From the NCBI GenBank assembly GCA_963663865.1, contig OY760686.1, positions 1,344,001 through 1,408,000 of the forward strand: DNA of 64,000 nt. Reading direction: 5' to 3'. Positions within the stretch are counted from its first letter, which is position 1; every line of letters starts with the position of its first letter. Made by a program: the position numbers and the translations under genes. Positions 1-64,000 of this stretch are shown piece by piece. The DNA is from Spirochaetota bacterium (GTDB lineage Bacteria; Spirochaetota; UBA4802; UBA5550). A model generated the notes under the pieces. The model was not told where the DNA came from. It saw only the letters and a program-made list of their open reading frames with translations, and did not search any database.

Positions 1-1724
1 TCATCGAAATTAGCATCCGACTCCTTCTGATCCGCTGTAATATAGGCGATATTTATCAGAGATTTGCGTCCCATCTCGGTTTTTTCGTCAATTTCTGCTG
101 CGCGTTTGTACGCACTCAACGCGTAGTCGAGCTGGTTCTTCTTGTGATATATCATAGCCATTTTATAATGCGGTTCCTGAAGCGAGGGCCATCTTGAAAT
201 AACCGTACGGTACTGTTCCTCTGCGAGATCAAAAAAGCCGTTTTCGTAGTAGTAGCCCGCGGTTGCAAGAAGCGGGGCAGGGTTTTGGGGATTGAGCTCA
301 GCAGCCTTCTTCCACGAAGTTACTGCAAGCTCAGGCTTTCCGCCGTGCTTATAGGAGAGGCCCAGATTAATCAAGACGTCTTCATCTTTCGGGGATATGG
401 CCAGGGCCTTTTTGTAGGCTTCAACAGCTTCGTCATAGCGCATGGTATCATCAAGAATATTACCCATGTTGAGATAGGCGATGCGCGCGTTTTCGGTAGC
501 CGGCTCCATCATAGTGATTTTGCGGAAAGCCTCGTAGGCTTTATCCGGCTCACCGCTTTCATAGTATATCTCTCCTATTCGTGAAAGAATTCGGACATTA
601 CGGCCCTTAATCTCTAGGAGCCTGTTGAAGGCGGAGAGGCTTCGCCCGTATTCGCCGGCAGAAAAGTAGGCATCGCCGAGGCCCTCAAGCAATTCCGGTG
701 AGACGCCTGAAAGGGATTCGGACTGTATGAACTCCCTGAGGGCATCTTCCTTCCTGCCCTGTCTCAGGTATGCGATTCCGAGATTGTATTTCACCGAGGC
801 GTCATTGGGCCTGATTGAGGCTGCCTTCCTGAGGTTTTCCTCGGCGAGCTCGAAGTTCCCTCGTTCGGTGAAGATTATTCCAAGCCTGTTGTAGGCCCTG
901 TATGCTATGTCGCCGATGCGGTCAGCGGCCCCGGCCTTTTTAAAGTACTCTACCGCGGCAAATTCATCGCCCTGCTTCATAAGAGATGAAGCAAGGTTGT
1001 ACATCACCGGGGCGTTTCCGGGGGTATCCTCAAGTATGCCGGCATAGGCATCTGCGGCCTCTCTGAACTTACCCTGTTCAAACAGGATATTCCCCCTGAG
1101 TATCCTTGTATCAGTGTCATCCGGGCTGATATCAAGCGATTTGGATATCTGCTCTGAGGCTTCTTCAAGGCGGTTTGAATGCCTGTATGCGAGAGCCAGG
1201 TTCTTCAGTATTTCAGGGTTGTTGTCATCAAGCGAAAGGGCTCTTCTGTAGTAATCGATTGCTTTTTCGTAATCGCCCCTATCGTCGGCGATCATGCCCA
1301 TATAGGTCAGAGCAATGGCCCTGTCCCGGCTGTCAGCGTCAGATTCAACAACCTCTGTGAATTCGCTAATCGCGTCTGTGTAGTATTTTTTGAGGTAGCT
1401 TTCGCTCCCGCGCTTGATGTGAATGTTGTCCGATTGCAGGCTCATACTTCCTGAAAGGCTGCCTATCGCTTTCTCGTCTCCGGCAAGTCCGGAAACTGCC
1501 GGAACTGAGGGCTTCATTTTTGACGTGTATAGCAACAGAGCCGCAGCGGCGGCAATTACAAGAAGCAGCACGGCCCCCGCTGTGATGAGGCCTCTTTTCC
1601 TGCCCGAAAGGCGGGAGGGCAGGCCGGCATCCGGGGTTATCGAGCTTATCCTGTTGGTAAGGAGTTCATCTTCAGGGATCGGAGGTCTCTCTCCTGACGG
1701 TTGAACGCGTCTAACCTTCTTCAT
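1..1724 (-). CDS. Membrane-anchored TPR-repeat protein, 3' end beyond the window
   Basis: Read manually (absent from ORF track): ATG at 1724 overlapping the nusB end, MKKVRRVQPSGERPP...GLITAGAVLLLVIAAAAALLLY (one TM), then repeated TPR-like helices (e.g. YNLASSL, YNRLGIIF, YNLGIAYL). Confidence 0.8.
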   Translation of the reverse strand, partial: MKKVRRVQPSGERPPIPEDELLTNRISSITPDAGLPSRLSGRKRGLITAGAVLLLVIAAAAALLLYTSKMKPSVPAVSGLAGDEKAIGSLSGSMSLQSDNIHIKRGSESYLKKYYTDAISEFTEVVESDADSRDRAIALTYMGMIADDRGDYEKAIDYYRRALSLDDNNPEILKNLALAYRHSNRLEEASEQISKSLDISPDDTDTRILRGNILFEQGKFREAADAYAGILEDTPGNAPVMYNLASSLMKQGDEFAAVEYFKKAGAADRIGDIAYRAYNRLGIIFTERGNFELAEENLRKAASIRPNDASVKYNLGIAYLRQGRKEDALREFIQSESLSGVSPELLEGLGDAYFSAGEYGRSLSAFNRLLEIKGRNVRILSRIGEIYYESGEPDKAYEAFRKITMMEPATENARIAYLNMGNILDDTMRYDEAVEAYKKALAISPKDEDVLINLGLSYKHGGKPELAVTSWKKAAELNPQNPAPLLATAGYYYENGFFDLAEEQYRTVISRWPSLQEPHYKMAMIYHKKNQLDYALSAYKRAAEIDEKTEMGRKSLINIAYITADQKESDANFD

Positions 1725-2166
1725 TGGTGCTGTCCGTAGAAACAATGGTTTTATTTATTGCGTCGAGGATGCCGTTAATGAACTGGCCCGAGCTGTCTCC
1801 GCTGTAGAGCTTGCCGAGCTCAATCGCTTCGTTAATTGTCACCGCGGCGGGCACCTCATGTGAGTTAAGCATCTCGTAAATGGCCAGCCTTAGAATTGAC
1901 TTGTCAACAGCGGAAAGACGTTCCAGCTTCCAGTTCCTTGAGAAGCGGTCAATAAGGCTGTCGATTCTTTCGGAGTCCGCGAGAGTTCCCCTGATAAGTG
2001 CGACGGCGAAGTCCCTGATCTCGGGGACAATATCGCTGTCAATCCACGAGAGAGAGGTGACATTGTCGAGGAGTTCATCTCTGTGATCTTCCTGATCTTT
2101 GAGTCGCATCTCGTACATGTACAGTGCCTGAAGGGCGTATTCCCTTGATTTTCTTCTATGTCCCAT
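1711..2166 (-). CDS. nusB: Transcription antitermination factor NusB
   Basis: RRKSREYALQALY, NWKLERLSAVDKSILRLAIYE, INEAIELGK, FINGILD; follows ribH. Confidence 0.97.
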   Translation of the reverse strand: MGHRRKSREYALQALYMYEMRLKDQEDHRDELLDNVTSLSWIDSDIVPEIRDFAVALIRGTLADSERIDSLIDRFSRNWKLERLSAVDKSILRLAIYEMLNSHEVPAAVTINEAIELGKLYSGDSSGQFINGILDAINKTIVSTDSTNEEG

Positions 2167-2630
2167 CAGCGCAGTTTCTTGTAGAGGTCGGTCATTTCAA
2201 TTGCCGAAAAGGCGGCGTCAAAACCCTTGTTTCCTGATTTTGTGCCGGCCCTTTCAACAGCCTGTTCTATCGAGTCGGTGGTTATCACTCCGAATATCAC
2301 CGGAACCCCAGTGCTCATCGAAACCTGTGCCACTCCCTTGGATACCTCTGCCGCAACATAGTCGAAGTGCGGGGTTGCGCCTCTGATAACCGCGCCGAGG
2401 CATATGACAGCGTCATATTTCCCTGATTCCGCAGCTATTTTTGCTGCCGGTGGAATTTCGAAGGCGCCCGGAACGCGTATGGCGGTAATGTTTTTGCTTT
2501 CCGCGTTGTGGCGTAGCAGACAGTCGACTGCGCCGTCGAGCAGTTTCCCTGTAATAAAGTCATTGAACCTTGAAACGACAATCGCGAAGCTTTTGCCCGA
2601 CGCGTCGAGTTTTCCTTCTATGGTATTCAT
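2166..2630 (-). CDS. ribH: 6,7-dimethyl-8-ribityllumazine synthase
   Basis: [40 protein letters not shown]. Confidence 0.98.
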
Positions 2631-2970
2631 CTCAGATTTTCCCTGGTTTTAGAATGTGTTTGTGTGCAAACGCTCATTATATCCTCAGTTAAAACGGCTA
2701 ATCGTCAAGCCTTTTTTAAAGGCCGGGGGGGGATGTCTTTGCGAGTCAATGCCTCCGGAAAACACATGGCCCAATCTATTTCATTGCCCGGCAGAAATGC
2801 TTTGAGGGCAGTCGTGCGTCAGATGGAAGCTGTGATTTGCCGCTCGGGGGTTCGGGCCGGAGCGCTCTGAAATAATCATATCGATGAGATTGTTAAAAAA
2901 ACTGTTTCATGCCGCTGATTTGAAAAAAATCTTGACAATACGGGCCCTTGAAAATTTGTTATTTATATCA

Positions 2971-3044
2971 GGGCGATTAGCTCAGCTGGTTAGAGTGCCT
3001 GCTTGACGTGCAGGAGGTCACTGGTTCGACTCCAGTATCGCCCA
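2971..3044 (+). tRNA. tRNA-Val(GAC)
   Basis: Acceptor GGGCGAT/ATCGCCC, D arm GCTC/GAGT, anticodon arm CCTGC-TT GAC GT-GCAGG, T arm ACTGG-TTCGACT-CCAGT; CCA not encoded. Confidence 0.96.
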
Positions 3045-3074
3045 AAGATTCCCGCCGATGCAATGGAGACTACC

Positions 3075-4994
3075 TTGAGTGATAAGATAAAGATCATATT
3101 GCCTGACTCGACCGAAATAAGCGCGGAAAAAGGTATAACCGCGGGTGAGGCAGCCGGGCTTATAAGCAAGGGGCTGCAGTCAGCTGCCCTTGCCGCAGAG
3201 GTTAACGGACATGACGTTGACCTCACAACTCCCATCAACGAAGACTCTTCTTTAAACTTAATAACATTTAAAACAGAAAAGGGCAGAACGCTCTACTGGC
3301 ATTCGGCTTCGCACCTTATGGCGCAGGCAATAAAGCGGCTTTATCCATCGGTAAAATTTGCGATCGGCCCTTCGGTAGAGAGCGGATTCTACTATGATAT
3401 AGACCTCGACGTAAGTCTGGTCCCTGAAGACCTTGAAAAGATTGAAGCAGAGATGCTTAAAATCGCGGAAGAGGGCGCCGAGGTTAAGCGTGAGGTCATG
3501 AGCCGCGAAAAGGCGCGAGAGCTCTTTGCTGCAAGCGGCGAGGTCTACAAGGTCGAGATGATCGACGAGATAGAGGCCGATACAGTTTCCGTTTACAGGC
3601 AGGGAGAATTCTTCGATCTATGCCGGGGCCCTCATGTGCCCGATGCCTCTTACATCAAGGCGTTCAAGCTTCTTTCAGTCGCTGGCGCGTACTGGAAGGG
3701 CGACGAAAAAAACAAGATGCTTCAGCGGATTTACGGAACAGCCTTCCCTGACAGGAAAGAGCTGAAAAAGCATCTTGAGCTTATTGAGGAAGCAAAAAAA
3801 CGGGATCACCGAAAAATAGGCAAAGAGCTTGAGATATTCTCCTTCAGCAATGACGTTGGAGTCGGCCTGCCGCTCTGGCACCCAAACGGCGCTATACTGC
3901 GTTACATAATCGATAAATTTGAGACAGCTGAGCATCTCAAGCGTGGATACAAGCTTTACACGGTACCGCATATCGCCAGATCAAATCTGTACGAGACATC
4001 GGGCCACCTCGGCTTTTACAATCAGAACATGTATTCGCCTATTCAGATTGACGGACAGGACTATTATCTGAAGCCGATGAACTGCCCGTCGCAGATTCAG
4101 ATTTTCAACAGCACCATGAAAAGTTACAGGGATCTGCCCTATAAAGCATTCGAGATGGGGACTGTTTACAGATATGAGCGGTCTGGTGTTCTACATGGAC
4201 TGACCAGGGTAAGAGGATTTACCCAGGATGACGCTCATATCTTCTGTACCGAAGATCAGGTTGCAGAAGAGATCGGGAAGGTCCTGGCATTTACACTTGA
4301 GATTCTGGGAGTGTTCGGCTTTCATGAGAAAAACATTTACCTTTCAACCAGACCGGAAAAATCAGTTGGAACTGACAGGAACTGGGAGATAGCAACTGAA
4401 GCCCTTAAAACAGCACTTGAGGTCAATAATGTTGATTACAGCATAGATCCGGGAGAGGGGGTATTTTACGGACCCAAGATCGATGTAAAGATAAAAGATG
4501 CTATAGGCCGTGAATGGCAGTGCAGCACCATTCAGGTTGATTTCAACCTTCCGGAGAGATTTGACATCTCTTATATCGGAAGCGATGGCCAGAAGCACCG
4601 CCCCATAATGATTCACCGAGCTCTTCTTGGCTCTCTTGAGCGGTTCATCGGCATACTTATCGAGCATCACAGCGGCAAGTTTCCGGCATGGCTGGCTCCT
4701 GTGCAGATGATTATTGCCAGCGTTTCTGAGGAACAGGCAGCGTATGTTGAAGGGCTTAAGAACAGGCTTTTAGTTGAAGAGATGAGGCCCGAGATTGATG
4801 TGAGAAGCGAGTCAATAGGCTATAAGATCAGAGAGGCTATATCCAAAAAAGTACCTTACATTTGCGTTGCAGGAGCAAAGGAGGCCGCGTCCGGCGAGAT
4901 ATCAGTGAGACGTCTCGGGCAGAAGGAGTCAGTTACCATGACAGTCGATTCATTTGTACAGATGGTGAAAGAAGAGGTTGCAGATAAGAAATAG
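3075..4994 (+). CDS. thrS: Threonine--tRNA ligase (start probably TTG 3075 or ATG 3063; track start 3003 lies inside the tRNA)
   Basis: TGS domain, HSASHL, DLCRGPHV, RDHRKIG, KPMNCP, TRVRGFTQDDAHIF, IHRALLGSLERF; GGAG 6 nt before TTG 3075. Confidence 0.98.
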   Translation: MSDKIKIILPDSTEISAEKGITAGEAAGLISKGLQSAALAAEVNGHDVDLTTPINEDSSLNLITFKTEKGRTLYWHSASHLMAQAIKRLYPSVKFAIGPSVESGFYYDIDLDVSLVPEDLEKIEAEMLKIAEEGAEVKREVMSREKARELFAASGEVYKVEMIDEIEADTVSVYRQGEFFDLCRGPHVPDASYIKAFKLLSVAGAYWKGDEKNKMLQRIYGTAFPDRKELKKHLELIEEAKKRDHRKIGKELEIFSFSNDVGVGLPLWHPNGAILRYIIDKFETAEHLKRGYKLYTVPHIARSNLYETSGHLGFYNQNMYSPIQIDGQDYYLKPMNCPSQIQIFNSTMKSYRDLPYKAFEMGTVYRYERSGVLHGLTRVRGFTQDDAHIFCTEDQVAEEIGKVLAFTLEILGVFGFHEKNIYLSTRPEKSVGTDRNWEIATEALKTALEVNNVDYSIDPGEGVFYGPKIDVKIKDAIGREWQCSTIQVDFNLPERFDISYIGSDGQKHRPIMIHRALLGSLERFIGILIEHHSGKFPAWLAPVQMIIASVSEEQAAYVEGLKNRLLVEEMRPEIDVRSESIGYKIREAISKKVPYICVAGAKEAASGEISVRRLGQKESVTMTVDSFVQMVKEEVADKK

Positions 4995-5135
4995 ATGTGT
5001 TGCGTTTGTTCCCGTGAGTTGCTGTCTGGCGGAAAAAATAACCGGCGGTCAGGAATTGTAGTTGATTTTAAAATATCCCCTGTAAAGCTGACCTTTACAT
5101 ATTAAATCAAAGTTATTGGGGGTATTCTAACATAT

Positions 5136-5678
5136 ATGAAACGAGGAATGGGGCCCGGATCAGCCAGATCGGAGGAGTACAGGGTTAACGAGCAGATTGA
5201 CGCATCTGAAGTCAGGCTTGTTGGTGAAGATGACAAAGACGCGGTAATTATTTCTCTTAAAGATGCCCTGGAGCTTGCCGTAAAACGTGAAATGGATCTG
5301 GTTGAGATTTCTCCGAACCAGGATCCCCCGATTGTCAGAATAACCGATTACAGCAAGTTTAAATATGAACAGCTGAAAAAGGCTAAAGAAGCCAAAAAGA
5401 AGCAGAAGACGATTCAGCTCAAAGAAATAAAAATGCGTCCCGCGATTGACAGTCACGATTTCGTCCACAAAGTCAAGCACGCGCGCGATTTCCTTGAGGA
5501 GGGCGATAAGGTCAAGTTCACGCTGATGTTCAGGGGCCGGGAGATGGTTCATCCGGAGCTTGGATTTGAGGTCATGAAGCGGATTCAAAATGAGCTTGAT
5601 GATGTTGCAGTTGTTGAGAAGGATGCCTCTCAGGAAGGGCGAAATATCACCATGATTGTCTCTCTAAAGAAGAAGTAA
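5136..5678 (+). CDS. infC: Translation initiation factor IF-3
   Basis: RVNEQI, VRLVG, DLVEISP, KEIKMRPAID, FRGRE; thrS-infC-rpmI-rplT order. Confidence 0.97.
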   Translation: MKRGMGPGSARSEEYRVNEQIDASEVRLVGEDDKDAVIISLKDALELAVKREMDLVEISPNQDPPIVRITDYSKFKYEQLKKAKEAKKKQKTIQLKEIKMRPAIDSHDFVHKVKHARDFLEEGDKVKFTLMFRGREMVHPELGFEVMKRIQNELDDVAVVEKDASQEGRNITMIVSLKKK

Positions 5679-5741
5679 CCAATGCCGCGAGAGCGGCAGA
5701 ATGACAGATAAACCTTTTATATAGAAACAGTGAGGAACAAA

Positions 5742-5939
5742 ATGCCTAAGTTAAAGTCGAACAGTGGTGCTAAAAAGCGTTTTAAAATAACAAGAAACGG
5801 AAAGGTTGTTTACGCGAGAGGATTCAAGAGGCACATTCTTGAGTCGAAGTCTCCGAAAAGGAAAAGACAGCTTAGAGGTACAGCGGTGGTCGCAGAAGCT
5901 GATACTCCCCGTGTGAAGGCAATGCTGCCCTACGCATAA
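5742..5939 (+). CDS. rpmI: 50S ribosomal protein L35
   Basis: [15 protein letters not shown]...[15 protein letters not shown]; GAGG RBS before ATG 5742. Confidence 0.96.
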
Positions 5940-5946
5940 TAATTGA

Positions 5947-6072
5947 GTATATCAGGCTGGTTTCCCTGTGGTGTTATATTCCATAGGGTACGAAGCACGG
6001 GAATTCAAAGAGGATGACAATCCCTCCCTGATTCTGCCTTCCGGGACAAAGCGAAGCCTGATTGCAATATAC
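5947..6072 (+). ncRNA. Candidate structured cis-regulatory RNA upstream of rplT
   Basis: Closing helix ATCAGGCT(5951-5958)/AGCCTGAT(6055-6062) enclosing hairpins CCCTGTGG/CCATAGGG (5964-5988) and GAGG..CCTC (6010-6026). Confidence 0.5.
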
Positions 6073-6089
6073 GAACAAAGAGGAAAGAG

Positions 6090-6434
6090 ATGCCAAGAGC
6101 AACAACAGGACTTGTTCACCGAAAGAGAAGCCGTAAAATCTTAAAGGATGTTAAAGGATTTATCGGCTCAAGAAGCAAGCTGTACAGAACAGCAAAGGAC
6201 GCGAGAAGAAGAGCTCTACAGAATTCCTACAAGGACAGAAGAAGAAAAAAACGCGATATGCGTTCTCTCTGGATTGTCAGGATAGGAGCTGCTTCACGGA
6301 TGTTCGGTCTTTCTTACAGCAGGTTTATTTCAGGACTCAAAAAAAATGAGATCGTGATAAACAGAAAAATGCTTTCTGAACTCGCTGTAAGCGATATAGA
6401 AACCTTTGGAAAGCTTGTTGAAAAGGTAAAATAA
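6090..6434 (+). CDS. rplT: 50S ribosomal protein L20
   Basis: MPRA, KGFIGSRSKLYR, DRRRKKRDMRSLWIVRI, INRKMLSELA. Confidence 0.97.
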   Translation: MPRATTGLVHRKRSRKILKDVKGFIGSRSKLYRTAKDARRRALQNSYKDRRRKKRDMRSLWIVRIGAASRMFGLSYSRFISGLKKNEIVINRKMLSELAVSDIETFGKLVEKVK

Positions 6435-6446
6435 TCGGTTGAAACC

Positions 6447-7343
6447 GTGAAGCTATCCTTTAAAAGAACAATAGGCGCCCTGATCGGGGCGCTTTTTCTT
6501 TTAGTTTCTGTTCCTTCGAGAGGGTTTAACTTTATTCAAACCGCTGCGCCACTTCCTGAGGGTAAGCTGCAGCTCTCCCAAACAGCCGGCTACCGCTATC
6601 TCGGAGATGGACATGCAATGAATTACGGAACGGATGCCGGACTGGGAATCACCGATTCGCTTTTCTTCAGGGCCGGTTTCGAATCTATGGCAGCCGCTGA
6701 TGTTAAACATTCATCTGGAATAAACGATGTGGACGTGAATGTAGGCTATTCGCCGGGGTATATTTTTGGTGACTCAATCATCCTGGCCTTCGGTATTAAT
6801 CTAAGATTTAGTCGGGCCGGCCGTGACGATGCACTGGATGATTTGAGGTATGCGGATAATGCTGATGTTCTGCTGCCTTACGCGGCCCTTTCTTTTCCGT
6901 TCTCGGAAAGGCTGATGATCCATGTCAATGCCGGATATGCTTTCAGAGAAGAGGAAGAAGAGAGCCTCTACAGGGGGTTTAATCTCAGGATAAATGACAA
7001 AGAAGCATACAAACAATTATTTGGCCTCAATCCGTTTTCTGACGGAGCTTTTATGGAGTTGTCAAACTTCAAAAATGATTATATAATAATCGGTGTTGGA
7101 GTAAACTCCGGACATATTTATCCAGTAGTGCCTTATGCGGAGTTTTTGAGCCTTATCCGCTTTACCGGGAAAGGGCTTGCTGACGGAGAGTCAGGCCATC
7201 TGTTCCAGGGAAGGCTGGCTTTCGGGTTCAGGTATTTTTTATCAGACAACGCTTTTGCAGGGATCAGCGCTCTGGCAGTTTTTTACGGTTTTTTTGGGGA
7301 GGATGAGGCGGCAGTTATATCCGAGTTCTCGGTTCGTTTCTAG
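6447..7343 (+). CDS. Hypothetical exported protein, possible outer-membrane beta-barrel
   Basis: Signal-peptide-like N-terminus, alternating aromatic/Gly beta-strands, C-terminal SEFSVRF. Confidence 0.6.
   Translation: MKLSFKRTIGALIGALFLLVSVPSRGFNFIQTAAPLPEGKLQLSQTAGYRYLGDGHAMNYGTDAGLGITDSLFFRAGFESMAAADVKHSSGINDVDVNVGYSPGYIFGDSIILAFGINLRFSRAGRDDALDDLRYADNADVLLPYAALSFPFSERLMIHVNAGYAFREEEEESLYRGFNLRINDKEAYKQLFGLNPFSDGAFMELSNFKNDYIIIGVGVNSGHIYPVVPYAEFLSLIRFTGKGLADGESGHLFQGRLAFGFRYFLSDNAFAGISALAVFYGFFGEDEAAVISEFSVRF
6474..6502 (+). terminator. Intrinsic terminator-like hairpin after rplT
   Basis: GGCGCCCT-GATC-GGGGCGCT followed by TTTTCTTTT. Confidence 0.65.
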
Positions 7344-7413
7344 ACGTACAGGGAAACTTAACAGCGCCGTAATCCAAAATTACAATATTCAACCTGAGCG
7401 CTCTAATATATTC

Positions 7414-7441
7414 TTGACTATGATTGGACTCTGTGTATACT
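7414..7441 (+). promoter_or_regulatory. Sigma70-type promoter for zapB-zapA-6S
   Basis: TTGACT-16 nt-TATACT. Confidence 0.55.
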
Positions 7442-7567
7442 GTATGCGGGTTATTCCCGGGAGAAGAGGATTTTGCTAAAAGCTGACCCTTTTTATTCCG
7501 AAACTGAACTATAGGTCTAATCCTGCAAAACAAATCGTTCAAATGAAACTGTGACGGAGGAGCAACA

Positions 7568-8227
7568 ATGATAACAATGCAGCAGCTTGAGGAACTCGAA
7601 AGCAGGGTTGTGAGGGCTCTCCAGCTTATCGGCGATTTAAGGTCTGAAAACGCGAAGCTTGAAAGTGACAATGAGACGCTTAAAGGGGAGGTCGAAGAGG
7701 TCAGGTTAACCCTTGAGGAGAAGGAACAGGAAATTGCCAGGATTAAGAAGGAGCTTGATGATGCAACAAGCGAGCTCAATGAGATAAAATCAAAGGAAGA
7801 AGTCCTGGAAAAGAAAATTATCCAGCTTTTAGGAAAACTCGACGGAATTCAGGGAGCTGACGGTGGACCTTCAGCCTCGTTCGTAAGCACTTCCGCAACA
7901 GCAGCAGCTGCTCCTCAGGATGCGATCCCGTCAGCTTCAGCAGAAATTGAGGCTGAGGACGAGGAACCCGCTTCGATAGAAGACGACGATGATATAATAA
8001 TAATCGATGATGAAGATGATATCACAGATGACGGGATTGTTATGGAAGATATCACAGATGACGGTTCTTCTGATGATGATATCATACTTCTTGACGACGA
8101 TGATGATGAGGTTGTTATTGGCGGAGATGATGAGATTGTGGATGACACGTCTGCCTCTCAGGAAGAAAATGATGAGACTTTTGACGATGACGACTTTATA
8201 ATTATTGAAGATGATGAAAGCAAGTAG
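7568..8227 (+). CDS. zapB: ZapB-like coiled-coil protein with long acidic C-terminal tail
   Basis: LEELESRVVRALQLIGDLRSENAKLE heptad coil; directly upstream of zapA; GGAGGAG RBS. Confidence 0.7.
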   Translation: MITMQQLEELESRVVRALQLIGDLRSENAKLESDNETLKGEVEEVRLTLEEKEQEIARIKKELDDATSELNEIKSKEEVLEKKIIQLLGKLDGIQGADGGPSASFVSTSATAAAAPQDAIPSASAEIEAEDEEPASIEDDDDIIIIDDEDDITDDGIVMEDITDDGSSDDDIILLDDDDDEVVIGGDDEIVDDTSASQEENDETFDDDDFIIIEDDESK

Positions 8228-8258
8228 GCTGGAATCGCCGGAGTAAGAGGTTTCAGTT

Positions 8259-8582
8259 TTGGAAAACAACACGAAAGTAAAAGTGTCGATATTCGGCCAG
8301 ACTTACACTGTAAGCGGTGATGCCGGATCCGAGTATATTCAGAAACTTGCGGAGTTTGTAGATTCCCGAATGGAGGAAATGAGCGTCAATGTCGCCAGCC
8401 GCAATCCGTCACAGGTGGCTATACTCGCAGCGCTGAATATTGCGGACGAGTTTTTTCAGCTGAAGAGGATTAAGCTCGGGTCGGACAGGGAAATGGAGGA
8501 AAAAACCAGGGCCCTCATCTCGATGCTTGACGAGGGACTCATAGGCGACAGCTTCTCGAGAATTGACGGCATTTCAGAATAG
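8259..8582 (+). CDS. zapA: Cell division protein ZapA
   Basis: VKVSIFGQTYTV, LAEFVDSRM, VAILAALNIADE. Confidence 0.93.
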   Translation: MENNTKVKVSIFGQTYTVSGDAGSEYIQKLAEFVDSRMEEMSVNVASRNPSQVAILAALNIADEFFQLKRIKLGSDREMEEKTRALISMLDEGLIGDSFSRIDGISE

Positions 8583-8591
8583 AAAGTATTC

Positions 8592-8749
8592 ACCAGGTGT
8601 ACTTCCTGCCTATTCCTCCCCGGGATGTCAGATTTTGGAATTCTGTGTTTGGTGGCACATTCAAGTCAGCATGGGACGGGAAGCCTGGCTGATATTTACC
8701 GGCCGGGGCGTTCGGATATGATATGATTTAGCAGGACGGTACTACAGGT
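8592..8749 (+). ncRNA. ssrS: 6S RNA
   Basis: Position right after zapA (common ssrS locus); rod fold with GTAC-TTCCTGC/GCAGGA-CG-GTAC closing stem, central bubble, CCCCGG/CCGGGG and GATGTCAG/CTGATATT inner stems. Confidence 0.75.
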
Positions 8750-8791
8750 AGAGACAGGCGGCCTGGATTACAAATACTGGCGGAGAGAGAT

Positions 8792-9331
8792 ATGAACTTA
8801 GCAGAATTAATTAAAACAAAAGGCGTAGTTGACAGCGCTCTTGAAGAGGCGGAGAATAACGGTACTGTGACTTCAGGCAGCGTTATTCAACTTGTCAGCT
8901 TTCTTCTTGATGATGTAGAATACGGCGTGAATATTCTGTCCGTTCACGAGATACTAAGATATCCTATTATTACGCGACTTCCGAATACGCCTGAATTTAT
9001 AAAGGGTGTAATCAATCTTCGCGGAAATGTCCTTCCTGTCGTCGATGTGAGGCTCAGGTTTGGTTACGAGCCGGGGAGCATTACAGACCTCACAAGAATA
9101 ATAGTCACTGAAATCGCGGGAAAACAGGTAGGTCTTCTCGTGGACAATGTTCATCAGGTTGTCAGAATACCTTCTTCCCAGATTGATCCACCGTCTGATT
9201 TGCTTGAGGGTGTTTCTGAGGTCTTTATCAAAGGAATTGGAAGAATGAAAGACAGGCTTATCATCATAATTAACATGACAAGAGTGATATTTGAAGAAGA
9301 TGAAGAGGAGGATGCGGAAATATCCGCATAA
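8792..9331 (+). CDS. cheW: Chemotaxis coupling protein CheW
   Basis: QLVSF, GVINLRGNVLPVVD, VGLLVDNV. Confidence 0.95.
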   Translation: MNLAELIKTKGVVDSALEEAENNGTVTSGSVIQLVSFLLDDVEYGVNILSVHEILRYPIITRLPNTPEFIKGVINLRGNVLPVVDVRLRFGYEPGSITDLTRIIVTEIAGKQVGLLVDNVHQVVRIPSSQIDPPSDLLEGVSEVFIKGIGRMKDRLIIIINMTRVIFEEDEEEDAEISA

Positions 9332-9347
9332 CTCATATATCAGTGCA

Positions 9348-9372
9348 ACTTCCGGAGGCTTTTTCCGGAAGT
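9348..9372. other. Inverted repeat between cheW and cheA
   Basis: ACTTCCGGA...TCCGGAAGT stem, no clear U-tract after it; possible mRNA stability/pause hairpin. Confidence 0.4.
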
Positions 9373-9395
9373 AATAACAAACCGGAGTATATCCT

Positions 9396-12300
9396 ATGAC
9401 ATTTTCACTGGGCGAATATCAGGACATTTTTCTTGAAGAGGCTGATGAACAGCTTCAGGAGCTCAATCAAAACCTTCTTGAGCTGGAAAGAAATCCTGAG
9501 GACAGCGAAATCATAAATAATATTTTCAGGGCTGCCCATTCATTGAAGAGTTCCGCGGCGTTTGTGGGTTTGAACGATCTCAGCGACCTGGCTCACAAAA
9601 TGGAGAATCTGCTTCAGGGTATTCGCGATCACACGATGAAAATTACTCCGGTGATAGTAGATGTTATATTCAAATGCTTTGATAAAATCAGAATTGTAAT
9701 AGATACTGTCGCAGGAGGCGAAGCACCTAAAGAGGATTTGAGCGGAATTATAGCCGAGATAAAAGCTGTTAGCGAGGGAGCTCCACCGCCCGATTCCGCG
9801 GCTGGCAGCGGTGAAGGCGAAGAAACAGAGGAAGTAGAAGAACTCGTTCCCAAGACAGTTTTGACCTCCGATGATTTTAAGTCAATTAAGAGCGGGTTAG
9901 ACGCGGGCAGTAACTGCTATGAGGTTACTGTGACGATTGACCGTGCAGCTCAGATGAAATGGGTCAAAGCCCAGCTGATTATAAGCAATATTGATCGAAA
10001 CGGAAGCCTCATTAAGACAATTCCTTCCATTGAAGATATGATCAGTTCTGAATTGCAGAATGTCTTCAAATTTATCTGTCTGCTCGATCAGGACTATTCA
10101 CCAATAGTACATGCCTGCAATGTAGATCAGGTTGAAAAGGCAGTCATCAAGCAGGTAACAATAGAAAATGTAAACGGTAAGGCCGGGATAAGATTTAATC
10201 AGCTTGAAACAGTCGATTTTACTGAAGCTGTGTCGTCAAAGCCGGTTGTATCTGAAGGGAATGTACCGGAACCTGTACGAGTAAGAGATGACGATGTTTC
10301 TGAGCCTGAAACAATCGAAGATGGCAGCGACGAAGCAGAGGAAGCGGATTCCGTAAAGGTTGAAGAGGCAGTTGAGAGTGTAGAGACAGAAAGAAAGAGG
10401 GCTCCTGTACTCAAGACAGTTAAGGTGTCTATTGACAAGCTTGATCAGCTCCTGAACAATGTTGGAGAGCTGGTAATAGCCAATTCCGGCTTCTACAGGC
10501 TTTTTGAGGACATAAGGAAGTTAAGCGAAGGGAAAGCTCTTGTTAACGAGTTTAAAAACCGGATGGAGCAAATGTCAAGGATTGCCAAAGATCTTCAGAC
10601 CGGCATAATGAAGACCAGGATGGTTCCCATCGGACAGGTATTCTCCAGGTTTAACAGGCTTGTCCGTGATTTGGCGAGAGACTACGATAAGAAGATAGAG
10701 CTGGTTATCAAGGGTGAAGAGACCGAGCTTGATAAAAAGGTCATTGACGCCATTGGCGAACCGCTGATGCACCTTATCAGAAACGCAATAGATCACGGAA
10801 TAGAAAGGGCCGAGCAGAGAAAAAAGGCCGGGAAACCGGATGTTGCGAGCATTATTCTAAACGCCCATCAGGGGGGCAATCAGATATATGTCGAAGTAAG
10901 CGATGACGGTAAGGGGTTGGATGCCGAAGTTATAAGAAAGAAGGTCATCGAAAAAGACCTCGCCACTGTTGAAATATTGGCGAATATGGATGACACAGAC
11001 ATATATAATTTTATTTTTGCTCCCGGTTTTTCAACCGCTGAAAAAGTTACAGATATTTCAGGGCGCGGAGTAGGGATGAATGTGGTTCGTGAAATAGTTA
11101 ACGAACTGAATGGAAACGTGATGATCGAAACAGAAAAGGGGATGGGGACGAGGTTTGTTATGGCGTTCCCGCTTACACTCGCTATTATTCCAGCTATTAT
11201 GACGAGGATGGGCGGCGATATGTACGCAGTTCCTTTATCAGACGTTAACGAAACGATAAAGATATCTCAGTCAGATATAACTACAATTGAAGGGCATGAG
11301 GTAATAAATCTGAGAGGTGAGATTCTGTCGCTTCTTAGATTGAGCAGATTTGTCCGGGTGAAAAGCCGCCTGAAAAAGGGTGAAAAAATACCAGTTGTTG
11401 TTGTTCAATATGGAAACAGAAAGATCGGACTTATGGTCGACGATCTTGAAGGGAAGATGGAGATTGTAATCAAGTCACTCGAGCAGAACTACAAGACTGT
11501 AGAGGGACTTGCCGGAGCTTCGATACTTGGAGATGGAAGTATTTGCCTTATTCTTGATGTCGCAACTATGATAAACAAGACAATATCTGAACAGGAAAAA
11601 CTGGGACGAATCGACATTGAATCGCTCCAGGAAGGCGAAGTGGAGGTCGAGGAAGTGAGTGAACTTCCGGACCTTTCGGCTGTATCCAGATCGGAAGGAC
11701 TTGCTGAAGAAGAGGATGAGGATTCAGAATTCCTCGCCAGCAGGCAGTTTAACAAGGAAGTTGAAGTTCCTATTCAGAAGTCCATTCTTTTCAATGAGCC
11801 GTCCAGTCGGGAAATAGCCGGAGAACAGCCGGCGAAAATTGACGTTCGGGCTGGGGAAGAGCATAAAGCTGATGCCAAAGCTGACGACCAGGAAAGTCAC
11901 GAGATCGTATCTGAAGCCGGGGAAACTGCTGAAGATGACAACCGTGATTTCCAGGGAGAGACTGCGGATGAGACTTATCAGGAAGAAGGTGAAGGTTCAG
12001 TGGAAGCTGAAACCCAAACAGAGGAGAAGGGAGTTGAGGAAGAGCAGTCTCCAATAAAAAAAGAACTTACTGAAGAAGAGATAGAACAAAAAGTCCACAA
12101 CGCGCTTGAAGATTTCAAGAAAGAGTTGAAGGAAAATGTCAACTCGGCGATTAGAATTGAGAAACCGGATGATATAATTGCAAGAGAAATGGATTTGCCG
12201 GCAGATGCTGTCAGAGAGTTCCAGCTTATCGCCAATGTCGGAGCTGCGAATGCCGCAGAGTCGCTTTCAAAGATTCTCGGAATCAGAATTGATCTTTCCA

Positions 12301-12797
12301 TTCCGGAAGTAGATCTTTGCGCTACAGAATCAATTCCTGAGAAAATCGGCGATGTCAGTATTCCCTATTACGGAATAATGATGCCGATACAGGGCGATGC
12401 TTCCGGAACAATGATATTGATTCTGGGAGAGGAGGTTGCTTTTGAGCTCCTTGCCCTTCTTCTTGGATCCTACGACAATAAGAACACTGAACTGACGGAA
12501 GACGGCCAGTCCGCGCTCAAAGAGGTAACGAATATCATCGGGGCCTCTGTCCTCAATGTGTTTTCAGAAAAAACAAGGCTTGCAATAAAGCCTGATGTGC
12601 CTCTAATAGTTCATGATTTCATGCAGTCTGTCATGGACTCAATTCTCGCTACTCATAACATGATGAGTGACTATGCTATTGTTATGGATACAGCCTTTTA
12701 TTTTGAGAATGATAAAATAATTGGAAATCTCCTGCTGCTTCCTGACACAGATTCAATGAAGGTGATTGTAGAGAGGCTGAGGACTGCGAATGTCTGA
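9396..12797 (+). CDS. cheA: Chemotaxis histidine kinase CheA with C-terminal CheC-like phosphatase domain
   Basis: Hpt FRAAHSLKS, P2, LDQLLNNVGEL dimer, HLIRNAIDHG/DDGKG/PGFST/SGRGVGM HATPase, CheW domain, ~200-aa acidic linker, then CheC-like domain (ANVGAANAAESLS; SALKEVTNIIG). Confidence 0.95.
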   Translation: MTFSLGEYQDIFLEEADEQLQELNQNLLELERNPEDSEIINNIFRAAHSLKSSAAFVGLNDLSDLAHKMENLLQGIRDHTMKITPVIVDVIFKCFDKIRIVIDTVAGGEAPKEDLSGIIAEIKAVSEGAPPPDSAAGSGEGEETEEVEELVPKTVLTSDDFKSIKSGLDAGSNCYEVTVTIDRAAQMKWVKAQLIISNIDRNGSLIKTIPSIEDMISSELQNVFKFICLLDQDYSPIVHACNVDQVEKAVIKQVTIENVNGKAGIRFNQLETVDFTEAVSSKPVVSEGNVPEPVRVRDDDVSEPETIEDGSDEAEEADSVKVEEAVESVETERKRAPVLKTVKVSIDKLDQLLNNVGELVIANSGFYRLFEDIRKLSEGKALVNEFKNRMEQMSRIAKDLQTGIMKTRMVPIGQVFSRFNRLVRDLARDYDKKIELVIKGEETELDKKVIDAIGEPLMHLIRNAIDHGIERAEQRKKAGKPDVASIILNAHQGGNQIYVEVSDDGKGLDAEVIRKKVIEKDLATVEILANMDDTDIYNFIFAPGFSTAEKVTDISGRGVGMNVVREIVNELNGNVMIETEKGMGTRFVMAFPLTLAIIPAIMTRMGGDMYAVPLSDVNETIKISQSDITTIEGHEVINLRGEILSLLRLSRFVRVKSRLKKGEKIPVVVVQYGNRKIGLMVDDLEGKMEIVIKSLEQNYKTVEGLAGASILGDGSICLILDVATMINKTISEQEKLGRIDIESLQEGEVEVEEVSELPDLSAVSRSEGLAEEEDEDSEFLASRQFNKEVEVPIQKSILFNEPSSREIAGEQPAKIDVRAGEEHKADAKADDQESHEIVSEAGETAEDDNRDFQGETADETYQEEGEGSVEAETQTEEKGVEEEQSPIKKELTEEEIEQKVHNALEDFKKELKENVNSAIRIEKPDDIIAREMDLPADAVREFQLIANVGAANAAESLSKILGIRIDLSIPEVDLCATESIPEKIGDVSIPYYGIMMPIQGDASGTMILILGEEVAFELLALLLGSYDNKNTELTEDGQSALKEVTNIIGASVLNVFSEKTRLAIKPDVPLIVHDFMQSVMDSILATHNMMSDYAIVMDTAFYFENDKIIGNLLLLPDTDSMKVIVERLRTANV

Positions 12798-13863
12798 AAA
12801 GATAAAAGTTCTTGTTGTGGACGATTCTTCACTGGTTAGAAAGATTATCGGTGATATTCTTGAGTCTGATCCCGATATTACAGTAGTAGGTACCGCTAAT
12901 AATGGACGGACAGCTGTATTTAAAAGCAAAGAGCTCAATCCAGATGTCATAACAATGGATATCGAGATGCCGATTATGGACGGCCTCGCAGCCTTAAAGG
13001 AGATTATAGCTTCAAATCCCAAGCCGGTGATTATGCTGAGCGTTTTGACGCATCACGGAGCGGATGCGACGTTTAAGGCTCTTGAACTTGGAGCGGTTGA
13101 TTTTGTACCAAAACCGTCTTCGCTGCTTTCGCTTTCTGTTGATGAGATTGGCGAACTGCTGAAACTTAAAGTAAAATCAGTATATAAATCAAAAATATCA
13201 GCTGCTTCAGATCCGGGATACGCAGGTCTCGTTTCAAATATATTGAGCGAGAAGCAGGCTGAGGGTGAGCTCTGGAGGTTCAGGAAAAATGATGTCAGCA
13301 AGAAGCTTGTCGCTATCGGGACATCAACAGGCGGTCCGTCAGCGCTCCTGCAAATTTTCAGGACCTTTCCAGAAAACTTCCCCGCCCCTGTTGTAGTTGT
13401 GCAGCATATGCCTGAGGGTTTTACAAAGGCATTTTCTGAGAGACTTAACCTGAGTTCAACTTTAAACGTTAAGGAGGCTGAAGACGGGGATAGGGTATTG
13501 CCGGGATGTGGCTATATTGCTCCGGGACATTCGCATATGCTGGTTGAAAAACGAAGTGAAGGCTCCTTTTTGAGGGTTGTAAAAGGAGAAAAAGTATCAG
13601 GTCACAGGCCGTCAATTGATGTGCTGTTTCATTCTGTAGCTGAATGCTATTCATCCAATACGGTAGCGGTAATAATGACCGGTATGGGGCGCGACGGGGC
13701 TGACGGCATGTCTCATATAAACAGCACTGGAGGTTTCACTCTAGCTCAGGATGAAGCAACATCCGTGGTCTATGGAATGAACAGGGTTGCTGTTGAAAGC
13801 GGAGCTGTCAAAGAAATCATCCCACTCCATGAGATTACTAAAAAAATTGTTGAACATATCTGA
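12790..13863 (+). CDS. cheB: Chemotaxis methylesterase CheB
   Basis: Receiver domain plus GTSTGGP, VVQHMP, HRPSIDVLF, MTGMGRDGA. Confidence 0.97.
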   Translation: MSEKIKVLVVDDSSLVRKIIGDILESDPDITVVGTANNGRTAVFKSKELNPDVITMDIEMPIMDGLAALKEIIASNPKPVIMLSVLTHHGADATFKALELGAVDFVPKPSSLLSLSVDEIGELLKLKVKSVYKSKISAASDPGYAGLVSNILSEKQAEGELWRFRKNDVSKKLVAIGTSTGGPSALLQIFRTFPENFPAPVVVVQHMPEGFTKAFSERLNLSSTLNVKEAEDGDRVLPGCGYIAPGHSHMLVEKRSEGSFLRVVKGEKVSGHRPSIDVLFHSVAECYSSNTVAVIMTGMGRDGADGMSHINSTGGFTLAQDEATSVVYGMNRVAVESGAVKEIIPLHEITKKIVEHI

Positions 13864-14097
13864 GGGTATGATATACTGTATAGCTGTACTGAATAATCAG
13901 GGTAAGCGCTGTATTAGGGTGTAATCTACGGTAGTGGGGAAGTCGGTATATCAGTATTAAATATTTATCTTGACTGACTAATAAAGAATTGATTTATATT
14001 ACTATAGGCGTTTAGGTGACAAGGGGTATGCACCAGAAAGAGTGATTGTTTTATGTCGCTCATAGTTGGGTATTATTAATCTATCTGGAGATTAAAC

Positions 14098-14457
14098 ATG
14101 GCTAAAGTTTTAATAGTGGATGACGCGAAATTCATGAGGACTCTTGTTAAAGATGCCCTGGTGCCTGCCGGACATGAAATAATCGCTGAAGCAGAGAACG
14201 GTAATGAGGCAGTGGCTCTTTATAAAAAACTTAAGCCAGACCTTACTACTATGGATATAACAATGAGGGAAAAGGACGGCATTGAAGCGGCTGAAGAGAT
14301 ACTTGCCTTTGACCCCAACGCGCGAATTATCATGGTTACCGCTCTTGGGCAGGAAAATCTCCTAACCAAGGCAATCAGGCTTGGCGTTAAGGATTTTGTT
14401 GTTAAGCCCTTCCCGCCTGAGCGGTTGCAGAAGGCAGCTGAAAAGGCTCTATCCTGA
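14098..14457 (+). CDS. cheY: Chemotaxis response regulator CheY
   Basis: Single receiver domain IVDD, TMDITM, MVTA, VVKPF; in che cluster. Confidence 0.92.
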   Translation: MAKVLIVDDAKFMRTLVKDALVPAGHEIIAEAENGNEAVALYKKLKPDLTTMDITMREKDGIEAAEEILAFDPNARIIMVTALGQENLLTKAIRLGVKDFVVKPFPPERLQKAAEKALS

Positions 14458-14461
14458 ACGG

Positions 14462-14492
14462 GCGGGCCTGAGTTTTCAGGTTCGCATTTTTT
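14462..14492 (+). terminator. Intrinsic terminator after cheY
   Basis: GCGGGCCTGA-GTTT-TCAGGTTCGC then ATTTTTT. Confidence 0.65.
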
Positions 14493-14605
14493 GTCCTTTT
14501 GTGTACGGGATCAGTGTGTGATCCATTCTCTTAATCCCACTGAGAAAAGAGCAGTCTTTATTCGCTTGTTCCTATCTAACCTTCTAATATTTATGAAGTG
14601 ACTAA

Positions 14606-15394
14606 ATGGAAATACTGGAAAATGGAAATGAGCTTCCTGCCGAGAAGGCTGAGAAGTATGTGCTGCATGTAGAGAACTATGAAGGTCCTCTTGATGTCCT
14701 ATGGGATATGATAAAACGTTCAAAAATTGATATTACGGAAATATCCCTTTCCGATATTACTGAACAGTATATCGCCTATTTGAGGTTAATGGAGAGGATG
14801 AATGTCCGGATAGCTTCAGAGTTCATCTGGATGGCCTCAGAGCTTTTATACTATAAGAGCAAAGCCCTTCTTCCTTCAGGGGATATTGAGGATGAACTCT
14901 TTGTGCCCCCGTTGCCTCCGGAGTTAATACAGAAGCTGCTGGAGTACAAGAAATATCAGCAATCAACTGAATTGTTCCGCGAGATGTATGATTCTCAGGC
15001 TGACGTCTATGTAAGGGAAAATGCTAATGTAGAAATAGAAGGAACAGAAGAATATCTTGACGTCTCATTATTCGACCTTCTAAAAGCGTTTGCGAGAGTT
15101 CTTGAGTCCCAGAGTACTGTTGAGAAAGAGGAAATTGTATTTGACGAAATACTTGTCAGCTCAAGGATAGAGTACATTCTTGATATACTGAAGGACAGGG
15201 AGTATGTCATTTTTGTTGAAATATTTTCTGAAAGACCGACCAGAGCGGAGGTTGTAGCTACATTCCTCGCTATTCTTGAGATGGCAAAGACAAAAGCGGT
15301 TAAGCTGCTGCAACACAGGGTTTTCGGTGAAATTAGAATCATGAGAAATTTTTCTGCTGATCAGATTAACTCAGGTCAGACTTCGTGGCAGTAA
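14606..15394 (+). CDS. scpA: Segregation/condensation protein A
   Basis: YEGPLDVL, ITEQY, ASELLYYKSKALLP, VATFLAILEM. Confidence 0.95.
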   Translation: MEILENGNELPAEKAEKYVLHVENYEGPLDVLWDMIKRSKIDITEISLSDITEQYIAYLRLMERMNVRIASEFIWMASELLYYKSKALLPSGDIEDELFVPPLPPELIQKLLEYKKYQQSTELFREMYDSQADVYVRENANVEIEGTEEYLDVSLFDLLKAFARVLESQSTVEKEEIVFDEILVSSRIEYILDILKDREYVIFVEIFSERPTRAEVVATFLAILEMAKTKAVKLLQHRVFGEIRIMRNFSADQINSGQTSWQ

Positions 15395-15427
15395 AACGGG
15401 CTTATCAGATCCTTTAAGACGGCAGTA

Positions 15428-16054
15428 ATGGACATAGAAAAAATTAAAGAAAACACAGAGAACGAAAATCCGACTGAAGACGAAAACGGGACTTCGGGAG
15501 AAGAGGAATCAGATCGAGATGAGCTTGAGCTAAAGGGCCTGTTCGAAGCGGTTCTTTTTTTGACCAATGATCCGCTGCCCGTATCCTTTTTTGTTAAACA
15601 GTTTTCTGTTGATCCAACTCAGGCAAAAATTATTATTGATACTCTTGTTGACGAATATGAGGAACGCGATGGGGGTATCCGTATTATTGAGCTTGCAAGC
15701 GGTTTTCAGTTCGCAACGAGCGCAAGACACGCTGAACCTCTTCGCCATGCAATGGGCCTAAAAAAAAGGGACGTACTTTCGCGTGGGATGCTTGAAACCC
15801 TGGCGATAGTTGCATATAAACAACCGATCATTCTTGCCGAGATTGATGAGCTGAGAGGTGTTTCATCAAGAATGATGATAGCCAACCTGATGAAGCGTAA
15901 TCTGATAAAACCAGTTGGAAGAAAAAACGTGCCGGGGCGGCCGTTAGCCTATGGAACCACGGATGATTTTCTGAGATTTTTCGGTTTGAATAAGCTCTCA
16001 GACCTTCCCAAGCTTTCAGAGATTAAGGAGTTTTCAATCGATAATGAAGACTGA
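15428..16054 (+). CDS. scpB: Segregation/condensation protein B
   Basis: EAVLF, LETLAIVAYKQPI, RGV, GRPLAYGTTDDFLRFFGL. Confidence 0.96.
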   Translation: MDIEKIKENTENENPTEDENGTSGEEESDRDELELKGLFEAVLFLTNDPLPVSFFVKQFSVDPTQAKIIIDTLVDEYEERDGGIRIIELASGFQFATSARHAEPLRHAMGLKKRDVLSRGMLETLAIVAYKQPIILAEIDELRGVSSRMMIANLMKRNLIKPVGRKNVPGRPLAYGTTDDFLRFFGLNKLSDLPKLSEIKEFSIDNED

Positions 16055-17105
16055 ATCCTCAAAAACCCTTGATTCTATTGACAGGCAGCTTGTCAAGCTT
16101 GCCGGTGAAAGAGACAGACTTCTTGCAGAAGCACTCCAGGGCAGCTCAGAAGAACAGGTCACCGAGACAGCACTTGCAGAAAAATTCTCACGGCTTTTAT
16201 TGGATTCCGGAATAAATGAACTTCCCATGCGGAGAATCTTAACCGGATTTATCCATGAATTGACAGCTTTATCTCTGAGAAGAACTAAACCGCGCAGGGT
16301 GGCGTATCTTGGCCCTGACGGCTCATTTTCAAGCATTGCTTTGAGAGAATTGTTCAGCTCGTATTCTGACATGCTTCCTGTAAGGACAATTTCCGATGTT
16401 TTCAGAGCAGTAGAGAGAGGTGAGGCGGATTATGGGGTCGTACCGGTTGAAAACAGCACAGAAGGGGCTGTAACTTATACACTCGATGAGCTTATTGAAA
16501 CATCTCTCAGCATAAATGCTGAGCATTTTACGCGTGTCACTTACTCATTGCTTTCATTAGAAGAGAATCTGAGCTCTGTTAAGACTATATACTCACATCC
16601 CCAGCCGCTTGCACAGTGTAAAGGATGGCTGCGCAGCAATTTGCCTCAATGCGCTGTTGTTTCAACTGATTCGACTACGAAAGCGGCCGAAAAAGCTGCC
16701 CAGGAAAGAGGGGCTGCCGCCGTAGCTTCAAGCCTCGCCGCTGAATTGTATTCGCTGAATGTCCTCTCAAGCGGGATAGAGGACATGAGGCAGAATTATA
16801 CCAGGTTCTTTGTAGTGGGCACCGGTGTCAGATCGGCTACCGGCAATGATAAAACGTCAATAGTCTGCGCCATTAAGGATAAGCCCGCGGCACTTCTGGG
16901 TCTGCTCAGACCTATTGCCGAAGCCGGTATCAACATGACCAAAATTGAATCGCGTCCTGATAAGAAAAAGATGTGGGAATATAACTTTTTCATTGATTTC
17001 AGGGGACATATCAGTGATCCCGTGATATCCGAGGCCATTGAATTGATAAAAAAAGAGACTATTTTTCTTAAAATTCTCGGTTCATATCCAAGTACTGCAG
17101 AATAA
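16044..17105 (+). CDS. pheA: Prephenate dehydratase (P-protein) with degenerate chorismate-mutase-like N-terminus and ACT domain
   Basis: VAYLGPDGSFS, VPVENSTEG, SHPQPLAQC, NYTRF, NMTKIESRP. Confidence 0.93.
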   Translation: MKTESSKTLDSIDRQLVKLAGERDRLLAEALQGSSEEQVTETALAEKFSRLLLDSGINELPMRRILTGFIHELTALSLRRTKPRRVAYLGPDGSFSSIALRELFSSYSDMLPVRTISDVFRAVERGEADYGVVPVENSTEGAVTYTLDELIETSLSINAEHFTRVTYSLLSLEENLSSVKTIYSHPQPLAQCKGWLRSNLPQCAVVSTDSTTKAAEKAAQERGAAAVASSLAAELYSLNVLSSGIEDMRQNYTRFFVVGTGVRSATGNDKTSIVCAIKDKPAALLGLLRPIAEAGINMTKIESRPDKKKMWEYNFFIDFRGHISDPVISEAIELIKKETIFLKILGSYPSTAE

Positions 17106-17138
17106 TTCCCGCCAGGGGTAAGAAACCGAAGCTGGAGG

Positions 17139-18020
17139 ATGGATTTGACTGAGTTTAGCAATATTGTGGTTATCGGGGTAGGGCTCCTCGGGGGCTCTTT
17201 CTGTAGAGCGGCCAGGGTTATTTATCCGAATGTAAAAATTACGGGCTGCGGGCGTAATCGGGAGAATCTGCAGCAGGCACTGGATGAGGGGGCTATAGAT
17301 TATATATCATCCCCAGGGCTGCCTGATCTTTCAGATGTGGATATTGTTTTAGTAGCTGTTCCCGTGAAAACCTCTGTGAGCATAATTCTTGAGATTCTCG
17401 ATAATCCTTCATTCAGGGACGATGCGCTTGTTATTGATGTCGGCAGCGTGAAGGGTAAACTGGTAGAGCGGATATCTGAGCACCCCCGAAGCGGCCGTTT
17501 TATTGGCTGCCATCCGATGGCCGGATCAGAAAAGACCGGTTTTGCAAGCAGCAGTTCGAATCTTTATCGAGGCTCTTCAGTGATAATAACGCCTCATGAG
17601 GCTAATTCTGAGCGGGAAGTTGAAATGATAAGTCAACTTTGGATTGCTCTGGGGGCTAAAGTTACATTGATTGATGCCAGGCTGCACGATGTTTATACTG
17701 CATATACAAGTCATTTGATGCATATTGTTTCGAGCGCGGCTGTTAATGCTGTAGAAAGTAAATGCGCTGGAATTGAAAAAGAGAAGCTTGAATTATTTAT
17801 AGGAAGCGGTTTTAAAGACATGACAAGGCTTGCTTCAGGATCTCCGGATATGTGGGCAGATATATCCGAGTATAATTGGGAGAATATTTCTGAATCAGTA
17901 GACCGGATGATAGGTGCATTGCATAATTTTAAAACGCTTATCTCTGATCTTAAAAATAACCAGAATAACGTGCATGATTTTTTTATGAGGGCGAAAAAAT
18001 ACAGGGATTGGCTTATTTAG
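17139..18020 (+). CDS. tyrA: Prephenate/arogenate dehydrogenase
   Basis: GVGLLGGS, DVGSVK, HPMAGSEKTG, HD...SHL, GFKDMTRLA. Confidence 0.93.
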   Translation: MDLTEFSNIVVIGVGLLGGSFCRAARVIYPNVKITGCGRNRENLQQALDEGAIDYISSPGLPDLSDVDIVLVAVPVKTSVSIILEILDNPSFRDDALVIDVGSVKGKLVERISEHPRSGRFIGCHPMAGSEKTGFASSSSNLYRGSSVIITPHEANSEREVEMISQLWIALGAKVTLIDARLHDVYTAYTSHLMHIVSSAAVNAVESKCAGIEKEKLELFIGSGFKDMTRLASGSPDMWADISEYNWENISESVDRMIGALHNFKTLISDLKNNQNNVHDFFMRAKKYRDWLI

Positions 18021-18021
18021 A

Positions 18022-18693
18022 ATGGATAGAAGGATAGTTGTTGCGGTTGACGGCCCTGCGGGATCGGGGAAGAGCAGCGTTTCAAGAGAGGTTGCTTTGA
18101 AAACAGGTCTCAAGTACATTGATTCCGGAGCAATATACCGTGCAATAACTCTATATTTGATCAACAGGGACGGCGCAGTTACTTCACTTCCAGAGGAAGG
18201 CGCTGATTTTGAAAGTATTAGCATCCGGCAGGAATATACTGAGGACGGTTCTGTGAAGACTTACCTGAATTCAACCGATGTCAGTCTTGATATTAGAAGT
18301 GAGCAGATTACGGCAAATATTGGAGCTGTTTCGGATAATAGATCAGTTCGGGACTATGTAACAGGCCTTTTACGTAAATGGGCCTCGGTAGAGTCTATCA
18401 TAATGGATGGAAGGGATATCGGGACTGTTGTTTTCCCTGAAGCTGATTTGAAAATATATCTGGATGCGTCTGTTGAAGAAAGGGCAAGAAGACGCCTTTT
18501 GGAATATGAGCAAATGGGAAAAAACCTTGACGAAAATGATATCAAAAACCAGATTAAACTGCGCGACAGCCAGGATAAGAGCAGAGCTTACGGGGCGCTT
18601 GTGAGGGCTGCTGATTCCGTGTATTTGGACACCTCAGATATGACCAGAGACGAGGTTGTTAATTCAATAGTCGCGAAGGTGTTGGGACTGTGA
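18022..18693 (+). CDS. cmk: Cytidylate kinase
   Basis: DGPAGSGKS, DSGAIYRA, DGRDIGTVVFP. Confidence 0.97.
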   Translation: MDRRIVVAVDGPAGSGKSSVSREVALKTGLKYIDSGAIYRAITLYLINRDGAVTSLPEEGADFESISIRQEYTEDGSVKTYLNSTDVSLDIRSEQITANIGAVSDNRSVRDYVTGLLRKWASVESIIMDGRDIGTVVFPEADLKIYLDASVEERARRRLLEYEQMGKNLDENDIKNQIKLRDSQDKSRAYGALVRAADSVYLDTSDMTRDEVVNSIVAKVLGL

Positions 18694-18757
18694 TGTCTCA
18701 TGGCTGCCGGCGGTTATTGTACCTCCGGCAAGTGAATAACAATAAGGGTAACTGATT

Positions 18758-20425
18758 ATGGATCAGATCAAAGAAGAGTATGGCGAATCAATTGACATGG
18801 AACATGTCGCTGATTCGGCGTTGGATGAGATTGAGCCGGGCAGCATAATCACCGGCGAAGTAGTTTCTGTAAATGGTGAGTATGTTTATGTCAGTATTGG
18901 AGCAAAGTCGGACGGAAGGGTGTCGCTTGATGAATTCAAGAACCAGCCTTCTGTCGGTGAAAAGCTCGAAGTCAAACTTCAGGGCACAAGGCTTGTGGAT
19001 GGGGTTTTTCAGCTTTCTGTTAAAGCTGCTGCTCAGGAAAAGCAGTGGAAGACTTTTATGGAAAAGCATCCAGACGGCACCGGTACAATCGAAGGTAGAG
19101 TCGTTTCAGCAATAAACAAGGGTAAACTTGTTGATTGTAATGGCTTTACAGCTTTTCTTCCTTTTTCGTTAAGCGCTGATCTCAAGGGTGTTTCTTCTAC
19201 AGATCATGAATACAGTTTCGTAATTAGAAGTATTGATAAAAGAAAAAAATCTGTCCTGATTTCACGGGTAGAAATAGTCGAAGAAGAAATGTCTCAGAAA
19301 TGGGCTTCCTTTGTGGAAAAATATTCTGAAGGCAGCAGAGTTCAGGGTCAGGTAATGAAGTTTGTAGAGTTTGGAGCGTTTGTCAGAGTCGACGGTATTG
19401 ACGCCCTTCTACATCGGAATGATATGTCCTGGAAGAATGTGTTCAACCAGAGAAAGATATTAAAACTCAACGAAACACGTGAATTTGTTATTCTGTCGAT
19501 AAATAACGAAACAAAAAAAGTATCAATCGGTTTGAAACAGCTCACATCAGACCCATGGGAAAATATTGAGTCCAGACTGAGCCAGGGCTCAAGAGTTAAA
19601 GGCACTGTTGTAAATATTATCAATTCCGGAGCTTTTGTGGAACTCGATGAAGAGGTGGAGGGCTTTGTTCCTAATACCGAGTTGTCATGGACCAAGACAA
19701 GTGTTCCTGCAAAGGATGTTTTCCAGAAGTCTCAGGAAGTTGAGCTGGTGGTATTATCCATAAACAAAGATGAGAAGCGCCTGCAGCTTGGTTATAGACA
19801 AACGCTCGATAATCCCTGGGAAACAATTGATCAGAGGTTACCGGTCGGTTCAGTACACAAAAAGGAAATCAGAAAGGTTGTAAGCTTCGGCCTCTTTGTA
19901 GAACTTGAGCCTGGGATTGACGGACTTGTTCATGTGTCCGATATAACATGGGAAGATGGACGTAAGAATCCCGAAGAAATGTTCAAGGCTGGCGAAGAGG
20001 TCGAGTTTAAAGTGCTTGAAATTCGAAAGAACGAGATGAAGATATCGTGCGGAATAAAGCAGCTCGAGAAGTCGCCATGGCAGGCAGTGGCAGAGAAGTA
20101 CAAGCCCAGAACTAAAGTTTCTGGTACTGTCTCAGGGATTACGAAGTTCGGTATCTTTGTTAAGCTGGAAGAGAAATTGGAAGGAATGGTACATATTTCA
20201 GAGGCCTCTAAAAGCAGGGTAGAGGATCTTTCAGAGATTTTCAAGGAAGGTGATGCCGTTGAAGCTGTTGTTATAGGCGTTGATATTAAGAAGAAAAAAA
20301 TATCATTGAGCATAAAACAGCTTGATATCCAGTCAGAAAAAGAAGAGATCAATAAACTACTAAACGAGACCAAACCTGGCGCTTTTACAATTGGCGATAT
20401 GGTAAATCTTAAACTCGGAGAATAG
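18758..20425 (+). CDS. rpsA: 30S ribosomal protein S1
   Basis: Six S1 repeats (FGAFV, FGLFVELEPGIDGLVHVSD, FGIFV); follows cmk. Confidence 0.95.
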   Translation: MDQIKEEYGESIDMEHVADSALDEIEPGSIITGEVVSVNGEYVYVSIGAKSDGRVSLDEFKNQPSVGEKLEVKLQGTRLVDGVFQLSVKAAAQEKQWKTFMEKHPDGTGTIEGRVVSAINKGKLVDCNGFTAFLPFSLSADLKGVSSTDHEYSFVIRSIDKRKKSVLISRVEIVEEEMSQKWASFVEKYSEGSRVQGQVMKFVEFGAFVRVDGIDALLHRNDMSWKNVFNQRKILKLNETREFVILSINNETKKVSIGLKQLTSDPWENIESRLSQGSRVKGTVVNIINSGAFVELDEEVEGFVPNTELSWTKTSVPAKDVFQKSQEVELVVLSINKDEKRLQLGYRQTLDNPWETIDQRLPVGSVHKKEIRKVVSFGLFVELEPGIDGLVHVSDITWEDGRKNPEEMFKAGEEVEFKVLEIRKNEMKISCGIKQLEKSPWQAVAEKYKPRTKVSGTVSGITKFGIFVKLEEKLEGMVHISEASKSRVEDLSEIFKEGDAVEAVVIGVDIKKKKISLSIKQLDIQSEKEEINKLLNETKPGAFTIGDMVNLKLGE

Positions 20426-20432
20426 CCCAGAC

Positions 20433-21140
20433 ATGACCAAGCAAAGAATTAAACACACTCAGTCCATTGATATAAAACGAAATCCGGTGGAACGGATACT
20501 TATGACTGTAAAAGACTTAATTGCTGCCAACAGGAAGAAAGTTCTTCTGGGTTTTGCAGGTTTAATGGTAGCTGCTGTTGTATTGATCGTAATTTCGTTT
20601 TTCGTGTCGAATTATTCCATAACTCAGACGGAGAAGTACGAAACCGTCATTGAAAAATACGCTAAAATTGATTCCAGTGACGTTGATTCGCTGAAGAAGT
20701 CAGCTGATGAACTCATTAATCTTGCAGACAATACAGCTTTTGGATTTGCATCTGAAATGCCTTACTATGTTGCAGGTAATATATACTTCAATATTGGGAA
20801 ATTCAGCGAGGCTGAGGATTTGCTGATGAAGTATGTTAAGAGTTCTTCTTCGGACATTTTTGTGCCTCTTGCGATTCTTAAGGCAGCAATAGCAGCGGAG
20901 GAGCAAGGCCAGATTGACAGGGCTCTTGACTATTGCAAAAAACTTGAGAAGCAGTACAGTGATGCGCCGATTCAGGATCAGGTTCTTTACAGCTCAGGAA
21001 GGCTTTATTCTTTGAAGGGCGACAGCAAGATGGCAAAAAAATACTATGATGATCTGATTCAGCTTTATCCACGTTCCAGAATGGCGGAGAGGGCTAAAAA
21101 GAGAGCTTTTTTTATCACTGATGCCGATTCGAACAAATGA
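20433..21140 (+). CDS. Membrane-anchored TPR protein (YfgM-like)
   Basis: One TM near the N-terminus followed by TPR helices ending YDDLIQLYPRS. Confidence 0.7.
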   Translation: MTKQRIKHTQSIDIKRNPVERILMTVKDLIAANRKKVLLGFAGLMVAAVVLIVISFFVSNYSITQTEKYETVIEKYAKIDSSDVDSLKKSADELINLADNTAFGFASEMPYYVAGNIYFNIGKFSEAEDLLMKYVKSSSSDIFVPLAILKAAIAAEEQGQIDRALDYCKKLEKQYSDAPIQDQVLYSSGRLYSLKGDSKMAKKYYDDLIQLYPRSRMAERAKKRAFFITDADSNK

Positions 21141-21273
21141 AAGCTTTAATGAGCGTATATTTTTGTTAATAATGCTTGACACATTTGCGGCTAAAAGCGG
21201 TAATTTAAAGAGTCTGGTTTTCTAAATCGGGAAGATATTTGAGAATATAAAATAAAACTGATGGAGTAATGTT

Positions 21274-21465
21274 GTGGCAGTTCCAAAGAGACGGAAATCA
21301 AAATCAAAATCCAGAATGAGAAGGTCCCACGATGCTATTGGGGTTCCATCGCTCAGACCCTGCCCTAAGTGTGGTGTATATACTCTTCCTCACAGGGTTT
21401 GTCAAGAGTGCGGATACTACAAAGGTATTTTAGTGGTTGAGAAAAAAGTCAAAATAGCTGAGTAG
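21274..21465 (+). CDS. rpmF: 50S ribosomal protein L32 (zinc-ribbon form)
   Basis: [26 protein letters not shown]. Confidence 0.97.
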
Positions 21466-21493
21466 TTTGACTATTAACCTGGTTGCATATTAC

Positions 21494-21520
21494 AGGGATG
21501 CCTTTGAGGCATCCCTTTTT
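21494..21520 (+). terminator. Intrinsic terminator after rpmF
   Basis: AGGGATGCCT-TTG-AGGCATCCCT then T-run. Confidence 0.75.
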
Positions 21521-21600
21521 GCATTTAGCTTGACATAACATAGTTCATTATTATTTAATTATATGCTATAAAGCCAAAATAACTAATACCTGAGAATAAA

Positions 21601-21834
21601 ATGGAATACACTTTAAACAGAGTTCGCTCGATTATCTCGGATCAGCTTGGCATTCCATATGAAAGTCTCACTTCAGAGATTCTTCTTGAAGGTGAAGCAG
21701 GTATTGATTCAATTGATATGGTAGAGCTCTTAATGGCAATTGAGACCGAGTTTGATATCGACTTATGCGGGACAGATATCTCCAGGTATAAAACAATAGC
21801 TGATATTGTGGAATGGGTGAAGGCACAGAAGTAG
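21601..21834 (+). CDS. acpP: Acyl carrier protein (divergent)
   Basis: 77 aa acidic, GIDSIDMVELLMAIETEFDI with phosphopantetheine Ser; upstream of rnc. Confidence 0.8.
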   Translation: MEYTLNRVRSIISDQLGIPYESLTSEILLEGEAGIDSIDMVELLMAIETEFDIDLCGTDISRYKTIADIVEWVKAQK

Positions 21835-21895
21835 AAGCGATATGATGAAAAAATAGCGTTATTCGGCTAAACAAATAATATTAAGAAAATGAATT

Positions 21896-22651
21896 ATGCA
21901 AGAGAACATAAATAAAGACAGCAGCGGCAAAAAACGCAGAAAAAACCGACAAAGACAGCTCGAAAAGTTGCAAACCATTCTCAGAGTCAAATTCAAGAAC
22001 AACTCAATTTTAAACCGTGCGCTGGTACACCGCTCCTTTGTTAACGAGTCCGGCTTTGATGTTCATGATAATGAGAGGCTTGAATATCTGGGGGATTCAG
22101 TTCTGGGCCTCATAGTAAATGAATATCTTTTTAAGCATTTCGAGATGTACCATGAGGGCGATTTAGCCAAAATAAAGTCTGTCGTAGTATCAGAAGATAT
22201 TCTTTGCAGGATATCAACAAAACTCAATATTGGCGGATTTCTCCTGATGGGTAAAGGCGAGGAGAACAGCGGTGGAAGAGAGAGGCCTTCTATTCTTGCG
22301 GACACTCTCGAGGCAATAATCGGAGCGATGTATCTTGACCTTGGTCTTAAGGAAACAAGGAAATTTGTTTTAGGACAGATCAAGGAACATATTGACAGGG
22401 TCGATTCGCTTACATATTTGAGGGATCCAAAAACAGCACTACAGGAATATGTGCAAAAAAAATACAAGAACAGGCCGGCTTACATCGTAGTTGAAGAAAA
22501 CGGACCGGACCACAATAAAGAGTTCAAGGTAAATCTCGAGATAAACGGACATATTGTTGCTTCGGGGATGGGTCCCAGTAAGAGAAAAGCTGAAATGAAT
22601 GCCGCTAAACTTGCGTTAAAGGAAATTGATAGAGGAGGGGAGCGCCTATGA
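21896..22651 (+). CDS. rnc: Ribonuclease III
   Basis: NERLEYLGDSVL, ADTLEAIIGA, dsRBD DPKTALQE...GPDH. Confidence 0.97.
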   Translation: MQENINKDSSGKKRRKNRQRQLEKLQTILRVKFKNNSILNRALVHRSFVNESGFDVHDNERLEYLGDSVLGLIVNEYLFKHFEMYHEGDLAKIKSVVVSEDILCRISTKLNIGGFLLMGKGEENSGGRERPSILADTLEAIIGAMYLDLGLKETRKFVLGQIKEHIDRVDSLTYLRDPKTALQEYVQKKYKNRPAYIVVEENGPDHNKEFKVNLEINGHIVASGMGPSKRKAEMNAAKLALKEIDRGGERL

Positions 22652-23100
22652 GCGAGGATAGGTGCCAGCCTCGAGTCAGGGTTGCCGGGATAATCATTAA
22701 GGATGGAGCCGTTCTTATGATAGCTCACAAGAAGGGAGATGCGAGATATTGGCTTCTGCCTGGGGGTGGAGTCGCGTGTATGGAAACCCTTGATGAGGCG
22801 CTCAGGCGGGAATTCATAGAAGAGCTTAGTATTGAAGTTGAAGTCGGGGATGTGGCTTTAATAGCTGATTCTATAGATACTGAAACAGACAGGCACATCA
22901 TTAATATCTGCTTTATGTGCAGACATTTATCAGGGGAGCACAGGCTGGGGACTGAAGAGATTCTGGATAGTTACGGCTATTTTAAACCGGAAGATCTGGC
23001 GGATATGACAGTTTATCCTCCGATTAACAGCGAATTAAAAAGCATTGTGCAGGGCATGATGAAGAGTATATATTTAGGTAGATTATGGCTAAAAAAATAG
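22648..23100 (+). CDS. NUDIX hydrolase
   Basis: Nudix box GGGVACMETLDEALRREFIEEL. Confidence 0.9.
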   Translation: MSEDRCQPRVRVAGIIIKDGAVLMIAHKKGDARYWLLPGGGVACMETLDEALRREFIEELSIEVEVGDVALIADSIDTETDRHIINICFMCRHLSGEHRLGTEEILDSYGYFKPEDLADMTVYPPINSELKSIVQGMMKSIYLGRLWLKK

Positions 23101-24170
23101 ACCGGATTGAGGCTATATGTCCATCCAGCAGCTACGATATTTTAATAGGTAATGGAATACTAAATCAGGTACTTTCTGAATACAAACCCTTCAAAAAAAA
23201 CGATATATTATGCATGATCGTAAGTAAAAAGGTTTATTCCCTTCATAATCAAACAATTGATATACTCCGGAAAGAATTAGATGTCAGGGCATTTCTTGAA
23301 TTTGAGGATTCAGAAGAATCCAAATCTTTTATTGAAGCGGAATCCTTTCTAAAAAGGATGGTTGAATCCGGGCTTACAAGAAAATCGGTCGTTCTGGGTA
23401 TCGGCGGTGGTGTTACAGGAGATTTCTCATCCTTTTGCGCATCAATTTACATGAGGGGGATTCCCTTTATTAATATTCCAACAACACTTCTTGCCATGGT
23501 CGATTCGAGCATTGGTGGAAAAACAGCCGTAAACCTTGGAATGGGTAAAAACATAGTGGGCACTTTTTTTCAGCCTCAATTTGTTGTGGCCGACACAGCC
23601 TTTATTAAAACGCTTCCTGAAAATGAAATTCACAATGGTCTTGCAGAAATCATAAAGCATGGTCTTCTTGGAGAATCGGAAACGCTTGAAATACTCGGGA
23701 AAAATGAGTTTTCGACTCTTGACGAAGATGACTTTCAAAGACTAATTTTTCTCTCGGCTCTTTTCAAATCATCTGTCGTGGAAAGAGATGAGAAAGAATC
23801 CGGGCTGCGAGCTATTTTAAACCTGGGTCATACCGTGGGGCATTCTCTTGAATCAATAATGCAGTACCGGGGAATTTCACATGGTGAAGCTGTTGCTCTC
23901 GGAATTGAAGTTGAGGCTGAGATCTCCCTGAGGCTTCAAATGATAAGCCCGCAGGAGAAAGAGAAAATTTCGTCGTTGCTGAAACGATACGGCATGATGA
24001 GTAAGCTTCAAGGAATAAAAAAAGAGGAAGTTGTTGCTCATATGTCGTATGATAAAAAAAACAGCTCAGGGAAAATGAATTTTGTGCTTCTGGAAGGCAT
24101 AGGAAAACCAGTGTACAACATTCAGGTACCTGAGAAGTGTATTCATGATTCATTAGATTCTATACTCTGA
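23085..24170 (+). CDS. aroB: 3-dehydroquinate synthase
   Basis: GGGVTGD, PTTLLAMVDSSIGGKT, LNLGHTVGH, HGEAVA, DKK. Confidence 0.96.
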   Translation: MAKKIDRIEAICPSSSYDILIGNGILNQVLSEYKPFKKNDILCMIVSKKVYSLHNQTIDILRKELDVRAFLEFEDSEESKSFIEAESFLKRMVESGLTRKSVVLGIGGGVTGDFSSFCASIYMRGIPFINIPTTLLAMVDSSIGGKTAVNLGMGKNIVGTFFQPQFVVADTAFIKTLPENEIHNGLAEIIKHGLLGESETLEILGKNEFSTLDEDDFQRLIFLSALFKSSVVERDEKESGLRAILNLGHTVGHSLESIMQYRGISHGEAVALGIEVEAEISLRLQMISPQEKEKISSLLKRYGMMSKLQGIKKEEVVAHMSYDKKNSSGKMNFVLLEGIGKPVYNIQVPEKCIHDSLDSIL

Positions 24171-24177
24171 TTGACGC

Positions 24178-24546
24178 TTGTATCTGGAGGCACACTTGGC
24201 AGACGGTCTGAGATATTCAGTACATGATTATGAAGGGATAAAAGTCCTGGATGTTATTGGCAGTGTTAACGCTGTCACTGCGCATCAGATTGTTTCCGTC
24301 ATAGACAGGATAACTGAGAAGGAAAGCATGATTTTGAATATGCAGAATGTCCATCTGGTTACCTCCGCCGGAATTGATGCTGTAGTTGATGTATCTGTCA
24401 GAGCGAAAGCAAAAGAAAAAAGGGTTGTTCTTCTCTGGGCTGATTCAGCGGTTAAGAAGATGGCTGAAACCTTTGATTATTATTCACTGCTGGTATTTGC
24501 CGAAAGCCTTGAAGAAGGGGCGATGAAAATTGAATACTATACCTAA
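24178..24546 (+). CDS. STAS-domain (anti-sigma antagonist-like) protein
   Basis: LNMQNVHLVTSAGIDAVV STAS pattern. Confidence 0.75.
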   Translation: MYLEAHLADGLRYSVHDYEGIKVLDVIGSVNAVTAHQIVSVIDRITEKESMILNMQNVHLVTSAGIDAVVDVSVRAKAKEKRVVLLWADSAVKKMAETFDYYSLLVFAESLEEGAMKIEYYT

Positions 24547-24550
24547 ATCC

Positions 24551-25312
24551 TCAGTTTCTGGGGAAGAGGTGAACCTGAGGCCTTCCGCTGTATATGTTGC
24601 GTGAAATAAGGACTTCGACGCCGAAATACTTCCGGATTATATCTGCGGTTATGTCGTTTGGATCAATATGTTCACTGATTGTCCCATTGTTCATGAAATA
24701 AACAGAATCTGCAGTATGAAACAAATATGTCAGGTCATGGTCGGACAAAACGACTGATCTCTTGCCAGTGGCAGTGTAGCGTTTTATCTCTCTTTGCAGG
24801 CATTGAACACCATTAAGGTCAAGTGATGTAAATGCGTTGTCTAACAACATGAGCTCTGCTTCCCTGACAAACGTGAAAATAATTTTAGCAAGCTTCATCT
24901 GGGAGTCCGTTAAAACTGAAAGCTTTCTGTTTAAAAGATGGGTCATATTGAATCTGTCAGAATATGAAATGACAGTTTCCTTTGACTCTTTTGAATGCGG
25001 GCTGAAAAGCTTTTTCTTGAAGTTAAGCGATGAAAGAAGATATTGCCAGAGGGTGTCATTTGTGTTATAAGGATTTGATTGAGATAATGTTGAGGCAATC
25101 AAATCCCTGTTAATACTATTTGACGAGACTCGCTTCCAGAACGGAAGATTTTGTTCTGCTGAAAGCTTGCCGTAAATACAGCTGAGAAGCAGCGACTTAC
25201 ACGACTCCGGCGGGCCGGCTATACCGATGATTTCTCCGTCATTTATTGAAATATTAATATTTTTTATCAGAGATTTTTTTGCCGGGTATGATTCGATGTT
25301 TACCTTTATCAT
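24551..25312 (-). CDS. ABC-type ATP-binding protein with degenerate motifs (FecE/FepC-like C-terminus)
   Basis: GEIIGIAGPPESCKS, LTDSQ, LMLLDNAFTSLD, SDHDL, C-terminal IIRKYFGVEV. Confidence 0.75.
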   Translation of the reverse strand: MIKVNIESYPAKKSLIKNINISINDGEIIGIAGPPESCKSLLLSCIYGKLSAEQNLPFWKRVSSNSINRDLIASTLSQSNPYNTNDTLWQYLLSSLNFKKKLFSPHSKESKETVISYSDRFNMTHLLNRKLSVLTDSQMKLAKIIFTFVREAELMLLDNAFTSLDLNGVQCLQREIKRYTATGKRSVVLSDHDLTYLFHTADSVYFMNNGTISEHIDPNDITADIIRKYFGVEVLISRNIYSGRPQVHLFPRN

Positions 25313-26949
25313 TGCTGAGCGTTATCCTGCGGAAGTATGTCCTTTCCATGCTGTGTATTGCCGTCATCATTCGTGGCAGGTTCAGGTTTGAGCAACTTCG
25401 CTTCAGGTTTTATCTGCGTTTTATTCTTAATCTCTTCACTTGTCTCATCTTCTATTTCATGAGTCTCATTTTTCTGTTCGCTCTTATCTGTTATTAATTT
25501 TTCAGATTCAGCCTGTTTTGTCGGTTCAAGAGATTTTCTGTATTCCTGCATTACAGCAATGAAGTCTTTCTCTTTTTCTGCTTTTTCTTTTATTGAACTG
25601 TCATACAGAATGGGGGTCAATATTCTCCCGGCTTTTTCGACCATGTCGGAACGGGCACAGGCAAGGGCATGCAGATATCTGTCCTGATTAGACATGGAGG
25701 TTATAAGGCTGAAGGTTTTTTCAGCTTTTGTGTACTTTTTAAGATAAAAAGACGATTTTGCTGAAATAAGAAGGAGTTCGTTGGCTGGTTTAATCTCTAT
25801 AAGATTGTCGGCAATCTCTTCCGATCTGGTGTATGATTTCTTGTCAAAGCTGGCCCTGGCTAGTATGTTGAGCGCGGTGTAGTATGAGCGTCTGACGCCG
25901 GTTTCAGATTTTGCAATTTTATTAAAAAGTCTGTTAAAGATTTCAATATACTTATCATCACCCTGACTGTAATATATGCTGCCGAGCTGGAGAAGACATC
26001 CTGGATCGTTAGGCTTTATCGCGGACGCAGTTTGAAGTGTTTTAATGGCATTGTCATAGTCTCTTTGTTTGATGTAGACTGCTGACTCAATCAACAACGG
26101 GTCGATGTTGCTCCGGTCCAGACTGTGAGCCCTCGAAGAATGCTCAAGCGCCCTGTCGTAGCTGTTAACAGCATAATATGCCCGGCATAGCTTGGTATGC
26201 AGTATCGATTCTGTTTTGCTATCTAAAAAACCGAATTCGAGAGCTTTCTCCAGGTGGGGGACTGCCTCTGAATACCTTCCCATGTTGATGAGCGAATCTG
26301 CAAGCGCGATATGCGCAGCTGCGTGAATCGGGACTTTATCAACCACCTCTTTGAAGTATGACGAGGCCTGAGAGTCTTTCCCCGAAGAAGAAAGGATGAG
26401 GGCTATTTCAAATCTGGGGGCAAGAAAATCCCTGTCCATGCCGGCAGCCTCTCGGAGAATAGAGAGCGCTTTTTCCGGATCACTCCGCTTGAGATTAATA
26501 GCTGTTGTATACTTTTCAATTGCTTCGGGATTGTCTGTCCAGAGAAGCCTGTTGATTAGCTTCTCAACCTTTTCGCGCGCTGAGTTATCTCTGAGCCTGC
26601 GCCACATATTCTTTGAAGTCCTGGCGAGAGACTGCGTGTCTCCCCGCTGCTCGGACAGAACAACAAGGTTCCAATAGGAATTGACGAGATACTTCCGGGT
26701 TGTAGGCCTTTCAGTGGCAAGCCTGTAATACTTTTCGGCTTCAGTGAAGTTGCCCTGCAGCTTCTCTATCTCTCCGAGGAAATAGTAGCTGTTGCCGCTT
26801 TTTGAGGTCTCAGCAGCTTTTAAAAACAGCTCTTTTGCCCTGTCATACTTTTTGTAAACGAAGCTGCTCCTTGCCTGTGAGTAATAATCGGCGTAAACAG
26901 CCGATGAAAAAGTAGTCAGTATTATGGCTATTGGAATAATTATTTTCAT
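25309..26949 (-). CDS. Exported TPR-repeat protein with charged low-complexity tail
   Basis: Signal peptide (..SSAVYA), multiple TPRs (YYFLGEIE, AHIALADSL, LLQLGSIYY). Confidence 0.8.
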   Translation of the reverse strand: MKIIIPIAIILTTFSSAVYADYYSQARSSFVYKKYDRAKELFLKAAETSKSGNSYYFLGEIEKLQGNFTEAEKYYRLATERPTTRKYLVNSYWNLVVLSEQRGDTQSLARTSKNMWRRLRDNSAREKVEKLINRLLWTDNPEAIEKYTTAINLKRSDPEKALSILREAAGMDRDFLAPRFEIALILSSSGKDSQASSYFKEVVDKVPIHAAAHIALADSLINMGRYSEAVPHLEKALEFGFLDSKTESILHTKLCRAYYAVNSYDRALEHSSRAHSLDRSNIDPLLIESAVYIKQRDYDNAIKTLQTASAIKPNDPGCLLQLGSIYYSQGDDKYIEIFNRLFNKIAKSETGVRRSYYTALNILARASFDKKSYTRSEEIADNLIEIKPANELLLISAKSSFYLKKYTKAEKTFSLITSMSNQDRYLHALACARSDMVEKAGRILTPILYDSSIKEKAEKEKDFIAVMQEYRKSLEPTKQAESEKLITDKSEQKNETHEIEDETSEEIKNKTQIKPEAKLLKPEPATNDDGNTQHGKDILPQDNAQQ

Positions 26950-27064
26950 TTTTAAGTTCCGGGTACGGCCTGAGGGCCGTTATTATTTACTTGATTTATT
27001 CATTCTATCAATGCATTTGTCAACATATTTTGACCGCTATCCATTGCCATAATCGGGTTATATA

Positions 27065-28612
27065 ATGAGTTCATTGATTCGTTCTACCGGCATTATCGCC
27101 GCTTCAACTCTTGCCAGCAGGGTAATGGGTTTTCTCAGAGACATGCTCATGGCGTCGTTTTTTGGCGCAACCGGTTCAACCGACGCCTTTTTTGTGGCTT
27201 TTAAGATTCCAAATCTTTTCAGAAGGTTTGTGGCCGAGGGCTCCCTGACTATTTCCTTTATACCGGTTTATACCGATTATTTGTTAAAAAAAGGGGAGGA
27301 TGAGGCTCTGTGGCTGGCGCAAAAAACTTTTTCAATTCTCATACTTATCCTGATAACAATTATAGGTGTGGGAGAGTTTTTCTCGCCGGAAATTGTGAAG
27401 CTGTTCGCGATGGGGTTCTCTGACCAGACCAGCTATTTTCTTGCTGTTGATTTGACACGCATTATGTTTCCGTATCTTTTTTTTGTAAGCCTTGTGGCTT
27501 TTTCAATGGGTGTCCTGAATTCCAGGGGTTATTTTTTCGCACCTGCTTTCGCACCTGTTTTCCTCAATGTCGGAATGATAACCGGTATTATTGTTTTGAG
27601 TTCATTTTTTACTCAGCCGCTGTACGGAGTTGCTGTAGGTGTTATTGCCGGCGGTGTGATGCAGGTAATTCTTCAGATTCCATATCTTATTAAGGCCGGA
27701 TTCCGGATGAAGCTTTCATTTGATTTTCGACATCCGGGTATCAGGAAAATAATGAAGCTGCTTGGTCCGGCCGTCTTCGGTATGGCGATTTATCAGATTA
27801 ACAGCGTAGTGCTGACGGTACTTGCTTCATTTCTGGACGCAGGAAGTATAAGCTATATATACTACTCCGACCGTTTAACTGAGCTTGTCCTGGGGGTATT
27901 TATTGTTTCGATTGGCAATGCGATACTGCCCAGTTTGTCACGTCACACATCTAACGATGATGTTGAAGGCCTGAAAGCGCTGTACTTAAAGTCGATATCG
28001 GGGGCCTTTGTTCTTGCGCTTCCAGCTGCGGTAATTCTGACAGTTTTCGGGTATCAGATTATATCAGTACTGTTTTTAAGAAATGAGTTCACTCCAAACG
28101 ATGCATTGATGACCTATCGAGCGTTGTTTTACGCAGGGCTTGGTCTATTGCCGGTTTCAATTCTGAGGCTGACTACCCCCGTTTATTATGCCATGAAGGA
28201 CACAAGGACACCTGTAAGGATTTCAGCTGTTTCTATGATTATCAATCTGGGGCTTGGAGCGCTGCTGATGAGAACCGGACTTAAGCATGCCGGACTCACT
28301 CTCGCTTTGTCTGTCGCTACTACCGTTCAGGTAATTTTACTTGTTGCCGTTTTGAGGAAAAGAACAGGGCCTATGGGTATTAAGAAATACATTCGGGGAT
28401 TGGCCGGCACTCTTGCAGCCTCTGCTGTTATGGGTGCTGTGTTTTTCTTAATGAGAGATATTGCTGACTGGAATGATGCTTCGCTGCCTTGCAGAGCAGG
28501 AGCTTTGACTGCGTCTTTAGTGACAGGGGCATTGGCTTTTCTGATAGTCAGTTACGCAGCTGGTGTCGGAGAGGTAAGGTTTATTATAAGGCGTTTTATT
28601 TTTCGGAAATAA
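27065..28612 (+). CDS. murJ: Lipid II flippase MurJ (MviN)
   Basis: SRVMGFLRD, DAFFVAFKIPNLFRRFVAEG, YYSDRLTEL, DTRTPV; many TMs. Confidence 0.95.
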   Translation: MSSLIRSTGIIAASTLASRVMGFLRDMLMASFFGATGSTDAFFVAFKIPNLFRRFVAEGSLTISFIPVYTDYLLKKGEDEALWLAQKTFSILILILITIIGVGEFFSPEIVKLFAMGFSDQTSYFLAVDLTRIMFPYLFFVSLVAFSMGVLNSRGYFFAPAFAPVFLNVGMITGIIVLSSFFTQPLYGVAVGVIAGGVMQVILQIPYLIKAGFRMKLSFDFRHPGIRKIMKLLGPAVFGMAIYQINSVVLTVLASFLDAGSISYIYYSDRLTELVLGVFIVSIGNAILPSLSRHTSNDDVEGLKALYLKSISGAFVLALPAAVILTVFGYQIISVLFLRNEFTPNDALMTYRALFYAGLGLLPVSILRLTTPVYYAMKDTRTPVRISAVSMIINLGLGALLMRTGLKHAGLTLALSVATTVQVILLVAVLRKRTGPMGIKKYIRGLAGTLAASAVMGAVFFLMRDIADWNDASLPCRAGALTASLVTGALAFLIVSYAAGVGEVRFIIRRFIFRK

Positions 28613-28617
28613 TGTCA

Positions 28618-28650
28618 TGGGGAGGGCCATTATCCCCCCCCAAAAAAAAT
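28618..28650 (-). terminator. Terminator between convergent murJ and GMC gene
   Basis: TGGGGAGGG...CCCCCCCCA stem; the adjacent A8 run lies 5' of the stem on the minus strand, so polarity is uncertain. Confidence 0.35.
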
Positions 28651-30203
28651 TAAAGCATTTCCTTTGACGCCTTAAGTGCAAGGGCGGCAATTGTAAGACT
28701 TGGATTTACTGACCCGCCTGACGGCATTACGCTGGAATCAATTACAAAAAGGTTCTTCATTCCCCATACCCGGCAGTCAGGACCGACCACTGAGGTGTCC
28801 GGATTGCTGCCCATGCGGCATGTGCTGAGCGCGTGAGAAAAGGTTTCAATGGGCATTGTATAGTAAAAGAGCGCTCCCGACTTAATGAGAATTCTTCTCG
28901 CCTTTGCGTAGAGCGCGCCTCTGGCTTCAATATCCCTCTTGGAATAACGGTGAAAAATTTTCATCTCCGGCATGCCGTATTTGTCCTTTTTGCTGAAATC
29001 GGCAAAAACCCTGTTGTCGTAGTTTGGCGTGTCTTCAGCGATACAGAGTAGATTTATAAGATAATCGGAAGCGATGCCGGCGGCTGTTTTAAGGCCGAAC
29101 GGTGCATTTGCCTTGATGACGCCTTTGCCGATGCTTGAAACGTCCTGGATGACTCCCCATGGACCCGAGGGGCTGCTTTTTTTTCGTGGGTCGCCGTAGT
29201 AGAAGTCGGTCAGGGCTATCTGCTTCTGAAGCCTGTGTTCTTTGTTGGTTTTATAGGGGAAAATGCCGGCAACGACTCCATTTGCATGTCTCATAAGATA
29301 GCGGCCGATGTTTATGTTGTCAGCTGCGCTGTCGATTCCTGAAGCAAGCAGCAGATGCGGTGATGATAGAGCGCCAGCGGCAATGATTATTGTTTGTCCG
29401 GATATTGTCGAAGTTTCCATCGTCGATTGGTTTATAATATCGACTGAAACAGCCCTGTCGCCTTTTGTGTTAATTTTTACTGCCCGGTGTTCAGAAAGTA
29501 CAACCGCGCCTTTTTGTTCGGCCTTCGGCAGAATCATGACGTCCAGATCGTTCTTTGCTTCAATCTTGCAGAGGTAGTGATCGCATGTTGAACAGAGGAT
29601 GCACTTGTTTTTGCCGTGCTTTCCGCTAAAGTTTATAGCCATTGGCAGAAAGAACGGGTTGAGGCCCAGCTTTTTTGAGGCATCCCAGATTCTTTTAGAC
29701 GGAGGGGAAAGCGTTGTGTCCGGGGCATGCGGATATTCTTCCGGCGCAAATGGTTCAGTTTTGTCTTTTCCTCTGATTCCGGCGATTCCGAGCAGGCGTT
29801 CAGCCTCAAGGTAGTAGGGTGATAGTTTTTTGTAAGTATAGGGCCAAACTGTATCGGGATCTCGTTCATCAGTGCCGGGCAAGGGCGCTCCCAGGAAATC
29901 GTCCTCGCGCATTCTGAATGAAACAGCTCCGTAGAGTGTTGACATTCCGCCGACAGTGTCGTCAAACCAGTCTTTTTTATATCCGCCTCTTTTCTGGTTA
30001 ACGAAAAAGGGGACATCATTGCGGTACATGGGGGCTTTCAGGTGAAGCTTGACCTCGTCCCAGCATGAATCGTCTCTAATCGGTTTTTTGCCTCTTTCTA
30101 TGACAAGAACTTCTTTTCCGGCCGACGCAAGCCTGTAGGCTGTCATTGCTCCGCCAAAACCGCTTCCTATAATGATGTACTCGTAGCTTTTTTTCAGCTT
30201 CAT
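28650..30203 (-). CDS. GMC-family FAD oxidoreductase
   Basis: IIGSGFGG, VIERG, VGGMS, Cys cluster CILCSTCDHYLC, HALSTCRMG, VNPSLTIAALA. Confidence 0.9.
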   Translation of the reverse strand: MKLKKSYEYIIIGSGFGGAMTAYRLASAGKEVLVIERGKKPIRDDSCWDEVKLHLKAPMYRNDVPFFVNQKRGGYKKDWFDDTVGGMSTLYGAVSFRMREDDFLGAPLPGTDERDPDTVWPYTYKKLSPYYLEAERLLGIAGIRGKDKTEPFAPEEYPHAPDTTLSPPSKRIWDASKKLGLNPFFLPMAINFSGKHGKNKCILCSTCDHYLCKIEAKNDLDVMILPKAEQKGAVVLSEHRAVKINTKGDRAVSVDIINQSTMETSTISGQTIIIAAGALSSPHLLLASGIDSAADNINIGRYLMRHANGVVAGIFPYKTNKEHRLQKQIALTDFYYGDPRKKSSPSGPWGVIQDVSSIGKGVIKANAPFGLKTAAGIASDYLINLLCIAEDTPNYDNRVFADFSKKDKYGMPEMKIFHRYSKRDIEARGALYAKARRILIKSGALFYYTMPIETFSHALSTCRMGSNPDTSVVGPDCRVWGMKNLFVIDSSVMPSGGSVNPSLTIAALALKASKEML

Positions 30204-30246
30204 GATATCCCCCCTGGATTGAAACGGATTTTAATGAACCGATATG

Positions 30247-30744
30247 TCAGATAAATGGCCAGACAGCTTCCTGATAAGCTCTGACGAGCAGTAAAAGAAA
30301 GGCGCCGCCCTCAAGTATCCAGGTCCATGCCTGCTGATAGGTTCCCTTGAAACTGATCCAGCCGTATGCCCCCGTGTCAGCCCACAGATTGAAGGTGAAA
30401 CGTTTTTTTGTGAAAGGCAGAAAAATTGGAAGTCCGACGCTGCTTGGCATATCAGCAAGCAGGTGGATAATGAGGCTCACGAACGCAATAGATGCCCATC
30501 CCCAGTTAAATGGAAGAAGAATTAGTCCAACCAGAATAGGTAAAAGAAGCGAATGCGACCATGTGCAATGAAAGGCCTTTGGAGCCAGCTTGAGCATTAT
30601 TGGAAGTCCGTCCAGATTTGGGAGCTCGTGAGCGATGAGCGCGACAGCCATTGCTTCGATTGAGAAGGCATCAATCTGCCCTCCTGTAAGCTCAGGTGCG
30701 AATGATGATATTGTTAATGCTACTGCGAAATGTCCTGCCTGCAT
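30247..30744 (-). CDS. Membrane-bound metal-dependent hydrolase (YdjM-like)
   Basis: GH near start, LPNLD, HCTWSHS, HLLAD; hydrophobic segments. Confidence 0.75.
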   Translation of the reverse strand: MQAGHFAVALTISSFAPELTGGQIDAFSIEAMAVALIAHELPNLDGLPIMLKLAPKAFHCTWSHSLLLPILVGLILLPFNWGWASIAFVSLIIHLLADMPSSVGLPIFLPFTKKRFTFNLWADTGAYGWISFKGTYQQAWTWILEGGAFLLLLVRAYQEAVWPFI

Positions 30745-30795
30745 GTTGTCCTCCAGAGTTTTTACAGGTAAAATGCGTGGTTCGATGAACCAGGT

Positions 30796-31485
30796 TTATG
30801 ATGAAGCTATTATACTTTTTATTCTATCAGTGTCTTTAAGATCCTTAAACAGGTAATCGGGGTTATGTTCTTTAAGCGTATCTTCGGGTGTCCATCCGGT
30901 AGATACCGCGATGCTAACTGAGCCTGATTTTTTCGCGCACTCTATGTCGAAAATGGTATCTCCGATTATAAATGTCCTCTTCGGCGGAACACTGTCTCCT
31001 GTAGCTTCCTGCAGTTTCCTGAGGGCTATATCCGGCATCTGATTCCTTATGTGGGTGTCGTCCGAGAACGCCCCAAAGCTGAAATAATGAGAAAGCGAAA
31101 ATTTATCCAGTTTGACAAAGGCGCTTTGCCTGAAGTTTCCTGTCAGGAGGCCAATGTGATTTCGGGAATCTTCCCTGAGAGCACAAAGTATTTCGCGTAT
31201 TCCCGGCATCAGAACACACTCATTCTTTTTTATCTGCAATTGCAGAAGTTTGATATATAGCGCTTTAAACTTCTGCAGTCCCCTGTCAATCATATCGCTG
31301 TCAATTCCAGCCGGCTCCAGGTTCTCATATAGCAGCTGGAGGTCGGTTCTTCCCTGATAGCTGCAAACATCAAGAGTTCCGAAAGAGCCGTAAGTTTCAA
31401 GGGAAGCCTTGACGAAGGCTTCTTTGCCGGCTCTACCTGAATGCATGATGGTTCCGTCTATGTCAAAGAGTACAGCTTTTTTCAC
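30796..31485 (-). CDS. HAD-superfamily hydrolase
   Basis: LFDIDGT, LLTGN, IIGDTIFD. Confidence 0.9.
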   Translation of the reverse strand: MKKAVLFDIDGTIMHSGRAGKEAFVKASLETYGSFGTLDVCSYQGRTDLQLLYENLEPAGIDSDMIDRGLQKFKALYIKLLQLQIKKNECVLMPGIREILCALREDSRNHIGLLTGNFRQSAFVKLDKFSLSHYFSFGAFSDDTHIRNQMPDIALRKLQEATGDSVPPKRTFIIGDTIFDIECAKKSGSVSIAVSTGWTPEDTLKEHNPDYLFKDLKDTDRIKSIIASS

Positions 31486-31766
31486 TTATCCTTTTCCCTG
31501 GCTTCACGGGCTATGATCTCTTCAACCATTTCCTCTGCAGTTCTGTTCTGGTCATAAAAGTTAATTTTGAGATATCTCTTTTTTGCGGCCCTTGAAAAGG
31601 GGTCAAAGAGAAGGGCAAAACCAATTCCTGGGAAAAGCGAGAAGAAGAAAACCAGACCCGTTTGGACCGCAGTGAACGGCCTTTCAGGTACTTCGAAAAA
31701 GTAGATTACGAGAAACCCTATGATTGCTGTAAATAGTACCGAAAGAAATGGTGTTCGTTTATGCAT
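31482..31766 (-). CDS. Small two-TM hypothetical protein
   Basis: Two hydrophobic segments; GAGG RBS; overlaps the HAD start. Confidence 0.65.
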   Translation of the reverse strand: MHKRTPFLSVLFTAIIGFLVIYFFEVPERPFTAVQTGLVFFFSLFPGIGFALLFDPFSRAAKKRYLKINFYDQNRTAEEMVEEIIAREAREKDK

Positions 31767-31950
31767 TGTTATTTCCTCTATAAATTTTAGAATTTAACAA
31801 TAATTTTTTCATTCATTATTAATCAACAAAAAAATCTGAACTTGATTTATGCTTACAACTTTAACTTGACCATTGGACTGGCATCTGTATTTTCATAGTT
31901 GTGCTGAATTGTGGCCGGGTATAATTGATGCTTAAAGGGAGATTGACAGG

Positions 31951-33435
31951 GTGAATGCTTCTAAAAAAAAGGTTATCATTGCGGGTGCGGGCGAAGCCGG
32001 GCAGACGCTTCTTTCGGAATTTATTAAAAGGGGCGAGGCTGAACATATAGCTGGTTTTATTGATGACGATAAGGCTCTTTGCGGTTCCCTGATAGAGGAA
32101 AAGCAGGTGCTTGGTTCTTCTGAGGATATATCAGCTATTATTCATATGTACTCTATTACCGAAGTTATAATCGCGATGCCATCCGCTTCCGGCGTGAAGA
32201 TCAATTCGCTTGTTAATGCTATTACGGCCAAAGATCCCGATACGGTAGTGCATATAGTGCCATCAGCAGAAAGGTATTTCGAATCTGTTCCTCTTTATCC
32301 TTCCCTGCAGGAAATATCATTTTTCGACCTGACCGGAAGAGATGAATGCGTGATAAACGCATCCAGAATTAGCGGGAAAGTTAAGGGTAAAACTGTTCTT
32401 GTGACGGGGGCTGGAGGAAGCATAGGCTCGGAGATATGCAGGCAGCTTTTGAAGTTTTCTCCGCGCAAAATTGCCTGCGTAGGGAAGGGTGAGAATTCAA
32501 TATACAACCTTGCGCTAATCATGCAGGATTATACGGAATACATGGAAAATCCACCGGAGATTTCTTATTATATTGGCGATGTCAGAGACAGAATGAGAAT
32601 GGAGCAGGTCTTTACACAGGCCAGGCCTGACGTTGTCTTCCACGCGGCAGCTCACAAGCATGTTCCTCTCATGGAGTACAATGAGGCCGAGGCCGTTCAA
32701 AACAATGTATTAGGGACTCTTAACATGCTTGAACTCTCTGCTGAGTTTTCAGTTGAAAATTTTGTCCTTATTTCTACTGATAAGGCCGTCAGGCCTGCTA
32801 ATGTGATGGGAGCTACCAAGCGGCTGGCTGAACTTCTTACCGGCTATTATTCTGAGGTCAAGGGCTTGCGAACAGCGATAGTAAGGTTCGGAAATGTTAT
32901 TGGAAGCAGAGGTTCCGTTATTCCTCTTTTTGTCAGCCAGATCAGGAATGGAGGTCCGGTAACCGTGACACATCCGGAGGTGACCAGGTACTTTATGAGT
33001 ATTCCCGAGGCCTCGCTTCTTGTGATCAATGCCGCTGCCATTTCGGAAGGCGGAGAGATTTACGTCCTGGACATGGGTGAGCAGTTTAAAGTCAGCGATA
33101 TAGCAGAGAGACTCATAAGGCTTCATGGATACGAGCCTGGCAAGGACATTGATGTAGTTTACACCGGGCTGCGTCCTGGAGAAAAACTTTATGAAGAACT
33201 CTTTTACGATCCCTCACTGATGAGGAGAACATCCAACGACAGAATTTTTGAACTCAGCAGGGATTCTATTGTCACTGAACGGTCAAGTATTGAAACCTTT
33301 ATTAGGGGGGGATATGACTCTCTGCATAAACTCGGTCCGAATGAGATCCGGGAGTTTCTAGCGCGTTATGTTCCGGAGTACAATTATCGAGTCCCGGATG
33401 AAGATTGCAGATTGAAAACAAGGATAGTAAATTAG
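31951..33435 (+). CDS. Nucleotide-sugar 4,6-dehydratase (CapD/PglF family), lacking N-terminal TMs
   Basis: GAGEAG, VTGAGGSIGSE, HAAAHKHVP, STDKAV..MGATK, VRFGNV, GLRPGEKLYEEL. Confidence 0.92.
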   Translation: MNASKKKVIIAGAGEAGQTLLSEFIKRGEAEHIAGFIDDDKALCGSLIEEKQVLGSSEDISAIIHMYSITEVIIAMPSASGVKINSLVNAITAKDPDTVVHIVPSAERYFESVPLYPSLQEISFFDLTGRDECVINASRISGKVKGKTVLVTGAGGSIGSEICRQLLKFSPRKIACVGKGENSIYNLALIMQDYTEYMENPPEISYYIGDVRDRMRMEQVFTQARPDVVFHAAAHKHVPLMEYNEAEAVQNNVLGTLNMLELSAEFSVENFVLISTDKAVRPANVMGATKRLAELLTGYYSEVKGLRTAIVRFGNVIGSRGSVIPLFVSQIRNGGPVTVTHPEVTRYFMSIPEASLLVINAAAISEGGEIYVLDMGEQFKVSDIAERLIRLHGYEPGKDIDVVYTGLRPGEKLYEELFYDPSLMRRTSNDRIFELSRDSIVTERSSIETFIRGGYDSLHKLGPNEIREFLARYVPEYNYRVPDEDCRLKTRIVN

Positions 33436-33441
33436 CAGCAC

Positions 33442-34599
33442 ATGGAGGAGATGATTATGCCAACAGAAAGGGCTGAAAATGTTAAGCCGTTTATAGTAAT
33501 GGATATATTGGCCAGGGCGGGTGAGCTTGAGAAGGCCGGCGAGAGTGTAATACACTTTGAGGTCGGAGAGCCCGATTTTGATACCCCTGAATCCGTTAAA
33601 GAGGCCGCAATAGAAGCCATCAGAGCTGGTAAAACACATTATACCCATGCGATGGGCATGCCAGAGTTAAGGCAGGCCATCTGTGATCATTACCATAAGG
33701 AGTACGGAGTCAGCGTTACCCCTGACAGAATACTCGTCACATCGGGGACTTCGCCCGCGCTGTTTCTTACCATGATGGCGCTTGTTGAAAAGGGAGAAGA
33801 AGTAATAATATCGAATCCGGGTTATGCGTGCTACCCAAATTTTGTGGAGGGCGCCGGTGGGAAAGCTATTGAGGTCATAACGCGTGCTGAAGATGGTTTT
33901 GTTTTTACGCCTGATTCAATAAAAGAGGTTATTTCAGACAGGACGAGGGGCATTCTGATTAATTCGCCGTCAAATCCTACAGGTGTTGTTATGAGCGGCA
34001 GCGATCTTTCACGGATAGCCTCATTCGAAAACCTGTATTTAATCTCAGACGAAATCTATCACGGGCTGTCATACTGCGGCAGAGCTGACACTATACTTCA
34101 ATACACTGACCGTGCTTTCGTTGTAAACGGGTTTTCAAAGCTATACGCTATGACAGGCTGGAGGCTCGGGTATGTTATTTTCCCCTCAGAATTTTCCAGG
34201 GCTATGGAAAGGATACACCAGAGCTTCATGATTTCAGCTAACAGCTTTGTCCAGATAGCGGGAATTTCTGCGCTTAAAAACACCGCTGTTGATATTCAAA
34301 ATATGAGAGAAACCTACGATAAAAGACGAAGGTTTATGATTGATGGTCTTAAAGCAATCGGTCTCAAAATTCACAGAGAGCCTACAGGAGCTTTTTATAT
34401 ATTTGCCGATATCAGGCATATCAGTATTGATTCATACGCTGAGGCCTATAATATCCTCGAAAAGGCGAGGGTCGGCGTAACTCCCGGAATTGATTTTGGC
34501 TCCGGAGGCGAGGGATTTCTGCGGTTCAGCTATGCAACATCAATGGATAATATTAAAGAGGGCCTCAATCGTCTGGGTAAGTACTTCGCAGAAAGATGA
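33442..34599 (+). CDS. PLP-dependent aminotransferase class I/II (aspartate aminotransferase-like)
   Basis: GEPDF, NSPSNPTG, SDEIY, GFSKLYAMTGWRLG, LRFSYA. Confidence 0.93.
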   Translation: MEEMIMPTERAENVKPFIVMDILARAGELEKAGESVIHFEVGEPDFDTPESVKEAAIEAIRAGKTHYTHAMGMPELRQAICDHYHKEYGVSVTPDRILVTSGTSPALFLTMMALVEKGEEVIISNPGYACYPNFVEGAGGKAIEVITRAEDGFVFTPDSIKEVISDRTRGILINSPSNPTGVVMSGSDLSRIASFENLYLISDEIYHGLSYCGRADTILQYTDRAFVVNGFSKLYAMTGWRLGYVIFPSEFSRAMERIHQSFMISANSFVQIAGISALKNTAVDIQNMRETYDKRRRFMIDGLKAIGLKIHREPTGAFYIFADIRHISIDSYAEAYNILEKARVGVTPGIDFGSGGEGFLRFSYATSMDNIKEGLNRLGKYFAER

Positions 34600-34622
34600 G
34601 GCCCGGCATAAAAGCGAACTTT

Positions 34623-35171
34623 TTAAAAAATCATTACCGAACAGAATCCGCTGACGGAGTCTACGCTTGTGTGGTTGACATAGTCGTCATATCTCGGGTT
34701 TTCTCCGTCTCCGTAGTACTCAGGGATTTGAGGGTCACTCCACTCGTCTTCGGGTTTTTCGTCAAAGGTAATAATAGCAGCTCTGACGAAGTATTCACCC
34801 CTCATGTCAGGATCGGAGGGAACCTCAACCGATATGCTTGCTCCTCTGCTTGAAGCTGCCGCGAGCGAAGAGTTGTCGTTGAAAGTAATCCAGGACGGAA
34901 GGCTGAGGGCCGTGTACTCGCTGGCAGCTATGACCTTGTATTCGGAATACTCGTTCCAGGGTTCAATGGTCATGTATATCTCCCATCCTGCAAAGTGTTC
35001 CGGTGCTGTTTCTTCCCAGCTTACTGTGAGAGTGGAAGCGCCGTCATGTTCAGCTTCTATGGAAAAGCTTGCTCTCTCTGTAAGAGCGCCTTCAAGCATG
35101 TCTATGCCGTAAGAGCAGGAAATAAGGGGTGTTACGAATATGATTAAAAAAGGCAGTAATATTATTTTCAT
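34623..35171 (-). CDS. Hypothetical lipoprotein with FN3/Ig-like fold
   Basis: Lipobox-like PLISC; TLTVSWE...GWEIY and EYFVRA patterns; acidic. Confidence 0.65.
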   Translation of the reverse strand: MKIILLPFLIIFVTPLISCSYGIDMLEGALTERASFSIEAEHDGASTLTVSWEETAPEHFAGWEIYMTIEPWNEYSEYKVIAASEYTALSLPSWITFNDNSSLAAASSRGASISVEVPSDPDMRGEYFVRAAIITFDEKPEDEWSDPQIPEYYGDGENPRYDDYVNHTSVDSVSGFCSVMIF

Positions 35172-35203
35172 GATTATTTCTCCAGATAAAATGTCGATAC
35201 GGC

Positions 35204-36523
35204 TCAGGCTGTCGGTTCCTGTTTTGCTTCTTTTTCCTTCTCTTTTTCTTTTTCGGTTTTTCCCGTACTGAACGAGACGTTAAACTGAAGGTCAACAGAG
35301 AACTTGTCAATGGTTTCTATGAGCCTCTCAAGCTCCTTTGCTTCGTTAAATCCAGCTTTGATCATTGCACCGCCATAGGGAGCCTTGAATTCAAGCGAGT
35401 AAAAGAACCCGTGAGCACGGTACTTGCTGCTGTCGCTGTGAACAGGCATTGCTTCGTGATAGAAGTTGCTGTATCCAATTGTTGAAATAAGTTCTGAGCC
35501 GGGTTTTGAATAAAAATGGTTAAAAGCAATCTCTGCAGACAGCTTCCGTAGCGGGCTTAAGTCAAGCTCCTCTCCCGTCCTCTTTTCAATGAGGGTTTCG
35601 CTTACATATTGGAACTCCGCTTCAGCTGACAACCGGAGCATATTGTTTATGTTTTCTTTAAGTCCGATTGAGCCAGTATAAAGATCGGCGCTTTCTTTTG
35701 TGTAGTCTGATCCGCTTTTGGCGCTGTTAACCCAGACTGCGTCGTAAAGCTCATCATTGTAGAGACCGACCTGTTTGTAGCCAAGGCTGAGTACAGGCAC
35801 GTAAGGATTAATTATTTTGAGGAACATTTCCGCAAGATTGTTTACATTTACTATAACCTCAGTCTTTTCAATGTTGCTTTCTTTAAGGGAAAAGCGCGTG
35901 TCGAGAAACGACAGCACGTTTGAGGAGAAAAACCATCTGTAAGATGTGGAGCCTTCAGAGCCGAAGTAGTCCATGGTTCCATCATCTGACGGTTCAATGG
36001 ATTTGTTAACCAGAATTCCGCCGTGCAGATACACATAACCCTTCCACACGAAGCTTCCAGCAAAAATATCGTCAAAAAACTGAGAGTATTTGTAATCGGT
36101 TACGCTTGAGTCTCCAGCTTCTCCTCGGTCGATCTCTGTTTTGCGGGTCAGGCCGTAGTGATAACCTGTTGTATTGAATCCCAGGAGGATTGTGTTTGCA
36201 TTGTTAAGAGGGTGAAGGTAAGTCAGACCGCCGTAAGTCCTTATGAGACGCATAGATACCGGCACATTCTCTCCTGTCTCCCGGCTTGGACTGTATATCT
36301 GGAAGTCATGGACCCAGTTAATCTTTCCGAAGAAGTCAAAATTCCACTCTGATTCCTGGATAAGAGCCCATCTTTCAAAAAAAATTGATTCAACCGTCTC
36401 GCTTCGGGCGACCGAATTGTGGAGAGTTGAGGCCTCGTAAGGCGCCGCCAGAAGGGAGGACTTGATAAGACAAATTGCTGCAGCTGTCAGCAGCAGAGAA
36501 GAGAGTTTCTTTAAGTAATCCAT
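35204..36523 (-). CDS. Hypothetical exported beta-rich protein, possible outer-membrane barrel
   Basis: Signal peptide, aromatic-rich amphipathic strands, final strand FSVDLQFNVSF plus EK-rich tail. Confidence 0.65.
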   Translation of the reverse strand: MDYLKKLSSLLLTAAAICLIKSSLLAAPYEASTLHNSVARSETVESIFFERWALIQESEWNFDFFGKINWVHDFQIYSPSRETGENVPVSMRLIRTYGGLTYLHPLNNANTILLGFNTTGYHYGLTRKTEIDRGEAGDSSVTDYKYSQFFDDIFAGSFVWKGYVYLHGGILVNKSIEPSDDGTMDYFGSEGSTSYRWFFSSNVLSFLDTRFSLKESNIEKTEVIVNVNNLAEMFLKIINPYVPVLSLGYKQVGLYNDELYDAVWVNSAKSGSDYTKESADLYTGSIGLKENINNMLRLSAEAEFQYVSETLIEKRTGEELDLSPLRKLSAEIAFNHFYSKPGSELISTIGYSNFYHEAMPVHSDSSKYRAHGFFYSLEFKAPYGGAMIKAGFNEAKELERLIETIDKFSVDLQFNVSFSTGKTEKEKEKEKEAKQEPTA

Positions 36524-36974
36524 TGTTTACATCCGTTAGTTCAATAAATTTTTTTTTGATATTTTGGACACAAAATTTCTGTTTTGTCAAGAAGAAATAG
36601 CCTGATTGGGCTTTTAAGCCGGTTATATTTTTTTTGCTGAAGTATGGAAAAAAATAATAACTTTTAGCAGAGGCGTGGATAAAGTTCTTTACAAAATAAA
36701 AAATGCTGATTCAAATTATACATAAAATGTTCAGTAATTTAATTAACCCGGTTCGGCAGGAAGTCGGGGAAGGTGATCCTCGAATTGCTTCTTACCGCAG
36801 GCATATTAAACGACTGAAAGCAAATCAGCTGGAGGCCGTGCGCAGTTAAAAGTACAATAATCTATTTACATCAGACATATCGTTTTTTTTCATTCCCGCT
36901 TTCTTTAAGTCTTTAGTCTTCAACTGCCGGTTGAATGTAGCTGAAATCTACGCAACTAACTAGGAGGATAGCTA

Positions 36975-39083
36975 ATGCTGAAGGAGTACAAAACAGGCCA
37001 GATCAGAAATGTAGCGATTATTGGTCACGGAAGCACCGGGAAGTCAACGCTTTTTGAGTCAATGCTGTTTGTTGGCGGCTCAATTGAGAAAATGGGCAGC
37101 CATGAATCAGGTACACTCACTTCCGATTTTGATGAGGATGAGAAGAAACGCAAAATATCAATTCGAAGCTCCATGGGCTTTGTGGAATTCGAAGATGTTA
37201 AAATCAATATTATAGACACACCCGGCATTTCAGATTTTACCGGTGAAGCAATGGCAGCTCTGCAGGCCTCGGAGTGCGCAATACTTGTTGTTGATTCAGT
37301 CGATGGAGTTCAGATTGAAACAGAGAAGTGGTGGCGCTATCTTAAATCGAACAATATTCCCCGAATAATCTTCGTTAACAAAATGGACAGAGAAAGGGCC
37401 TCCTATGAAAAGGTCACCGCCAGTCTAAAAGATAACCTCACAAAGGATATTGCTGTCCTGTGCTTCCCAGTAGGAGAGGCCGAGACTTTCAGCGGGGTCG
37501 TAGACATTACGCACATGAAGCTTATGACGCCTATCGGAGACGGCAGGAGGGTTAACATCCAACCGCTTCCCGAAGAACACAGAAAGCATGCCGAAGACGA
37601 GTGGCAGCAGCTGATGGAACTCGCCGCAGAAGGCGATGATGAGCTAATAGAAAAGTTTTTGGACGGTGGTGAACTTAATGAAGGTGAGATCGAACGAGGA
37701 ATCCGGGAAAGGGTAGATGATGCAAAGCTGACTGCGGTTATATGTGGCTCAGCGCTGAAGGTAACAGGAATAACCAATCTCTTGAAGGTTATAAAGGATT
37801 TTGCTCCTGCACCTGTAATAGGGAAAAAGTACAGGGCTGTTAAGAAGAATGATAAATCACCTGCAGAAATAACCTGCGATCCGGACGCTGCTCCTTCAGC
37901 CGTGGTATGGAAAACCTATATCGACCAGTATGCCGGAAGGTTTAACTATATTAAAGCCATATCCGGAGTCTTTACACCGGAAATGGAGGTTCTGAATCCA
38001 TCGCGTGAGCAAAAGGAGAGAATCGGCAAGCTGTATTCCCTCTGCGGAAACAGGCAGGTCGAACTGCCGGCTCTTTGCGCCGGAGACCTGGGTGTAGTTG
38101 TAAAGCTTGAAAAAACATGCACTGGAAATACCCTGTGCGCTCCTTCATGCGAGGCGGTTTTTGATTTTATGAAACTGCCCAGCCCGGTTTACTCGTACGC
38201 AGTTGAACCGCAAAACAAGGGAGATGTCGATAAAATTGGCCTTTTCTTTACGAAGGCTGCTGAGGAAAATCCCACTATAAAATATGAGTTTAACGCCGAG
38301 ACTCACGAGAGCGTCCTGTCGGGAATGGGCGAGATGCAGCTGTCCATACTTCTGCAGAACCTGAAGGACAAGATGAAAATTGACGTTAACACCCGTGAAC
38401 CAGGGGTGGCATACAGAGAGACAATAAACATTGAGGCGGAATCAAATTACAGGCACAAAAAACAGTCGGGAGGACATGGGCAATTCGGTGAAGTCTTTAT
38501 CCGGCTTAAGCCCCTGCCGAGAGGTGAAGGTTTTAAGTTTACGGAATCGCTGTTCGGAGGGGCCATACCCAGGCAGTATGTTCCCGGAGTTGAGAAAGGT
38601 ATAGTTGAGGCCATGCATGAAGGAGTCCTCGGAAAATTTCCGGTCGTAGACGTTGCTGTCGATCTCTATGACGGGAAATATCACGATGTCGATTCTTCAG
38701 AAATGGCATTTAAGATTGCCGCGAGGCAGGCCTTCAAAGAAGGCATGGAAAAGGCAAAGCCTCAGCTTCTGGAACCAGTTATGAATGTCAGCATTTATGT
38801 TGATAAACAGTTTATGGGCGACATCCTTAGTGATATAACGAGCCGAAGAGGAAAGGTTATAGGGATGGACAGTGAGGAGTCTGAGGGAAGCGTTTCGGTC
38901 GTAAAAGCCACTGTACCACTTTCAGAGATGCAGAGATATGCCATCGATCTTCGTTCGATGACCCAGGGTAAGGCCACCTTTGAGATGTCGTTTTCCCACT
39001 ATGATCCAATATCCGGAAAAGACGCTGAAAATGTGTTGTCCACCAGGAAGAAATTTTTAGATGAACTGTCGGCTGAAAAATAA
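36975..39083 (+). CDS. Elongation factor G-like paralogue (EF-G2 type)
   Basis: GHGSTGKS, DTPGISDF, NKMD, KKQSGGHGQFG, HDVDSSEMAF, LRSMTQG; not in an rpsL-rpsG operon; AGGAGG RBS. Confidence 0.92.
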   Translation: MLKEYKTGQIRNVAIIGHGSTGKSTLFESMLFVGGSIEKMGSHESGTLTSDFDEDEKKRKISIRSSMGFVEFEDVKINIIDTPGISDFTGEAMAALQASECAILVVDSVDGVQIETEKWWRYLKSNNIPRIIFVNKMDRERASYEKVTASLKDNLTKDIAVLCFPVGEAETFSGVVDITHMKLMTPIGDGRRVNIQPLPEEHRKHAEDEWQQLMELAAEGDDELIEKFLDGGELNEGEIERGIRERVDDAKLTAVICGSALKVTGITNLLKVIKDFAPAPVIGKKYRAVKKNDKSPAEITCDPDAAPSAVVWKTYIDQYAGRFNYIKAISGVFTPEMEVLNPSREQKERIGKLYSLCGNRQVELPALCAGDLGVVVKLEKTCTGNTLCAPSCEAVFDFMKLPSPVYSYAVEPQNKGDVDKIGLFFTKAAEENPTIKYEFNAETHESVLSGMGEMQLSILLQNLKDKMKIDVNTREPGVAYRETINIEAESNYRHKKQSGGHGQFGEVFIRLKPLPRGEGFKFTESLFGGAIPRQYVPGVEKGIVEAMHEGVLGKFPVVDVAVDLYDGKYHDVDSSEMAFKIAARQAFKEGMEKAKPQLLEPVMNVSIYVDKQFMGDILSDITSRRGKVIGMDSEESEGSVSVVKATVPLSEMQRYAIDLRSMTQGKATFEMSFSHYDPISGKDAENVLSTRKKFLDELSAEK

Positions 39084-39090
39084 GAAAGAT

Positions 39091-39122
39091 AGAGGGCCGG
39101 ACGTAATATCCGGCCCTCTTGT
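39091..39122 (+). terminator. Terminator-like hairpin after EF-G paralogue
   Basis: AGAGGGCCGGA-CGTAATA-TCCGGCCCTCT. Confidence 0.65.
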
Positions 39123-39295
39123 AACAAAAGGTCCTGCCGTTACACCTACAGTTCATAATATAAGAGAAACGCCCTGTCAGTTCTGGTGATTCAACTCTAT
39201 AATGAGATAACAGCTCCACTGATGACGTTCTACATATCCATAATGTGCTTGATTTACGGGGGCAGAGCGTTAATCAGGGCTTGAGGGCCGAAAAC

Positions 39296-40162
39296 ATGAA
39301 TCATTCAGAATATAAAAACGCCATACCTCTCAGTCTGCTTATACTTGTATCCTTCTTTCTGCATTTCACCATGTTTTTTACTGTGAGTCTTCCCGAGTTG
39401 AAACGCCTTCCGTCCATAGACGACATACTTTCCGCAGACGGAGACGGCCGTCCGAAATTTATTGCTGCGAATATTAATCAGGATGATAGACGTCAAATAA
39501 GCAGAAGAACTCTTCTTTCCGACAGGGACTCGACGGAGAAGGGCTACATAACAAAAACCAGGGGCGAAACCTGGTACAGCGGCTCAAGCGATATTAATCT
39601 TTCAGCTGCCGGACAGGGTAAGGGCCGGAGCAGTGTCAGAAGCAGTGAGATGAGGAAATACTCCGTGATACAGAGTGATGAGTCTGCGATGACGATGAGC
39701 ATTGTGAAGCCGGAGGAAATCGACAGAAGCGGCGACGGCTCAGCGGGGAAGCTTGTAATACCTGACAGCTCTCAGGTAAGCCGGTCGAACAGCCTTTACT
39801 ATTCAAGCTCAGGACAGTTTTCATTGAATACGGTGAAGTTCAAACACTATGAGTTCGCGAAACAAATCGTTGATAAAATTCGTTCGAACTGGTACCCGCC
39901 CATAATGGCGAATGTCGCTATCGGAGGTTACGGGGCTGGAGCTGTAAGGGTCAGGGCGATTCCCCCTCAGGATGTAAAGACATACTTTGTTCTTAACCGT
40001 TCAGGTGATGTGTTGAGTTACGGTATAATTGACTCATACGGGAACAGAAGCCTTGATGATGCCTGTCTGGATTCCATAAGGATGTCGAAAAACTTCGGCA
40101 GGGTGCCCGACGACATTAAAGGCGACAGGGTTTTGATACCGTTTATTTTTATTTACAGGTGA
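39296..40162 (+). CDS. TonB/TolA C-terminal-domain protein
   Basis: N-terminal TM with SxxxH (SFFLH); C-terminal KIRSNWYPP..FVLNRSGDV..SYGNRSLDDAC..FGRVP. Start uncertain (39245 or 39296). Confidence 0.75.
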   Translation: MNHSEYKNAIPLSLLILVSFFLHFTMFFTVSLPELKRLPSIDDILSADGDGRPKFIAANINQDDRRQISRRTLLSDRDSTEKGYITKTRGETWYSGSSDINLSAAGQGKGRSSVRSSEMRKYSVIQSDESAMTMSIVKPEEIDRSGDGSAGKLVIPDSSQVSRSNSLYYSSSGQFSLNTVKFKHYEFAKQIVDKIRSNWYPPIMANVAIGGYGAGAVRVRAIPPQDVKTYFVLNRSGDVLSYGIIDSYGNRSLDDACLDSIRMSKNFGRVPDDIKGDRVLIPFIFIYR

Positions 40163-40202
40163 AACATTGCGGCCCGGCTGTCTGCGGGCCGCGTTCCTGA
40201 GA

Positions 40203-42527
40203 TCAGCGTTTTGCCAGAAGCTCTCCCAGAGTGACATTGCCGACTGCCTTTTCTCTGTCCCTTTCAAGGCTCTTGAACAGGTTTTCCATGTAGTCCTTGA
40301 GCGGTGATTTTTTTACACCTGCCGGAACTTCAAGAGAAACATCGTGTGTCAGGTTGAATATTTCCCTGAGCCTGATGTTTGACGATGAGTTCCCGGGAAC
40401 GAAACTGCTTCCATCCTGCGCAATAATGAGGTTATGTTCAACAAAAAGATCGGTATAATGAGAGACTTCATCTTCGTTGCCGGAACATATTTTTAGAAGT
40501 TCTTTCATTTTGGCAGCTCCCTTTCCCGATTCAAATTTGCTGTAAATATGGTGAAGGACGGCAATGCCGTTGTAGACATGAACGGCATTACGGTTTCTTA
40601 TTGATTTTTTTACGCGTTTGTAGGTGTCAGGGTGCATAAGGGTGTACGAAACCACCGCGCCGAACAGGATAATCATAGCCGAAGCGTAAACCATCAGGAG
40701 GAAAAGCGGTATTGAAGCAAGGGCTCCGTAAACCGCAAGAGTTCCCCGGGCAAACGCGCGGGTATAAATCATGAAAAGAAGAATAAAGCAGACCCATACA
40801 GCACCGGTGAAAGCCGCTCCGATGGCCGCCTGTTTTACAGGGACCCTTGTGTTGGGGAGTGTGGTGTAGCAGAGGAAGAATAGCAGCCAGATGAATGCAA
40901 AAGGAGTCATAAAGTTAATCAGAAAACCGATAAAGTTGTTTGATTTTATGCCCTTCCAGTTTTTACCGCCGTCACTTGACACCATCGCCATGCCCGAGTC
41001 GCCAATGGCCCAGAGTGATTTACCTGACGAGATGAGAGTGTTTACGCTGTAGGTGGGCATCTTCTCCCTTTGCCACTTCTCGCCTCCGTCGACGGTGCTG
41101 AGCAGAGTCCCCTTTGTACCCGCGATGTATCCGGTACTGTCTGAAATGAAAGCGGCGTCATTGTAGTTAAACTCCCTGAATCTGATCTGTGACCAGCTCG
41201 CTCCTCTGTCGGAGCTTTTCAGGATCACGCCTTCATCACCGGTTATCCACACGGTGCGTCCTCCGGCAAACCTTACGCTGTTGAGGTCGACATAGGCGTC
41301 CTTTCGCTTTGCCTGCTCTATCAGCAGCTTTTTCCATGTAGCACCGCCGTCCGATGTGGTGAGGATGACCCCGCTGCTTGCGGTTGCAATTCCCAGGTCT
41401 CCTGAAAATTCGATTGAGTTGAAATTATTAAGTGTTTCCGGCCATTCGCGCGCCTTCCAGCTGTCTCCACCATCAGTGGTTTCGAGGATAATGCCGTTAT
41501 CCGCCGCGATAAAGCCTTTTTGGGAAGTTAGCATTTCGATGTCGTTAAGCGTAAACGATCCCCATTTAGAAAGCTCCCAGGCCCTGCCGCCATTGACTGT
41601 TTTGAGAACGTAGCCGTCTTCGCCTATTATCCAGCCTTCGCTGCCCCTGAACTCGATGTCGTTGAACTTTAGCTTTGCGTATTCAAGATCGTCGACGTTA
41701 AACTCCTGCAATGTGAAGCTCGAACTGGAGGCGTTGTACAGATAGACCTTCTGATTGTCGAAGTCAATATTAGCTTTCGTGACAGTGGCAGCTTTGAATT
41801 TATTGTCGTATGCCCTTATTGTGGCCTTGTTGCCTACGACCCATAATTTGTTTTCCGGCCCGACGACAGCGGACTTGAAATGCGGCTCCGAAAAGGCCTC
41901 AACTGCCTGGGTCGCAACTGTCGATCCGGCAATCATCAGAACTGGGCCGAGTGTCAGCGCAGCCCAGTAATAGACTACCTTTTGAAATATTGGGCGCTGC
42001 TTCTTTACTCCCCAGATCTGGTTGAGCGAGGTCTCGAGTGATCTGAGCATCGCTGTAGCCGAGAAAATCATAATTACGGCGCTGATTCCTCCGATTTTAC
42101 CCGCGTTGTCGACCAGGCCAGATATTGCCGCAAAAATGGGGTCGATGTTGATCTTTATATTGTGCTCAAGCATGAACAGCGAGACACGGCGGAACAGCTC
42201 TTCCTTTTTCCCGCCCACTCCGGAGAAAATCGAATAGAATGTCAGAATCATTGTGAGCATGGGGACCAGCGAGACGATGATAGTGTAGGTAATAGATGAG
42301 GCGCGAGTCATGCAGTTATCGTGCATGAATTTTCTGAACGAGACTATCAGTACCTTTACAGCGTTAACTATTCTGGTAACCGGTTTGGAGAAGACCTCTC
42401 CCTCGGCAGCCTTGTTTATGAATGATAATCCATTGAGGACAATTTCTTTAAGCCTCTTGATTGTTTTATTTGGGATGCTGCTTTTTTGAGTTTTGCCTGA
42501 TTGTTGTTCTTTTTTATTCTTTTCCAT
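40203..42527 (-). CDS. YihY/BrkB-family membrane protein with inserted Asp-box (Ycf48-like) beta-propeller and probable C-terminal wHTH
   Basis: RASSITYT..SLVP, LETSLNQIWGV, YWAALTLGP; six TxDGGxxW-type boxes; LPNTRVP, VYGALASIPLFLL..FGA. Confidence 0.85.
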   Translation of the reverse strand: MEKNKKEQQSGKTQKSSIPNKTIKRLKEIVLNGLSFINKAAEGEVFSKPVTRIVNAVKVLIVSFRKFMHDNCMTRASSITYTIIVSLVPMLTMILTFYSIFSGVGGKKEELFRRVSLFMLEHNIKINIDPIFAAISGLVDNAGKIGGISAVIMIFSATAMLRSLETSLNQIWGVKKQRPIFQKVVYYWAALTLGPVLMIAGSTVATQAVEAFSEPHFKSAVVGPENKLWVVGNKATIRAYDNKFKAATVTKANIDFDNQKVYLYNASSSSFTLQEFNVDDLEYAKLKFNDIEFRGSEGWIIGEDGYVLKTVNGGRAWELSKWGSFTLNDIEMLTSQKGFIAADNGIILETTDGGDSWKAREWPETLNNFNSIEFSGDLGIATASSGVILTTSDGGATWKKLLIEQAKRKDAYVDLNSVRFAGGRTVWITGDEGVILKSSDRGASWSQIRFREFNYNDAAFISDSTGYIAGTKGTLLSTVDGGEKWQREKMPTYSVNTLISSGKSLWAIGDSGMAMVSSDGGKNWKGIKSNNFIGFLINFMTPFAFIWLLFFLCYTTLPNTRVPVKQAAIGAAFTGAVWVCFILLFMIYTRAFARGTLAVYGALASIPLFLLMVYASAMIILFGAVVSYTLMHPDTYKRVKKSIRNRNAVHVYNGIAVLHHIYSKFESGKGAAKMKELLKICSGNEDEVSHYTDLFVEHNLIIAQDGSSFVPGNSSSNIRLREIFNLTHDVSLEVPAGVKKSPLKDYMENLFKSLERDREKAVGNVTLGELLAKR

Positions 42528-42706
42528 TTCCGGCTCCGCCTGAAAAAATCTGACTCCGATAGAGGAGAGACTGGATTTTCTTCCATTTATAAATAAAGGT
42601 CAATAAAAAAAGGGAATATTTTGAGTTAAGTGATTATTGCCGATGATATTCTTGACAATTCAGGCTTATCCTGCCAGATATGATTAATCTAAGACGGAGT
42701 GCATCA

Positions 42707-43738
42707 ATGCGAACACAGACTGTAAAAGCGGATTTGGACTGGTCTTCCCTGTCATTCGGCTATATCAAAACGGATTTTAACATCAGGTATCATCACTCTA
42801 AAGGCGCCTGGTCAGAGGGGGAGTTGTTTGATGATGACAACATCTCAATCAATGTCGCTTCGGGGTGCCTGCATTACGGGCAGGAGGCTTTTGAAGGACT
42901 TAAGGCTTTTGAAACCTCAGATGGGCGTACGGTAGTCTTCAGGCCTGACCGGAATGCCGACAGGCTCAGAAGCAGCTGCCAGAGGCTGTATATGCCCCAG
43001 GTTTCGACTGAAATGTTCAACGATGCAGTCAGCAGGGTCGTGAAGGCCAATGCCCGCTTTGTTCCGCCGTACGGAACCGGTGCAAGTCTTTACATAAGGC
43101 CTCTCATTATCGGTACGGGGCCAAGAATCGGCCTGGGGCCGGCAGAAGAGTATGAGTTCATTATTCTCGTATCGCCTGTAGGGCCGTACTACAAAGGCGG
43201 CTTCAATCCGGTTGAAGCGCTGGTTGTGGAACAGTTTGACCGTGCCGCTCCTATGGGAGTCGGCAATATCAAGGTTGGCGGAAACTACGCCGCCGGACTT
43301 GCCGGAGATCAGTACGGGAAGAAAATGGGATATCCTGTTGTTCTATATCTTGATGCCAGAGAGAAGAAGTATATCGACGAGTTAAGCACCTCCAACTTTA
43401 TTGGCATAAAGGGAGATACATACATAACGCCAGAATCCAATTCAATTTTGCCGAGCATTACAAATGACAGCCTTTCTGTAATCGCCAGAGACATGGGTTT
43501 TAAGTTCGAAAAGAGGCCTGTGGAGATAAGCGAGCTTGACGGCTTTGACGAGGTCGGGGCAGTAGGTACCGCGGCCGTTATTACTCCGATAAGCCGTATT
43601 CATCACGGCGAAAAGGTCTACACATTCGGTGACGGGCAAAGCGCGGGCCCGGTGGTGAAACGGCTGCATGACAGGCTTCTCGAGATTCAGCATGGAGAAG
43701 CAGAGGACAATCACGGCTGGCTTTACGAGGTAAAGTAA
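42707..43738 (+). CDS. ilvE: Branched-chain amino acid aminotransferase
   Basis: LHYGQEAFEGLKA, SLYIRP, KVGGNYA, ILPSIT, GTAAVITPI; GGAG before ATG 42707. Confidence 0.96.
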   Translation: MRTQTVKADLDWSSLSFGYIKTDFNIRYHHSKGAWSEGELFDDDNISINVASGCLHYGQEAFEGLKAFETSDGRTVVFRPDRNADRLRSSCQRLYMPQVSTEMFNDAVSRVVKANARFVPPYGTGASLYIRPLIIGTGPRIGLGPAEEYEFIILVSPVGPYYKGGFNPVEALVVEQFDRAAPMGVGNIKVGGNYAAGLAGDQYGKKMGYPVVLYLDAREKKYIDELSTSNFIGIKGDTYITPESNSILPSITNDSLSVIARDMGFKFEKRPVEISELDGFDEVGAVGTAAVITPISRIHHGEKVYTFGDGQSAGPVVKRLHDRLLEIQHGEAEDNHGWLYEVK

Positions 43739-43743
43739 AATGC

Positions 43744-43786
43744 CTGCGGGGTAAGGCCTTTGGCCTCAGTCCCCGCGGAAATTTTT
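43744..43786 (+). terminator. Terminator after ilvE
   Basis: CTGCGGGG..AGGCC/GGCCT..CCCCGCGG stem then AAATTTTT. Confidence 0.5.
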
Positions 43787-43980
43787 CAGCCGAGCGTTAC
43801 CCTTTCGGCCTGAAGAGCGAGGTATCTGACCAGTGTCTGTTCAGTAATAGCATTCTGTGTAACCAGAATAATACCTATGAGCCCACCCTCATTTTGTTGA
43901 ACCTCAAGTGCTTTATTGAGCTGTTCTTTCGTAATTTCGCCGTTTTCCAGCAGTATTTCACCAAGCAAAGCTTTTGACAT
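43786..43980 (-). CDS. Stand-alone MshEN-like domain protein
   Basis: Two 24-aa repeats LLGEILLENGEITKEQLNKALEVQ and LIGIILVTQNAITEQTLVRYLALQ joined by 5 aa; GGGAGG RBS. Confidence 0.8.
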   Translation of the reverse strand: MSKALLGEILLENGEITKEQLNKALEVQQNEGGLIGIILVTQNAITEQTLVRYLALQAERVTLG

Positions 43981-44082
43981 CTTGTCCTCCCGGATTGAAT
44001 GGAGACTAATCAGACTGCATATTCATACAGAGGCCTTTCGAGCAAAGGAATCTCAGGTTGTATGATCAACAGCATGACATGC

Positions 44083-44110
44083 ATCTTAACCAAAAAATAG
44101 GGGATGTCAA
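44083..44110 (-). promoter_or_regulatory. Sigma70-type promoter for the MshEN-like gene
   Basis: Minus strand TTGACA-16 nt-TAAGAT. Confidence 0.55.
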
Positions 44111-44315
44111 TAAATTATTGCCCGGTGCCGGCTATAATTTACTCAATCTTTTTAAAGGACTGTTCATCATTGGCCCGGGGATAATGGCCCGATATAAGAT
44201 ATAGTTCCCGGTTTTTGTGATAACGAAAAATTATCGAGTTTGATCAATGAATTTAACAGGCACTTCTGACGATACAGAGAGCATGGAACAGAAATACTAT
44301 CGGAGAGATACAGAT

Positions 44316-45356
44316 ATGGCCAATAGAGCGATGACGCCGGCATCGGGCCGGGCAGCCTACTACATAGCTGAAATTGGACTGAATCACAATGGGAATATTG
44401 ATGCCGCGCTTGAAATGATCAGAGCGGCTGCTTCGTCCGGAGCTGACGCGGTAAAGTTTCAGACAATAGTGCCTGAGAAGCTGAACTCGGTTTACACCAC
44501 ATCGCTTCTTCAGTCCGGAAATGATTCAAACAGGGATAGTAGTCAGATTGATTTTTTCTCAAAGTTCTCACTGAATTTGTCTGAATACAGGGTTATAAAA
44601 GATGAAGCCGTCAGATGCGGACTTGATTTCATTTCATCCGTGTTTGACGCTGCCTCACTGGATATGCTGACCGAACTCGGAGTGCCTTTTCATAAGCTCG
44701 CATCGTCAGAGCTTAGCAATCCTGAGCTTGTAAGGGCTGCCGCGCGGAGCGGTCTTCCTCTGCTTCTTTCGACAGGAATGTCGTCAGAACAGGACATTGA
44801 GCTTGCTCTCAATCAATGGGAAAGTAATGGCGGAGGCGAGATTGTCCTTCTGCACTGCGTTTCTTTATATCCATGTTCTCCGGAGGATTTGAACCTTTCA
44901 AGAATACGGACACTCAGGGAGCGCTTCGGAAAGAGGGTAGGCTTTTCTGACCACAGCGCTGGTATCGAAGCGGCGTTTGCCGCCGCAGCTATAGGAGCTG
45001 AGGTGTTCGAAAAGCACTTTAAGCTCTCATCCGGTTTTGAGTGTCCCGACGCTTGTGTTTCGGCCGCTCCAGATGAGTTCGGAAGGCTTGTCGATGCCGT
45101 TGAGAAGGCTGCACTCATGTCAGGGGATGGAGCTTTGTCTTGCGGCACGAGGGAGGGCGAGGTCGCGAGAGCTGCAAGGAGAAGCCTTTTTGCGGCAGCC
45201 GATATCCCCAAATGGAAAAAGATTGAGAGCTCAGACCTGGCCGCGCTCAGGCCCGGCGTTGGGATTCCCGCGAACAGGGATGACCTTGTTATTGGGAAAG
45301 TGGCAAACAGGCTCATTGAAAAGGAGCGCATAATTAAAATGGAATATCTTGACTGA
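44316..45356 (+). CDS. NeuB/SpsE-family nonulosonic acid synthase with SAF domain
   Basis: IAEIGLNHNG, DAVKFQ, KLAS, LSTGMS, LHCVSLYP, GFSDHS, EKHF, RRSL. Start uncertain (44247/44283/44316). Confidence 0.92.
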   Translation: MANRAMTPASGRAAYYIAEIGLNHNGNIDAALEMIRAAASSGADAVKFQTIVPEKLNSVYTTSLLQSGNDSNRDSSQIDFFSKFSLNLSEYRVIKDEAVRCGLDFISSVFDAASLDMLTELGVPFHKLASSELSNPELVRAAARSGLPLLLSTGMSSEQDIELALNQWESNGGGEIVLLHCVSLYPCSPEDLNLSRIRTLRERFGKRVGFSDHSAGIEAAFAAAAIGAEVFEKHFKLSSGFECPDACVSAAPDEFGRLVDAVEKAALMSGDGALSCGTREGEVARAARRSLFAAADIPKWKKIESSDLAALRPGVGIPANRDDLVIGKVANRLIEKERIIKMEYLD

Positions 45357-45466
45357 CAGTGTCGATGTCCGCTCTTCAGCCGGCTGTAAAAGACCTTGAC
45401 ATCGTGAAACGTCCGGCCAATAACGTTTTTTAAATATATTATACTTAGAATAATTGAACTGACTAT

Positions 45467-46780
45467 ATGGAAAACAGAGACGGCTTTACGGGAAAATTCG
45501 GAATAGTGGCAGCGGCCGCCGGTTCCGCCATTGGACTGGGGAATATCTGGCGCTTCCCCTATGTGCTGGGAGAAAACGGCGGGGCGGCGTTTCTGCTTAT
45601 CTATCTGGCGTTGATTCTGGGGTTGGGCGTACCTGTCATGCTTTCAGAGATGCTTATAGGCAGGAGGGGACAGCGCAATATCTTCGGGTCTTTCCGGCGT
45701 CTGGCGCCGGGCTCTCTCTGGCCGGGAGTCGGCCTTCTCGGTGTCGCAACGGCCTTTGTGATTCTTTCATTTTACAGCGTTGTAGCCGGGTGGACCGTTG
45801 ACTATGTTTTTCTTGCGCTGAAGAATGAGTTCGCCGGCAAAAGCCCTGAAGAGATAAAGCTTATCTACGACGCTGTGTCTGGCGACGCGGCCGGTTCCGT
45901 GATACTGATGATTATTTTCATGGCGGCTTGTGCTTATATTGTCCTGTCCGGCATCAAGAACGGCATTGAAAAATATGCCAAGATTCTCATGCCGCTTCTC
46001 CTTGTGATAATCATTCTTCTCTGTATCAGAGCTGTGACTCTTGACGGCGCTTCAGCGGGGCTAAGCTTCCTCTTTACTCCGGATTTCTCGAAGATAAATG
46101 CTGCGGTAATACTTGAAGCGCTCGGACAGGCTTTTTTCTCGCTAAGCCTTGGCATGGGGGCAATGCTTACCTATGGTTCATATATAAGCAAAAGGGACAG
46201 TCTGGCACAGACGGCTATTTCCGTATCGCTTTCCGATACGCTTATTGCTATTCTGGCTGGCGTTGCCATATTCCCCGCAGTATTCGCTTTCGGGATACAG
46301 CCCGACGCGGGCCCGGGGCTTGTCTTTGTGACTCTGCCGGGCATATTCAACCAGATGGCCGGAGGGTACTTTTTCTCTATCCTCTTTTTTACCCTGCTCG
46401 TTATCGCTGCCCTTACTTCGGCGATATCGCTTCTTGAGGTGATAGTCGCGTACTTTACCGAAGAGTTGAAGCTAAAGAGGGTGTTCGGTACATGGCTGGC
46501 CTCAGGTCTGGTGGCAGCGCTTGGTGTCCTGTGTTCAGTTGAAGCCTCAGTATTTGATTTTTTTGATAAGACATCATCAAATATACTCCTTCCTGCGGGA
46601 GGGCTCCTCATTGTTCTTTTCACGGGATGGGTTCTCGGCAAAAAAAATATCAGGGAAGAGCTTGAAGAGGGCGGGAACAGAGTGCGTTTTTTTACTCCCT
46701 TTATAGTAATAGTCAAATTTGCCGCCCCTGTAGCCATCGCGGCTGTTTTTCTCAACAGTACAGGGCTGATCAAATTTTAA
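45467..46780 (+). CDS. Sodium-dependent transporter (NSS/SNF family)
   Basis: AGSAIGLGNIWRFPY, GQAFFSLSLG, GPGLVFVTLP. Confidence 0.95.
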   Translation: MENRDGFTGKFGIVAAAAGSAIGLGNIWRFPYVLGENGGAAFLLIYLALILGLGVPVMLSEMLIGRRGQRNIFGSFRRLAPGSLWPGVGLLGVATAFVILSFYSVVAGWTVDYVFLALKNEFAGKSPEEIKLIYDAVSGDAAGSVILMIIFMAACAYIVLSGIKNGIEKYAKILMPLLLVIIILLCIRAVTLDGASAGLSFLFTPDFSKINAAVILEALGQAFFSLSLGMGAMLTYGSYISKRDSLAQTAISVSLSDTLIAILAGVAIFPAVFAFGIQPDAGPGLVFVTLPGIFNQMAGGYFFSILFFTLLVIAALTSAISLLEVIVAYFTEELKLKRVFGTWLASGLVAALGVLCSVEASVFDFFDKTSSNILLPAGGLLIVLFTGWVLGKKNIREELEEGGNRVRFFTPFIVIVKFAAPVAIAAVFLNSTGLIKF

Positions 46781-46875
46781 GCCCAAAAGACGATGCGGTG
46801 TGATAATATCACCGCGCGTTATGAAACAAACTGTCCGAATCCAGTGACAGAATATTTTTCCAGGAGGAAACCGTT

Positions 46876-47391
46876 TTGCGAAGATGTCTTTGTTATATTG
46901 CTGCTGTAACTCTTCTTACAGCAGGTTATTCCGGCTGCTCATCGCTGAATCCCTTTCATAGAGAGGCGCCTGAAAGGTACTCGTCCGAGGGAAGAAAGCT
47001 CCTTGAAGAGGCAGCCGCGATGCTGCGTTACAGCTACGGGTATGATTCAGAACTGGAAATTCACTATATCGTTTCGACGCCTCTTAGCGAAAAAAACCTG
47101 AAGTCAAAATCCTCTGCGATGCTCTCCATTCTCAGAAAGTATAAAACAGAGGATGTTGTCGATTTCTACGGAGCCGTCTTCTCGCTGAAGCTCGACACCC
47201 AGGCTCTCATGGAGGTTATGAAGGAGGATGAGGAGTGGACCGATTATACATACATACAGAAGTATCTCTATCCTCCCATTGCGGAATTTGAGTCCTTCCT
47301 TGAAAGCGTTATCTCCTCAATGGGCAGCGATGCGGCTTCTCTGGCAAAGGCAAAGAAGGAAACAGTGCAGAGTTCCCGTGTGAAGAAGTAA
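46876..47391 (+). CDS. Hypothetical lipoprotein
   Basis: AGGAGG RBS, TTG start, LLTAGYSGC lipobox-like motif. Confidence 0.65.
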   Translation: MRRCLCYIAAVTLLTAGYSGCSSLNPFHREAPERYSSEGRKLLEEAAAMLRYSYGYDSELEIHYIVSTPLSEKNLKSKSSAMLSILRKYKTEDVVDFYGAVFSLKLDTQALMEVMKEDEEWTDYTYIQKYLYPPIAEFESFLESVISSMGSDAASLAKAKKETVQSSRVKK

Positions 47392-47440
47392 CGGCTTACT
47401 GTAATGCGGCATTACTATACCTGCTTCGGATTTATACAAA

Positions 47441-49027
47441 ATGACTGACAGACTATACACAGCATATATCGTGCCTGCTTTAACGGCTCTGATTCTCTTT
47501 TCAGGGCCAGTTTATTCTCAGACCGCTGTCCATTCAGAGGAAGATCTTTACGCCGATTTTCAGGTCCTCGTCGGAGAAAGGGAGCGGCCATACCTGAACT
47601 ACAAGACGCTTTCTGATTCCTCATGGGATAGCTCTCCCGGATTGAAGATATTCCCGCTTGAATTGTACTCATCGTACAATGCCACTGCTCCATACGGGGC
47701 TAATGACGGAGCGCTGTGGCAGGGGAAGGGGCTCAACATGTCGTTTACCGGAGGCGTCAGGCATAAGTCAGAGCTGTTCGAGCTAACCTTCAAGCCTCAG
47801 ATCGTATTTTCGCAGAACAGCAGCTTCAGATTAATGGATTCGGAGTATTCATCGGAGTACGGCTATATATGGGGTTATTCCGAAAATGCCGGAGCCGATG
47901 CGCCGCAGCGTTTCGGTAATCAGCCGCTGTACGACTTTAACTGGGGCGATACGGAAGCACGATTTACCTGGAAGAGTTTCACGATAGGCGTTGGAACTCA
48001 GTCTCCATGGATGGGCCCCGGCAGGGTAAACGCCATAATTCACTCAAATAACGCACCGCCCTATCCTGCTGTTGACATGGGGCTTCGGCGTTCAAGGCTT
48101 ACCATACTTGGATGGTATGCGGGAGATGTTGAGGCTCGGCTGCGCTGCGGCTATCTTTCTGAGTCAGATTACTTCGATGAAGACAGCTCAAATGATCACA
48201 ACATGATAAGCTCGCTTTCTCTCGCTTACGCTCCGTCGTTTCTGAAGGGGTTGACCCTCTTTTTGAACAGAGCATATCTGGCCAGGTGGAAGGCGGACAG
48301 TTTGAACACAATACCGAAGCTGATGCTGGTCAACTGGAGCGGAGGCGGCGGACAGGACGAGTGGGACCAGAGGGTCTCTCTCGGATTCGACCTGCTTCTT
48401 CCGGAGGTCGGTGCAGAGTTCTACGCTGAAGCCGGATTAAATGACTATCCAGGAAACACCTTGACCAAGAATATCCAGAATCCTTTTCACAGCCTGGTCT
48501 ACACATGCGGGGTGAGAAAATCTGTGACGATCGACGCGGAGAAAAAATTGCGGGGTGAGGTCATCTTTGAGTGGTCGAACCTTGAGCTTTCGCCAGATTT
48601 TCAGTTTCAGTGGCCGGCAACGTTTTATATGCATCATGAGGTCACTCAGGGGCATACAAACGAGGGACAGTGGCTCGGCGCCGGAATAGGGACAGGCGGC
48701 AACAGCCAGTACCTCGGTTTCAGAGTATACTCCGGAGCACAGGGTGTTGATTCCAGGGAGATATACATTCACCGCTACAATCCCGACAATGATTTCAAAA
48801 ACAGAGAAACCATTAAAACCGGGGATGATGTGGATGAGATTGGGAAAAACAACTACAGGACGATACTCGCCGTAGGGGTGAAGTCATCAAGCAGGCTTAT
48901 TGGGCGGCTGGACCTCCTTCTCGGGCTGGCCGGGATTCTTGATTACTGCCGCTACTACGACCACACTGATCCTGATGCGATAAGCTGGAATATGCAGGTG
49001 CAGGCGGGAATCAAGTATCACCTTTAG
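47441..49027 (+). CDS. Capsule assembly Wzi-family outer-membrane protein
   Basis: PYGANDGALWQGKG, WMGPG..IIHSNNAPPYP, GHTNEGQWLGAGIGTGGNSQ; recognised by motif recall. Confidence 0.75.
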   Translation: MTDRLYTAYIVPALTALILFSGPVYSQTAVHSEEDLYADFQVLVGERERPYLNYKTLSDSSWDSSPGLKIFPLELYSSYNATAPYGANDGALWQGKGLNMSFTGGVRHKSELFELTFKPQIVFSQNSSFRLMDSEYSSEYGYIWGYSENAGADAPQRFGNQPLYDFNWGDTEARFTWKSFTIGVGTQSPWMGPGRVNAIIHSNNAPPYPAVDMGLRRSRLTILGWYAGDVEARLRCGYLSESDYFDEDSSNDHNMISSLSLAYAPSFLKGLTLFLNRAYLARWKADSLNTIPKLMLVNWSGGGGQDEWDQRVSLGFDLLLPEVGAEFYAEAGLNDYPGNTLTKNIQNPFHSLVYTCGVRKSVTIDAEKKLRGEVIFEWSNLELSPDFQFQWPATFYMHHEVTQGHTNEGQWLGAGIGTGGNSQYLGFRVYSGAQGVDSREIYIHRYNPDNDFKNRETIKTGDDVDEIGKNNYRTILAVGVKSSSRLIGRLDLLLGLAGILDYCRYYDHTDPDAISWNMQVQAGIKYHL

Positions 49028-49093
49028 ACGTTGTCTCAGTATGAAAAGAGGTAATCCGAAAAGCTTCAGGCGCGGAATGATGAAGGAGAGAAG

Positions 49094-50305
49094 ATGAAGG
49101 TCTTTTTTGCAGTTGCGGTTACATTGTTAGCGGGAGCCCCGCAGGGCCAGCCATCGGCTTACGTGCTTTGCTATCACGCCTTTAACGGCAGAAATAACGA
49201 GTACACCTTTACAACAGATGAGCTTGAGGCTCACTGCAGCGCCCTGAAGGGAGCGGGTTACCGCTTTATCAGCTCGGAAGAGTTTTTCAGGGGTGATTAC
49301 AGGGGTCAGAAAAACGTACTCATAACTGTGGATGACGGCAACAAAAGCGTTTACGAAGCCTACTACAGGGTGTTTAAACGCTACGGAATTAAGCCGCTGC
49401 TTGCTATATATCCAGCCATTATTGGAAAAACCGACTACGCGCTGAGCTGGGAGGAGCTGAAGGAGCTTGCCGGAGACGGATGCTCAATAGCCTCGCACGG
49501 ATACAATCATCTATATGTGAACGACAAGCTTCTCGCAACTGACCCGAAGAGCTTTAACCGCGAAATAAGGCTTTCACAGAAGAGGCTGCAGGACAGGCTC
49601 GGCCGGGAAGTGAACATTTTTGTATATCCCTTTGGTCTCTACGGCCCGGCGACTCTAAGGGCCCTCAGAGAATCCGGTTACCGATATGGCTTTACTATAA
49701 AACCCGGCATAACCGGACGGGATGATCTGACACGAGCCCCATTCGAGATTAGGCGATACATGATGACAGAGGCTTCAGCCCCACGGATACTTGCCCGCAT
49801 GGACAGCTCCATCAGGATTCCGGGAAAGGCATCAGTGTCAGAGAATGCGCAAAAGCCCGTCAAGCGCGAGCAGTTAAAATCAGATAAAACTCACAGGGTA
49901 TATAAAAGGGCAAAGTTGAAAGCCATGATTGAGCCCGGATATGAATATAAATTGAGTGCTGATGAGGCCCGGAAAGGTCCAGTCGTCACCGAAGTCGAAG
50001 GGTATACTCCTTTTTTTAGAATAAATGCTGGAAGCGCTGAGCCGGCCGGTGTAGTATCGGGCGGAGTGTCGGCCAGGGCAGACATTTTGCCTGCTGGAAC
50101 AGTTGAGGCAGCAGCTGTTGGCAGCCGTCATGGCGATCATGTGCCTGTTTCGGATGCGGACGGAGCTGCAGAGGCCAAAATGAGCTCTGTCGAATCTGAA
50201 AGTTCACCGGTAAAGGACCTTTACCTGAAGACTGTATCGGAGGCAGCTGTTTTTTATTCGTCAATGCTGAGATTGAGTGCGCGCAAAATGCCCGAGTTCG
50301 AATGA
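49094..50305 (+). CDS. Exported polysaccharide deacetylase (CE4, IcaB/PgaB-like) with low-complexity tail
   Basis: LCYH, ITVDDG, SHGYNH, FVYPFG. Confidence 0.88.
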   Translation: MKVFFAVAVTLLAGAPQGQPSAYVLCYHAFNGRNNEYTFTTDELEAHCSALKGAGYRFISSEEFFRGDYRGQKNVLITVDDGNKSVYEAYYRVFKRYGIKPLLAIYPAIIGKTDYALSWEELKELAGDGCSIASHGYNHLYVNDKLLATDPKSFNREIRLSQKRLQDRLGREVNIFVYPFGLYGPATLRALRESGYRYGFTIKPGITGRDDLTRAPFEIRRYMMTEASAPRILARMDSSIRIPGKASVSENAQKPVKREQLKSDKTHRVYKRAKLKAMIEPGYEYKLSADEARKGPVVTEVEGYTPFFRINAGSAEPAGVVSGGVSARADILPAGTVEAAAVGSRHGDHVPVSDADGAAEAKMSSVESESSPVKDLYLKTVSEAAVFYSSMLRLSARKMPEFE

Positions 50306-50437
50306 TTTATACTGTATTGGAGAAAAGCCGCGGCTCGATAAAAAAATATACCCGTTGTGTATAATTTTTAGTATATTAACATGATGTTCTGCGAATAAGC
50401 AGCGGCCAGTGATGTCTATCTGAAATTGGAGTTTGGT

Positions 50438-50737
50438 ATGAAGATACAGTCGGTAGAGAGTAACGGTTCCATCACGCTGAGCATTGAGGGTGAGATGGAG
50501 AATCTTTCAATGAAAGACATGCGTGAGGCTCTGGACAGGGTCATTAATACGAGCGATCTCGATTTGAAGGTCGATTTCACGAACGTTGAGTATATTGATT
50601 CTTCCGGAATCGGTATGCTTATCTACGCCTATAAGTCGCTCAAGGACCAGGGCCGCAATTTCAGGCTTATGAATCTCTCAGACAGAGTCGCCGGAATTCT
50701 TGAGATGAGCTCGCTTTCTGAAGTAATAGCTGACTGA
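50438..50737 (+). CDS. STAS-domain anti-sigma factor antagonist
   Basis: VDFTNVEYIDSSGIGML; GGAG before ATG 50438. Confidence 0.9.
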   Translation: MKIQSVESNGSITLSIEGEMENLSMKDMREALDRVINTSDLDLKVDFTNVEYIDSSGIGMLIYAYKSLKDQGRNFRLMNLSDRVAGILEMSSLSEVIAD

Positions 50738-50740
50738 CGG

Positions 50741-51394
50741 TCAGAATTTTTTTGCCTCCCAAACACCTCTGTGACCGGTCTTCGAATAGCTCCCCTTGAT
50801 GATTTTGCCGCCTGCGCTGTATTTTCCATTGTAGTGCTGGACGAAGTAGGCCCCCGCGCCTGTTTTTCTAAGCTCCGCCGGCGTGCTGACTGATCTTTTG
50901 AAGTAGAGCGAGTTTCCTTTAATTGTTACGTTCTTGAGGTATTCGACCGCACCATGAGCCCAGTTCGGAAATTTGACAGCTCCGTAAATACGGCCGTTCT
51001 TTTCCCACAGGCTGAGCGTGCCTCTGTGGGCGGAGACATTGATGTGGTAATTCCCCAGATATTGCGGAGGCACAGAGGCCGCGTCCTCGTCCCCTTCATC
51101 GTCGATGTATTCAATAAAGCTGATATCCTCAAGCCCGATTGCCGAAAGCGAGTAGTCAATATCGTTCCGGGCAAGAAGTTCCTTTTTCGAATCATGGGAA
51201 GGATATGAACGTGTCATAATCACATAACCGCCCGCGAACACAAACCTGTTTGCGCGAAAAAACTCTCCGGACTGTGTTTTTACAATGGCGCTTCTTGATG
51301 GAGCAAATGATGCGATCAGCAGAAGTATCAGGATTGATAATGCTCCCGCGGCAAAGACCAGGGCTGTTCTTTTTAATGATATTTTATTTTCCAC
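50741..51394 (-). CDS. Hypothetical membrane-anchored protein
   Basis: N-terminal TM then beta-rich domain; overlaps the end of the upstream TPR gene. Confidence 0.65.
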   Translation of the reverse strand: MENKISLKRTALVFAAGALSILILLLIASFAPSRSAIVKTQSGEFFRANRFVFAGGYVIMTRSYPSHDSKKELLARNDIDYSLSAIGLEDISFIEYIDDEGDEDAASVPPQYLGNYHINVSAHRGTLSLWEKNGRIYGAVKFPNWAHGAVEYLKNVTIKGNSLYFKRSVSTPAELRKTGAGAYFVQHYNGKYSAGGKIIKGSYSKTGHRGVWEAKKF

Positions 51395-52328
51395 TTTTAC
51401 CGTCCGAAATATTCAGGGCCTTTACCGTGGTCAGCTCAGCCATATCGTGATTGCCGAGCTGACGGTATATTCCCGCAAGGTTTATGAGGTACTCGCTGTT
51501 ATCCGGTTCAATCTTAACCGCCTGCTTCATAAGGGCAAGAGATTTTCTGAGAAAATAAACTCTCTTTCCGGGAAGAGGTTTGTTTACGAGTATACTGGCC
51601 AGATGGAAATAGCCGGGCGCACATCCGGGTAGTGATTTGAGCAGTTTTTCGAGCGTCTCAACGGCGGCGGTAAAGTTATTTCCTGCCCTGTAAAGCGATG
51701 CGAGTGTTATGAAGGCCTCGTCGCAGACAGGACAGAGCTCGACCGCTCTTTGAAGCTCGACTTCCGCCTGCGCAAGTTTACCCTGCCTGAAGAGCTCAAG
51801 CCCTCTGTCAAGATGAGGCCTGTATTGTGCCTCAGTTGCAAGTCGTGCCCGCGAGATTGCTGAAAGGTAGCTCTCATGTTCCCCGCGGCGATAGTAGTGA
51901 CGCACGACTGCGGTCAGACCGGGAGCGTATCCAGCATCCAGAGAGAGGCATTTTTGCAGGCTGCTGAAAGCGGAGTTGACGTCGCCTAATCTTTCGAAGG
52001 TAACTGAGAGCTTATAGTGTGACTGCGCTGTGCTTTCATTCGAAGCCGCAGCATTGAGATACAGGGAGTGAGCTTCCTCAATCCTGCCCATTTTGAGGTA
52101 TACATCACCCAGCAGTTCTGAGGCTTCAGCTTTACCCGGTTCCTTTATCAGGGCCAGCCTCAGGCTTTCAACGGCAAAGCTGTACATCTCTGCTTTATAC
52201 TGTTTAGCACCTCGCCTCAGGTAGAAGTCTGAGCTTTCCTTCAGAAGCTCCTGTGAAACTATTTCTCCATCCGGAACAAGAAAAAATAAGATGAAGACGG
52301 TTATAAAAAATGAATTCCTTGTTGACAT
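51384..52328 (-). CDS. Exported TPR-repeat protein (likely start ATG 52328; track extension runs antisense through tRNA-Phe)
   Basis: Hydrophobic N-terminus FFITVFILFFLV, TPRs (LLGDVYLKMG, AFITLASLY, YLINLAGIY). Confidence 0.8.
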   Translation of the reverse strand: MSTRNSFFITVFILFFLVPDGEIVSQELLKESSDFYLRRGAKQYKAEMYSFAVESLRLALIKEPGKAEASELLGDVYLKMGRIEEAHSLYLNAAASNESTAQSHYKLSVTFERLGDVNSAFSSLQKCLSLDAGYAPGLTAVVRHYYRRGEHESYLSAISRARLATEAQYRPHLDRGLELFRQGKLAQAEVELQRAVELCPVCDEAFITLASLYRAGNNFTAAVETLEKLLKSLPGCAPGYFHLASILVNKPLPGKRVYFLRKSLALMKQAVKIEPDNSEYLINLAGIYRQLGNHDMAELTTVKALNISDGKSGK

Positions 52329-52349
52329 ATTCAACCTGTATATTATTTT
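52322..52349 (+). promoter_or_regulatory. Promoter of tRNA-Phe
   Basis: TTGACA-16 nt-TATTTT, 14 nt upstream of the tRNA. Confidence 0.5.
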
Positions 52350-52363
52350 CGTACTTGTTTGAT

Positions 52364-52436
<73 letters not shown>

Positions 52437-52453
52437 ATCTCTTTTTCCAACCT

Positions 52454-52655
52454 CATTTACCATTTACCATTTACCATTTACCATTTACCATTTACCATTT
52501 ACCATTTACCATTTACCATTTACCATTTACCATTTACCATTTACCATTTACCATTTACCATTTACCATTTACCATTTACCATTTACCATTTACCATTTAC
52601 CATTTACCATTTACCATTTACCATTTACCATTTACCATTTACCATTTACCATTTA
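52454..52655. repeat. Perfect heptanucleotide tandem repeat (CATTTAC)28 + CATTTA
   Basis: 202 nt of uninterrupted 7-bp units. Confidence 0.99.
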
Positions 52656-53009
52656 TCGGTTCTACCTCTAACTTCTCAAGTTTTTTATCATCTTGACAAA
52701 ATACCGTTCTGATATTTTCTGTAACTGTTGCTGTTTTGAAATATTGGCGCGCTTTTATGTTCAATGCCGGGCTTCGGTCTGTTCGATGCAGCATTTTTTC
52801 TGGAATGACGTTTCTTTTCATCAGGGATAAGGCCCGTGATGTCATAAGAGTAACGAAGGCCTGCTTTTTCCAAAGGCGAGGTGGACCGGGAATGATTCCC
52901 CGATCAGATGCAGAGACAGGGAAGTTTTATCGATAGTATTTTTGTAAGGAATTTCCCCGGTTTTCTTGATGAATTAATGAAATGAATAAATACAGTTTGG
53001 GGTACAGCT

Positions 53010-54281
53010 ATGATTGATCCAAAGATAATCCGTGAAGATATAGGACTTGTGAAGGATATCCTCGAAAGAAGGAACATGAGTTCTGCTGTCGATGTTGATG
53101 CGCTTGCCGCGCTTGATGAAGAGAGACGTTCTCTCATTCTTAAATCCGATGAGTATCGAGAGGTCAGAAATCGCCTTTCAAAGGAGATCGGCGCTATTAA
53201 GTCGAAAGGCGGCGATGCTTCAGCTATAATGGATGAGGTGCAGAAGGCTGCTGACGGCATAAAGTCATGCGAGTCGAGACTTGCGGAAATCGAGGGGGAT
53301 TTCAGCGAAATGCATCTCTCTGTTCCAAACATCCTTGATGCTTCAGTTCCCACAGGCAGGGATGACTCGGAAAACATAGTTGTGCGCGAGTGGGGAGAGA
53401 AGCCTTCTTTTAACTTCGACCCGAAGCCTCATTATGACCTTGGTACGGAGATGGGTATTCTGGACTTTGAAAGAGGCGTTAAGCTCGCGGGCGCAAGATT
53501 CTATGTCTACAGAGGGCTGGCGGCTCAACTTGAAAGGGCCATTCTTTCTTTCATGCTTGATCTGCATACCACTGAACACGGCTACACCGAGATTTTCGCA
53601 CCGTTCATTGTAAACGATGAGAGCATGACAGGAACGGGGCAGTATCCAAAGTTTAAAGATGAGTACTACAGGATGGACAGAGACGGTCTATCGCTGATTC
53701 CAACAGCAGAAGTGCCGTTAACAAATCTGTACCGGGATGAGATTATCGACGGCAAGGAGCTTCCAATATCGGTGACAATGCAGTCATCGTGCTTCAGGAG
53801 GGAGGCAGGCGCCGCGGGCCGCGACACAAGGGGCCTTGTCAGGGTGCATCAGTTCCAAAAAGTTGAACTTGTTAAATTTGTGGAGCCGGAAAACTCGTCT
53901 GAAGAGCTTGAACGTCTCACAGCTAACGCTGAAGAGGTTCTCAAGAGGCTGAAAATACATTACAGGGTTGTTCTGCTATGCAGCGGCGACACTTCGGCTT
54001 CTTCGTCCAAGACCTACGACATTGAGGTTTGGATGCCCGGGCTGAACCGCTACCTTGAGATATCATCCTGCTCTAACTTTCTTGACTATCAGGCCAGAAG
54101 AGCAAGAATACGCTATAAGAAAGACCAGGGGACAAAGCCGGCCTTTGTGCATACACTCAACGGTTCGGGCCTGGCTGCCGGCAGAACGCTTGCCGCGATA
54201 ATGGAGAACTATCAGACGGCTGAAGGCAACATAGCCATACCAGAGGTTCTTAAACCATACATGAAGGGATTAAAAGCCTGA
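53010..54281 (+). CDS. serS: Serine--tRNA ligase
   Basis: LIPTAEVPL, CFRREAG..DTRGLVRVHQFQKVE, EISSCSN, HTLNGSGLA. Confidence 0.98.
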   Translation: MIDPKIIREDIGLVKDILERRNMSSAVDVDALAALDEERRSLILKSDEYREVRNRLSKEIGAIKSKGGDASAIMDEVQKAADGIKSCESRLAEIEGDFSEMHLSVPNILDASVPTGRDDSENIVVREWGEKPSFNFDPKPHYDLGTEMGILDFERGVKLAGARFYVYRGLAAQLERAILSFMLDLHTTEHGYTEIFAPFIVNDESMTGTGQYPKFKDEYYRMDRDGLSLIPTAEVPLTNLYRDEIIDGKELPISVTMQSSCFRREAGAAGRDTRGLVRVHQFQKVELVKFVEPENSSEELERLTANAEEVLKRLKIHYRVVLLCSGDTSASSSKTYDIEVWMPGLNRYLEISSCSNFLDYQARRARIRYKKDQGTKPAFVHTLNGSGLAAGRTLAAIMENYQTAEGNIAIPEVLKPYMKGLKA

Positions 54282-54295
54282 GTATGAAGGCCCCG

Positions 54296-55501
54296 CTAAA
54301 GTGAAGCAGGGGCCTCAATTTTTATCTCCTCGATTCCATCCGCCTCAAGAACCTCTGAGATGCTTCTCAGCTTTGAGTTTAGAAAGTCGATCCGCTTCTG
54401 AGAAGCAGCTTTTTCCTCTGCTGACCCATTTTTCCCAAGTTCAACTGATTCTGTAATCTCCGACTCAATTGTCGTTGTCTGGATATGCCTTCCTCCCTTC
54501 TTCGAGACCTTGTTCTCGGTCATAATCGGGACAAGAGTGAAGGACGCATTGATTCCCGATTCAGACTGTTTCAGGTTAGTTTTTAGAATCACAGAATCTC
54601 TGGTGCTCAACATGGTTCCGGACTTCAGCCTGTGGGAGCTGCTTTGATTGGAAATAAAGTTGCCCAGGCTGTAGAAAACATGGACCTTCCTGCCGTCAGG
54701 GAAGACCATCCTTTCAACTGGAAGAAGTATGTGCGGGTGATGTCCCACGAAGAGGTCAACACCGCGCTCCATGTACGACTTGATAATTTCTCTGTCCTTA
54801 TCTGCCGGGCTGGGAATGTATTCAGCTCCAAAATGACCCGTCATTACAAGATAATCGCATTTACCCTTCATGAGGTCAATATCTTCAAACATATCTTCTC
54901 TGCTGTAGAACATATTGAGATGGAAATCTTTCGTCTTTTTTGGAGCAAAAAAATTCATGACACCGGTATTTGACAGAAAGCCGATTCTGATTCCGTTTAC
55001 ATTTTTTATTATTCCGCCCCTCGCGGAGACTTCGTCAGTACCGGCGCCGATGAATTCAAGTCCGTACTCTTTCAGAAACTTCATTGTGGAACGCGCGCCG
55101 GTTACCCCCTGGTCAAGAAGGTGATTGTTGGCTATCGTCACCATCGTGAAGCCTGCCTTCTGCATCGCAGGTATGATTTCCGGTCTGGAGTTGAATATCA
55201 TGGGGCGGCTGGAAAATGGGTGTTTGACGGGAAACTCCATGTTGCCCTGAACTACGTCGCAGTCCTTGAACTCGCCGGATATCCTGTCGAAAAGCACATC
55301 AAAACCGCCGTTGTTTAGAACCTTGCCTGTCTGCTCACAGTGCTCCATGTTTCTTGCGGCGCAGTTCTTCACGGGAATATGCATCATAATATCGCCGGTG
55401 AAGGCGATAACAGCGGGCGGGTTTTCAGCTGAGGATTTACATCCCGCAGCCAGTAAAGGAATCAAAAGTAAAAAAACTATTTTTTTAAGAAAAATATTCA
55501 T
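54296..55501 (-). CDS. CapA (PGA_cap) metallophosphoesterase-family lipoprotein
   Basis: LLAAGC lipobox, FTGDIM, GNME, IANNHLLD, HFGAEY, GHHPH, YSLGNF. Start 55501 or 55528. Confidence 0.9.
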   Translation of the reverse strand: MNIFLKKIVFLLLIPLLAAGCKSSAENPPAVIAFTGDIMMHIPVKNCAARNMEHCEQTGKVLNNGGFDVLFDRISGEFKDCDVVQGNMEFPVKHPFSSRPMIFNSRPEIIPAMQKAGFTMVTIANNHLLDQGVTGARSTMKFLKEYGLEFIGAGTDEVSARGGIIKNVNGIRIGFLSNTGVMNFFAPKKTKDFHLNMFYSREDMFEDIDLMKGKCDYLVMTGHFGAEYIPSPADKDREIIKSYMERGVDLFVGHHPHILLPVERMVFPDGRKVHVFYSLGNFISNQSSSHRLKSGTMLSTRDSVILKTNLKQSESGINASFTLVPIMTENKVSKKGGRHIQTTTIESEITESVELGKNGSAEEKAASQKRIDFLNSKLRSISEVLEADGIEEIKIEAPASL

Positions 55502-55742
55502 AAACAACCTGTTGAAATAATTTTGCAATAATTACATGCTCTTATTGCGTACCTGACCTGTTCTCAGGCCCGCGGCAGAGGATTATGTCCGCATACGAGT
55601 CATTTTTTAGTTCTGAAGCGCTTATTCAAGTGTTTTTTGGAATAGCGTCAACAATTGTCCAAAGAAAAGCTTTACAATATTCCAATACTGGTATCTTATT
55701 CTCCGATTGACGTTATAGTCATGTTTTTATGAGCTGAATCCC

Positions 55743-56960
55743 ATGAAAAGAATTCCATTACATTACCAGATTCTGGCGGGTATTGCTGCGGGCGCGGCAG
55801 CCGGCATGACGCTTCCTGAGTTCGCCGGAGCGTTCAAGACCGCGGGAGAGCTCTTTGTCAGGGCACTGAAGATGCTTGTTGTGCCTTTGATTATAAGTTC
55901 GCTTGTGTCAGGGGTCACATCGAATTCGGCACCGGGCGGAGCGGGCAGGATAGGGCTGAAGGCCGCTCTGTACTATCTCTTTACAAGCCTGCTGGCTCTC
56001 AGTACCGGACTTTTTCTTGTGAACATCATCAGGCCCGGCGATGGAGTTTCCATTCCGATACCAGCCGATACAGCAGGTGTACAGGCAGCTGAAATCGGCG
56101 ATACACTGAAGAGCATTATCCCTGAAAATATTTTCAACGCGATGTCAGGATCAGACATGCTTGGAATCATTGTATTCACTCTCATGTTTGCTTTTTTTAT
56201 AACGAAGCTTCAGGATGAAAAGAGGAAGCTTCTTTCTTCTTTTTTTACTGCCGTATTTGAAGTAATGATGAAGATGACAATGGCGGTTATACGCTTTGCT
56301 CCTGTCGGTGTAATGGGAATTGTTGCCGGGGTGGTTGCTGATCAGAGCGGCTCGCCCGAGGGGCTTGCAAAGCTTGCAGCAGGGCTTGGCCTTTTCGCGC
56401 TGACCGTGCTGGCAGGACTGGCCGTGCATTTCTTTGTAACCCTGCCTGCGGTTTTATTCATAGCAGCAGGTGTAAATCCGCTCAGACATTACAGGGCAAT
56501 GTCGTCCGTGCTCCTCACTGCATTTTCAACTTCGAGTTCCAATGCCACCCTGCCTTTGACAATCGAAGCAGTCGAGAAAAACTCCGGTGTTTCAAACAGG
56601 ATTGCCGGGCTTACCCTGCCTCTGGGAGCGACTGTGAACATGGACGGCACCGGGCTCTACGAGCTGGTAGTGGCCGGTTTCGCGGCCCAGCTTCTGGGGA
56701 TTGAGCTGACAATATTTCAGCAGCTGGTTATGGTTGTCACGGCCCTGTTCGCTTCAATTGGGACGGCTGGAATACCGATGGCAAGCTACGCGGCAATGGC
56801 GGTCGTTTTTACGGCTGTAGGGCTGCCTATTGAGGCAATGCTTGTTGTCATGCCGATTGACCGGCCCCTTGACATGCTGAGGACGTCGATAAATGTGCTC
56901 AGTGACACAGTGGGCGCGGTTGTTATTGCGAAATCGGAGAAAGAAAAGCTTAAATACTAA
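55743..56960 (+). CDS. Dicarboxylate/amino acid:cation symporter (DAACS, GltP-like)
   Basis: AFSTSSSNATLP, LGATVNMDG, IDRPLDMLRTSINV. Confidence 0.95.
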   Translation: MKRIPLHYQILAGIAAGAAAGMTLPEFAGAFKTAGELFVRALKMLVVPLIISSLVSGVTSNSAPGGAGRIGLKAALYYLFTSLLALSTGLFLVNIIRPGDGVSIPIPADTAGVQAAEIGDTLKSIIPENIFNAMSGSDMLGIIVFTLMFAFFITKLQDEKRKLLSSFFTAVFEVMMKMTMAVIRFAPVGVMGIVAGVVADQSGSPEGLAKLAAGLGLFALTVLAGLAVHFFVTLPAVLFIAAGVNPLRHYRAMSSVLLTAFSTSSSNATLPLTIEAVEKNSGVSNRIAGLTLPLGATVNMDGTGLYELVVAGFAAQLLGIELTIFQQLVMVVTALFASIGTAGIPMASYAAMAVVFTAVGLPIEAMLVVMPIDRPLDMLRTSINVLSDTVGAVVIAKSEKEKLKY

Positions 56961-56991
56961 TTCCTTAAAAAAGCAGGCATGGAGGTCCGGA

Positions 56992-58416
56992 ATGAAGATG
57001 CTGGTTGCTATCTCGAACTATGGAACGGCCAATGACCGCTACAGAGACAGGCTTTTGAAGGAATACCTCGCCATGAGCTTTGAAACGGACATAGTGCTTA
57101 TGGCAGAAAAGGTGAAAGATATCCCCGCTCATCCGAACATATCTCTGATTACGGGCCTTCCGTCCAGGGATCCATGGTCGCTGCCTTTTCTACACCGTCC
57201 CCTCTTTATTGAGAGGCAGGATGACTACGATCTTTTCGTTTACTCAGAGGACGATACTTTGCTCACCGAGGCTAATGTCAACGCGTTCCTTGAGGCTGAC
57301 AGGCTTTTGCCGGAAGGAATGATTCCCGGATTTCTCCGCTATGAAGAGGGGCCGGACGGGCAGCGTTACTGTTCGACAATGCATGCCTTTTATCACTGGG
57401 ATGTCGGCTCTGTTGCTGAATACGGAGGCAAGCTTTTCGGCTATTACACAAATGAACACGGGGCGCTCTATATTCTTACGCGCGGACAGCTAAAAAAGGC
57501 CATCGCCTCTGGAGGCTATACTGTTACCCCGCATGCGGGGATGTACGATATGCTTGTGTCAGCCGCCACAGATCCTTACACAATGTGCGGTCTGAAAAAG
57601 ATGATATGCCTTTCAGATATTCAGAACTTTATGCTCCACCACCTTCCAAATATCTACAGCATCAATGCCGGCCGCTCCATTCAGAACATCCTGAGCTACA
57701 GCGATCTCAGGGAGGAAATCAGGGCAATGGAAATACTCTGGAGCGAAGGCAGGGTCTCAGAGAGGCTTTTCCCGTTGCCTCAAAAACTTCCCACGCGTGA
57801 GTTTAACAGGGTGTTTCACACAAAAGGCAAGGGGGGGATAACGGCCCTTGCCGGGACTCCGCCCAAAAGAATTCTCTCTGTCGGCTGTGTTGATGGAAAA
57901 GACGAAAGACATTTGATGGATATGGGGCATTCCGTCAGGGCTGTGCCCGCTGACGGAATTATTGCCGTTCTGGCTTCAGGGAAGGGCGTCCGGCTGACCT
58001 CGCCGAATCTTGACTCAGCGCTGAAGGAACTCGAAGGAGAAAGCTTTGATTTGATTTTGCTCGATAATGTTCTCCAGTACTTCCAGAAGCCCTCAGAGCT
58101 CCTGTTGAGACTGAGAGAAAGCGCCGGAAATGACGCGTCTGCTATTCTCGTTGCAAGGAACCTGAAAAGCGTTACGATGTATCGAAAACGCAAGGTCGGG
58201 GCAGCCCGACGCTTGCTTGGTGATTTTAGCAGGTCAGGAATCTATTTTACCGATCTGTCAGTAATAAGGTCGTGGATTAAACAGTCCGGCATGAGAATTG
58301 ACTCAATTGTGCCTGTCATGGGAAGAAAAAAGCGAATTCTGAACAGGCTGACGTTGGGGGTGCTGATGAGATTTTTCGCTGACGAGTTTATTGTGAAGGC
58401 AGTGCCCTCTAAGTGA
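56992..58416 (+). CDS. Putative glycosyltransferase-like / SAM-methyltransferase-like fusion
   Basis: N-half YDLFVYSEDD (DxD-like); C-half RILSVGC..FDLILLDNVLQY (class I MTase-like); GGAGG before ATG 56992. Confidence 0.6.
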   Translation: MKMLVAISNYGTANDRYRDRLLKEYLAMSFETDIVLMAEKVKDIPAHPNISLITGLPSRDPWSLPFLHRPLFIERQDDYDLFVYSEDDTLLTEANVNAFLEADRLLPEGMIPGFLRYEEGPDGQRYCSTMHAFYHWDVGSVAEYGGKLFGYYTNEHGALYILTRGQLKKAIASGGYTVTPHAGMYDMLVSAATDPYTMCGLKKMICLSDIQNFMLHHLPNIYSINAGRSIQNILSYSDLREEIRAMEILWSEGRVSERLFPLPQKLPTREFNRVFHTKGKGGITALAGTPPKRILSVGCVDGKDERHLMDMGHSVRAVPADGIIAVLASGKGVRLTSPNLDSALKELEGESFDLILLDNVLQYFQKPSELLLRLRESAGNDASAILVARNLKSVTMYRKRKVGAARRLLGDFSRSGIYFTDLSVIRSWIKQSGMRIDSIVPVMGRKKRILNRLTLGVLMRFFADEFIVKAVPSK

Positions 58417-58478
58417 ATCTAAAGGCCGTTATCATCCGACGGATAGAGCTGAAGCTTTCACAAGCCCGTGCTGAATAA

Positions 58479-58511
58479 AAGAAGCCCCCGGCAATCTGCC
58501 GGGGGCTTCTT
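58479..58511. terminator. Bidirectional intrinsic terminator
   Basis: Perfect 15-bp stem AAGAAGCCCCCGGCA-ATC-TGCCGGGGGCTTCTT between convergent CDS and tRNA-Gly. Confidence 0.85.
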
Positions 58512-58522
58512 GGTGTACGATG

Positions 58523-58593
58523 AGCGGGTGATGAGAATCGAACTCACGTAGTCAGCTTGGAAGGCTGAAGTTCTACCATTGAACTACACCCGC
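58523..58593 (-). tRNA. tRNA-Gly(TCC)
   Basis: Reverse complement GCGGGTG-TA-GTTCAATGGTAGAAC-T-TCAGC CT TCC AA GCTGA-CTAC-GTGAG TTCGATT CTCAT-CACCCGC-T; CCA not encoded. Confidence 0.96.
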
Positions 58594-58744
58594 ATGTTAT
58601 ATTTACATTGATATCTGACCTCCCTGCTGTGTCAATAAAAATTGCAAAAAAATCTTACCTCAAAGAGAAAAAATTTTCGCTCTCTGGTATAAAAAACCTC
58701 TTTGTGCCCGGTCATTTGATGTGCAATAAAACAGCGTTTTTTGA

Positions 58745-58788
58745 TTGACAATTATGTCTCATTTGGGTATTTGTGGGGGAAAGTGGGG
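58745..58788 (+). promoter_or_regulatory. dcw promoter with MraZ-binding direct repeats
   Basis: TTGACA-17 nt-TATTTG; TGGG at 58764, 58774, 58784 (10-bp period), matching known MraZ boxes. Confidence 0.75.
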
Positions 58789-58824
58789 ATTTTTGTTGAA
58801 TTAATTCCTGCGAGGGGTCGCCGA

Positions 58825-59256
58825 ATGTTCATGGGAGAATATCATCCGGTCGCTGATGAGAAGGGCAGGGTTGCCGTTCCAGTCAGGCTGCGCAAGGCTT
58901 TCGGCGATGATATCAGCACGCTTGTTTTAACCCATGGCTTTGACCGATGCATAATGGGTTTCCGTGAATCAGATTGGAAGGAATTTGTTGAGACGAGGCT
59001 TGTACCGCTCTCGCAGTCTGATCCGGATAACCGCAAAAAGGTACGCTTTTTGTTGGGCGGCGCCTCCGTTTGTGAGCTTGACAGGCAGGGCAGGCTGCTT
59101 CTGCCGTCATATCTGAAGGACTATGCCGGCATTGAGAAGGCTCTTGCAGTCCTTGGTGTTTACGACCGGATTGAGATATGGTCGGAAGAATCCTATTTGA
59201 GTTATAAGCCTGCCGGAAGTTGTCTTGATGAATTCGCAGGCGATCTTGGTCTTTAG
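58825..59256 (+). CDS. mraZ: Transcriptional repressor MraZ
   Basis: MFMGEY..DEKGRVAVP, LDRQGRLLLP, IEIW; GAGGGG RBS before ATG 58825. Confidence 0.96.
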   Translation: MFMGEYHPVADEKGRVAVPVRLRKAFGDDISTLVLTHGFDRCIMGFRESDWKEFVETRLVPLSQSDPDNRKKVRFLLGGASVCELDRQGRLLLPSYLKDYAGIEKALAVLGVYDRIEIWSEESYLSYKPAGSCLDEFAGDLGL

Positions 59257-59313
59257 TTTTGAGCGTTGATCTTTCCGGGATTGTCCGGACAGAATATATA
59301 AAAGCGGAATACA

Positions 59314-60285
59314 ATGAGACATAATCTTGAAGAGGCTGTTAATCCTGAATTCGCGCACATCCCCATTATGTGGAGGGAGATGTTCGAGTTTGTGGAAGGT
59401 TCTGCTTCGGGCGGAAAGGGGACCCTGGTGGATTGCACCCTGGGCGAGGGAGGCCACTCGGACCTGTTTCTGCGCTTTTTCCCTGATTTAAAGGTCATCG
59501 CTTTTGAGAGAGACCCCGAGATTCTGGAGGTTGCCGGGAGGCGGCTTTCGGTTCACGGTGACCGTATCTCATTCGCAAACAGTAATTTCTCCGAGGCCGC
59601 TGAAAGGCTTTCGGAGATGGGTGCCAGGGCGGACTATGTCCTTTATGACTTCGGGATATCGTCCTTTCACTTTGACAGAAGCGGGAGGGGCTTCGGTTTT
59701 AAGGAAGATGAGCCGCTTGACATGCGGCTTGGTTCCAATTCGGACGGCCTAACGGCCGAAAGAATTGTGAACAGATTCAGCGAGGATGAGCTGACGGATA
59801 TTTTTTACCGATACGGAGAAGAAAACTGGTCGAGGCACATCGCGCGGATAATATGCGAACGGCGCCAGAAGAGGCCGCTGATGACCACGGGAGAGCTTGC
59901 ACAGCTTGTGCTTGAGGCAATTCCTAAGAAGTTTCATGTGAGAAATATTCATCCGGCAACGAGAATATTTCAGGCTATCCGAATCAGGGTTAACGATGAG
60001 CTGACGGCTATTGAATCGGCCCTTAAGGGCATTCGGTCAGTCTGTGCTCCAGGGGCCCTGATTATGGCAATGTCCTTTCACTCGCTGGAGGACCGTATAG
60101 TAAAAGAGCGTTTCAGGCTGCTCCACAGGGGCTGTGAGTGCGGTCATGAGCCTAAAATGTGCGTTTGCACTAATAAGCCCTTTGTCGAGATTCTCACAAA
60201 GAAGCCGCTGATGGCACAGGAAGACGAGGTCGCTCTTAACCGGAGGTCCAGAAGCGCGAGATTGAGAGTTTGCCGTGTTATTTAG
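59314..60285 (+). CDS. rsmH: 16S rRNA m4C1402 methyltransferase
   Basis: HIPIM, DCTLGEGGHS, DFGISS, PLDMR, HPATRIFQAIRIRVNDEL, SFHSLEDR, SRSARLR. Confidence 0.97.
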   Translation: MRHNLEEAVNPEFAHIPIMWREMFEFVEGSASGGKGTLVDCTLGEGGHSDLFLRFFPDLKVIAFERDPEILEVAGRRLSVHGDRISFANSNFSEAAERLSEMGARADYVLYDFGISSFHFDRSGRGFGFKEDEPLDMRLGSNSDGLTAERIVNRFSEDELTDIFYRYGEENWSRHIARIICERRQKRPLMTTGELAQLVLEAIPKKFHVRNIHPATRIFQAIRIRVNDELTAIESALKGIRSVCAPGALIMAMSFHSLEDRIVKERFRLLHRGCECGHEPKMCVCTNKPFVEILTKKPLMAQEDEVALNRRSRSARLRVCRVI

Positions 60286-60378
60286 CGTTTTTTGTTTTTT
60301 CTAAAAGATGGTTGAAAGAGCGGCTGTATATAAAAAGTCTGTCACGTTGCCTTTTCTGGCAACCTGAGGAGGCTGGCG

Positions 60379-60639
60379 GTGAAATACCTTGTTATTGTTC
60401 TTTCCATGAGTCTGTTTGTCATCGGATTCGTATGGCAGAATATTGAGGTCGTTAAGCTTAAGATGGAATACAGGCGGCTTCAAACAGAGAGGGCAGAGGC
60501 GGCTAGGGAGAACGACCGGCTTCGATGTGAGATTCAAGAGTTGAGCAGCCTTAAAAGGCTCGAAAATGCCGCTCTGTCTCTGGGCATGAGGCCGATTAAA
60601 CCGGGCGATGTTCATATAATCGGGAAGGAAGCGAAGTGA
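60379..60639 (+). CDS. ftsL: Cell division protein FtsL
   Basis: TM + coiled coil + LSSLKRLENAALSLGM; position after rsmH; AGGAGG before GTG. Confidence 0.8.
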   Translation: MKYLVIVLSMSLFVIGFVWQNIEVVKLKMEYRRLQTERAEAARENDRLRCEIQELSSLKRLENAALSLGMRPIKPGDVHIIGKEAK

Positions 60640-62168
60640 CTGTAAAAGTGAAATCCATTGAACTTCAAAGGCTTATATCGCAAAGCCCGGCTGATGTCAG
60701 GCTTTGCGGGTCGGAGAAGCAGGGCCGAACCGAAATCTTCGGAGTAGAGTACGATTCAAGAAAGGTATTCCCAGGAGCGCTCTTTGTGGCGGTTAAGGGA
60801 TTCGAGTCTGACGGGCATGGCTATGTCCGCCGGGCGGTTGAGGCCGGAGCTGCTGCCGTTGTTGTTTCGGAGGACAGGGCTGCCGAGTTTGAAGACCTCT
60901 CCGCCTCGGGCACAGCTGTTCTCGTATCATCTGATACGAGACGTACACTTTCCGCGCTTTCAGCGGCCTTTTTTGGTTTTCCATCACGGGGAATGAGGAT
61001 CGTGGGTGTTACCGGGACCAACGGTAAGACCTCAATAACCTACATGATAGAATCAGCTCTCAAACAGGACGGGGCTTCGCCGGGCGTTATCGGAACGGTA
61101 AACTACAGATGGGCCGGCAAAACCCTTGACGCGCCCAATACAACTCCCGAGTCGAGAGACCTGCAGGAGCTTCTATACTCCATGAGCCTTGACGGGGTAG
61201 ATACCGTTGTAATGGAAGTCTCCTCTCATGCCCTTGAGCTTGGCCGCGCCGCCGATATCGAATTTGACTGCGCTATCTTTACAAATCTGACCGGCGATCA
61301 CCTTGACTTTCACAGGGACATGGAGTCGTATTTCAACGCCAAGCTTAAGCTTTTCGATCATCTTGATAAAAGCCCAAAGCCCCGGAAGGCCGCTGTCGTA
61401 AACATTGATGACGAGTATGGTAAGAGAATATACGCTGACCGTGATAAATACCAGTATCCCGTCTATTCGTTTGGAGTTGAGAATCCCGCTGATTACATGC
61501 CGGAGAAGAGCTCCATCCTCAACAGAATTACAGGCCTGGCTTACATGTTAAAGTCGCCTGAAAAAGCCGGAATCTCGCTTAAAATAGCCGGGCGCTTTCA
61601 TGTCTACAACTCGCTCGCTGCGCTTTCCGCGCTGCATTCCCTGGGTGTGGGCTTCTCCAGCATCTCTGAGGGCCTTGCTTCTCTGGAGGCTGTACCGGGC
61701 CGTTTCGATGTAAGGACTTCAAAGTCAGGCTTTAGCGTAGTTGTTGATTACGCTCATACCGGCGACGCGCTTGAAAAGCTTCTGCAGTCGGTAAGGGAGC
61801 TTGATCATAACAGGCTGATCACTGTGTTCGGATGCGGCGGAGACAGGGACAAAACCAAGAGGCCGGTGATGGGCAGGATTGCTTCCGAGTACTCCGATAT
61901 CGCCATTGTAACCAGCGACAATCCCAGGACCGAGGATCCGGCTTTGATTATTAAAGATATTATCCCCGGAATAAAAAACGAAAACTACGAAGTGATTGAG
62001 GACCGCACAGATGCAATCGAATACGCCGTGAGCCTGGCTGTTGAAGGCGATATCATAGTAATAGCCGGGAAGGGTCACGAAACATATCAGATAATCGGTA
62101 AAACAAAAACTCATTACGACGACCACGAGGTTGCCGGGACTTTTATAAGCCGGAGGGAATCTCTGTGA
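60636..62168 (+). CDS. murE: UDP-MurNAc-tripeptide synthetase MurE (meso-DAP type)
   Basis: GVTGTNGKT, NTTPE, MEVSSH, DHLDFH, DYAHT, DNPR, AGKGHE. Confidence 0.97.
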   Translation: MTVKVKSIELQRLISQSPADVRLCGSEKQGRTEIFGVEYDSRKVFPGALFVAVKGFESDGHGYVRRAVEAGAAAVVVSEDRAAEFEDLSASGTAVLVSSDTRRTLSALSAAFFGFPSRGMRIVGVTGTNGKTSITYMIESALKQDGASPGVIGTVNYRWAGKTLDAPNTTPESRDLQELLYSMSLDGVDTVVMEVSSHALELGRAADIEFDCAIFTNLTGDHLDFHRDMESYFNAKLKLFDHLDKSPKPRKAAVVNIDDEYGKRIYADRDKYQYPVYSFGVENPADYMPEKSSILNRITGLAYMLKSPEKAGISLKIAGRFHVYNSLAALSALHSLGVGFSSISEGLASLEAVPGRFDVRTSKSGFSVVVDYAHTGDALEKLLQSVRELDHNRLITVFGCGGDRDKTKRPVMGRIASEYSDIAIVTSDNPRTEDPALIIKDIIPGIKNENYEVIEDRTDAIEYAVSLAVEGDIIVIAGKGHETYQIIGKTKTHYDDHEVAGTFISRRESL

Positions 62169-63568
62169 TTGCGGAATACAAAAGCACCGCGGGTGCGGTA
62201 GCCGATATTGTTGGAGGCAGACTTGCCGCGGGTGGGCGTGGAACGGTCATTGAAAGAATAGTCTCCGATTCGAGAGAGCTTTCCGGAAGGGGCTGCCTTT
62301 TTGTGCCCATCAGGGGCGAAAAATTCGACGGGCACGACTATATCGAAAAAGCTTTTGAGGGCGGGGCTGTTTCAGCTGCACTGTCTATGACTGAGGGTTA
62401 CGAGCAGGCCGCGGCAAGGAACGGAGCGGCTCTCATAAACTGCGGCGATACGCTTGCCGCGCTCGGGTCGGTCGCGGCAGCGCACAGGCTTGAGATGAAA
62501 GCCGTTGTTGCGGGAGTTACAGGGACGAACGGCAAGACAACAGTTAAGGAGATGCTCCACCACATTCTTTCACTAAAGTACAGCTGCTTTAAGAATGAAA
62601 AGAATTACAACAACGAGATTGGTGTTCCATTTACGATCCTTGGGCTGCGCCCTTCACATGAAAAAGCGGTTATCGAAATGGGGATGAATCACCCGGGAGA
62701 GATAGAGAGGCTTTCAAAAATTGTAAGGCCGGACGTGGCAGTAATTACCGGAGTGGGCGAAGGCCATCTTGAGTATCTGGGTTCTGTGAGAAATGTTGCT
62801 CTCGCCAAGAGTGAGATTTTTATGGGGATGAGGCCTGGTTCTTTGGCCGTTGTTAACGCTGACAATGAATTCTTTAATCTGCTTGAGGAGCGTGCCCGCG
62901 AGTACGGTGTTAAGGTGACCGGCTTCGGGCTCGAACGAGGAGATATTGTTCCTGACGGCTATCAAATATCCCCTGAAGGAATACGCTTTAAACTCTTCGG
63001 GGTTGAAATGCGCGTTCCGGTCTATGGCCTTCACAATGTCAGCAACGCCGTTGCCGCAGCCGCGGCAGCATCGTATATGGGAGTCGGCCCTGAAGAAACA
63101 GCTTCAGCGCTTTCTTCTTTTAAAGGCGTCAGCGGAAGGAGCGAGCTTGTCGAGTGCGGAGGAGTGACGGTAATCAACGATTCATACAATTCAAATCCGC
63201 TGTCAGCATCTTCAGCCATTAAGTCAGCTTCAGCGGCGTTCAGAGGCAGAAGGCTCATTGCAGTGCTCGGCGACATGAAGGAACTGGGTCCGGAAGCAGC
63301 AAGGCTTCATGCCGGGACAGGCCGTGAGGCGGCGCTTAACGGGTTTGCGGCGCTCTTCGTTTGCGGCGAATTCTCGAGGGAATACGCAAGCGGCGCTGCC
63401 GGCGCGGGTATGGATTCGGTAAACGCGATTGAGTTCGATTCGAGGGAAGAGCTTGCCCGCTATCTCAAGTCATTTGTTCTTCCCGGCGACGTGGTGCTTG
63501 TTAAGGGATCCAGGTCAACAAAAATGGAAGAGGTCGTTCAGGCCCTGGTCAAACGAGAGGAAAGATAA
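62165..63568 (+). CDS. murF: UDP-MurNAc-pentapeptide synthetase MurF
   Basis: GVTGTNGKTTVKE, NYNNEIGVP, EMGMNHPGEI, NDSYNSNP, GDMKELG, VKGSR. Confidence 0.97.
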   Translation: MIAEYKSTAGAVADIVGGRLAAGGRGTVIERIVSDSRELSGRGCLFVPIRGEKFDGHDYIEKAFEGGAVSAALSMTEGYEQAAARNGAALINCGDTLAALGSVAAAHRLEMKAVVAGVTGTNGKTTVKEMLHHILSLKYSCFKNEKNYNNEIGVPFTILGLRPSHEKAVIEMGMNHPGEIERLSKIVRPDVAVITGVGEGHLEYLGSVRNVALAKSEIFMGMRPGSLAVVNADNEFFNLLEERAREYGVKVTGFGLERGDIVPDGYQISPEGIRFKLFGVEMRVPVYGLHNVSNAVAAAAAASYMGVGPEETASALSSFKGVSGRSELVECGGVTVINDSYNSNPLSASSAIKSASAAFRGRRLIAVLGDMKELGPEAARLHAGTGREAALNGFAALFVCGEFSREYASGAAGAGMDSVNAIEFDSREELARYLKSFVLPGDVVLVKGSRSTKMEEVVQALVKREER

Positions 63569-63569
63569 A

Positions 63570-64000
63570 ATGTTCTATCATTTAATACTGCCGCTGCAGG
63601 ATCACCTGTCTTTTTTAAGGCTTTTTCAATATATCACATTCAGGTCTGCTTACGCGGCGCTGACTTCGCTTCTGCTTGTGCTCATTTTCGGAAAGATAAT
63701 GATTGCCTGGCTTCAGAGCCTTAAATTGAAAGAGGAAATACGCAAACTCGGTCCGGAGAGTCACCAGGCAAAGGCCGGTACTCCAACAATGGGCGGAATA
63801 ATTATTCTCGGAGCGGTTCTCGTCTCAGCCCTGCTCTGGGGGAACTTCAACAATGCCTACTTTATCGTGCTTATGGCGGCGACTGTTCTTTTAGGAGCGC
63901 TTGGCTTTGCTGATGATTACATTAAGACAATACTCAAAAGAAAGGACGGGCTTCCCGCAAGAGGTAAGCTTCTCATTCAGCTTTGTATAGGCACCGGGGT
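63570..64000 (+). CDS. mraY: Phospho-MurNAc-pentapeptide transferase MraY, truncated by window end
   Basis: Manual translation: MFYHL..FQYITFRS..GPESHQAKAGTPTMGG..GFADDYIK. Confidence 0.95.
   Translation, partial: MFYHLILPLQDHLSFLRLFQYITFRSAYAALTSLLLVLIFGKIMIAWLQSLKLKEEIRKLGPESHQAKAGTPTMGGIIILGAVLVSALLWGNFNNAYFIVLMAATVLLGALGFADDYIKTILKRKDGLPARGKLLIQLCIGTG

Follow-up and report, generated by a model that had tools for sequence, protein, structure and literature searches.

A perfect heptanucleotide repeat array behind the tRNA-Phe gene of a Spirochaetota bacterium

Gene neighbourhood and properties of the array

The window analysed here is a stretch of 64,000 nucleotides (positions 1,344,001 to 1,408,000 of the forward strand of contig OY760686.1) from a Spirochaetota genome that consists of a single contig of 3,156,400 bp; coordinates refer to the window unless the contig is named. 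On the minus strand, positions 51384-52328 hold a gene for a TPR-repeat protein, recognized from the list of open reading frames (ORFs) and by Pfam, in which the product matched TPR_2 with 73.2 bits and 23 further families of TPR type. Its likely start is the methionine of MSTRNSFF..., the mechanically defined ORF extending to 52463 by way of the tRNA antisense strand, and its relatives in metagenomes share only 22-40% identity with it. Divergently oriented, the gene for tRNA-Phe (GAA) was located by ARAGORN on the plus strand at 52363-52437 (Rfam RF00005, 72.5 bits, at 52364-52436), with CCA not encoded. A consensus scan places a promoter-like site of this tRNA gene, composed of TTGACA, a 16-nt spacer and TATTTT, at 52322-52349 of the plus strand; it is a consensus match only, with 10 of 12 positions in agreement, and ends 14 nt upstream of the tRNA. 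Behind the tRNA follows a short trailer, TCTCTTTTTCCAACCT (52438-52453, plus strand), with a run of five T that begins 5 nt past the tRNA end given by ARAGORN, and then, after a gap that measures 16-17 nt depending on whether the ARAGORN or the Rfam end is used, the perfect heptanucleotide array (CATTTAC)x28.9 at 52454-52655. Further downstream and co-oriented with tRNA-Phe, serS, identified from the ORF list and by tblastn, encodes a seryl-tRNA synthetase of 423 amino acids (53010-54281, plus strand). Downstream of the array, three small ORFs ahead of serS showed no Pfam match, and at E ≤ 1 the Rfam search around the array returned the tRNA, two chance eukaryotic matches and no other RNA.

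TRF reported the array as one row (period 7, 100% matches, 0% indels, score 404, 202 bp), and direct reading of the sequence resolves it into 28 full units and a partial unit of 6 bases, so that the perfect 202-nt array behind tRNA-Phe announced in a preliminary description of this DNA is confirmed by both approaches. Its score is by far the highest in the window, where the runner-up row scores 88, and genome-wide it is the longest short-unit array, higher TRF scores being obtained only for periods of 60-423 nt. Head-to-tail copies of a short unit are present far beyond chance, as is characteristic of an SSR or VNTR. The cumulative GC skew of the genome has its minimum at about 0.35 Mb and its maximum at about 1.94 Mb; as the array, at 1.396 Mb, is remote from both extremes, a replication origin or terminus at this site was rejected.

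The CATTTAC unit contains no G, and the plus strand of the array is therefore G-free with three C in every seven positions, corresponding to an RNA with 0% G and 43% C. In RNA folding, the array was predicted to be unpaired (MFE of -3.7 kcal/mol over 263 nt, with zero pairs within the array), the minus strand was likewise unpaired when folded as DNA, and the 593-nt spacer transcript folded worse than its shuffles (z +1.9) with the array unpaired in the centroid. The initial characterization of the transcript (CCAUUUA)n as G-free, C-rich and essentially unstructured is thus borne out by composition and folds, and translation reproduces the chain of MVNGKW mini-ORFs that had been pointed out on the minus strand. 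Stops interrupt all frames of that strand, dividing it into successive MVNGKW mini-frames, and the plus strand is open in all frames with a repeated HLPFTIY. As the sole long plus-strand frame across the array also spans the tRNA gene, it does not represent a gene, and the array encodes nothing.

Between the array and serS, the -35-like motif TCTTGACAAAA (52690-52700, plus strand; hexamer at 52693-52698) lies 38 nt past the array end and 317 nt ahead of the serS ATG, and it perfectly matches a motif that is kept upstream of serS in relatives. Among 12 relatives with the same gene order, TTGACA is found 54-126 nt before the serS ATG in 10, and the extended form CTTGACAAA in 7. From this conservation we infer that TCTTGACAAAA is a putative promoter element of serS. 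A degenerate second copy of the motif, TTCTTGATGAA (52966-52971, plus strand), is situated 44 nt before the ATG and is the weaker promoter candidate, as it would leave a leader of only about 10 nt. The array is hence located between the tRNA-Phe trailer and the probable serS promoter. Genome-wide, TTGACA and its extended forms are just 1.5-2.3 times enriched, which makes the serS motif a local conserved site and no special genome-wide signal. The distance of 317 nt between the distal motif and the ATG compares with 54-126 nt in the relatives, and serS may have an unusually long leader of about 280 nt here. This leader gave no Rfam match and is no more structured than its shuffles (z 0.06), and searching 63 family genomes with the spacer between tRNA-Phe and serS gave nothing beyond short matches of 20-47 nt, with an E-value of 1.7e-4 at best.

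Repeats elsewhere in the genome, and the locus in other genomes

A genome-wide search for (CATTTAC)n, as the preliminary description had suggested, revealed a single locus, the one beside tRNA-Phe and serS: all 26 three-unit matches fell inside the array, no doublets were found elsewhere in the genome, and both flanks of the array were unique. A dispersed heptamer family or a mobile element was rejected on the grounds of the one tandem locus, the lack of doublets and the unique flanks.

Genome-wide TRF analysis detected nine further perfect short repeats with a unit length not divisible by three, comprising AATCTGG (12.6 copies), TGAGACC (3.9 copies), GGTCTCATCG (3.8 copies) and GGAA (8 copies) at one locus each, the decamer TTCAAGCCCT at two loci (6.3 and 4.3 copies), and AG at three loci (14-15.5 copies). 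All nine are situated at the 5' end, within the first codons, of open frames; the frame was seen directly for eight of them (contig 288471-290426, 1178285-1180537, 1613130-1613564, 1694644-1695438, 2721043-2722662, 11990-13414, 2712919-2714406 and 2716520-2718457), and the ninth repeat, the decamer with 6.3 copies at contig 771612-771674, was assigned by means of the flanks that it shares with the 4.3-copy paralogue. When the eight frames were scanned with Pfam, two were without match and six were matched, namely two thermolysin-type M4 peptidases, two C10 peptidases, one protein with an I69 inhibitor domain and one SpvB/FG-GAP/TcdB-mid-N protein. Several of the repeats are followed by a hydrophobic, cysteine-containing stretch that by eye resembles a lipoprotein-type signal, and taken together the nine 5'-coding repeats resemble a complete set of slipped-strand switches for exported proteins. 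The two decamer paralogues (contig 770939-773872 and 1177621-1180531) are 98.5% identical over 2.9 kb and differ with 6.3 versus 4.3 copies, and this difference of two units between near-identical paralogues indicates that slippage is active in the lineage. In the paralogue with 4.3 copies, where the repeat begins just past the start codon, the ATG frame soon hits a stop, and this paralogue looks to be OFF. MutS (two matches) and MutL are encoded, and thus the array is no symptom of lost mismatch repair. Among the perfect non-triplet repeats of the genome, the CATTTAC array is the longest and the sole intergenic one.

Repeats with longer units were also noted. Three arrays of a 21/42-nt unit with a palindromic ACATAA...TTATGT-like core, in 4-11 copies (contig 1198897-1199117, 2926152-2926429 and 3009646-3009814), look like binding-site arrays, and a 60-nt unit is repeated 10.2 times with 91% identity at contig 1423222-1423839, just past the end of the window.

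For comparison of the locus in relatives, which had also been suggested, 18 stretches with tRNA-Phe from family and order genomes were inspected. Twelve of these show serS downstream of tRNA-Phe in the same orientation, the spacer between the two measuring 73-1208 nt, and in tblastn searches the serS product was 65-77% identical to those of the 12 relatives, all of which adjoin tRNA-Phe. None of the 12 syntenic spacers contains a tandem array above a TRF score of 32, the array thus being missing from all 12, and no match to (CATTTAC)x3 occurs in 121 other genomes of the order. Directly after tRNA-Phe, a run of at least five T within 15 nt is present in 6 of the 12 spacers, a hairpin terminator in 2 and neither of them in 4. 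The 27-nt right flank of the array had no exact match in metagenome contigs.

In other phyla the CATTTAC unit was encountered in at least 121 stretches, forming at least 132 arrays of at least 28 nt. Among the arrays listed, the median length is 33 nt and the maximum 84 nt, 116 of 132 measuring 28-40 nt, in a comparison that includes short-read MAGs incapable of holding a long array. Only one of the other-phyla loci listed has a tRNA within 400 nt, and among the matches listed 50 of 79 arrays (loci of at least 2 kb) lie inside open frames of at least 120 codons. The short arrays of other phyla are a different phenomenon from the array behind tRNA-Phe. Seven MAGs among the matches listed (Pyrinomonadaceae, Acidobacteria and Chitinophagales where titled) carry two oppositely oriented arrays of this unit, each about 30 nt long and separated by 10-20 nt; together they form an inverted pair built from repeats.

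Termination behind tRNA genes and the origin of the array

On the plus strand between tRNA-Phe and serS, a consensus scan found no site consisting of a hairpin and a T-run, in agreement with the reported absence of a terminator hairpin after the tRNA, although the run of five T is present. The further statement that a terminator would be expected at this place is weakened, as a strict scan detected a hairpin plus T-run after only 12 of the 32 unit-ending tRNA genes of the genome, and as in folding 12 of 30 trailers were weakly structured (weaker than -10 kcal/mol). Similarly, it is true that tRNA-Phe lacks an encoded CCA, but this is a genome-wide rule and nothing special: inspected by eye, no trailer of the 42 tRNA genes begins with CCA, and the repeated CCA of the array is therefore without demonstrated meaning. 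As a separate observation, the trailers of tRNA-Phe (52438-52453), tRNA-Trp (contig 2898778 onward) and tRNA-Gln (contig 614406 onward) begin alike, with a pyrimidine motif resembling (A)TCTCT(C)TTTCTTTC, which is possibly a shared processing or termination signal.

Rho is encoded in this genome by an open frame of 473 amino acids (PF07497, 121.9 bits). Rut sites have been reviewed as regions of low structure with more C than G and with an optimum of 60-90 nt (PMC12360218), and the array RNA, with its excess of C over G, its weak structure and a length beyond about 60-90 nt, has these properties, which makes loading of Rho on an array transcript plausible as judged from sequence. Besides the Phe trailer, C exceeds G in 9 of 11 weakly folding trailers, including all 9 with an MFE above -5 kcal/mol. 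However, this trend is unspecific because 12 of 18 strongly folding trailers share it and because selecting weak folders favours low G.

The array is a real and striking long heptanucleotide repeat of a known type in a curious placement. With a probability of about 0.6, we consider it to be a single-locus hypermutable heptanucleotide SSR (VNTR) that has grown by slippage in the spacer between tRNA-Phe and the serS promoter and is tolerated there as a Rho-compatible trailer. The recently expanded VNTR that the preliminary description had put forward survives in this interpretation, a perfect array being best read as a slippage repeat that was recently expanded or is continually homogenised; its copy number is taken from one assembly, and copy variation was seen only at the decamer paralogues. 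Slippage explains the array. The locus shows neither a hairpin nor a duplicated tRNA end, and features of a mobile element are likewise absent. Replication slippage would build the heptamer array in the non-coding spacer, where it is probably tolerated as a spot that needs merely an unstructured trailer with C above G. Readthrough RNA from tRNA-Phe would carry a G-free, C-rich and unpaired stretch of about 200 nt on which Rho could load, halting transcription ahead of the serS promoter, and 3' exonucleases would trim the trailer after the Rho stop. A change in copy number would have a small graded effect at most and would not act as an on/off switch. Three parts of this account are inferences: transcription of the array, its use by Rho, and a minor influence of its length. 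Much of the transcription may already end at the run of five T that begins 5 nt past the tRNA; T-runs are also found there in 6 of 12 relatives. The length of the array, 202 nt, far exceeds the 60-90 nt needed by a Rut site and therefore is not explained by a role as Rut.

Several other origins and roles were considered for this position. An integration scar at the 3' end of the tRNA gene finds no support, as the tRNA end is not duplicated and synteny is kept in 12 relatives, and an integrated element at tRNA-Phe was rejected since partial tRNA-Phe copies (att) are lacking in the genome, the ORFs of the spacer are without Pfam match and synteny is intact. A role in tuning the TPR gene, proposed at the outset, is unlikely because the whole tRNA gene separates it from the array. 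Neither position nor gene function assigns the array to the contingency loci or phase switches, given that no gene reads through it, that it ends 38 nt upstream of the -35-like motif, and that the genes around it are those of tRNA-Phe, a TPR protein and the seryl-tRNA synthetase.

The array might instead be a purely neutral product of slippage, with no effect on its neighbours and no role in termination. We regard this as a possible, if doubtful, explanation: the array is absent in all relatives examined, it occupies a single locus, and nothing is conserved inside it, just as the spacer to serS is unconserved in 63 family genomes. However, Rho would be likely to load on any transcript of the array because of its composition, whether or not the array was selected for this, and a perfect array of 202 bp has not been purged from a compact spacer beside two essential genes. 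Neutrality is hard to tell apart from the preferred reading of a tolerated Rho-compatible trailer. A stronger role would fall to the array as a rheostat of serS expression, with its length or its rotational phase (three units are 21 bp, about two helical turns) setting promoter strength in the manner of other repeats known from the vicinity of promoters. Only 38 nt separate the array from the -35-like motif that relatives share ahead of serS, this genome clearly employs repeats as switches at nine other genes, and for the heptamer upstream of hmw1A in Haemophilus influenzae expression is described as inverse to repeat length (PMC12721329); yet serS has a housekeeping function, while the other repeats belong to genes for secreted or surface products, and the array lies upstream of a putative promoter, outside the -35/-10 interval and the 5'-UTR. 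As, in addition, a long hairpin of the hmw type is absent (spacer RNA with z +1.9, array unpaired in the centroid) and the serS promoter is itself putative, such a rheostat appears rather unlikely. Less credence still is given to the array as a length-variable Rho-loading insulator, whose copy number would set how much of the strong transcription from tRNA-Phe enters the serS promoter and leader, with slippage tuning the synthetase gene; if it were true, this would be a contingency-type device on housekeeping translation genes that works by way of termination and not by frame or promoter spacing.

It is very improbable that the array or its copy number was created or inflated by assembly or polishing. 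The array is known from one assembly, and contigs of four public runs break inside the tRNA, none of them bridging the array, but the genome is one contig of 3.16 Mb, and the array is free of indels and mismatches and sits between clean, unique flanks. When the left part of the locus with 11 units was used as query, the run contigs of this organism ended inside the tRNA, at 52396 and 52399; these breaks are uninformative because a repeat of this kind would be expected to interrupt short-read contigs in any case, and since tRNA contigs of other organisms pile up at the locus, the depth summed over the bins of the array does not translate into a copy number. A binding array for a single-strand nucleic-acid-binding protein, one per heptamer (for example with a cold-shock domain), or a product of templated repeat addition is scarcely to be expected. 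CspB of Bacillus subtilis is reported to bind heptamer direct repeats with one protein per unit (cited in PMC4679880), and the CATTTAC array is T-rich and unstructured; however, this locus is the only one in the genome where the unit is repeated, so that there is no regulon, and slippage accounts for the array without extra machinery.

Even if it is only a product of slippage, the array offers a ready typing marker for the lineage and a warning for assemblers, as short-read contigs break there. It also indicates that the slippage behind the switches of protease and toxin-complex-like genes in this genome can build arrays of 200 bp beside essential genes. If either the reading that involves Rho or that of a serS rheostat were true, the array would provide a natural, perfectly regular and G-free Rut element of tunable length, useful as a model substrate, and a case in which variation driven by a repeat affects termination.

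Comparison with known repeats and tRNA trailers

Among long prokaryotic SSRs with units of 5-11 nt, heptamers are over-represented (survey of 2007, ref. 33 in PMC4692102). The array behind tRNA-Phe resembles the SSRs treated in this literature in being a perfect head-to-tail intergenic heptamer, for which polymerase slippage is the cause proposed there, and differs in being at the long end, with 29 copies, and in its location directly behind a tRNA gene, a placement not described in the available text of that source (PMC4692102). Intergenic heptamer arrays with up to 43 copies are reported (PMC4679880), including TAACTGA arrays in Beggiatoaceae, Cyanobacteria and Bacteroidetes (PMC4679880), and GGGAATC / GGGGA(C/T)T arrays are known from Xanthomonas and Nostoc (PMC4692102). 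The TAACTGA and GGGAATC families are, like the CATTTAC array, intergenic heptamer tandems with no predicted RNA structure, but they are described as dispersed, with tens to hundreds of loci in a genome and often a position immediately ahead of a start codon, whereas CATTTAC occupies one locus. With all 26 matches in one array, membership in families of the STRR, TAACTGA or GGGAATC type was rejected.

The repeat of hmw1A/hmw2A of H. influenzae is located in the 5'-UTR, where it pairs with a G-rich arm to form a long hairpin that is cut by RNase III, and controls a surface adhesin (PMC12721329). Common to this system, as described there, and the CATTTAC array are a heptanucleotide unit, tens of copies upstream of a gene and a pyrimidine-rich sense strand. 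In contrast, the CATTTAC array is placed upstream of a putative promoter, has no hairpin and neighbours a housekeeping synthetase, and when the spacer was folded, no hmw-like hairpin between the array and downstream RNA was obtained. No description of a long heptamer array immediately downstream of a tRNA gene in bacteria was found in a literature search, which is a weak negative.

Within the same genome, the nine 5'-coding switches are also perfect non-triplet repeats, two of them with heptamer units. However, they have 3.8-15.5 copies, occupy first codons and can shift reading frames, whereas the array has 28.9 copies, is intergenic and can shift none. Repeats near promoters and behind tRNA genes have precedents in nadA of Neisseria meningitidis, where a tetranucleotide tract upstream of the -35 element modulates the promoter, and in tyrT of E. 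coli, where tandem 178-bp repeats and a Rho-dependent terminator are found behind a tRNA gene; both differ from the CATTTAC array in unit size and organism.

With respect to termination, the valV-valW and leuQPV tRNA operons of E. coli are described as ending in unstructured, inferred Rho-dependent terminators that are removed by PNPase and RNase II (PMC2190699). The trailers of these E. coli operons are not tandem repeats, and dependence on Rho is putative at the locus studied here; like them, tRNA-Phe ends its unit without a hairpin terminator and with an unstructured trailer, in a genome that encodes Rho.
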